Shown here piece after piece: positions 1 through 43,755 of a stretch of 43,755 nucleotides of DNA. Position numbers and translations under genes: made by a program. The stretch is from NCBI GenBank assembly GCA_029778075.1, contig JAKORA010000334.1:1-43755 (forward strand), given 5' to 3'. The number at the start of each line of letters is the position of its first letter. Within the stretch, counting starts at the first letter, position 1. The stretch is from Bacillota bacterium. GTDB lineage: Bacteria > Bacillota > Dethiobacteria > DTU022 > UBA8154. The notes below the pieces were generated by a model, which saw only the letters and a program-made list of their open reading frames with translations, made no database searches and was not told the origin of the DNA.

Positions 1-609
1 ATTGAAGACTGGTCCAATGCCGCCGTCAGCATGCGCTACCTGGCCGGGGCGTTAAATCTGCCTTTTATGGCTATACGCTCCATGCTGGGCTCAGATATAC
101 TTAAATACAACAAAAGAATAAAAACTATCGATGATCCGTATGAAGGAAAACCAGTGGCACTGGTGCCTGCCGCCAAGCCAGATGTAGCCATAATACACGT
201 CCAGCGCGCCGACGTCATGGGTAATGCCCAGGTCTGGGGCTTCACAGGCAATGATGAAAATAAAGTCCGGGCAGCCAAGCATACCATCATCACCTGCGAG
301 GAAATCGTCTCCTCTGAAGAGATCAGGAGAAACGCCAATTTAACCATTATCCCCTTTTATTGTGTGGATGCGGTGGTCCAGGTGCCCTACGGGTGTCACC
401 CACAGTCCTGCTACGGCTACTATGCTTACGATGTGCTCTTCTGCGGGGAGTATCACCAGGCCAGCAGCACCCGCGATGGGTTCCTGCAATGGCTGGATAC
501 CTATGTATACGGATGTAAGGACCACTGGGACTACTGTGCGAAGGTGGGCTGGCACCGGCTGCGTAAACTGACCTACCTGGAACGCCAATTTAACTGCATT
601 CGTGCCTAA
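1..609 (+). CDS. CoA transferase subunit A (glutaconate CoA-transferase alpha-like), 5'-partial
   Basis: The frame is open from base 1 (IEDWSNAAVSMRYLAGA...). Motifs include PFMAIRSMLGSD, PDVAIIHVQRAD..GNAQ and VDAVVQVPYGCHP..CYGYY. A matching beta subunit follows. Confidence 0.85.
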   Translation: MEDWSNAAVSMRYLAGALNLPFMAIRSMLGSDILKYNKRIKTIDDPYEGKPVALVPAAKPDVAIIHVQRADVMGNAQVWGFTGNDENKVRAAKHTIITCEEIVSSEEIRRNANLTIIPFYCVDAVVQVPYGCHPQSCYGYYAYDVLFCGEYHQASSTRDGFLQWLDTYVYGCKDHWDYCAKVGWHRLRKLTYLERQFNCIRA

Positions 610-634
610 CATTAAAGGAGAGGTGAGCCGTCTT

Positions 635-1483
635 ATGAAGGAACGTAGCTATACACCGGGTGAAATGATGGCGATTATGACCTGTAAAGAATTTAGGGAC
701 TGGGAAATCGCCTTTGTAGGCATCGGTATTCCCCTGATAGCCGGAATACTGGCCAAGCGTTTCCATGCTCCGCATTTAAGTCTGGTTTACGAATCCGGCT
801 GCATCGGACCTGAAAAATTGAGAGTTGATTTTAACGTTGGAGACTCCTCGGCCGCTGACTATGCCTTGAGCCTTACTTCTGAGTGGCGTGTATTCGGAGA
901 TCTGCAGCGCGGGTTTTACGACGTGGGGGTCCTGGGTGCCGCCCAGATCGACCGCTTCGGGAACCTGAATACTACCGCTATTTTCGGGGATAGGGATTAC
1001 TTTACACCTCTAGTGCGCCTGCCCGGCAGCGGTGGTGGTAACGATATCGGTTCCTCGGTAGGACGTGTAGTTGTAATGATGCGGCTGGGGAGAAACCGTT
1101 TTGTAAAAAAGGTGGATTATCTGACCACACCGGGCTTCTTGGACGGCAGCCCGGGAGCACGGGAACGGGCTGGGTTGCTTGGTAATGGCCCCTCGGCAGT
1201 GGTTACCGACAAAGCCCTTTTCTATTTTGATCCCTCAACAAGGGAGATGTACCTGGACACCCTCTACCCCGGAGTAACACTGGAGGAGGTTAGAGCTTCA
1301 GTCGATTGGGAGCTCAAGATTGCCGAAAACCTGAAGACAGCGCCCCCCCCTACTGAGGCGGAACTAAACGCTTTAAGGGCTGCGGACCCCGCTAACCTGA
1401 TTATGGGCGGCGTCAGCGAGCGGGAGAAACTTGACGGAATCGACGCCTATGTTAACCTGACCTTAAACTACGCCCGAAAATAA
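635..1483 (+). CDS. CoA transferase subunit B (GctB-like)
   Basis: Motifs FVGIGIP, LVYESG (catalytic Glu position), LGAAQIDRFGNLN and RLPGSGGGND. Start placed at ATG 635 after GGAGAGGTGA. Confidence 0.85.
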   Translation: MKERSYTPGEMMAIMTCKEFRDWEIAFVGIGIPLIAGILAKRFHAPHLSLVYESGCIGPEKLRVDFNVGDSSAADYALSLTSEWRVFGDLQRGFYDVGVLGAAQIDRFGNLNTTAIFGDRDYFTPLVRLPGSGGGNDIGSSVGRVVVMMRLGRNRFVKKVDYLTTPGFLDGSPGARERAGLLGNGPSAVVTDKALFYFDPSTREMYLDTLYPGVTLEEVRASVDWELKIAENLKTAPPPTEAELNALRAADPANLIMGGVSEREKLDGIDAYVNLTLNYARK

Positions 1484-1504
1484 TACGTAACAACAAGACT
1501 ACGA

Positions 1505-1548
1505 AAAGCGGGAACTGGTAAGGCGAAAAGCTTTACCAGTTCCCTTTT
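1505..1548. terminator. Bidirectional intrinsic terminator between convergent gctB-like and trmL
   Basis: Stem GGGAACTGGTAAGGC / GCTTTACCAGTTCCC, with AAAA on the left and TTTT on the right. Confidence 0.75.
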
Positions 1549-1564
1549 AAAAGATGAATGGGTT

Positions 1565-2026
1565 TTATCTCATGCCGGGAAAGCCCTGCTGGCGAAGGGC
1601 CTCATAGAGGGCAACGGCAACTGCGTTGGAAAGATTCAAAGAACGCGGTATCCCCTCAATCATGGGGATCCTTACACAATTGTCGCCCCATTTCTCCAGT
1701 AATTCTGCAGGGAGTCCTGCCGTTTCCTTGCCGAAAATCAGGAAATCATTGGACAGGTAGCTTATTTCTGTATATCTTTTTTTACCCTTGGTGGTAAAAA
1801 AATAATAGTTACCGCCCCTGTTAAAGCTTAAAAAATCGTCAAAACCCTTGTAGTGGAATAAGCGTAGATGTGGCCAGTAATCGAGTCCGGCCCGGCGCAA
1901 ATAGCGATCTTCCAGGGAAAAGCCCAGTTTCCCGATAAGGTGCAACGTCGCTCCGGTCATCACACATGTCCGGGCAATATTTCCTGTATTCTGGGGGATT
2001 TCAGGTTCGACCAGTACCACATGCAT
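1565..2026 (-). CDS. trmL: tRNA (cytidine/uridine-34 2'-O)-methyltransferase TrmL (SPOUT)
   Basis: Motifs VLVEPEIPQNTGNIARTC, RRAGLDYW, FGKETAGLP and RSLNLSNAVAVALYEA. Confidence 0.93.
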   Translation of the reverse strand: MHVVLVEPEIPQNTGNIARTCVMTGATLHLIGKLGFSLEDRYLRRAGLDYWPHLRLFHYKGFDDFLSFNRGGNYYFFTTKGKKRYTEISYLSNDFLIFGKETAGLPAELLEKWGDNCVRIPMIEGIPRSLNLSNAVAVALYEALRQQGFPGMR

Positions 2027-2029
2027 TAG

Positions 2030-2785
2030 TTAATCCTCCCGGCGGGCAACGCAGAATATATTTCGATCCTGCGCTGACGGTTTTTCCAGGCTGAAAGCTC
2101 TGTAGCTGGCTTCCAACTGCCAGCCGCTCCGGGCAAGCAGGGGCTCGAGCTCCTCAAGGGAATAAGAGCGTTCCCTGTGCTCCTCGCGTATCCTGGTATA
2201 TAACCCATTACCCTCGTGGATAAAAGCCGTCAGCTTTATTTTCCATATTTTATCTCCCGGCTCCAGGCAACTCTCCCAGACCAGGGTAAACTCCTCATCT
2301 TCCAGCCAGGAAATTTCGGGCGAAGTGCTGGCAGGCAGCTTCTCTACCCGGTTAATGTTAAAAATAAAATATCCTCCCGGGCGTACAGCAGAACGTATGG
2401 CGGTAAAAGCGTTTAACAAATCCCTTTCGTTAAGCAGGTAGTTCAAGCCGTCTTGATAGAGCACCGCCACATCTGCAGAAAAGGGCAGCTTAAGGGTGCG
2501 CATATCCTGCTGGTAAAAGTCTATTTCCAGGCCCATTTTTTCTGCCTTTTGCCTGGCCGCCTCCAGCATTTCTGCGGAGATATCCACCCCGCAAACGCTG
2601 TAACCTCTTTGGGCCCACGGCAAGGTAGAATTACCGGTTCCGCAGGCCAGATCGAGAACTTTCCGGCATGGTTCTATTTTAAAATACCCGAATAGCTGCT
2701 CCAGGTAGTCAGCCCACTCCTGGTAATTTACACCACTCAACAGGTAGTCGTAGATGCGGGCCAGTCCTTTGTAGGGCTGCTGCAT
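2030..2785 (-). CDS. Class I SAM-dependent methyltransferase
   Basis: Motifs VLDLACGTG and GVDISAEML, plus QQDMR. The real start is MQQPY at 2785 after GGGGAGG; the longer ORF extension lies inside a repeat. Confidence 0.85.
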   Translation of the reverse strand: MQQPYKGLARIYDYLLSGVNYQEWADYLEQLFGYFKIEPCRKVLDLACGTGNSTLPWAQRGYSVCGVDISAEMLEAARQKAEKMGLEIDFYQQDMRTLKLPFSADVAVLYQDGLNYLLNERDLLNAFTAIRSAVRPGGYFIFNINRVEKLPASTSPEISWLEDEEFTLVWESCLEPGDKIWKIKLTAFIHEGNGLYTRIREEHRERSYSLEELEPLLARSGWQLEASYRAFSLEKPSAQDRNIFCVARRED

Positions 2786-2810
2786 GCTTGCCTCCCCAAG
2801 ATAATATGGA

Positions 2811-3032
2811 AATGGAGCAGCGATTGCTGTAGGCGAGAGCAACTTGTGGAGCGAAGTCAAAAAGTTCACGGCGAAGCGAAGGCCGGAGACGACCCTGCCG
2901 ACATGGACGTCGGCAGCCGGCCTCTGACCATGGATGGGAATTGGCCGGGTAGGTCGGCGGAGGCCTGAGCAAGCCGTAGAACTTTACGAGCGGAACTCGG
3001 AGCTCCGCCCACAGCAAATCGCTGCTTCCATT
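2811..3032. repeat. 222-bp non-coding palindromic element 'A' (MITE/REPIN-like), complete copy
   Basis: Imperfect terminal inverted repeats AATGGAGCAGCGATTGCTGTAGGCG / CGCCCACAGCAAATCGCTGCTTCCATT, and inner arms AAAGTTCACGGC / GCCGTAGAACTTT. Related copies lie at 24529 and 32597-33373. Confidence 0.85.
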
Positions 3033-3046
3033 ATTATTGGAAATAA

Positions 3047-5509
3047 CTACTGTTCGTCATCGGGCTCCTGGCGGTTATTATGATCTTTGCTCTCGCTGTT
3101 TTGAGTATCTGCCTTTTCCCGTTCACCTGATTGTTTGCCCAGTGCTTCATGGAATTCCCTTAATTTTTTCTCGACGAGATAATTAATTGTCCCCTCGGGA
3201 TATTTCCCGTCTTCACCCCGTTCGCCTGCCGGTATCCCCGTCAGTATAGAGATACCCTCATCTACTGTTTTGACGGCATAAATATGAAATTTGCCGTCGC
3301 GGACAGCCTCCACGATTTCATCGTCGAGCATCAAGTTTACAATATTTTGATGGGGAATAATAACCCCCTGATCTCCGGTCAGGCCTTTAAGTTTGCAAGC
3401 GGCAAAAAAGCCTTCAATTTTTTGGGTAATACCCCCTACCGGTTGTATTTCACCTTTCTGGTTTACAGAGCCACTCACGGCAATGTTCTGCTTAATCGGG
3501 ACGCCGCTGAGGCTGGAAAGCAGGGCATATAGCTCGGTGCTTGAAGCGCTGTCCCCGTCCACCCCTTCGTAGGACTGTTCAAAGCAAATACTTGCTGACA
3601 AGGTCAGGGGAATTTTTTGGGCATATTTCTGTCCCAGGTAGCCGCTAATTATCATAACACCCTTGTCATGAATGCGGCCACTCATCTTGCTTTCCCTTTC
3701 AATGTTGACAATCCCCCTGCGTCCCAGGAAGGTAGAAGCAGTAATACGGGAAGGACGGCCGAAGATATAGTCCCCCAGATTTAAAACGGCAAGGCCGTTA
3801 ATCTGGCCTACTTTTTCACCTGACAAATCAAGTAGTATCTGTCCCTCCTCCACAAGCTCCAGAAGCTTTTTCTCATACTTGTCAGAGCGAAAAGTCTTTT
3901 CCTTAATAGCTTTTTCGACATGGCTTTTGCTTACATATCTGGCTCCTTCCATCCTGGCCCAGGCATCGGCTTCATAAAGAATCTCCACAATGTCGTTAAA
4001 GCAAGTGGTAAGCTTCTCCTGGTGATCCGCCAGGCGCGAGCTATATTCCATAACCCTGGCGACCCCCGAGCGGTCAAAGTGCTTTAAACCCTCTCTCCGG
4101 CAGTGATTGGAGATAAAATTGGCCATTTTGGCGATATTTTCTGCTGATCGTTCCATAACGGTATCAAAATCCGCTTTAACTTTAAACAGTTTGCGGAAGT
4201 CCTCGTCATAACGGTAAAGAAGCTGGTAAAGCAGAGGATTGCCGATCAGAATAACTTTAACATCCAGAGGAATGGGTTCGGGTTTCAAAGTGGACATGGC
4301 TAAAAGGGCATACTGTTCGCCAATGGTTTCTATGCGAATTTCTCTTGTCTTCAAAACGCGCTTTAAGGCCTCCCAGGACTGGAGATTGAGCAAAACATCG
4401 TTGGCCTGCAGTATCAAGTAGCCTCCATTAGCCCTGTGCAGCGCCCCGCTTCTAATCATTGTAAAGTCAGTGGTAATCATTCCCATCCTGTTTTCATGCT
4501 CCACCCGGCCGACAAGATTGTAGTAGGTGGGATTGGGCTCCACCACAACAGGGGCGCCTCCAGTGTCCCGATTATCAATAAAGAGATTGACGGCATACTT
4601 TTTCGCAGCAGCATCGGGCCCCCTCTTTAACCAGAAAAAGGGGAACTGTTTGTCGTCCTCCTCCTCATCTTTAAAATCACCCAGATTTTCCAGGACATCC
4701 GCTTTAAGTGCTTCCAGGTAACTTAAAACCTTGGGGAAATCCTTGTATTTTTCTTTTAACTCATCAATTAAATGCCCTACTGCCTGCAAGCCTGTTTGAT
4801 ATTCCAACTCCTTGAAGCGGTCTTTAATATTTTTTTCTTCGTTTTGAATAAGCCTGACGATTTCCATGGCTTTTAGCTGGACCTCGGTAGACTTTTTCTC
4901 CAACTCTTCTCTTTGTGATTGCTCCAGTTGGTTGTACTCCTCCTCGCTCATTTCCCTTCCCTCTTTTAGAGGTATAGTTAAAAAGCCTGTTCCGGTCTTT
5001 TTCAATACAAAACCATTTTCCTGGGCAACCCTGTTTAATTTCTCCACTAAAGCGCTCCTGATCTCCTGGAACTCTTTAAAAATAGCCCCTTTCTGCCTTT
5101 CGTACTCCTCTGATTTAAATACTTTAGGAATCTCTTCCTTTAATTCTTCCAAAAGATTGTCAATATCCCTGGCAAAGACGCTGCCTTTACCCGCCGGCAG
5201 GTTCAAGGCCATGGGTTCACTGGGATTTTTAAAGTTATAGAGGTAGCACCAGTCATCAGGAACAGGCTCCCTCTTGGCAACTTCCCGGGCAATGGAGTGG
5301 GCATAGCTGGTTTTTCCTGTTCCGGTAATACCGGTCATAAAAATATTGTAACCGTGCCTTTTAATATTCAGGCCGAAATTCATGGCCTTAACGGCTCTTT
5401 CCTGCCCGATAATATCTTCCAGCGGTTTTATCTCCTCAGTCGTTTCAAACTCAAACATAAGAGGGTCGCATTTTTTTACCAGTTGTTCAGCTTCCAGCCT
5501 GCTGTGCAC
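3047..5509 (-). CDS. Lon-like (LonC/AAA_32-type) ATP-dependent protease
   Basis: IIGQERA, Walker A GITGTGKT, GALHRANGGYLIL, and the Lon Ser-Lys dyad context VDGDSASS...QKIEGFF. GTG start at 5509 after GGAGG. Confidence 0.9.
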   Translation of the reverse strand: MHSRLEAEQLVKKCDPLMFEFETTEEIKPLEDIIGQERAVKAMNFGLNIKRHGYNIFMTGITGTGKTSYAHSIAREVAKREPVPDDWCYLYNFKNPSEPMALNLPAGKGSVFARDIDNLLEELKEEIPKVFKSEEYERQKGAIFKEFQEIRSALVEKLNRVAQENGFVLKKTGTGFLTIPLKEGREMSEEEYNQLEQSQREELEKKSTEVQLKAMEIVRLIQNEEKNIKDRFKELEYQTGLQAVGHLIDELKEKYKDFPKVLSYLEALKADVLENLGDFKDEEEDDKQFPFFWLKRGPDAAAKKYAVNLFIDNRDTGGAPVVVEPNPTYYNLVGRVEHENRMGMITTDFTMIRSGALHRANGGYLILQANDVLLNLQSWEALKRVLKTREIRIETIGEQYALLAMSTLKPEPIPLDVKVILIGNPLLYQLLYRYDEDFRKLFKVKADFDTVMERSAENIAKMANFISNHCRREGLKHFDRSGVARVMEYSSRLADHQEKLTTCFNDIVEILYEADAWARMEGARYVSKSHVEKAIKEKTFRSDKYEKKLLELVEEGQILLDLSGEKVGQINGLAVLNLGDYIFGRPSRITASTFLGRRGIVNIERESKMSGRIHDKGVMIISGYLGQKYAQKIPLTLSASICFEQSYEGVDGDSASSTELYALLSSLSGVPIKQNIAVSGSVNQKGEIQPVGGITQKIEGFFAACKLKGLTGDQGVIIPHQNIVNLMLDDEIVEAVRDGKFHIYAVKTVDEGISILTGIPAGERGEDGKYPEGTINYLVEKKLREFHEALGKQSGEREKADTQNSESKDHNNRQEPDDEQ

Positions 5510-5882
5510 CTTTTTCTCCTCCTTCCGGTACGTTCTATGCTTTACTAAATTTAAGAGTGTCACTTTAACTAACTAATTTTCTTTTTTCTTTCCTTATTTT
5601 CCTGTCAGAAGCAGAAAATTTTTATTTAGTTTCTCCTGAAAAATTGTTCTTTGAAAACTATATCTATAACCAATAACCTACAATAATCATATTCGAAGCT
5701 ATTACCTACCGGATATTGCTAATTTACTATGCCAGTTGGGCAATCCTTTGCAAAGGATTTTGCCGGCAGACTGGCAGTGAGCCTTATCTAACACGGTACT
5801 CGAAGCACAACCCTTCTATGAACCGCAGTCTGCAAATATGATCCGGGAAAGGTAACTCTTTCTAGCAGTCGAGCTGTCAGGC

Positions 5883-5911
5883 TTGACATTCTACAATCAA
5901 AGTTATAGAAT
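5883..5911 (+). promoter_or_regulatory. SigmaA-type promoter upstream of the acyl-CoA synthetase operon
   Basis: TTGACA (5883-5888), 17-bp spacer, TAGAAT (5906-5911). Confidence 0.7.
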
Positions 5912-6150
5912 CGAGCATGAGATCAGTTAACTTAAGCTTGCAAAAGGTACCCTATTTAATACTGTCGCTGATCTCCTAAACCGGAAGTTTTTAAAAGGAA
6001 AGAGGTCTTAAATAGTTAACCCTGAAAAACACCTTATAAAATTCCTGAAAAATAGAAATGTTTGCCACCATATTATTTATGATGATGCAGGGAATACTAC
6101 CGGTAGTGAATAATCAGCGGGATCTGGGACAAAAAGGAGAACGTTTGCCC

Positions 6151-6270
6151 ATGAAGGAGTAACTATGAAGGAGGAGCAATTATGAAGTAGCAATTTAGGA
6201 AGCAATTATAAGGAGCAATGATGGAGCAATGATGGAGCAATTATGAGGAGCAACGAAGGGAGCAATTATG
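6151..6270 (+). repeat. Degenerate tandem array of ~9 units of 11-17 bp (ATG..GGAGCAATT) ending at the start codon
   Basis: Units read atgaaggagtaact / atgaaggaggagcaatt / atgaagtagcaattt / aggaagcaatt / ataaggagcaatg / atggagcaatg / atggagcaatt / atgaggagcaac / gaagggagcaatt, then ATG 6268. Confidence 0.85.
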
Positions 6271-8520
6271 AGGGAACAATATTTGAGCAAACTGTTTAAC
6301 CCAGAGAGTATTGCCGTAATAGGGGCTTCAAAGAAGCCGGAAAAAGTAGGATATGCCATCGTTAAAAATCTGCTGGAATGCGGCTATCCCGGCAAGATAT
6401 ATCCCATTAACCCACGGGAAGAACAGATTTTAGGGCTGCGCTGCTATAAAACGGTCAGTGAACTGTTATCCTCGAAGGAAAAAGGGGATCCCGTGGGTAT
6501 AGATTTGGCTGTCATCGCCATCCCCGCTTCCAGGGTGCTGGAAGCTGTAAAAGAATGTGCCGGAAACAATATTAACCTGGTAATCGTCATTACGGCAGGT
6601 TTCAAGGAAACAGGCCCTGAAGGCCTGGAACTGGAAAAGAAACTAACAGCATTCTGTCATGAGCATAAAATACGCCTTTTGGGACCAAACTGCGTTGGAG
6701 TGTTGCATACCCATACTCCTATTAACGCCTCTTTTTCCAGGGGTTTTCCGCAAAAAGGGCATATCTCCTTTATTTCCCAGAGCGGCGCCATGCTTGTTTC
6801 CATTATCGACTGGAGCAAAACAGCCGGCCTGGGGTTTTCCCACTTTGTCAGCCTCGGTAACAAAGCCGATCTAAACGAGATAGACTTTCTCGAATATTCC
6901 GGTTGGGACCCGACCACCAGAGTAATTTTGTGTTATCTTGAGGAAATCGCTGACGGACCAAAATTTTTAGAAACGGCCAGCCGTATTTCCACCCGCAAGC
7001 CAATTATTGTCCTCAAAGCCGGCTCCAGTCCCGCCGGAGCAAGAGCCGCTACCTCCCATACAGGAGCCCTGGCCGGTTCCGATAGCGCTTATAACGCCGC
7101 CTTCAAACAAAGCGCCGTGCTTAGGGCCGAAAACATGGAAGAGCTGTTCGATATGGCTTTTGCTTTCGCCAACCAGCCCCTTCCCCAAGGTAACAGAATT
7201 GCTGTCGTAACGAATTCCGGAGGACCGGGCATTTTAACAACAGACTGTATAGAAAAGATGGGGCTGCATATGGCCCGCTTTACGGCGGAGACCTCCCAGC
7301 AGCTGAGAACTTTTTTGCCGCCCGAAGCCAGTATTTACAACCCGGTGGATGTCCTGGCGGATGCCCCGGCCGAACGCTACCGTTTTGCTCTGGAAAAAGC
7401 CCTCTCCGATCCACAGGTGGACGGAGTTATTGTTTTGCTGTGCCCGACGGCCACAACAGATCCCCGGGAAATAGCGCACAGTATCCTGGAAATAAGAAAA
7501 GAACTTCCGGAAAAACCGCTTCTGTCCGTTTTTATAGGCGGGAAGGAAATCCAGGAAGCACAAAACATCCTCAGGGAGGGGCGAATACCCTGCTATACTT
7601 TTCCGGAAAGAGCGGTTGCCGCCATGGCAGGCATGGTCAGGTACTATAGAAACAGTGCCGCGTTGCGTGAAAAAACAGAACTCCTAAAAAAGACAGCTAA
7701 AAAGGCGCAAAGGGAGCCGGAACCGCATTGCCCGGTATATAATACAGCGCAAGTTAAAGCCACCTTTTATGACGCGTTAAGAGAAAGAAGAGTGGTTCTC
7801 CTGGGACATGAAGGTATCAAGGTTCTCTCTGCGTTCAAAATCCCGGTGGCACCCATCAAGCTCGCCAAAGACGCAGAGGAGGCGGCACGGATAGCTGAAG
7901 AAGTGGGTTTTCCCGTCGTTCTCAAAATAGCCTCCCCCAAAATCCTACATAAGACTGACATTGGCGGGGTAGTTGTAGGGCTCGAAAACGGCAGGGAAGT
8001 AAAAAGGCACTTTGAAGAAATAATGCACAGGGTCCAGCGTTTTGTTCCTGATGCACCGTTTTACGGTATCGAAGTGCAAAAAATGATGCCTGCGGGAATG
8101 GAGATAATAATTGGCTCCTCTTATGATATTCAGTTCGGCCATTTGCTGGCTTTTGGACTCGGAGGCATATATGTAAATCTTTTCCAGGATTTTTCCCTAC
8201 GGCTGACTCAAAACCTGGAGGAATCAGACATCGATGAAATGATTAAAGAAACTAAAGCTTACCGCCTCTTGCGAGGGTTCAGGGGAAGCAATCCCCTGGA
8301 TATACAATCCTTAAAAGATACGCTTCTCAAGGCGGCACACCTGGTCACGACCTTCCCTGAAATCAGGGAGCTGGATATAAACCCTCTCCTTGTCTATGAA
8401 AAAGGGGTGTGTGCCGTTGATGTAAAAATTACTCTTTCTCATAATCTTGTGGATGATGTTCATCCGGTAGGGGAACGCGAAGAGCAATTAATCGAGCAAT
8501 TTGCAGAAAGGAGGAGCTGA
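6268..8520 (+). CDS. ADP-forming acetate/acyl-CoA ligase (fused alpha-beta ACD type)
   Basis: CoA-binding SIAVIGAS, RLLGPNCVG, FISQSGA, SLGNKAD, phospho-His motif SHTGALAG, and ATP-grasp motifs PVVLKI..ILHKTDIGGV and ELDINPL. No GNAT domain. Confidence 0.9.
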   Translation: MREQYLSKLFNPESIAVIGASKKPEKVGYAIVKNLLECGYPGKIYPINPREEQILGLRCYKTVSELLSSKEKGDPVGIDLAVIAIPASRVLEAVKECAGNNINLVIVITAGFKETGPEGLELEKKLTAFCHEHKIRLLGPNCVGVLHTHTPINASFSRGFPQKGHISFISQSGAMLVSIIDWSKTAGLGFSHFVSLGNKADLNEIDFLEYSGWDPTTRVILCYLEEIADGPKFLETASRISTRKPIIVLKAGSSPAGARAATSHTGALAGSDSAYNAAFKQSAVLRAENMEELFDMAFAFANQPLPQGNRIAVVTNSGGPGILTTDCIEKMGLHMARFTAETSQQLRTFLPPEASIYNPVDVLADAPAERYRFALEKALSDPQVDGVIVLLCPTATTDPREIAHSILEIRKELPEKPLLSVFIGGKEIQEAQNILREGRIPCYTFPERAVAAMAGMVRYYRNSAALREKTELLKKTAKKAQREPEPHCPVYNTAQVKATFYDALRERRVVLLGHEGIKVLSAFKIPVAPIKLAKDAEEAARIAEEVGFPVVLKIASPKILHKTDIGGVVVGLENGREVKRHFEEIMHRVQRFVPDAPFYGIEVQKMMPAGMEIIIGSSYDIQFGHLLAFGLGGIYVNLFQDFSLRLTQNLEESDIDEMIKETKAYRLLRGFRGSNPLDIQSLKDTLLKAAHLVTTFPEIRELDINPLLVYEKGVCAVDVKITLSHNLVDDVHPVGEREEQLIEQFAERRS

Positions 8521-8521
8521 C

Positions 8522-9637
8522 TTGCTACAAAAAATTTACTTAATGGGCCGATCAGGTTCCGGAAAAACTGCCGTCGCCCTGGGCCTCTCCCTGCTCTGGA
8601 AAGAAAAAGGGTTAAATGTTGCCTATTTCAAGCCAAAAACTACGGGACACAACCTGCAGCGCAATCAGGATCCCGACGCCATTCTCTTTAAACAGGTCTT
8701 GAACCTTCCCTGGGAACCGGAACAAATAGCCCCGTTAAATTTTGAATCCATCTATATTTTTGGAGCTTCAAACCACAATCGCCTGACAGTAGAAAAAATG
8801 GAAGCGAAATTAGAAGAAAATTTCAGGGATATAGGCGATAATAACGGGATCATGGTTATAGAAGGGGGGAGTTCCCCCTGTGCCGGAATGTCCCTTTCCC
8901 TTGATGACTTCAGCCTGGCTAAAAGATGGGAAGCCCCTGTAATTTTAATTTCCAATCTGAACAAAGACTATGACTTGGATCGCATCCTTTTTTACAACAA
9001 CTTTATCCAAGCCAGGGGTCTTTATATTCTGGGGAACATTTTAAACAATCTTTCACCGGCGGCCCTCGATAAGGCCAGGAACATTTACCGTCCCTTACTG
9101 GAAGAAAAAGGCTATAAAGTGTTGGGTATAATCCCGGCACATCCTGCCATAACCTTTCCTACCGTAGCCGAGTTTCACGAAACGCTGCAAGGGGAGATCC
9201 TGTGCGGAGAAGAAAACATGGGGCTACCGGTAGAGGAGATTGTGGTGGGAACCATGACCATTGAAAGTGCCCTGAGGTATCTGCGCAGAGCTTTAAACAA
9301 GGCCGTTATTACCGGAGGGGATCGAAGCGACATGGCTTTGACAGCCCTGGAAACAAGCACTTCCGTCCTCATCCTTACAGGAGGTCTGCATCCCGATATC
9401 CGCGTAATTGCACGTGCCCGGGAGAAAGGTATCCCTGTGATCCTCGTTCATTTCGATACTTATACCACCATTGGGGCACTGCAAGGCATTGCCAGGCAGA
9501 TTCGCCCCCAGGACAGCAGAACCATATCGCTAATCAAAGAAGAAGTGGCGCGTAATTGTTCTTGGGAAAAAATCGAGGAGGGAATAGAATCCTACAGTGT
9601 CTTTTCTTCTACTGAAAGAGGTGCTGAAGGACAGTAG
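8522..9637 (+). CDS. Phosphotransacetylase-N-terminal-like protein (BioD-like P-loop plus DRTGG), lacking the PTA catalytic domain
   Basis: Motifs GRSGSGKT, AYFKP, VIEGG, VITGGDRSD and LILTGG. TTG start at 8522 after AGGAGG. Confidence 0.85.
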   Translation: MLQKIYLMGRSGSGKTAVALGLSLLWKEKGLNVAYFKPKTTGHNLQRNQDPDAILFKQVLNLPWEPEQIAPLNFESIYIFGASNHNRLTVEKMEAKLEENFRDIGDNNGIMVIEGGSSPCAGMSLSLDDFSLAKRWEAPVILISNLNKDYDLDRILFYNNFIQARGLYILGNILNNLSPAALDKARNIYRPLLEEKGYKVLGIIPAHPAITFPTVAEFHETLQGEILCGEENMGLPVEEIVVGTMTIESALRYLRRALNKAVITGGDRSDMALTALETSTSVLILTGGLHPDIRVIARAREKGIPVILVHFDTYTTIGALQGIARQIRPQDSRTISLIKEEVARNCSWEKIEEGIESYSVFSSTERGAEGQ

Positions 9638-10257
9638 AGGCTCAGGGAGCAGGAACTGCACAAGGGTTTTCTGGCCCGGCAAACCCGGCGACCATGCGCA
9701 ATCAGCCGGTGATGGGTTTCGCTCCAGAGTTCCGGGGGTAATAAACGACAGATGTCTTCTTCCACGGCTAAAGGGGTTTTTCTTTTGCTCCACCCAAGAC
9801 GCCGGCATAGACGCTGCACATGAGTATCCACGGCAAAGGCAGGAATACCAAAAGCATTGCTTAAAACCACATTCGCCGTTTTACGGCCCACCCCGGGAAG
9901 CGTCATAAGCTCTTCTCTCGTCCGGGGAACCTCGCCGCCGAATTTTTCACACAACAGGCGCGAGGTTTCCATAATTTGCCGGCTCTTTTGCCGGTATAAT
10001 CCGCATCCTTTGATCGCTTTTTCCAGCCAGGCAACTCCCCGGTCCAAAATGTCACAGGGGCCTTTTATTTGCGAAAAAAGCCTTCCCGTAATCTTGTTTA
10101 CCTGCTGATCCGTTGTCTGCGCGGAGAGTATTGCGGCCAGAAGCAGCTCAAAAGGAGTGTTATAGCGTAAGGCCGTTGTTGCCGCCGGGTATTCCTGCTC
10201 CAGGATTTGTAAGATCTTTTTAATGCTAGAAGGTTTTTTGTTAATATTATTTTCCAA
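9592..10257 (-). CDS. nth: Endonuclease III
   Basis: PFELLLAAILSAQTTD, HhH LPGVGRKTANVV, AVDTHV, and Fe-S motif CRARKPLCSSCSLSLYC. Start is uncertain (TTG 10257 after AGGGAG). Confidence 0.92.
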   Translation of the reverse strand: MENNINKKPSSIKKILQILEQEYPAATTALRYNTPFELLLAAILSAQTTDQQVNKITGRLFSQIKGPCDILDRGVAWLEKAIKGCGLYRQKSRQIMETSRLLCEKFGGEVPRTREELMTLPGVGRKTANVVLSNAFGIPAFAVDTHVQRLCRRLGWSKRKTPLAVEEDICRLLPPELWSETHHRLIAHGRRVCRARKPLCSSCSLSLYCPSAPLSVEEKTL

Positions 10258-11414
10258 TCTTTCGAGCTCCCTTAATACCCCTTCCTTTTCCCCATCTCTT
10301 CGGCACAGGTATAATACCACTCTCCATAAGCAACTTGGTTTGCTCTTGAGCTCGTTTAATTTTTTGCAGGGCGGTTTGGTACACTGTTTCCCGATCCAGT
10401 TTCAGGCGGGCAACTCCTTCCGTAATAGCCTGCATAGCGGTGGCAGCGGCGACCCTGGGGTATACCTCCCGGTCATCCATAACCGGTAGTATTTTTTCCG
10501 GATTTAGTCTTTTTTCGGAGGCGCAAGCAGCCAGTTCCTTTGCCGCGGCTATGCACATGGTATCCGTAATAGTGCTGGCCTGAACATCCAGAACACCGCG
10601 AAAAATAGCAGGGAAACCAAGGGAATTGTTAACCTGATTGGGAAAATCGGAACGTCCGGTTGCTACCACGGCAGCACCGGCTTCCTTGGCCTCCCAGGGC
10701 CATATTTCCGGAACGGGATTGGCGCAAGCAAATACTATGGCGTCTTTGGCCATTGCCTCTACCCATTCTTTTTTAATTGTATCCGGCCCCGGCCTGGAAA
10801 GGGCGATTACTACATCAGCATCCTTCATGGCTTCCGGGATACCCCTGTACACCCGCCTGTGTTGCTAATCTCGATCATGTCGAGCTTCTCCCGGTGAGCT
10901 TCTGTAATATCGTTCCTGCCTTTATGCAGTATCCCCTTGCTGTCACACATAACAATATTTTTGCCGGGAACACCGGCAGCCAGTAAAAGGCGGGCGGTGG
11001 CAACATTTGCCGCACCCACGCCAATCATCGCTATTTTAACCTTCTCCAACTCTTTATCCACTATCTGCAAAGCGTTGAACAGCCCGGCTAAAGTAACACA
11101 GGCTGTCCTGCTGATCATCATGCCACACAGGGATATGGCACTCCCGGCGCAGCCGCTCCAGGATGTAAAAACATTTGGGGCTGGCAATATCCTCCAAATT
11201 GATACCGCCGAAACTCGGCTGCAACATTTTCCTTACGGGCTTGAATAGCCCGGCAGGGAGCCGCCACCCCCGGAGTATACCATACGGCGAAATCATGGTA
11301 ATCATGGACGGCAGCCTTCAGGGTTACCTCCACCTTACCCTGGTAAAAAGGATGTAATTTCATGGCCTCTTCAGCAGGTTTCTCTGCATTGGCCAACAAC
11401 TCCTCCTTATTCAA
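10247..11414 (-). pseudogene. NAD(P)-dependent malic enzyme, broken into four frames
   Basis: Successive frames give [10 protein letters not shown] | [21 protein letters not shown] | [15 protein letters not shown] | ..FACANPVPEIWP..ATGRSDFPNQVNN. There is an internal deletion near 11225 and frameshifts near 11107 and 10843. Confidence 0.85.
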
Positions 11415-11484
11415 GGGCCTGACCTCCCCTCTGTCTTAAAAATTAATCCCAAGAACCAATACTTAACGATGTTTATCTTTGCTC

Positions 11485-12042
11485 TTACTGCTCCAGATTA
11501 TATTTCTTACGTCCCTCTTCATAGAGATCGCCGCCGTAAGCATCATTAATGACAATAGCCGGGAAATCTTCCACGACAAGACGGTAGATGGCCTCCGTCC
11601 CCAGTTCGGGATAGGCCACGACCTCCGCCTCCTTAATAGCCTTGGACAGCAGGGCTCCGGCACCCCCTGTAGCGGCAAGGTATACCCCTTTGTAATCTTT
11701 TAAAGCCTGGCGGGTGGACTGATTACGGCTCCCCTTGCCCATTAAAGCCTTGACGCCGCAGCGCAGCATAGCGGGAGTATAGGCATCCATCCTGCCGCTG
11801 GTGGTAGGACCGGCAGAACCGATAACCCGCCCGGGGGGAGCCGGAGTTGGCCCAACATAGTAGATGATCTGTCCTTTTAAATCGACAGGCCATGGCTCTC
11901 CTCTCGCCAGCAACTCCGCCAGCTTCTGGTGGGCAGCGTCCCGGGCGGTATAGACCACTCCGGAGACAAGAACTTTATCGCCTGCTCTCAATTTCAAAAC
12001 ATCTTCGTCGGACAAAGGGGGGTTGATCCTTTTTATCTCCAT
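11485..12042 (-). CDS. Class I fumarate hydratase / tartrate dehydratase beta subunit
   Basis: Motifs VYTARDAAH, IYYVGPTP, SAGPTTSGRMD, MGKG and ATGGAGALL. Confidence 0.92.
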   Translation of the reverse strand: MEIKRINPPLSDEDVLKLRAGDKVLVSGVVYTARDAAHQKLAELLARGEPWPVDLKGQIIYYVGPTPAPPGRVIGSAGPTTSGRMDAYTPAMLRCGVKALMGKGSRNQSTRQALKDYKGVYLAATGGAGALLSKAIKEAEVVAYPELGTEAIYRLVVEDFPAIVINDAYGGDLYEEGRKKYNLEQ

Positions 12043-12068
12043 CCAACCGGAGGCCTCCTTGAAAATAG

Positions 12069-12264
12069 TTAAATAATGCGTTCAACATGGCGGCTGGCAT
12101 GGCAGTTTATATTAAACGGCTACCGGCAAGCTCGCAATATGGCAGGGAAAGGCTTCGATGTGCACTGCCAGGGCTGTAAAGCGCCCGCCAAATCCCTGGG
12201 GCCCGATCCCCGTCCTGTTTATTTTTTCCAGAAGCTCCATTTCCAGGCCGGCATAGAGCGGATA
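12069..12264 (-). pseudogene. C-terminal remnant of fumarate hydratase alpha subunit (5'-truncated, frameshifted)
   Basis: Manual translation gives YPLYAGLEMELLEKINRTGIGPQGFGGRFTALAVHIEAFPCHIASLPVAV, then after a one-base shift NINCHASRHVERII*. Confidence 0.85.
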
Positions 12265-12279
12265 ATATAATTATGATAA

Positions 12280-12307
12280 GCAGGAGAGGAGAACAATACT
12301 GTCGAAT
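12280..12307 (+). promoter_or_regulatory. SigmaH-like promoter for comFB
   Basis: GCAGGA, 18-bp spacer, GAAT in the context GTCGAAT. Confidence 0.5.
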
Positions 12308-12366
12308 ACAACCAGTGTTCTGTTAATCCATTCCCCTGAAAATATTTTTTGGAAGGATGATATGCC

Positions 12367-15989
<3,623 letters not shown>

Positions 15990-16063
15990 TTAAAGTCCTC
16001 CCTTATGGCTGTTCCTCTATGAAAAAACGTCTGCGGCTTATTCTGCCGGTTAACAGAAGGGTT

Positions 16064-17617
16064 CTAATGTTTGAAGTAGCGCTTCCCAGTAAACAACATG
16101 GCCATACGATATTTTTCACATGTTTCGATAACCTCTTGATCCCGTGCCGATCCCCCCGGCTGAATGACAGCTGTTACTCCTTCAGCAGCCGCTATTTCCA
16201 CGCCGTCTTTAAAGGGGAAGAAAGCATCAGAGGCCATAACGCTTCCCTTGATATTCTCGCCGGCCTGGTTTGCGGCGATCCTAACCGCTCCCACCCGGCT
16301 CATTTGGCCGGCGCCTATCCCCAGGGTCTGCTGCCTCTTGGCTATAACAATGGCGTTTGACTTTACATGTTTGACAACCTTCAGGGCGAATAACAGATCT
16401 TTAATCTCCTGTTCCGTCGGCTTTCTCGCGGTTACGCATCGCCATTGGGTGGGATCGTATGTTTCCTGGAGATCATCCTGCAAAAGCAGCCCTCCGCCGA
16501 CCTTTTTGAAATCAAGCCCTTTCTTGCGGTTCTCCTGGGGAACAAAGGCGATCTCCAGCAAGCGAATATTTTTCTTGGAGGAAAATATCTCCAGGGCTTC
16601 TCTGGAGAAAGAAGGCGCGGCGATAACCTCTAAAAAGATCTTGGACATCAACAGGGCTGTTTCCCTATCAACCTCCCTGTTTAAGGCCACTATTCCACCG
16701 AAAATAGAAACCGGGTCGGCATCATGGGCTTTGCGGTAAGCCTCCACCAGGCTATCGGCAGAGCCGACGCCACAAGGGTTGGTATGTTTTACCGCTACAG
16801 CAGTCGGTTCTGTAAATTCCCTGACCAGCTCCCAGGCTGCGTTAAGGTCATTGATATTGTTAAAAGAAAGCTCTTTTCCCTGGAGCTGTCTGGCTGCTGC
16901 CACTGAGCCGTTTTCCGGGAGGGGTTCGTGGTAGAAAGAGGCTTTCTGGTGCGGGTTTTCTCCGTAGCGTAACTCCTGGGCCTTGACAAAGGGCAGGGCA
17001 AACCGCTCGGGGAATTTAGCGTCCCCATCTTCCTTCAACCCCCGCAGGTAGTTGCTGATAATACTATCATAGTAGGCGGTATGTGAGAAAGCCTCCACCG
17101 CAAGATTATAGCGTGTTTCCAGGGAGAGGTCCCCTTTATGGCGAAGCTCTTCAATAACCATGCTGTATTTGGCCGGTTCCACCACGACAATGACGTCCCT
17201 GTAATTTTTCGCGGCAGACCTTACCATGGTCGGCCCTCCGATATCAATGTTTTCGATCGCCTCCTCCAGGGTAACGTTATCCCTGGCAATCACTTCCGGG
17301 AAAGGATAGAGGTTGACCGCCACCAGGTCAATTGCTTCAATGCCATGTTTCTGCATCTGCTCAAGATGAAGGGCAGAGTCTCTGCGGCCGAGGATTCCGC
17401 CGTGAACCAGGGGGTGGAGAGTTTTCAGGCGCCCCTCCAAAATTTCGGGGAAACCTGTGAGCTCGCTTATATCCTTGACTTTAACCCCGGCCTCCCGCAG
17501 AGCTTTGGCGGTCCCTCCCGTAGAAATTATCTCCCAGCCCATTGCTTCCAGTTCCTGGGCAAAGATTACCACTCCGGTTTTATCGGAAACACTGATAAGA
17601 GCTTTTCTAGTTTTCAT
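16064..17617 (-). CDS. purH: Bifunctional AICAR transformylase / IMP cyclohydrolase
   Basis: Motifs ALISVSDKTG, KTLHP, IDIGGP, LRYGENPHQ and ASDAFFPF. Confidence 0.96.
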   Translation of the reverse strand: MKTRKALISVSDKTGVVIFAQELEAMGWEIISTGGTAKALREAGVKVKDISELTGFPEILEGRLKTLHPLVHGGILGRRDSALHLEQMQKHGIEAIDLVAVNLYPFPEVIARDNVTLEEAIENIDIGGPTMVRSAAKNYRDVIVVVEPAKYSMVIEELRHKGDLSLETRYNLAVEAFSHTAYYDSIISNYLRGLKEDGDAKFPERFALPFVKAQELRYGENPHQKASFYHEPLPENGSVAAARQLQGKELSFNNINDLNAAWELVREFTEPTAVAVKHTNPCGVGSADSLVEAYRKAHDADPVSIFGGIVALNREVDRETALLMSKIFLEVIAAPSFSREALEIFSSKKNIRLLEIAFVPQENRKKGLDFKKVGGGLLLQDDLQETYDPTQWRCVTARKPTEQEIKDLLFALKVVKHVKSNAIVIAKRQQTLGIGAGQMSRVGAVRIAANQAGENIKGSVMASDAFFPFKDGVEIAAAEGVTAVIQPGGSARDQEVIETCEKYRMAMLFTGKRYFKH

Positions 17618-18212
17618 CTCTGAAACATCTTCTCCCTTCTATTCTTAATTTGCCCTCCATAAAAAGCCGGATAGCTTGGGGGTAAAGACGGTGTTCGGCC
17701 TGGTGGATCCGTTCGTGCAAGGATTCCACTGTATCATCATCATAAACGGGGACAGCCTCCTGGAGAATAATTGGCCCTGTGTCCAACCCCTCATCAACAA
17801 AATGAACCGTACAGCCGCTCACTTTTACCCCGTAGTCCAGGGCCTGTTTGACACCTTCCAGCCCGGGAAAAGCAGGCAGAAGTGAAGGATGTATATTCAT
17901 TATTTTGCCCCTGTACTTGTCAATAATAACAGGAGATACCAGGCGCATATAGCCGGCTAGAATAACCAGATCAATTCCTCTTTCTTCTAACAGGGCGGCG
18001 ATAGCTTCATCGAAGGCTTTTCTTCCCGGGTAATCCCGCGGATTTATATAGATGGCCTCAATATTATGGTGCCTGGCCCTTTCAAGGGCATAGGCATCCT
18101 TGACATCGCTGATTACGGTCTTTATACGTCCTTTTATTTCCCCCCTTTCCACGGCATCGATAATGGCTTGCAAATTACTTCCATAACCTGAAGCCAGCAC
18201 AGCCATATCCAT
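17607..18212 (-). CDS. purN: Phosphoribosylglycinamide formyltransferase
   Basis: Motifs ASGYGSNLQA, LAGYMR, NIHPSLLP and GCTVHFVDEGLDTGPII. Confidence 0.95.
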   Translation of the reverse strand: MDMAVLASGYGSNLQAIIDAVERGEIKGRIKTVISDVKDAYALERARHHNIEAIYINPRDYPGRKAFDEAIAALLEERGIDLVILAGYMRLVSPVIIDKYRGKIMNIHPSLLPAFPGLEGVKQALDYGVKVSGCTVHFVDEGLDTGPIILQEAVPVYDDDTVESLHERIHQAEHRLYPQAIRLFMEGKLRIEGRRCFRDEN

Positions 18213-18247
18213 TTTTTTACCCTCCCTAAATAATTGCGTCACCCTTC

Positions 18248-19288
18248 TTAAAGGATCTCCACTCCCTGTTCGTCGCCTTTCTTTTCGGCGATTAGGCCAA
18301 TTTCCCAGGCTTTTTCTCCTGTGCTGCGGATCTGCTCCAGCACCAGGGCAGATATCTCCGGTGCAGTGACCAGAACCATACCGATACCCATATTGAAGGT
18401 GCGGAACATTTCCCTCTCCTCCACGTGGCCGTACTTCTGTATAAAAGGAAAGACTGGCGGGACCTCCCAGCTCTTCTTTCTGAGGAGAGCTTTTAATCCT
18501 GCCGGTAAAATTCTCGGCAGGTTAAGCTCCAGACCGCCGCCGGTGATATGCGCTATCCCCTTAAGCTCATACCGGCGCAGCAAAGGAAGAATCAGGGGAA
18601 CATAAATAATTGTCGGTTTAAGCAACTCTTCTCCTAGGGTACACCCCAGTTCCGGCAAAAATTGATCCAGGCTTAAGCCGGCATGCTCCAGCAACACTTT
18701 TCTTACCAGGGAAAACCCGTTACTGTGAAGCCCGCTGGAGGCGACACCGATAAGAATATCGCCCGGAGCGATATGCTCGCCTGTAATGATGTTTTCTTTC
18801 TCGGCAATACCTACGGCAAAACCGGCCAGATCGTATTCTCCGGGAGGGTAAAAACCCGGCATTTCTGCCGTCTCGCCACCCAGAAGGGCGCAGCCGGCTT
18901 GCCGGCAACCCTCCACTACCCCCCCGATTATCTCGGTTGCCTTATCCACATCAAGTTTTCCCACCGCAAGATAATCGAGGAAAAAAAGTGGTTCGGCGCC
19001 CTGGACAATCAAATCGTTTACGCACATAGCCACGGCATCTATACCTACAGTATCATGTTTATCCAGCATGAAGGCAATTTTCAACTTTGTTCCCACCCCG
19101 TCGGTGGCAGCAGCAAAAACAGGATCTTTAAAAGCGTGCAGGTTAGGGCGGAAAAAGCCGGCAAACCCGCCGATATCCGTTAAAACCTCTGGACGGAAAG
19201 TGGTGCGGACCATCGCTTTGATGCTTTGCACCACCTCCTCTCCCGCATCAATGTTAACTCCTGCTTTTTTATAATCGAAACTTTCCAC
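18248..19288 (-). CDS. purM: AIR synthetase
   Basis: Motifs [35 protein letters not shown] and TFNMGIG. Confidence 0.96.
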
Positions 19289-19307
19289 AGTGTCACCCTC
19301 TTACCTC

Positions 19308-20672
19308 TTAAATAGGATATTCGCCGGTAAAACAGGCCAGGCAGAAGTCCTCCGCCGGCATCCCTACCGCCTCCAACACTCTCTGGAGACTCAGGTACCC
19401 CAGGGAAGTAGCCCCGATTTCCTGCCGAATTTCTTCGATTTTGCGCTTCGCGGCAATCAGTTCTTCGGAATTCTGCATATCAATACCGTAAAAACAGGGT
19501 GAAATTATCGGTGAGGAACTGATTCGCAGGTGGACTTCTTTGGCTCCCGCTTTAAAGAACATGTCTACCAGCTTCTTGCTCGTCGTGCCTCTAACGATAG
19601 AGTCGTCCACGACGACAATCCGCTTTCCTTCTACCACTTTTTTTATGGGATTTAACTTCAACTGCACCCCGATATTACGGATCTCCTGCCGCGGTTGAAT
19701 AAAGGTGCGTCCAATATAACGGTTTTTAATCAAGCCGACTTCATAGGGTAACCCTATCTCTTCGGCATAACCGGAGGCGGCTGCAATGCTGGAGTCCGGA
19801 ACTCCCGTAACGATATCTGCCGCTGCGGGATGCTCGCGGGCCAGCAGGCGCCCGAGCTTCTTGCGCACCAGATGAACATTTTTTCCGTTAATATTGCTAT
19901 CGGGCCTGGCAAAATAGATAAATTCAAAAATACAGAGAGCCGAGCGCGGGGAGGGCAGGATCTGGGTACTGGTCATCCCCTCTTTCGTTATAACTACCAT
20001 TTCCCCCGGGTTAATATCCCGGATCATTTCCGCGCCAATCGTGTCGAAGGCACAGCTCTCCGAAGCCAGGACATAGTAATCGTTCCACCGTCCCAGGGAA
20101 AGGGGCCTCATTCCGTAAGGATCGCGCAGACCCACAAGTTTATCTTCCGTCAAGAAAAGAAAAGAATAGGCTCCACGAAGATAAGGTAGGACAGCTTTAA
20201 GGGAAGTTACCAGATCATCGTTACCGTAGCGGGCAATCAGGTGGGTTATAAGCTCGCTGTCGGTCGTGGTCTGAAAGATAGAACCTTCTTTTTCCAACCT
20301 GTCCCTCAGTTCACCGGCATTCACCAGGTTCCCGTTATGGGCGACAGAAAGGCATCCGTGGCGGTAACGGATTAAAAGCGGCTGAGCGTTCTCCGGGCGT
20401 GTTCCGCCGGTAGTGGAATAACGCACATGCCCGATAGCGGCCTGCGCAGGAATATTCTCCAGATTACGGAAATGAGGAAAGACTTCAGAAACCAGCCCCG
20501 GGCTTTTCTTTACATGAACCTTTTCCCCGTCGCTCAGAGCAATTCCGGCGCTCTCCTGTCCACGATGCTGCAGGGCATAAAGGGCATAGTTAGTCAGGCG
20601 TAGCAAATCCTCTCCCGGTGCAAAGATGCCAAATAATCCACAAGCCTCTTCCATTTTGTCTTGGGTTAACAT
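19308..20672 (-). CDS. purF: Amidophosphoribosyltransferase
   Basis: Propeptide followed by EEACG, LQHRGQESAG, IGHVRYST, VDDSIVRGTT and C-terminal CLACFTGEYP. Confidence 0.95.
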   Translation of the reverse strand: MLTQDKMEEACGLFGIFAPGEDLLRLTNYALYALQHRGQESAGIALSDGEKVHVKKSPGLVSEVFPHFRNLENIPAQAAIGHVRYSTTGGTRPENAQPLLIRYRHGCLSVAHNGNLVNAGELRDRLEKEGSIFQTTTDSELITHLIARYGNDDLVTSLKAVLPYLRGAYSFLFLTEDKLVGLRDPYGMRPLSLGRWNDYYVLASESCAFDTIGAEMIRDINPGEMVVITKEGMTSTQILPSPRSALCIFEFIYFARPDSNINGKNVHLVRKKLGRLLAREHPAAADIVTGVPDSSIAAASGYAEEIGLPYEVGLIKNRYIGRTFIQPRQEIRNIGVQLKLNPIKKVVEGKRIVVVDDSIVRGTTSKKLVDMFFKAGAKEVHLRISSSPIISPCFYGIDMQNSEELIAAKRKIEEIRQEIGATSLGYLSLQRVLEAVGMPAEDFCLACFTGEYPI

Positions 20673-20844
20673 GGAGCACATCCCTTCCAGGTGTCAATTA
20701 TTTTGAATTAACGATTCCCAGAGTTTAACCGGCTCCTTGCAGCATGCCAGTAGTTCGGATAAAAGCTGTTTCCTTGATCATCTCTATTTCCCGGGGAAAG
20801 ATCAGTTCCAGGCACACATAGATTATGAAGCTCTTTTTTTCCAT
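20666..20844 (-). pseudogene. Probable relic of deleted purC/(S)/Q/L genes between purB and purF
   Basis: RBS followed by MEKK..CLELIFPREIEMIKETAF (PurC-like). Other frames give ..VKLWESLIQNN* (PurQ-like end) and DTWKGCAPC* overlapping the purF ATG (PurL-like end). Similarities judged from memory. Confidence 0.5.
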
Positions 20845-20857
20845 AGCATCGCCTCTT

Positions 20858-22165
20858 TTAGCTTTTTTCCTGAAATAAGCCGAGCCTTTCATATATATAG
20901 GGGACAAAACGCAGATGTTTCTGGGGGTCAAAGCAGGATTCGATCTCTTCGGCAGTAAGCAGTGAAGCGATCTCGCGGTCATTTTCCAGTAACTGCCGGA
21001 AAGGCACTTGTTCCTCCCAGGAACGCATGGCATACTTCTGCACAAGATCATAAGCTCTTTCCCGGGAGACTCCTTTTCCTACCAAAGTCAAAAGAACAGC
21101 CTGGGAGTAAATCAACCCGCCTGTTTTCTCCAGATTGGCCAGCATATTCCCGGGATAAACATGCAGATTTTTAATAATACGATTCATTTGGTGGAGCATA
21201 TAATCGACCAGAATAGTGGAATCCGGCAAAATGATCCTCTCGGCAGAGGAATGAGAAATATCGCGCTCGTGCCAGAGAGGAATGTTTTCCAGTGAAATCT
21301 GGGCATTGGCACGGACCACGCGGGCAAGGCCGCTGATCTGCTCACAGGAAACCGGATTGCGCTTGTGGGGCATGGCAGAGGAACCTTTCTGCCCCTGGTA
21401 AAAAGGCTCCTCCAGTTCGCGAATTTCAGTTTTTTGCAGACCTCTTATTTCCACGGCGAACTTATCCAGTGAAGTAGCGATAAGCGCCAAAACCATAAGA
21501 AGCTCGGCATGCAGATCCCGCTGCAGGATCTGGGTGGAGATCGGAGCAGGTTTCAACCCCAGGCGCCGGCATACGGACTCTTCCACATCGGGGTCCAGAT
21601 GCGCAAAAGTCCCCACTGCACCGGAAATTTTTCCATAGGAGACAGTTTCCTCGGCTCTCCGGAGCCTTTCCCGGTGCCTGTTCAGCTCATCCCACCACAG
21701 GGCAAATTTTAAGCCAAGCGTTATCGGTTCGGCGTGAACTCCGTGCGTACGCCCGATCATAATCGTGTTCTGATGCTTCAGCGCCTGCTCTTTTAAAGTT
21801 GCTGATAAAGTCGCCAGCCCTTCAGCAATCAGGCCGACTGCTTCCTTCAGCAACAGTGAAAGGGCTGTATCCACGATATCATAGGAGGTGAGCCCGTAAT
21901 GAAAATAGCGCGACTCCTCTCCCAGGCTTTCCGCTACACACCGTGTAAAAGCTACCACATCATGACGGGTAGTTTCTTCAATTTCTAAAATCCTCTCTAC
22001 AGAAAAATTCGCCCTTTGCTCTATGGCTTCGGCGGCTTCCAAAGGGATAATCCCTTTTTCTGCCAGGGCGTAACAGACAGCAATTTCTATCTCCAGAAAT
22101 TTTCTATACCTGTTTTCCAGGGTCCAGATGCGTCCCATCTCCGGCCGGGTATATCTATCAATCAC
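20858..22165 (-). CDS. purB: Adenylosuccinate lyase
   Basis: Motifs MIDRYTRPEM, HYGLTSYD, GRTHGVHAEP and SSAMPHKRNP. Confidence 0.96.
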   Translation of the reverse strand: MIDRYTRPEMGRIWTLENRYRKFLEIEIAVCYALAEKGIIPLEAAEAIEQRANFSVERILEIEETTRHDVVAFTRCVAESLGEESRYFHYGLTSYDIVDTALSLLLKEAVGLIAEGLATLSATLKEQALKHQNTIMIGRTHGVHAEPITLGLKFALWWDELNRHRERLRRAEETVSYGKISGAVGTFAHLDPDVEESVCRRLGLKPAPISTQILQRDLHAELLMVLALIATSLDKFAVEIRGLQKTEIRELEEPFYQGQKGSSAMPHKRNPVSCEQISGLARVVRANAQISLENIPLWHERDISHSSAERIILPDSTILVDYMLHQMNRIIKNLHVYPGNMLANLEKTGGLIYSQAVLLTLVGKGVSRERAYDLVQKYAMRSWEEQVPFRQLLENDREIASLLTAEEIESCFDPQKHLRFVPYIYERLGLFQEKS

Positions 22166-22181
22166 TTTTACAACACCTCTT

Positions 22182-22700
22182 TTACTTTTCAGCGCCGGCT
22201 ATATACTTCTTATACCCCAGCTTTTGCAACCTTTCATTTTTCTCCTTCACCTGGTTGGCGAGCTCTTTTTTATAAGCTATAATTCTTTCCCTGACCAGGG
22301 GATCTTTGACACCGATAATCTGAGCAGCCAGGATACCGGCATTAAAGGCTCCGTCAACAGCCACTGTGGCCACGGGAATGCCCCTGGGCATCTGAACCAT
22401 AGCATAAAGGGCATCAAGTCCTCCTAAAGGAGAGGAGCTCAAGGGCACCGCAATAACAGGCAACGGAGTTAAAGCGGCAATCACCCCGGCAAGGTGTGCA
22501 GCTCCGCCAGCTCCGGCAATAATTACTTCTATCCCCCTGGCAGCGGCATTTTTGGCTATTTCTGCCGTTTCTTCCGGCAAACGATGGGCGGAAGAAATAA
22601 GCACCTCATAGGAGAGTTGGAACCTTTCCAGGGCATTTAAACACTGGGACATTACGGGCAGGTCCGAATCACTACCCATAATAACGCTAACCTGTGGCAT
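22182..22700 (-). CDS. purE: N5-CAIR mutase / AIR carboxylase
   Basis: Motifs IMGSDSD, SAHR, AGAGGAAHLAG and QMPRGIPVATV. Confidence 0.95.
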   Translation of the reverse strand: MPQVSVIMGSDSDLPVMSQCLNALERFQLSYEVLISSAHRLPEETAEIAKNAAARGIEVIIAGAGGAAHLAGVIAALTPLPVIAVPLSSSPLGGLDALYAMVQMPRGIPVATVAVDGAFNAGILAAQIIGVKDPLVRERIIAYKKELANQVKEKNERLQKLGYKKYIAGAEK

Positions 22701-22906
22701 AAAACCCCTCCGTTTAATTTGTTACTACTCCTCATTCACATCCGGAGGTTAAAATTATTCTTTCAATAAATCCGAATCAACTTTTGTTCCTGTCAGGCAG
22801 CATAACAAGAGTTGTTCCTGACAATATTATTACACTTTTATAATACATGAAATTTCCCTATCCGTAAACGGGATAAAAGAATGACCTGTAAACTCTAAAA
22901 TGTAGC

Positions 22907-24445
22907 TCACTCCCATTCAATAGTTGATGGAGGTTTGGAAGTCAGGTCGTAAACAAAGCGGTTAACCTGGGGAATTTCGTTTACCAGCCTGCTGGAGATA
23001 GTGCTCAACACTTCATAGGGTATGGGGTACCAGTCGGCGGTCATTCCATCCCGACTCGTGACTGCACGCAGTGCCACGGTATGAGCATAAGTGCGCCGGT
23101 CACCTTTCACACCGACACTTAAAATATTCGGCAGGACGGCAAAAACCTGCCATATTTTGCGGTAAAGGCCGGCTCTTTTTATTTCCTCTACAACAATATG
23201 GTCAGCCTCTCTGAGAATGGAAAGCTTTTCGGGAGTAACCTCGCCCAGGATGCGCACCGCCAGCCCAGGCCCGGGAAAAGGATGTCTCCAGACCATTTCT
23301 TCAGGCAACCCCAGCTCTTCTCCCACCCTGCGGACTTCATCCTTAAAAAGATATTTCAGGGGTTCAATTAAAGCCAGCTGCATATCTTCCGGCAGCCCCC
23401 CTACATTATGATGGGACTTGATTAAGGCGGCAGTAGCTGTTCCGCTTTCAATTACATCGGGATAAAGAGTGCCCTGAACCAGAAAATCAATATCCCCCAG
23501 CTTTTTTGCCTCCCGTTCAAAGACACGGATAAAATGCCGGCCGATAATCTTTCTCTTTTCCTCCGGGTCGGTAACACCTTCAAGAAGTTTGAGGAATTCC
23601 TCCGCTGCATCCACAGCGATAATTTGCATATTAAATTTATCCCGAAAGGTGGAGAGGACCTCTTCTTTTTCTCCTTTACGCAACAGCCCGTGATCAACAA
23701 AGATGCAAAACAACCTGGAACCAATGGCCTTGTGTACCAGCATGGCTGCAACAGAAGAATCAACACCCCCGCTTAAACCGCAAACCGCACGGCCATGAGG
23801 CCCCACCTGTTCCCTGATTTCTCTGATGCTGCTTTCCACAAAGCTTTCCATAGTCCACTTTCCGGAAAAACGGCAGATTCTAAACAGAAAATTGCCCAGA
23901 ATCGCCTGCCCCTGGGGAGTATGGATAACCTCAGGGTGAAATTGTAAACCATAAAGTTTGGCTGTTTCGTCGGCCATGGCAGCCACCGGGGTATCTTTGC
24001 TTTGAGCAAGAACCCTGAATCCGGGAGGCACCGCGGTGACCTGATCTGCATGGCTCATCCAGGCTTCAAATTTTTTCCCCAGCCCTTTAAGCAACTCTCC
24101 ACTTTCTATAACGGATAAAAATGTCCGGCCGTATTCTTGGTTGGGGGCCTGGACGACCTCCCCTCCGAGATCTCTGGCCATAAGCTGCATCCCGTAACAG
24201 ATACCCAAAACGGGAATGCCCAGCCGATAAAAACGGGGATCACAGCAAGGGGCCTCCGGCTCGTAAACACTGGCAGGGCCGCCAGAAAAAATAAGCGCAG
24301 AGGGTTTCCCTTGAAGGAGCTCCTCCAGAGAAACATTATATGGTTTAATCTCACAGTAAACCTTTTGTTCTCTTATCATCCGGGCGATTAGTTGTGTATA
24401 TTGGCCTCCAAAATCTAGAATAATCACTTTTTCTTCTACAGCCAT
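22907..24445 (-). CDS. guaA: GMP synthase (glutamine-hydrolysing)
   Basis: Motifs [35 protein letters not shown] and KPPSTIEWE. Confidence 0.97.
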
Positions 24446-24483
24446 ACATATTTTCTCCTATCTTCTGAATTACGACTCTTCAT

Positions 24484-24511
24484 ATTCGTCAAGGCTCTCT
24501 ACATTTCCTGC
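24484..24511 (-). promoter_or_regulatory. SigmaH-like promoter upstream of guaA
   Basis: Minus strand GCAGGA-aatgtagagagccttgac (18 bp)-GAAT. Confidence 0.45.
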
Positions 24512-24528
24512 TGTCAATACGAAAATAT

Positions 24529-24623
24529 AGCAGCAATTGCTGCAGGCGGAGCTTAAGGCGTTTTGGCTCGTAAAGTTCTACGGCTTGCTTGAGTCCCCTA
24601 CGACCTGCCCGGCCAAATCCCAT
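24529..24623. repeat. Half copy (one arm) of element A
   Basis: AGCAGCAATTGCTGCAGGCGGAGC..TTTTGGCTCGTAAAGTTCTACGGCTTGCTTGAGTCCCC..CCCGGCCAAATCCCAT, nearly identical to 32602-32696. Confidence 0.85.
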
Positions 24624-24648
24624 ATTAAATAGGGGTTGCGAATGGCAG

Positions 24649-24682
24649 GAAAAAGGACCGGAAATTTGCTCCGGTCCTTTTC
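24649..24682 (-). terminator. Intrinsic terminator, probably the original groEL terminator displaced by the island
   Basis: Stem AAAAGGACCGGA / TCCGGTCCTTTT, about 40 bp beyond the duplicated groEL 3' end. Confidence 0.75.
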
Positions 24683-24896
24683 TATATGGTATGGCTCTTT
24701 TTTGCTTTTCTGCTTTTCCTGTTTTTTACATTGGAGGCATGTCGCCCTTTTTGATTATATCTGTGTCAATGCTATGAATAGGGATTTTAAGGGTATTTAC
24801 CAGCCTCTTACCGGAAATATTATTCCGTTCATTCTCCGCTTTTATACGCATAAATTCTTTTTTTGGAAAACAATCTTTTGTCACGTTGATTCCCGA

Positions 24897-25805
24897 TTAC
24901 TCCCGGGTAGGCGTAACCGTCCTGGAAGTCTCGTTGGTTATCTCTATCGTCGCCTGATCAGGCGGATAAGTTATACCGGAGCATAAAAATTCAAGCCCTG
25001 TAAAGAGGCTCTCTTTCCCGGCGGGCATGTACTTCGCGGTTTCTGGGTACCCGAATCCTTTTGACTGGATGAAGTCGAATGTAATGTTCCTTACCCATTC
25101 GTATCTCTTGCCCTGGTACTCTATTCCCCAATTTCCGGCATGTTCCTTTACTTCGTAATAAGAGACTGTAACTCTTGGAATGAGCAACGGTAAGCTTTGA
25201 AACATTTTCTGGACATCCTGGACGTGAGCTTCAGAGAAGCTCATTGAACGAAGCAGTTCCACGGCCTGTTCTTTTTCTTCAGCGCTGCCCAAAACATCCC
25301 CTGTGCCGGCGTTATATACTTCGATTTTAAAGCCTAGGTCGAATTTGTCATGGCTGAACAGCACTGCAGCGGCCTCGGTTTTGTCGTTCACGGAAGGGTC
25401 GGTGCGGATAATATAGTTCAGTATGTCGTTTACCCATACCCTTACGGCCTGTCCTGCGCTGTCGTATCGAGTGGGCTGCCAGTTGGCTAACGCCTGTGCA
25501 TCAAAATAGAACTTCGGATAATTTCCAACTTTTATCCAAAGAAGAGGCGTGCGGTAGCGTATCCCCGTTACGGCGCGTGTAGCCGTAACAAAGAAGTCGA
25601 AGTAATCGAATTTGCCGGTTTCCCGATTGTATTCAGGTCTTATTCTGCCGTATACAGGGCCTTCTACTACTTCTTCCGCACGTATCTCTTCATCTAAAGC
25701 CAGGTTTAACTTAGGAAAAGAACTGGCGTCTGCCTCGGGGACAGACGCCAGTAACAGCAAAATTATCAATAAGAAACCAACTGCTTTTCTCAGCGCACTA
25801 ATCAC
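24897..25805 (-). CDS. Hypothetical secreted protein (island cargo, possibly 3'-truncated)
   Basis: GTG start overlaps the upstream TGA (GTGA). The N-terminus RKAVGFLLIILLLLASVPEADA looks like a signal peptide. No family recognised. Confidence 0.65.
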   Translation of the reverse strand: MISALRKAVGFLLIILLLLASVPEADASSFPKLNLALDEEIRAEEVVEGPVYGRIRPEYNRETGKFDYFDFFVTATRAVTGIRYRTPLLWIKVGNYPKFYFDAQALANWQPTRYDSAGQAVRVWVNDILNYIIRTDPSVNDKTEAAAVLFSHDKFDLGFKIEVYNAGTGDVLGSAEEKEQAVELLRSMSFSEAHVQDVQKMFQSLPLLIPRVTVSYYEVKEHAGNWGIEYQGKRYEWVRNITFDFIQSKGFGYPETAKYMPAGKESLFTGLEFLCSGITYPPDQATIEITNETSRTVTPTRE

Positions 25806-26380
25806 TCCTTGACCTCCTTCCAATTGCTTAACGGAATTCTAAAATCAATTCTCCAGCCGATGGTTTGTGGATCAAGAGCGCTAAGGCTACCCAAATATTC
25901 CATGTCCCTCTCATACAGCTTTCCGGGTTCAAGCCCTTCAGGATTGGAACCTTTGTATTTAATTTGCAATACCCCGCGGACTGCTCCATAACCTCGAAAA
26001 TCTTTATAAACTGTTCTCGGGTCGGCATAGAATCTCACGTATTCTGCTCCCGGATAAAACTCTCCTCCGCGGTATTGATTGCTGTTTAAGACTTTAGTAG
26101 TTTCATGCACATCAAAATTAGCATCGAAGCCGTTGTTGAATTTCAGATAATCGTCGAAAGACATATAATCATTCATTTTCCGTTCAATCGGATAGCTCCT
26201 CAGTCTCTGAATGTCTGCCTCAGTCAATGCCGTGGTCTTAGGAGACAACTCTCCTTTCCCGCCGCCAGTCGTCCAGATATTGACGGTCCTCGTTGCTCCG
26301 TCCCAATCCACTTTTAAGCACTTTAAAAGCTGTCTCGGAGGGTCAATTTTGTTTGTGCTTATAATAAGGGTATCCCCCAC
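25802..26380 (-). pseudogene. 5'-truncated protein with the tail of a copper-amine-oxidase-like N-terminal (stalk) domain
   Basis: LKVDWDGATRTVNI matches the usual end of this surface-protein domain. The rest of the domain, a signal peptide and a correctly spaced RBS are absent. Confidence 0.55.
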
Positions 26381-27175
26381 TCCTACAAATCAAAGCTCAA
26401 CACCAGCTCCGGAACCATATTCGATATGCTTTTCGCCCCCTTTCCGCCCCCTCTTCATTATCGGTAAAAATCAACCGAACTTTATCTTTTAAATCTGGAA
26501 AGCAGGCAATTTTTAACAACAAAGAAACTCCGCTGGTATTGTCGTTCTAGTTGCACGGAGTCGGGCTCATTTGAAAGAACATAGCTAAAAGATATATTAA
26601 AGCCAGAATGACTATAAAAGGAACGTATATCGTTAAACAGGCTATCTGCCTAAGGATAGGCTACTTTAAAAATTTTTTAAAAAGAAATAAGTAGAAAAGG
26701 AGACCCAAAAAAAGTCTCCTTTAAGTTTTTCGAAATTCAAATTATTAAAATACAATATATGGTTATAAGCCTGTACTCTCTGCAGGAGGCGCGCGTTTGA
26801 CCTCCTAGAGCAGGAACCTTTTTCTTCGTTGTAATATCTTCTTCTGAGCTTTATTATTTCCATTTATATGATATGTATTAGGGGCGTAAAGCCCCTTAAA
26901 ATTATTGATGCGTCTTTTAAGCCTTCTCCGGTTGTCCTGAAAGCGTTTCGATGTAAGGGCGCAGAATGGCAAAGGCCGCGACCCAGATCAGGACGAATAT
27001 CCCAATTCCATTTTTGCTTGACGCACTCTAAATTAAGGCTTCGCCCGTTTTGAGCGAAGCCCGTTATTTTTATTTGAAGGTGCGTGTTTAAGTCTTGTGC
27101 GACGTCCATCATCCAGGTAGAGTCTTGATCGGAAAGTACTACTTTTGGAAAAAAAACGGAAAGAAGTCGGATATG

Positions 27176-27200
27176 AAAAAGCCCCGTATAATCGGGGCTT
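27176..27200 (-). terminator. Island-supplied terminator just after the groEL stop
   Basis: Minus strand AAGCCCCG-attata-CGGGGCTT-TTT. Confidence 0.65.
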
Positions 27201-27210
27201 ATAAGGTTTT

Positions 27211-28836
<1,626 letters not shown>

Positions 28837-28862
28837 TCACAATAACCCTCCTTGTTTGGTAT

Positions 28863-28888
28863 TATATTAGGTAACTATATTAGGTAAC
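28863..28888. repeat. 13-bp tandem duplication in the groES-groEL spacer
   Basis: TATATTAGGTAAC twice. Confidence 0.7.
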
Positions 28889-28954
28889 TCCTGAAAAAAA
28901 ATTCAATCTGGGTTAATTTAAATACAAAACTAAGTGGACTCTGTTTTTAAGCTT

Positions 28955-29242
28955 TTATACATAAACAGCCAAAATGTCGTCCTGGCGTAAAATGAGGTAC
29001 TCTTCGTCACCAATCTTGATTTCTGTGCCGGCATACTTGGAAAAAACAACCTTGTCGCCGACTTTAACGTCCATTTGCACTTTTGTCCCGTCATCAAGGA
29101 CCCTGCCTGGACCTACAGCTTTAACTTCCCCTTCCTGTGGCTTTTCCTTGGCTTTATCCGGAAGGACAATGCCAGCGCTGGTCTTCTCCTCCTTCTCCAG
29201 GACCTTGATGATTACCCTGTCCCCTAATGGCTTTAAGTTCAT
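28955..29242 (-). CDS. groS: Co-chaperonin GroES
   Basis: Motifs [23 protein letters not shown] and [17 protein letters not shown] precedes ATG 29242. Confidence 0.97.
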
Positions 29243-29279
29243 TCTGATACCTCCTTGTTGTGTTGTAAAATGTTCATTG

Positions 29280-29306
29280 TTAGCACTCATTTAAACTGAG
29301 TGCTAA
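29280..29306. promoter_or_regulatory. CIRCE element (HrcA operator)
   Basis: Perfect TTAGCACTC-N9-GAGTGCTAA upstream of groES. Confidence 0.96.
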
Positions 29307-29439
29307 TCAACCTTATCTAATATTATTAAAAATTGCCTTAGGATATCAACTCAAGCGTAACACTTATAAACAGCCATATTAACAGGTAGAGCTTGTTTGC
29401 TTTAAATTTCCTTCTAATTCTCCTTTTTCCTTTAAATTT

Positions 29440-31398
29440 TTAAGTACATCTTTTATTATATCCTTCCCCTAAAAAAATATGCTTAAGGTTGGGGAATTCG
29501 TGACTCTTGTGCGGTAAAGCTAGAGCCTTGGCAAAACGTATCTGAAAATCCGGTTCGGCCGCTGTTTCGATAAACTGTACCCTTCTGGCTACTTCCTCCG
29601 CTTCCTGCCGTTTTTTCAGGCTCAGGAGAGCCAGCTTTGCGCCATCCCCGGCAGCATTTCCTACAGCGTAAACATTTTCCAGGTTACAGTCGGGAATCAT
29701 CCCGATAACCATGGCATTCTCTTTATTGATATAGCTGCCAAAGGCTCCGGCCAGCACTTTTTTCTCCGGCTTTTTCCCGCCAGACTTCTCTATTAAATAT
29801 TCGGCACCGCAGTACATCGCCGCCTTGGCCAGCTGGACGGCACGCACATCTCCCTGCGTAACGGTAATATCCTTACCAATGGCAGTTTCATCTGCGTAAC
29901 AAAGCACATACTCCATTTTTCCATCGACACCCTTACGGATCCTGGGGCTGTCAATTTTCTTGTTGATACGCCCCGAACTGTCAATGATCCCGGCCTTAAA
30001 CATTTCCGCTATGGCATCTATGATTCCGGAGCCGCAGATTCCTTTCGCCAGGGGCTCGTCACCTTTTTTAAACCAGTCATCCTGCCCGATAACTTTAAAC
30101 TCGGGCTCTTTTGTCCGTGGATCGATCCTCACAGCTTCCACGGCCCCTGGAGCGGCACGCATACCGAAAGTAATCTGGGCGCCTTCCAGGGCGGGGCCGG
30201 TGGCACAGGAGGCAGAAAAAAGCTTTTCCCTGTTGCCAAAAACAATCTCCCCATTGGTGCCGATGTCAATAAGCAGTACCATTTGGTCCTGATTATAGGG
30301 CTCTTCGGCAATAAGGGCGGCGACATTATCAGCACCGATAAAACCGGCTTCAATCGGCAGCCAGTGGATATAGGCTCCTTTATTTATGTTAATACCCAGG
30401 TCGCGAGCCTTAAAATCAACACCTTGTTTAAGCGCCGGGATAAAGGGCACCCGGCCGATATACTCGGGATTGATGGCCAGGAATAGATGATGCATGGCGG
30501 TATTTCCGACGAGTACCATATCCACTATCTCTCGGGGGGACAAACCTGCCTCTTCTGTTACGTCCTGGACCAGAAAGTTAATACCATTAATAATTGCCTT
30601 GCTCAACTTCTCCAGCCCGCCCTCATTCCTCAGCGCATAGGTAATGCGGGAGAGAATATCTTCACCGTAGGCAATCTGTGGGTTCATCATCGATTTTACC
30701 GTAGGAGATTCACCCGTTCGCAGGTTACAGAGGTAGGCGGCTACAGAAGTGCTGCCTACATCAATGGCGATCCCCCAGAGATTTTCTTTCATCCCGGGGA
30801 AAACATCAATTATCTCCTTACCCTTCCATACGGCGGCTGTGACCTTCCAGCCGGCAGCGCGCACTGTTTGCGAGAGGTCTGGAACTATAGAATAATCAAT
30901 ATGCTCAATTCCCTTGAGACCGTATTTTTCCGCGACGGCATTCTTGATACGCGCGAAATCATCGGTCTGGTCTTCCAGTGTTGCCGGCGCCATCTCAATA
31001 TAGTAGCTGCCAACCGCGGGTTCCACGGCTATCTCCCTGTCTTTTCCGGTCTTCCTGATCACCTGCCGGGCACCCCGGGATTCTTCAGGAAGGTAAACAA
31101 GAACATTGCCGCGCACTTCAGCGCAGCAGGCCAGCCTGTAATTGCCGGCCAGTTCATAATCCTCCAGCTTTTCTTTCTCGGCATCCGTGAGAGGAGAAAG
31201 GTTGCTTGCTTTTGATTCAATACCGATCTTTTCAAAAAAACCTTCTTCAATTTTTACTTTACACTTACCGCAACTGTGTGCTCCCCCGCAGGGCGATTCT
31301 ATATCCACTCCCAACTCGCGGGCCGCCGCCAGGAGGGTCTTCCCTTCATCAACGATTCCCCGCCTGCCGGAAGGTTGAAAGACAACAACATATCCCAT
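29440..31398 (-). CDS. RACo/ASKHA-domain corrinoid reductive activator-like protein with N-terminal [2Fe-2S] ferredoxin
   Basis: Fe-S motif CGGAHSCGKC..RLACC and motifs IAIDVGSTS, IDIGTNGE, SCATGPALEG, GICGSG, LAGAFG and GNAAGDGA. Start at ATG 31398 after AGGAGG. Confidence 0.9.
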   Translation of the reverse strand: MGYVVVFQPSGRRGIVDEGKTLLAAARELGVDIESPCGGAHSCGKCKVKIEEGFFEKIGIESKASNLSPLTDAEKEKLEDYELAGNYRLACCAEVRGNVLVYLPEESRGARQVIRKTGKDREIAVEPAVGSYYIEMAPATLEDQTDDFARIKNAVAEKYGLKGIEHIDYSIVPDLSQTVRAAGWKVTAAVWKGKEIIDVFPGMKENLWGIAIDVGSTSVAAYLCNLRTGESPTVKSMMNPQIAYGEDILSRITYALRNEGGLEKLSKAIINGINFLVQDVTEEAGLSPREIVDMVLVGNTAMHHLFLAINPEYIGRVPFIPALKQGVDFKARDLGININKGAYIHWLPIEAGFIGADNVAALIAEEPYNQDQMVLLIDIGTNGEIVFGNREKLFSASCATGPALEGAQITFGMRAAPGAVEAVRIDPRTKEPEFKVIGQDDWFKKGDEPLAKGICGSGIIDAIAEMFKAGIIDSSGRINKKIDSPRIRKGVDGKMEYVLCYADETAIGKDITVTQGDVRAVQLAKAAMYCGAEYLIEKSGGKKPEKKVLAGAFGSYINKENAMVIGMIPDCNLENVYAVGNAAGDGAKLALLSLKKRQEAEEVARRVQFIETAAEPDFQIRFAKALALPHKSHEFPNLKHIFLGEGYNKRCT

Positions 31399-31511
31399 AG
31401 CACCGCCTGACCTCCTTTGTCTCCGCTCCACTTCTTTTCCCCAAATCCGGCCTTCTATAAAGCTGTGCAGGGCAAGAGCCCCGCTCTATTTAAGCCAAAA
31501 CTTTAAGCCCG

Positions 31512-32573
31512 TTAAAACTCCAGGCCCGCCATAGCCTTAACGCCGGCGCGGAAATAATGCTTCACCTCTTGCACCTCGCTGACAAGATCGGCGGCGTTAA
31601 TTATTTCTGCAGGGGCATACCTCCCGGTCAGGACCACATCTACATGTTCCGGCCGGTTGGCAAGCATATCGATCACTTCCTGAATGGAAAGCTGCCCGCG
31701 GTGCATAACAATGTTTATTTCATCAAAGATTACGAGGTCATACTCTCCGCTGCTCAATGCCTCTTTACCTTGTATAAACCCGTCTAAAACAACGCTTTGC
31801 TGATCATCAAGGAGTACACCGTCGGGAGACATTCTATTCCTTCCGGCCTGCACAACTTTAAAATCCGGTAGGTACTTTTGGATAGCCTGGATCTCCCCTG
31901 AACCGGGATCGCTTTTTTTAAACTGAAGCATAAAGACGCGGCGGCCCTGCCCGAGAGCCCGCAAAGCCAGGCCCAGCGCCGCCGTTGTTTTTCCCTTGCC
32001 GTTTCCTGTATAAACCAGGACCATACCCTTGCGTCTCTGCAGGGAACCGGCCTCTCTTTCTGTGGCGCAGTCGGAAACACCTCCCTGCATTAGTTCCTGG
32101 GCATGGGGAATTGCCGGCGCAATCACCTCCAGGCATTCCCTTACAGCCCGTGGGCTTCCGGGCAGGTTTACAATAAGAGTTTTTCCCCTCGCTCCGCAGA
32201 CGGCCCGGGAGAGCATGGCATGCGGAGTCTTTTTCAGACTCTCCATTCTCATGGCCTCGGCCAGCCCTGGAACCTCCCTGTCAATAACTTCCAGTGTTGC
32301 TTCGGGGGTAAAATCCCGGGGAGCAAGACCCGTTCCGCCGGTGGTTAGAACAAGATCGACCTTTAGTTGGGCCTCCATTTTAATCAGTTCTGTCCGAATA
32401 GTTTCCTTGTCATCGGGAACGACACCGTAATAGGCTACCTCCCACCCATTGGAGCGGACGATCTCTTCAATTACCTTGCCGCTGAGATCTTCTCTTTCGC
32501 CTTTTGAGCTACGGTCGCTGATCGTTAAAACGGCTACCTGTATCCGGCGTGCGTTTGTCCGGTTTTCTTTCAT
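31512..32573 (-). CDS. Fusion of MogA/MoaB molybdopterin adenylyltransferase (N-terminal) and CobO/BtuR corrinoid adenosyltransferase (C-terminal)
   Basis: N half: VLTISDR, TTGGTGLAPRDFTPEAT, NLPGSP. C half: VYTGNGKGKTTAALG, IFDEIN, VVLTGR, ADLVSEV..KHYF..GLEF. Both lie in one open frame. Confidence 0.88.
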   Translation of the reverse strand: MKENRTNARRIQVAVLTISDRSSKGEREDLSGKVIEEIVRSNGWEVAYYGVVPDDKETIRTELIKMEAQLKVDLVLTTGGTGLAPRDFTPEATLEVIDREVPGLAEAMRMESLKKTPHAMLSRAVCGARGKTLIVNLPGSPRAVRECLEVIAPAIPHAQELMQGGVSDCATEREAGSLQRRKGMVLVYTGNGKGKTTAALGLALRALGQGRRVFMLQFKKSDPGSGEIQAIQKYLPDFKVVQAGRNRMSPDGVLLDDQQSVVLDGFIQGKEALSSGEYDLVIFDEINIVMHRGQLSIQEVIDMLANRPEHVDVVLTGRYAPAEIINAADLVSEVQEVKHYFRAGVKAMAGLEF

Positions 32574-32596
32574 CAAATATCACCTCGTTAAAATGA

Positions 32597-33560
32597 AATG
32601 GAGCAGCGATTTGCTGTAGGCGGAGCTCCGGGGTTTTGGCTCGTAAAGTTCTACGGCTTGCTTGAGTCCCCGACGACCTCCCCGGCCAATTCCCATTAGG
32701 TGGGGGTGGCGAAGGTTAGTGCTCGCTTCAGGGTTCGCTTGAGGCAGGTTTTACAGCTCAGCTCGGGCTTTCGATTGGCCTTCCCGGCAGAGCTCACCTC
32801 CATGTTCGCGCTGCCGGCGGCGGACGTCCGTGTCCGCCGGGCTATCTCAAGCCCTTGCTTCGCTGAACCTGCATGCTCAAACTGCACATTCCGCTCACCA
32901 CAACCTTGCGCCACCCCTGCGGGACATGAAACGGGTTCTAAATAAGGGTATTTTTATCGGTTTTTGAGTCAGCAAGGTCGTCTTCGGCCTTCGCTTCGCC
33001 GTGAACTTTTTGACTTCGCTCCACAAGTCGCTCTCGCCAACAGCAAATCGCTGCTTCCCTACCAACAGTAGCAGGGGCTAAACGAGAAAAACAAGAAGCT
33101 ATGACAAGGGCATTTATGTCTGCCGGATCATCTTCAAGCCCTCGCTTCGCTGAACCTGCAGACTCAAGCTGCACATTCCGCTCACCACAACCTTGCACCA
33201 CCCCTGCGAGGCATGAAACGGGTTCTAAGCAAGGCTATTTTCATCGTTTTTTGAGTCAGCAAGACTGGCTGCCGACATCCATGTCAGCAGGGTCGTCTCC
33301 GGCCTTCGCTTCACCGTGAACTTTATGTCTTCGCTCCACAAGTCGCTCTCGCCAACAGCAAATCGCTGCTTTCCTACGAACGGTAGCAGGGGCTAAACGA
33401 GAAAACTAATAAGCAACAATGGCAGACGTGTCCGCCGGGCCATCTTTAAGCCCTCACTTCACTGAACCTGCCGGCTCAAGCTGCACATTCTGCTCGCCAC
33501 AACTTTACACTATCCCTGCGGAACATGGCTCAAAATAGGCTATTTTCATCCGTTTTGTGC
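32597..33560. repeat. Composite repeat array: element A interrupted by hairpin element B, then tandem partial units
   Basis: A arm at 32597-32696 and B at 32702-32917 (GGGGTGGCGAAGGTT / AACCTTGCGCCACCCC). The other A arm occurs at 32976-33059 and again at 33269-33373. Unit starts are at 32832, 33118 and 33430. Confidence 0.85.
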
Positions 33561-33569
33561 CGGTGGGTT

Positions 33570-35492
33570 CTAACCCTGACGCCAGATAACCTTCCCGCTC
33601 TGCCGTAGATCATAGCCCCCCATTTTCTCCACTCCCTCACGGAATGAAGGAGAGGCTATAACAGTCAAAAGTGCCTTGCACTGGGCTGAATTGTAGAAAA
33701 ACGCTGGAATGGCCAGATCGTATGACTCCCAGGCAAGCGGTATAAAATCTACGTTAAGAGCTTGGGCAGCAGCTCGGATTCCCAGTCCGGCATCGGCGCC
33801 TCCTGCGGCAACCGAGGCGGCAACGGCAAGATGGGTATATTCTTCACGCTCATAGCCCTTAATAAGGGCAGGATCGATGCCCTTCCCCCTGAGCATAAAA
33901 TCAAGATAAATACGAGTTCCCGCACCCTTTTGCCTGTTAACGAACACAACATCATTCCTGCTAAGATCTTCTATCCTGGTAATTCCCAGAGGGTTGCCTT
34001 TGGCTACTATCAAGCCCAGTTCTCTTTTGGCCAGATGAACCAGGACGATTTCCATATCGGGCAGGTATCGCCGTAAATAGGGAATGTTATACAGGCCGCT
34101 CTCAGGATCGAGCAAGTGCACGCCGGCCAGGTGGGTCTCTCCCCTTTTGATTGCTATTATGCCTCCCATGCTTCCTACATGGGCGGAAGATAGCGTGTAC
34201 CCAAGTCCCTGCTTCTGCAGGTGGTCGTTTAGAATATCAAGGCTGAGGTCGTGGCTCCCCAGGCAGACGATAGTGTTCTCAATTTCGGCGGGAGTACGCC
34301 ACAATTCAATGGAAACTGCCTCCCCGGCCTCAATGCCTTCCTTATCCTGGGGGATAACTGTGATACCGTCGGCACGCACCAGCGACATAGTTACCCCAGA
34401 ACCTCCCGGTAGCGGGGTAGCGACCAATTTATTGTTTACTTTTCCCACCTTTAGACGCAAAAACTCCTCTTCCTTTAATGAAGAGATAATGCGCCGGGAA
34501 CTGAAGGCTTCCAAGATAGGGCGTTGAGGGGGAGTCTGTTTCTGCCAGTTATACAGGAGAGGCATGACAAAGAGTTCCAGCGCCATATAAGCGGCAACGG
34601 GATAACCGGGAAGGCCAACTACCGGCGTTGAGCCGATCATAGCCAGGATAACCGGTTTACCGGGCTTTATGGCCACGCCGTGCACAAGTACCCGGCCAAG
34701 TTTTTCCAGGATACTAACGGTATAATCCTTGCGCCCTGCAGACGAACCGGCACTTATAAGCACCAGATCGCTCTTTTCCACAGCCTTTAAAAGGGCGGCC
34801 TCCAGTTTTGCCGGATCATCCTTTATGATCGGGAATCTGGTGGTTTCTGCGCCCCAGTCCCTAACAGCCGCAGCAAAGGTATATGAATTGGACTCCAAAA
34901 TCTTACCCGGTTCAGGTAAATCTACCGGCTCCACAAGCTCAGAACCCGTAGGAATTAAAGCGATCCGGGGCTTTTTAAACACTTTAAGGGTAAATATACC
35001 GCCGTTTATCAGTGCCCCAATATCGAAAGGCCTGATGAGATGGTAGGAAGGCAAGATCATTTCCGTAGCCACGATATCCTCACCAATGGAACGGACATGC
35101 TGCCAGGGGGTTGCCGGCTCCCTGATCTCTATTTCACGGGGGTTTTCCTTATCGGGGTAAAAAATATCTTCAATCATGATCACGGCATCACAGCCAGGAG
35201 GAAGCATCCCACCGGTATCCACGTAAAAGGCATTATCTTCCAGCCTGAGCCTCCGGGGAGAGGTCGGAGCAGCGCCAAAAGTATCAGCGGCTTTAACGGC
35301 CACACCATCCATGGCCGCAGCATGATAATGTGGTGACGAAATGCGTGCAAAAACCGGCTCGGAAGTTACCCTCCCCGCAGCCTCGACAGTTGCGATCTCT
35401 TCATCGCCCATCTTTCTGGCAAGAGCCGCCTGCAAGAAAATCTCCCGGGCCCTGGAGAGCGAAGTATTGCTAAGATAAATCTTTCTTTCCAT
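33570..35492 (-). CDS. moeA: MoeA fused to a C-terminal PBP (molybdate/tungstate-binding-like) domain
   Basis: MoeA motifs AAMDGVAV, VDTG..P.GCDAVIMIE, IKPGKP and LPGYP. C-terminal GSHD, VGSMGG and FVNRQKGAGTR. Confidence 0.9.
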   Translation of the reverse strand: MERKIYLSNTSLSRAREIFLQAALARKMGDEEIATVEAAGRVTSEPVFARISSPHYHAAAMDGVAVKAADTFGAAPTSPRRLRLEDNAFYVDTGGMLPPGCDAVIMIEDIFYPDKENPREIEIREPATPWQHVRSIGEDIVATEMILPSYHLIRPFDIGALINGGIFTLKVFKKPRIALIPTGSELVEPVDLPEPGKILESNSYTFAAAVRDWGAETTRFPIIKDDPAKLEAALLKAVEKSDLVLISAGSSAGRKDYTVSILEKLGRVLVHGVAIKPGKPVILAMIGSTPVVGLPGYPVAAYMALELFVMPLLYNWQKQTPPQRPILEAFSSRRIISSLKEEEFLRLKVGKVNNKLVATPLPGGSGVTMSLVRADGITVIPQDKEGIEAGEAVSIELWRTPAEIENTIVCLGSHDLSLDILNDHLQKQGLGYTLSSAHVGSMGGIIAIKRGETHLAGVHLLDPESGLYNIPYLRRYLPDMEIVLVHLAKRELGLIVAKGNPLGITRIEDLSRNDVVFVNRQKGAGTRIYLDFMLRGKGIDPALIKGYEREEYTHLAVAASVAAGGADAGLGIRAAAQALNVDFIPLAWESYDLAIPAFFYNSAQCKALLTVIASPSFREGVEKMGGYDLRQSGKVIWRQG

Positions 35493-35543
35493 TGAAATGT
35501 ACCTCCTGTATTACATTCCCGGTAACAATTTGCTTGTTAACCC

Positions 35544-35565
35544 GACCCCGTGCCCGGGCGGGGTC
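35544..35565. other. GC-rich hairpin between the two moeA genes
   Basis: GACCCCG-N8-CGGGGTC; no clear U-tract on the minus strand. Confidence 0.4.
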
Positions 35566-35637
35566 TTGAAGATCGCGGTGTTCTGCTCAGGTAGCTTGAA
35601 TTCTGGAAGGTACTCTGTCAGGCCTTTATTATGATGT

Positions 35638-36882
35638 TTAAAAAAGAAAAACTTTTATCTTGCTTCCCTCTAACATACCCTCAACATCACGTGGAATGAC
35701 GAAATATCCGTCCCCTTTGACCATGGTGCTCAACAGACTCGACCCGCCGAAGACAGGCCTGGCGCGAAGTGGCGCTTCCTTTCCGGAAGTAGAGGGTCCC
35801 TCGTGCAGCGTTACCCGTACATAATCTTCCCTGCCCCCCGGAGACGATAGATTTGTATCCAGAAAGGCCTCAACATACGGCGAAAAGGCAGGAAAAGCAG
35901 AAAGACCCTGCATCAAGCGCAATGCAGGCCTGACAAATAAAATAAAGCTAAACATCGCAGAAACAGGATTCCCGGAAAGGCCAAAAATCGGTTTGCCCCC
36001 ACTAAGCCCGAAAATGAAGGGCTTCCCCGGTTTCATAGAGACACCGTGAAATAGCACCTCGCCCCCGGGCAGTTCATTTATTGCCTCTACAGCAACATCC
36101 CTGGCACCTACGGAACTGCCACCGGAAATGAGGACTATATCGTAACGCTCCAAACTAGTGAGCAGCCCCCTTTTCAGCCCTTCCTTTTCATCGGCGATAA
36201 TGCCGCAATACTGCGGTTCTCCACCGCTCTCCAAAACCTGTGCCGAAAGGGCAAAACCATTAATATCCCTGATCTGCCCGGGTTTGGGCTGTTCACTGGG
36301 GGAGACAATTTCATCCCCGGTAGAGAAAATGCCAACCCTGGGCCGGGCATAAACCTCTAGCTCCATAATTCCCAGGGCAGATAAAATGCCGATATCCTGG
36401 AAGCGGATCATATGCCCGGCCGGTAAAACAAGAGATCCCTCCTGAAAATCCTCTCCTTCGCGGACGATGTTCTCCAGGGGAGCAGCAGGCCGGTATACAG
36501 CCACCTGGTTTCCCAGCACTTCGCAGTACTCCAGCATTACAACGCTATCGCTACCCGGGGGCAGCATCCCCCCCGTAGGAATAGACATGGCTTCACCAGT
36601 CCCCAGGCTGCCAGGTGGCTCTTTCCCCATCAGGATGTGGCCTTTTAACGTAAGCAGAGAGGGAATGCTTTCAGACGCCCCAAAGGTATCGGAGCTGCGC
36701 ACAGCAAAACCATCCATTGTTGCGCGGGCAAAAGGAGGGACCGCTTCTGTGGCCACAATCTCTCTGGCGGTAACTCGACCCAGCGAATCCGTGACCGGAA
36801 TGTTTTCTTTTTCTGTCCGTGTATCGTTTAATGAAGCTATGATACGTTCCTGGGCCTCTTTAACAGTGAGCACTGTTAACAA
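35638..36882 (-). CDS. moeA: Molybdopterin molybdotransferase MoeA (gephyrin-like)
   Basis: Motifs PPFARATMDGFAV, IPTGGMLPPGSDSVVMLE, STGDE, SGGSSVG, MKPGKP and LSGNP. Confidence 0.92.
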   Translation of the reverse strand: MLTVLTVKEAQERIIASLNDTRTEKENIPVTDSLGRVTAREIVATEAVPPFARATMDGFAVRSSDTFGASESIPSLLTLKGHILMGKEPPGSLGTGEAMSIPTGGMLPPGSDSVVMLEYCEVLGNQVAVYRPAAPLENIVREGEDFQEGSLVLPAGHMIRFQDIGILSALGIMELEVYARPRVGIFSTGDEIVSPSEQPKPGQIRDINGFALSAQVLESGGEPQYCGIIADEKEGLKRGLLTSLERYDIVLISGGSSVGARDVAVEAINELPGGEVLFHGVSMKPGKPFIFGLSGGKPIFGLSGNPVSAMFSFILFVRPALRLMQGLSAFPAFSPYVEAFLDTNLSSPGGREDYVRVTLHEGPSTSGKEAPLRARPVFGGSSLLSTMVKGDGYFVIPRDVEGMLEGSKIKVFLF

Positions 36883-36988
36883 TTAAACCACTCCACCGGT
36901 ATATTAATATGAAAATCAAAAATTTACATCCAAACTGATGGTGAAGCACATACTTCATGGGTGTCTAAAAGCAAATGCTGCCCTATTC

Positions 36989-37156
36989 TCAAAAACAACC
37001 GAGCTGGCAGTTTATAATCTTTATCTTCAAATCATTACAGAGTTTTCCCACCTCAGCTATAGCACAATTACACTCCCTGGCAATTTTAAAAGCCATCACA
37101 CAGGGGATCTTACCATTTGGAGCTGCTTCAAGTAGTTTCTTTTTAACTTCCTCCAT
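36989..37156 (-). CDS. 55-aa Cys-rich small protein ending CQLGCF (not in the ORF track)
   Basis: AGGAGGGAAAACA-ATG; translates to MEEVKKKLLEAAPNGKIPCVMAFKIARECNCAIAEVGKLCNDLKIKIINCQLGCF*. Confidence 0.8.
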   Translation of the reverse strand: MEEVKKKLLEAAPNGKIPCVMAFKIARECNCAIAEVGKLCNDLKIKIINCQLGCF

Positions 37157-37214
37157 TGTTTTCCCTCCTATTCGTATAACAACCAGTATAAAAGTATTGG
37201 CATATTCAAATTTT

Positions 37215-37243
37215 AAGTTACATCATTCTCCGCCTTTTGTCAA
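37215..37243 (-). promoter_or_regulatory. Possible sigmaA promoter for the small protein-moeA operon
   Basis: Minus strand TTGACA, 17-bp spacer, TAACTT (weak -10). Confidence 0.4.
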
Positions 37244-37360
37244 TTAAAGCAGCATTTTAAATGCGGGTGATTAAACCTGACATTAAATGAGGCAGATACG
37301 GCTATAATCTTGTTTTTTTATCTCATTGTCGGACAAACACAGGAAGCTGGTTGAAAGTTT

Positions 37361-37397
37361 AAAACTATTGAGCCCGGGAGTACCCCCCGGGCTCAAT
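37361..37397 (-). terminator. Intrinsic terminator after the oah-like gene
   Basis: Stem ATTGAGCCCGGG / CCCGGGCTCAAT followed by AGTTTT on the minus strand. Confidence 0.75.
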
Positions 37398-37424
37398 CCA
37401 TGTAGTATCTCTAAATTTAATTCC

Positions 37425-38576
37425 CTATTTCTGAGGCTTCGGCATAACTTCCTCAAAGAGTTCTTCATCAAAACGGCGGCCTTTGGCCAGCAACTGCCGG
37501 AGTTTAATGATATCGGCATCCCTGCTACCGGTCATCTTAGAGGTGTTAAATGCGGTCATACCCATATCGAACTCACCGTATACGCCGGCATTGGCGGCCC
37601 ACCAGAAGATAGTCTCAGCTTTGGTTCTTTCCCAGGACACTTTCTTCTGAGCTCTGATCATTTGCAGTGAATTCCCGACCTGTTGCGGATACAGATTGGC
37701 AAAAGTCCACACTACTTCGTCAACCGCTTGATCCAGGCGGGAAGTATCCCTTTCCAGCGTCTTGACGAGGGCTTTGGCCTCTTTCAACTCGTCACCGGTT
37801 TTAAATTCGCCGTATACAATTTGTCCATCTTCAATCCACTTGTCGGTTATGACTTCCGGGTTCCTGATAAATTTGCCGTCTTTCTTGAGCACGGGTTCAA
37901 CCCTGTGGATATAGCTTTTGCGCAGCATCTTATAAGCGCTCCACTGCTCAGCACAGGCGACGGTATTCCATACTGCATCTTCGATAGTCATGAAAACCGA
38001 TTTAAACTGAACAGCACCGCCCATGGCTGTAGAACCATGACGTGGCCCTACCTGACCAAAAGTGGCGGTATCGGCGGCAATAGTCAAATCGCAGCAGCCG
38101 CTGATCTCTTCGCCACCACCGATACTCATACCCTGCACCCGGCGGATAAAGGGTTTCGTTGAAGTCCAAACAGCATTAAAAGCATCCCAATATACCTGCA
38201 TATAAGCCTGGCAATCCAACGGCCTGCCAATCATATGTTCTGAATACTCGGGAACGTTGCCGCCCGTGCAGAAAAATCTGTCGCCTGCACCGGTAAGAAC
38301 AACGGCAACCACACTAGGATCGCGGGAGGCCAGTTGAAAAGCGCAGGCAGCTCCAGCTAACATCTCAAGGTTGTAAGAGTTCCCCTGCTTTTCGTTATCC
38401 AGAATTACATAGCCCACATACAGCCCCTCTACTGGTTCTTTTGTCTGGGGATTAACTAAAGGTCTTTTCTCATATACGGTACGCGGAGGAGCTGGTTTTT
38501 CTAAAAGGTCCCTTCTGACAGTCGTGTAGTCAAATATGTTTTCTTTTGGTGCTCTTGGAATCCAATCTAACGACAT
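37425..38576 (-). CDS. oah: 6-oxocyclohex-1-ene-1-carbonyl-CoA hydrolase-like crotonase (Oah/BamA family, divergent)
   Basis: VYEKRP, LDNEKQGNSY, TGAGDRFFCTGGN, GMSIGGGEEI, FGQVGPRHGS, GKFIRNPEVITD, IVYGEFKTG and C-terminal LRQLLAKG; 383 aa fits the family. Confidence 0.8.
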   Translation of the reverse strand: MSLDWIPRAPKENIFDYTTVRRDLLEKPAPPRTVYEKRPLVNPQTKEPVEGLYVGYVILDNEKQGNSYNLEMLAGAACAFQLASRDPSVVAVVLTGAGDRFFCTGGNVPEYSEHMIGRPLDCQAYMQVYWDAFNAVWTSTKPFIRRVQGMSIGGGEEISGCCDLTIAADTATFGQVGPRHGSTAMGGAVQFKSVFMTIEDAVWNTVACAEQWSAYKMLRKSYIHRVEPVLKKDGKFIRNPEVITDKWIEDGQIVYGEFKTGDELKEAKALVKTLERDTSRLDQAVDEVVWTFANLYPQQVGNSLQMIRAQKKVSWERTKAETIFWWAANAGVYGEFDMGMTAFNTSKMTGSRDADIIKLRQLLAKGRRFDEELFEEVMPKPQK

Positions 38577-39260
38577 ATCTTTTTATGACCCTCCTTAAAA
38601 AGTAATTTGTTAATTATGCTAGAGCCGGGATTAGTAGAACCCTTCTAGCAGAAGAACCTCCTTTATATGCATCAACAACCAATTATTAAGGCTTAGAACT
38701 CTTAACCATTCTATCCCACAAACAATTCTTCTTTCCCCAGTACCACAATCCGGATAATATTTTATTATGTATCGTGTTGTTTGCACTGCTACTTGTACCG
38801 ATTTCTCCGGCAATGTAAATACTGGTTATTCCAACTTTCCTGGCTTAAAGTCTTCTGCTCACCTCCTTCACTGTTGTAGTAATCGATTCAACTAAGGAGG
38901 TTCAGGAAATCCAGTCTCTCCTTAAACCATTTTTGTTACATAAATAAATAAATGAATAATCTCTGAAGTCTGCTTTTTGAGAGAATGCCAGGCAAGCATA
39001 TCTTTCTTTAAGAAGAACTATTTGCGGGAACACTACATTGCTTACCAACCTATGTAGGATGATTATTTATCCTATCGTCAAATTTTATTTTATTTTATAA
39101 CCTATCTTCGTGCACACTTTATAACATATCATAGCAGTTGCCTTAAGTCAAGCATTTTTCGCCTCGCTTTGTGAATTACTGTTCCAATCGCAAAACGGTG
39201 AATCCGCGCAGATCCGCAGATTGAAAAAATGGAGTTTCTTGTAATGACTGGCAATAAAAG

Positions 39261-39479
39261 TTACCCCCCGGCAATAACGGGATAGATACGGATCTCATCC
39301 CCGTCTCGAATCGCCTTTTTACTGTATTCCGAGGGAGGAATGACTTCATTGTTAACAATTACTGTAGCCCTGCCGCTAAAAACAATATTGTAAGTTTTTT
39401 CCTTCCTTATGATCTGTAGGAGCCCTTCGACCGTCAGCCCATCTTTCCATTCCATTTCCCGGAAGTTAACCCGAATCAA
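39261..39479 (-). CDS. ThiS/MoaD-family sulfur carrier protein
   Basis: 72 aa from TTG 39479, with VIVNNEVIP, IRDGDEIRI and a C-terminal Gly-Gly (IAGG*). Confidence 0.85.
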   Translation of the reverse strand: MIRVNFREMEWKDGLTVEGLLQIIRKEKTYNIVFSGRATVIVNNEVIPPSEYSKKAIRDGDEIRIYPVIAGG

Positions 39480-39505
39480 CAGCTTTCCCCCCACTTTCAA
39501 AAGAG

Positions 39506-39540
39506 GAGAAGAGGTGCCGTGAAAAAAAGCACCTCTTCTC
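39506..39540 (-). terminator. Hairpin (terminator or mRNA stabiliser) between aor and the sulfur-carrier gene
   Basis: 12-bp perfect stem GAGAAGAGGTGC / GCACCTCTTCTC. Confidence 0.55.
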
Positions 39541-39549
39541 AATTTGATC

Positions 39550-41250
39550 TTAGTAATTGAGCACACCGTCAAGTTCCAATGGTTTTATATCAAAAACGGA
39601 ACCTGTAGCCGGGGCTTTATCCGTGGTAAAGAAGTCCGGCAAACGGTCATCTTCAGGTTTAAATCCGGCGGCAGCATTGAATGCTTTCTCCCTTAAAACG
39701 GACTGCCGTCCGATGTCGATTACTTTGTTAAAATCCCATTCGCCTCCATACACTCCCGCCAGCAATTCCGGAATTGTGTCGGGAGAAGCAGCTGCAAACC
39801 AGGCAAACAGGCACATAAGGCTGTCCGCAGCGGCAAATATGGGTTGCAGCATGGATGAAACGGCGGCCTGACCCAGGGGGTTCAGGGGATCCAGCGGCGC
39901 CTCCAGTGTCAGACCTGCGGTATGGTCGGCACCCATGGGTGAAGTAGCATAGGTTACGCCGGTTCCTTTAAGGTTCCTCGGTTCGTATCCGGACAGCGCC
40001 TGCCCTTTTACGACCGGTATTCTCTTTACACCAAGCGCCTTACCGGTAGCCATAGTGCCCTGTCCAAGCAGCCTGCCCAGTTCAGTCCCTTCCATCATCT
40101 CTTTAATCAGCCCAATCGCCGCCTCACCGTCTCCCCAAGGGATCTTGCCGGCTTCCATGCAGACGGCAATTGTGGCTCCAGTCTCAATGGTGTCAAGGCC
40201 GAAGTCGTCGCACAACCTGTCCATGCGGGCAATTATGTCCAGGTCGGCGATGGCGCAGTTGGAGCCGCAAAGGGCGATAGTTTCGTATTCCAGGCCGGAG
40301 GTAACGTATTTCCCGTCGGGATCGTGATAACGGTTGGAGCAGTGGAGCACACAGCCCGCCTGACAGGGTTCCCCGGTTTTTCCTCCGCGTGATTTGATGT
40401 TGTTCATGAATTGATCCGCGGTGATAGAGCTTAATTTGTCGTTGAATCCGCCGCTGTAGTTACGGAAGGGCATAATGGCTACAGAACCGGTAATGCCAAC
40501 GAGCGCGGGGGTACCTATTTCACGCAACCATTGCATCCCCGCATTGTTAATGATTACTTCGGTAAATTTTTTCCTGGCAGCCTCAAATCTCTCTTTATCA
40601 GCATACTGGAAAACATGAGGGGTTTCATTTCTTTCGATGACCACGGCTTTGATCTTTTTAGAGCCCATAACGGCCCCCAGTCCTCCCCGCGCATTTGCGC
40701 GGGAGGGGTAGCCTGTTGAAAAATCGATGTTTTGCAGTGAGGAGTTACGGTACTGCATCTCCCCGGCTTTGCCAATGGAGATAACGGCAATTGAATCCCC
40801 AAATTGTCCTTTCAGTTTTTCAACCAGGTCATAGTTATTGAGCCCGGCATAGCCGCCAGCCGGTACAAGCTCCGGCGTTCCGTCTTTACCTATTTTCAGT
40901 AGATGCCACTGATCAGTTTCAGGCAGGTCTTCAAAAATAATCATTTTGATGTCGTGACGCGCCATGTAGGTCGCAAAGGTGCCACCGGAGTTGGCCTCTT
41001 TAATTCCTCCCGTCAGAGGGCTTTTGGCACCGACGGAGATCCGGTGAGCGGCAGGCACTGTGGTTCCGGCCAGCAGGCTTGTACAGAGGATCAGTTTGTT
41101 GCCCGCACCAAGCGGGTCGCAGGTAGGATCTACTTCTTCACTCAGCACTTTGCTGATCAAGCTCCGGCCGCCCAGCAGCCGGTAATCCTCTTTAAGCTCT
41201 TCCCGGGCTATTGTTTTTGTTTTTACATTGACCCTGTATACTTTTGCCAT
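39550..41250 (-). CDS. Aldehyde ferredoxin oxidoreductase (tungstopterin AOR family)
   Basis: Motifs KSPLTGGIKEANSGG, RGGLGAVMGSK, CQAGCVLHC, EYET, CDDFGLDTIETG and TSPMGADH. Confidence 0.9.
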   Translation of the reverse strand: MAKVYRVNVKTKTIAREELKEDYRLLGGRSLISKVLSEEVDPTCDPLGAGNKLILCTSLLAGTTVPAAHRISVGAKSPLTGGIKEANSGGTFATYMARHDIKMIIFEDLPETDQWHLLKIGKDGTPELVPAGGYAGLNNYDLVEKLKGQFGDSIAVISIGKAGEMQYRNSSLQNIDFSTGYPSRANARGGLGAVMGSKKIKAVVIERNETPHVFQYADKERFEAARKKFTEVIINNAGMQWLREIGTPALVGITGSVAIMPFRNYSGGFNDKLSSITADQFMNNIKSRGGKTGEPCQAGCVLHCSNRYHDPDGKYVTSGLEYETIALCGSNCAIADLDIIARMDRLCDDFGLDTIETGATIAVCMEAGKIPWGDGEAAIGLIKEMMEGTELGRLLGQGTMATGKALGVKRIPVVKGQALSGYEPRNLKGTGVTYATSPMGADHTAGLTLEAPLDPLNPLGQAAVSSMLQPIFAAADSLMCLFAWFAAASPDTIPELLAGVYGGEWDFNKVIDIGRQSVLREKAFNAAAGFKPEDDRLPDFFTTDKAPATGSVFDIKPLELDGVLNY

Positions 41251-41269
41251 TAGCTTTCACCTCTTTCTT

Positions 41270-42427
41270 TTAATATTCATAGACCTTCTTGAGCATCCCC
41301 AGTATTTGGGCAGCGGAGGCGCGCTTGGGTCCGAACATAAAGCAGTCATCGGTCATAACTCCATCGATTAGTTGTTCTAACGATGACTCTTCAATTTTAA
41401 AGTCCTTCAGGCTGGGAATTCCTACCTCCCGGTTCAACTGCCGGATGGCCTCCGCTACCGCTCCACCCAGCTCTGCAGGGGATAGATTTTCGTCCAGTGA
41501 AAGTCCCATAGCCAGACCTACCTGCCGGACTTTGCCTGGAACAGCATCTGCTACATATTCCATAACCGCCGGCAGCGCAAGGGCACAGCCTACTCCATGG
41601 GGAATATGGTACTTCGCCCCGATTGTATGGGCGATAGCATGCCCCCAGTGCGTAAGAGAATCGCTAAAGGAAAAACCGGCGATCAGAGCGGCAAAAGAGA
41701 GGTTTGTCCTGGCGGCAAGATCGCTGCCGTCTTTAACAGCCTTGTTCAAGTTCTGAGTAATCAGGGAGATTGCTTTTTCCCCCAGCACATCAGACATAGG
41801 ATTCATACCCCCCGAGGTCAGCGCCTCTGCGGCATGGGCAAAGGCGTCCATGCCGGTCGATGCCGTGATCTGCGGGGGCAGCCCCAGGAGCAACTCGGGG
41901 TCAACAATGGCCAGTGTCGCCGTAGTGGCTGGCCCAATTACCCCTTTTTTGCTGTTGGTAGCTGTGTCAGACACTACGCTGATCGGTGTGACCTCACTTC
42001 CGGTCCCTGCCGTGGTGGGGATCATGACGGCAACTTTACCGGGTTTATGCTCCCGACCGGAGCCGACATAGTAAAGATTGATGGGCGGCGGGTTGGTGAG
42101 AAGCAAATTTATGGCCTTGGCGGTATCCATAGTACTGCCTCCGCCCACCCCGACGACACCGTCAACTTGCTCCTCATTAGCCATTACAGCCGCTTCATTG
42201 ATGATGGTATCAGGCGGATCCGCCTTTACTCCATCAAAAATTACGACCTGAAGCCCCGCCGCCTTAAGATTGTCGATGATCTTGTCGGCAATCCCGGCAC
42301 TTTTTACTCCCTGGTCATAAACACACAGGACCTTCTGAGCACCCAGCTCTTTCACTTTTAGACCTGTTCGCATTGAGGCTCCCGGACCGAAAAGAACGGG
42401 GACCGTCCGACTGAAACTGGTAATCAT
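41270..42427 (-). CDS. Iron-containing alcohol dehydrogenase
   Basis: Motifs VGGGSTMDTAK, IPTTAGTGSEVT, GMDAFAHAAE, HAIAH and HIPHG. Confidence 0.92.
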   Translation of the reverse strand: MITSFSRTVPVLFGPGASMRTGLKVKELGAQKVLCVYDQGVKSAGIADKIIDNLKAAGLQVVIFDGVKADPPDTIINEAAVMANEEQVDGVVGVGGGSTMDTAKAINLLLTNPPPINLYYVGSGREHKPGKVAVMIPTTAGTGSEVTPISVVSDTATNSKKGVIGPATTATLAIVDPELLLGLPPQITASTGMDAFAHAAEALTSGGMNPMSDVLGEKAISLITQNLNKAVKDGSDLAARTNLSFAALIAGFSFSDSLTHWGHAIAHTIGAKYHIPHGVGCALALPAVMEYVADAVPGKVRQVGLAMGLSLDENLSPAELGGAVAEAIRQLNREVGIPSLKDFKIEESSLEQLIDGVMTDDCFMFGPKRASAAQILGMLKKVYEY

Positions 42428-42642
42428 TAATGTATCACTCCTTTCGAATCTGTTGATTCAAGGGGTTAAAACCCTTCTTCCACAAGGACACCTTGCCCGG
42501 AAATTTATGATACGGTATTATGGTTATAAAATGTATATTCGACGAATATTCTAAAAACCCTTTATTATAAATCTGGTTTAAATTTTATTAGTAATTGTTA
42601 AAGTTAAACTAATGGCAATTTTAATTTATCACAGATTTTCGG

Positions 42643-43755
42643 CTACACTGAAGCAGCGGCGTCTTTTCTCTCTTTGGCAAACACTCCTTTTTCCCCCGGA
42701 AGTATGGCAGTAAGCCCTACGCCAAAAATGATGGAAATAAAAAGACTGGCAAAAGCAGGGCTTAACCATGCGGGCATAGATAGTGCTGCCGGCAATGAAG
42801 TGTACTGCCAAAGAATAAGGGTTATGGTGGAAATCACCATGGTTATAAATGCAGCCGTGGAATTCCTTTTCCAGAACAGACCGATAGGCATCAACACAAA
42901 AAGAGGTGCAACCAGACTAAAAGCAAAAATACCGGTTAATAGTATATGCGGCATAAAAAAGGCCGGGATCAAAGCAATAAGTGCCGGAATGATAATAAAA
43001 ACCCTGCTTAAAACAGGAACAAGTTTTTGCTTTTCAGCATCAGGTTTCCTTGAATATACCATATAAAAATCGTTGACCAGTATGTGGCTAATGGACATAT
43101 TAAAACGTACCCATGTAGAAAGGACTATTACAAGAAACGCCGCCAAAAGAATGCCTGCCACGAAAGTTGGCAGGTAGGATAACAACATTGTTACACCTGC
43201 CATTTTAGGGCCATGTGCGGCAAACTCAGGGATACTCATAGCCGCCAAACCAAAAGAAACGGTGAAGAAACCGACAAAAGAAAGGAAAATTACCGCAATA
43301 AAGTTGGACGTTCTTGCACCCCGTACATCCCTGGAACCCAGGATGTACTGGATTTTCCCCTGATCCATGGCATCACAAAAGCATGTTGCTACTACCAGTG
43401 CCACACCAAAACCTATTAGCAGACCCAAATCTTTGGGCCAAAAGCTAAGCATATCAGATAAACCTTGATTTAGATAAAAAGAATCAACACCCTTCCAACC
43501 TCCCGGAAGTTTCATGGTCACGATAATAAAAGCGACGATTAATACTATATACGACACGATCATGTTTATTACATTTGTATATGCTGCCTGCCAGTTGCCG
43601 GCGATCATGACGTAAGCTCCTGCACAGAGCATAAAGACAACCAGGGCAACACGCACATCTATGCCCGTTATTGCCGAGAGCATTATGGCACCGCCTTGCG
43701 TTTCCAATGAGACGACAGCAAAAGCCAGTGCGATCCCCAGTATCGATGAAAGAAA
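42643..43755 (-). CDS. Sodium:solute symporter family transporter, 5'-partial
   Basis: The frame is open to the window edge and contains many hydrophobic helices. SSS-like segments are AAYTNVIN, LLAAFLVIVLST and GLFWKR. Confidence 0.7.
   Translation of the reverse strand, partial: FLSSILGIALAFAVVSLETQGGAIMLSAITGIDVRVALVVFMLCAGAYVMIAGNWQAAYTNVINMIVSYIVLIVAFIIVTMKLPGGWKGVDSFYLNQGLSDMLSFWPKDLGLLIGFGVALVVATCFCDAMDQGKIQYILGSRDVRGARTSNFIAVIFLSFVGFFTVSFGLAAMSIPEFAAHGPKMAGVTMLLSYLPTFVAGILLAAFLVIVLSTWVRFNMSISHILVNDFYMVYSRKPDAEKQKLVPVLSRVFIIIPALIALIPAFFMPHILLTGIFAFSLVAPLFVLMPIGLFWKRNSTAAFITMVISTITLILWQYTSLPAALSMPAWLSPAFASLFISIIFGVGLTAILPGEKGVFAKERKDAAASV

Follow-up and report, generated by a model that had tools for sequence, protein, structure and literature searches.

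Does an open reading frame that joins a molybdopterin adenylyltransferase (MogA) to a corrinoid adenosyltransferase (CobO) encode one protein with two functions, and, if so, how did two genes of different cofactor pathways come to share a frame? The question is raised by a gene on a 43,755-nucleotide stretch of DNA (the window, by which we mean the whole stretch that was analyzed) from an uncultured anaerobic-digester bacterium (genome G000). A preliminary description, made from the letters alone, had reported the fusion, had failed to recognize it as a described family, and had suggested that its linker preserves the trace of a lost gene boundary.

Two complete domains in one frame

The fused mogA-cobO frame lies on the minus strand at 31512..32573 and runs for 353 aa from an ATG at 32573 to a stop codon at 31512-31514; counted from a TTG, the same frame occupies 31512..32576 of the minus strand and gives 354 aa. 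A putative ribosome-binding site of its own, GAGGTGA, can be read from the sequence 7 nt upstream of the ATG (32580..32586, minus strand).

Within this frame, the MogA-type MoCF_biosynth domain occupies residues 14-157 (32103..32534, minus strand) and the CobA/CobO/BtuR-type domain occupies residues 182-353 (31515..32030, minus strand). The first matches Pfam PF00994 (MoCF_biosynth) over profile positions 1-144 of 144, with 129.4 bits against a gathering threshold of 26.6 (E = 1.1e-37), and the second matches PF02572 (CobA_CobO_BtuR) over positions 2-172 of 172, with 185.3 bits against 25.7 (E = 1.4e-54). Both matches are far beyond chance. That one 353-aa frame holds a complete MogA and a complete CobO/BtuR domain, as the preliminary description had it, is borne out by Pfam, which finds both at full length; the linker that it had quoted, GGVSDCATEREAGSLQRRKG, is located at residues 164-183 (32025..32084, minus strand), and the Shine-Dalgarno (SD)-like motif that it had placed 8 nt before an in-frame CTG at 32042 stands at exactly those positions. 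The fusion is confirmed as genuine, and it had been accurately described.

The assignment of the N-terminal half rests on several lines of evidence besides Pfam. Residues 9-169 can be aligned over their full length with solved Mog/MoaB-type chains (2is8, 3k6a, 2f7w, and 4xcw), with the G domain of gephyrin (1jlj), and with Cnx1G (1uux) at E values from 1e-38 to 1e-47, and the motifs TTGGTG (32328-32345, minus strand), PRD-TPEAT, and NLPGSP (32151-32168, minus strand) are common to this half and the solved Mog/gephyrin chains. In a 31-sequence MogA alignment (A2), the query has the shared residue at all 19 invariant columns. The NCBIfam equivalog model for molybdopterin adenylyltransferase, NF006932, is passed narrowly, with a score of 160.1 for the whole protein and 162.2 for the half alone against a cut-off of 158, and the half falls below the cut-off of TIGR02667 (moaB_proteo; 105.4 vs 222.4). 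What sets this protein apart from the solved MogA, Mog, and MoaB chains and from the database relatives listed is the CobA-type C-terminal domain, which none of them has.

The C-terminal half aligns with Salmonella enterica CobA (1g5r, 1g5t, 1g64, and 4hut), with CobA residues 13-196 matching residues 166-353 of the fused protein at an E value of approximately 1e-30. The P-loop GNGKGKTT (31983-32006, minus strand) is identical in the two, the DE, TGR, and KH..G motifs are kept, and in a 15-sequence CobO alignment (A1) the query has the shared residue at 33 of 33 invariant columns. The N-terminal segment that is free in S. enterica CobA is, in the fused protein, the tether to MogA.

Curated models are less generous to this half: it narrowly misses TIGR00708 (163.1 vs 167.75; 160-163 across the whole protein and the half) and NF004637 (178.9 vs 185; 178-179 across the two), whereas the CobO proteins of the four unfused relatives tested pass both. 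Membership at the level of the Pfam family stands on these scores, and naming at the level of the equivalog appears borderline. The NCBIfam names for the two halves are molybdopterin adenylyltransferase and cob(I)yrinic acid a,c-diamide adenosyltransferase.

One loop deserves attention when this domain is compared with its distant relatives. The positions that read "gftw" in S. enterica CobA read "grnr" in the fused protein, in a stretch where the loop alignment is uncertain. We take Phe91 and Trp93 of S. enterica CobA to be the aromatic pair that displaces the lower ligand; the positions aligned with them here are both Arg. Throughout the CobO subfamily that is linked to mogA, the loop that follows the conserved Gly carries Lys/Arg and Met at the positions that are aromatic (Phe or Trp) in distant CobO proteins.

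How widespread is this arrangement? In the class to which G000 belongs, 149 genomes were compared; only G000 matches both halves without interruption, and the fusion is absent from the 148 others. In 400 further sampled genomes of the phylum, no match reached E<=1e-75, a level that a fused protein of moderate similarity should attain. In a word-indexed search of 5.8 billion clustered proteins, the best 120 of 5007 hits include only one cluster with both domains, the protein's own (P0001; 23 members on 11 contigs), and the remaining MogA relatives among these 120 are single-domain proteins or joined to MOSC, MobB, or MoaC. An exhaustive HMMER search of 1.84 billion representatives placed no MogA+CobO protein among the best 150, and none of 25 long or two-stretch representatives scanned with Pfam carried PF02572 and PF00994 together; these 25 were CobO-CobO tandems, MogA-MoeA, MogA-MobB, MOSC-MogA, MoaC-MogA, and MogA-XdhC proteins, and one MogA with a Ni_insertion domain. 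A search of a protein atlas gave no usable match, and the portion of the literature open to full-text searching yielded no paper on a MogA-CobA/CobO fusion.

Two sets of candidates for further fusions were rejected. Two-stretch representatives of 335-344 aa are shown by Pfam to be CobO-CobO tandems, and the "open frames" of G012 (392 aa) and G019 (437 aa) contain intergenic stop codons when translated directly.

The combination of MoCF_biosynth and CobA_CobO_BtuR is a new domain architecture, not found elsewhere in the databases searched, and the earlier remark that it is not a recognized family agrees with the lack of any other example in these databases and in the literature searched; the survey covers genome samples and lists of best matches, beyond which distant fused forms could fall. 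Other MogA fusions, namely MogA-MoeA (of the gephyrin/Cnx1 type), MOSC-MogA, MogA-MobB, MoaC-MogA (PRK03604), and MogA-XdhC, likewise join the small MogA to an enzyme encoded nearby, but their partners belong to the molybdenum-cofactor pathway, whereas the partner in the window protein belongs to the cobalamin pathway. The tandem CobO-CobO proteins (PRK07413 type; P0178, P0223, and P0251) resemble the window protein in their length of approximately 340 aa and their C-terminal CobA domain, and are the sole other such two-domain proteins among the best 150 representatives; their N-terminal half, however, is a second, degenerate CobA domain and not MogA.

Ancestral arrangement and the junction

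Nine genomes, which represent three genera of the family to which G000 belongs, carry mogA and cobO side by side in the same orientation as distinct genes (G002, G003, and G004, from the genus of G000; G011; and G012, G019, G024, G111, and G112). On the metagenome contigs L026 and L027, too, the genes are separate. Other genera of this family keep them farther apart, by 38 kb or on different contigs (G009, G018, G005, and G016). The spacer between the mogA stop codon and the cobO start was 26-101 nt in the six unfused loci measured, where the cobO start was placed by a conserved purine-rich SD and a TTG or ATG 7-9 nt later in the same alignment column.

The linker brings together the 3' end of mogA, the ribosome-binding site from which cobO was once translated, and the codons with which cobO began. 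The relic SD, AAAGAGAGG (32051..32059, minus strand), now codes for Glu-Arg-Glu and is separated by 8 bases from an in-frame CTG (Leu178; 32040..32042, minus strand), which the junction alignment places in the column of the relatives' cobO start codon. In this column, the nine unfused loci aligned have TTG (six) or ATG (three), and all four fused contigs have CTG. The same AAAGAGAGG also precedes the cobO start in the unfused loci L005 and L026. The latter is the nearest unfused sequence (77% protein identity) and possesses a mogA TAA, a 29-nt spacer with AAAGAGAGG, and an ATG. The fused junction, by comparison, reads GAC TGC G and then CCACAG AAAGAGAGG CCGGTTCC CTG: it lacks the stop codon of mogA and the 5' portion of the spacer but retains the SD and the N-terminal cobO codons. 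Because the relatives have the same SD with a TTG or ATG at the homologous position, the SD and CTG within the linker are a genuine relic of a former cobO translation start, which agrees with the stop-codon loss that the preliminary description had offered as one of two readings, the other being an internal start with two products.

An in-frame ATG (Met184; 32022..32024, minus strand) follows shortly after, but the junction alignment does not mark it as a conserved start: its column reads CTG (Leu) in the fused contig L022, CAG (Gln) in the fused contigs L023 and L030, and Leu in all unfused relatives. L022 also has a G-to-A change inside the relic SD.

Directly downstream of the fused gene lies a gene for a RACo-type reductive activator of corrinoid enzymes (Fer2 with RACo linker, middle, and C-terminal domains; 29440..31431, minus strand), which follows the fused gene in L022, L023, and L030 as well. 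Upstream lies a gene for MoeA fused to a PBP-like domain (33570..35492, minus strand) and then a second moeA (35638-36882); the moeA-PBP fusion gene is also found upstream of mogA in the unfused loci L003-L006. An Rfam search of positions 28000-38000 at E<=0.1 gave no match, and neither a Moco nor a cobalamin riboswitch was detected near the gene.

The junction has been recovered repeatedly. Contigs from three DNA runs of three studies (X1, X8, and X12) cover 31300-32640 with 0 differences and 0 gaps, though each of these runs is a possible source of the window and they should not be regarded as fully independent of it. A metatranscriptome library (X15) yielded a 203-nt contig that matches 31947-32149 with 0 differences, which is not proof of transcription. 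An RNA contig of this type across the junction would exist for an unfused operon too.

Two further fused alleles, found on contigs of metagenomes and metagenome-assembled genomes, differ from that of the window. The protein of L022 is 95% identical and that of L023 96% identical, the latter being the same as the protein of L030 (Firmicutes bacterium UBA3932), and L022, L023, and L030 each have an intact 353-codon frame and the same junction. The three fused alleles are approximately 5.7% apart in DNA. As the same junction occurs in diverged alleles, the fusion is older than the divergence of the strains. The fused frame is not an assembly artefact.

Pairwise comparison of the three alleles (Nei-Gojobori method, own script) gave an overall dN/dS of 0.11-0.12 with a dS of 0.19-0.20, and, taken separately, 0.02-0.11 for the MogA codons 1-170 and 0.10-0.23 for the CobO codons 183-353; in one comparison the ratio is somewhat higher for CobO (0.23) than for MogA (0.02). 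As the three pairs have branches in common, their values are not independent of one another, and in the 12 linker codons the changes are too few for a judgment. These ratios indicate that both halves have been under purifying selection since the fusion.

One contig departs from this picture. In L024 (1315 nt; protein P0002), 157 nt from the 3' end of mogA and the junction are duplicated in tandem, and the frame is thereby broken into two ORFs: one encodes a full MogA with a nonsense tail, and the other encodes CobO preceded by the linker and by ~50 residues from the C-terminal end of MogA. The duplication joint was not seen in the contigs of the four runs compared (X1, X8, X12, and X15), and L024 is possibly a chimeric assembly since its two parts resemble different alleles. 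If real, it would represent a secondary re-splitting of the fused gene.

Taken together, the comparison shows a derived, lineage-specific fusion that is restricted, in the material searched, to a species-level clade of uncultured Bacillota from digesters. The idea of a recent stop-codon loss was right in substance, in that the stop codon went in a deletion together with most of the spacer; "recent" should be qualified, because the fusion predates the split of the three alleles (dS ~0.19), though the restriction to a species-level clade speaks in its favor.

One bifunctional protein or two products

Both activities would be of use to this organism. The late cobalamin pathway acts on adenosylated intermediates. 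CobS and CbiB are present in G000, and CobA activity is needed there because this pathway takes such intermediates; the fused gene is the only PF02572 match in the genome, and no PduO-type adenosyltransferase was found in it above the cut-off. Several small B12-binding proteins are encoded, and no methylmalonyl-CoA mutase was found in G000. On the pterin side, a tungsten-type aldehyde:ferredoxin oxidoreductase (AFOR) gene lies within the window. There are six PF00994 matches in the genome, and only that of the fused gene is in a short, MogA-sized frame; the others are the two moeA genes of the window and three on other contigs in open frames of 343-452 aa. G000 is a metagenome-assembled genome of 409 contigs, 87% complete and with 7% contamination, and statements that a gene is the only copy are accordingly provisional. 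With this in mind, the organism probably depends on the fused gene alone for both cofactor steps, a dependence that fits purifying selection on both halves.

The linker itself was assessed with an AlphaFold2 model made from the combined alignment A4 and used only for linker confidence. The model is of moderate confidence overall (mean pLDDT 67.8, pTM 0.44), with pLDDT <50 at residues 165-183, as expected for a flexible linker, and residues 334-353 are likewise of low confidence. The matches of the sequence to solved structures were unambiguous before the model was made. A complex prediction of the MogA half against the CobO half scored 0.00, below the mark, and is no evidence on binding in either direction. 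MogA-type proteins form trimers, and CobA forms a dimer; the fused protein may, as a matter of speculation, assemble as hexamers by combining trimeric MogA with dimeric CobA.

The explanation that we favor, with a probability of about 0.8, is a derived fusion by deletion that most likely encodes one bifunctional protein with independent domains. The ancestor had mogA, for molybdopterin adenylyltransferase, next to a co-oriented cobO, for a CobA-type ATP:corrinoid adenosyltransferase, downstream of two moeA genes. A deletion then took out the stop codon of mogA together with most of the spacer, without shifting one frame relative to the other. The ribosome-binding site that cobO once had now forms, with the first cobO codons, part of a flexible linker of approximately 15-20 residues, and the old start is a CTG (Leu178). 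The product would be a single 353-aa polypeptide with two independently folding and independently acting domains: the N-terminal half would adenylylate molybdopterin (MPT-AMP) for insertion of Mo/W, and the task of the C-terminal half in the B12 pathway would be to adenosylate cob(I)yrinic acid a,c-diamide or another corrinoid. The architecture, its derived state, the deletion, the recurrence in independent assemblies and diverged alleles, and the purifying selection on both halves can be read directly from the sequences; on this evidence, both enzyme activities, translation as one protein, and absence of coupling between the halves are the most likely state of affairs. The route of the fusion is in itself ordinary, being the joining of operon neighbors.

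Three other explanations should be weighed against this one. The frame might have arisen through faulty assembly or sequencing, or through a recent lesion by which one half was inactivated; the fragmentation and contamination of G000, the rearranged junction of L024, and the scores of the CobO half, slightly below those of its relatives on curated models, could all be cited for it. Set against this are the identical junction in contigs of three DNA runs and one RNA-library run, three alleles about 6% apart that share it and each keep an intact 353-codon frame, a dN/dS of approximately 0.1 in both halves, and the presence of all family-invariant residues, which together make such an origin very improbable. 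A better case, though still an unlikely one, can be made for two products, with translation starting again at the retained SD from CTG178 (or ATG184), a free CobO being made, and the fusion functionally silent. The SD does stand intact 8 nt upstream of CTG178 and is identical to that before cobO in L005 and L026, six codons after CTG178 an ATG has appeared in the window allele in place of the relatives' Leu, and the L024 variant, if real, could make CobO in no other way. CTG, however, is a very weak initiator in bacteria, and its presence in the old start column of all four fused contigs, against TTG or ATG in nine of nine unfused loci, fits a start that is no longer needed; the relic SD is altered (G-to-A) in L022, and ATG184 is unconserved (Leu in L022, Gln in L023 and L030), with only an AAGGG nearby that ends 1 nt before it, too close for an SD. 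A second product does not seem to be required, though weak initiation at CTG178 may occur, given the intact SD.

It is also conceivable, at distinctly lower odds than an internal start, that the pairing of mogA and cobO, and later their fusion, reflect a real physical or functional link. The CobA-like domain and MogA would then have been a working unit before the fusion fixed it, either as a trimer-of-dimers scaffold, with a mixed assembly coordinating the supply of pterin and corrinoid cofactors, or with the CobO-like domain acting as the P-loop partner in adenylylating the pterin or inserting the metal, aiding MogA in Mo/W-cofactor maturation as MobB-type partners do. Three genera have mogA and cobO as neighbors, with moeA genes upstream wherever the loci extend far enough to show it; MogA is joined to the P-loop protein MobB in other lineages (P0158, P0200, and P0258); the mogA-linked CobO subfamily has its own residues (Lys/Arg and Met) in the loop where distant CobO proteins are aromatic; and a corrinoid reductive activator directly follows in the fused clade. 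Yet the substrates and reactions of MogA and CobA are chemically unrelated, the unfused CobO proteins of this subfamily pass the NCBIfam cobA equivalog cut-off and look like orthodox CobA, mogA and the same type of CobO are 38 kb or whole contigs apart in G009, G018, G005, and G016, and G000, with CobS and CbiB and no other adenosyltransferase found, needs ordinary CobA activity. The analysis gave no sign of mechanistic coupling between the halves.

Implications for annotation and for gene fusion

Annotation that allows one name per protein would record one function for this gene, and the MogA or the CobA step could then seem to be absent when the pathways of these digester bacteria are reconstructed. 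Caution is also advised in "Rosetta-stone" inference, since the enzymes of unrelated pathways have here most likely been joined only through gene neighborhood; should the coupling of the two halves prove true after all, it would link Mo/W-pterin and corrinoid cofactor maturation in this lineage of Bacillota. The birth of what is most likely a bifunctional gene can be followed in the sequences themselves, from the ancestral state through the deletion, the relic ribosome-binding site, and the decayed start codon to the purifying selection that came later.

Gene neighbourhood of the fused gene

The gene lying directly 3' of the fused mogA-cobO gene encodes a RACo-type reductive activator of corrinoid enzymes (window 29440-31431, minus strand), and a gene of this type follows directly in all of the fused loci, that is, in the window and on L022, L023, and L030. 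In the unfused loci from the same genus (L003 and L004), cobO is followed instead by another ORF of about 280 aa, which to the eye looks like an HTH regulator in its sequence, and a GroEL-like ORF can be found farther downstream in L002, L007, and L008. One database contig, L033, carries the title "Desulfovibrio sp."; its mogA and cobO translations are identical to those of L004, which comes from G003, a same-genus relative of the Bacillota-like genome studied here. This title looks like a mislabel, or the contig looks mis-binned.

On the upstream side, a 640-aa MoeA with a PBP-like domain (periplasmic-binding-protein superfamily) at its C-terminus is encoded on the minus strand (window 33570-35492), and this moeA-PBP fusion gene is kept upstream of mogA in relatives. 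A second, plain moeA is present at window 35638-36882.

Repeat DNA upstream of the fusion

Between moeA-PBP and the fused gene lies about 1 kb of non-coding DNA (window 32600-33575) that is built of repeats, with units of ~130 nt recurring at a spacing of ~300 nt, whereas the corresponding gap between moeA-PBP and mogA in relatives is only about 230-300 nt. The repeat is a member of a dispersed family, with 76 matches across many contigs of the same genome. Public-run contigs end at 32640, where the summed depth climbs from about 10-23 to >1000. An Rfam scan of window 28000-38000 (E<=0.1) returned no match for the repeat region.

A rearranged junction and another MogA fusion

One metagenome contig of 1315 nt (L024; protein P0002) possesses a tandem duplication of 157 nt, which covers the 3' end of mogA together with the fusion junction and leaves two ORFs in place of the single fused frame. 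Each part of this contig resembles a different allele, and its sequence would therefore represent either a chimera made during assembly or a genuine variant in which the gene has been split again.

The representative library also contains a 351-aa protein (P0191) that combines a MogA domain with the C-terminal portion of a Ni_insertion domain (PF01969, LarC-type); this is another MogA fusion with a partner from outside the molybdenum-cofactor pathway.

The CobO loop

A second copy of the window's CobO type, with 76% identity to the CobO half of the fusion, was seen in one same-genus relative (G004:C73:10796-11329), on a different contig from the mogA-linked copy.

In the 15-sequence CobO alignment, the mogA-linked subfamily possesses G-K/R-N-K/R-M-S-P-D-G in the loop after the conserved Gly (residues about 247-255 of the window's protein), and more distant CobOs have Phe or Trp in the same loop. 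In Salmonella enterica CobA, a solved ATP:co(I)rrinoid adenosyltransferase, the region that aligns with this loop, with some uncertainty, contains Phe91 and Trp93. The loop difference may mean that the mogA-linked subfamily acts on another corrinoid substrate or forms four-coordinate Co(II) in another way.
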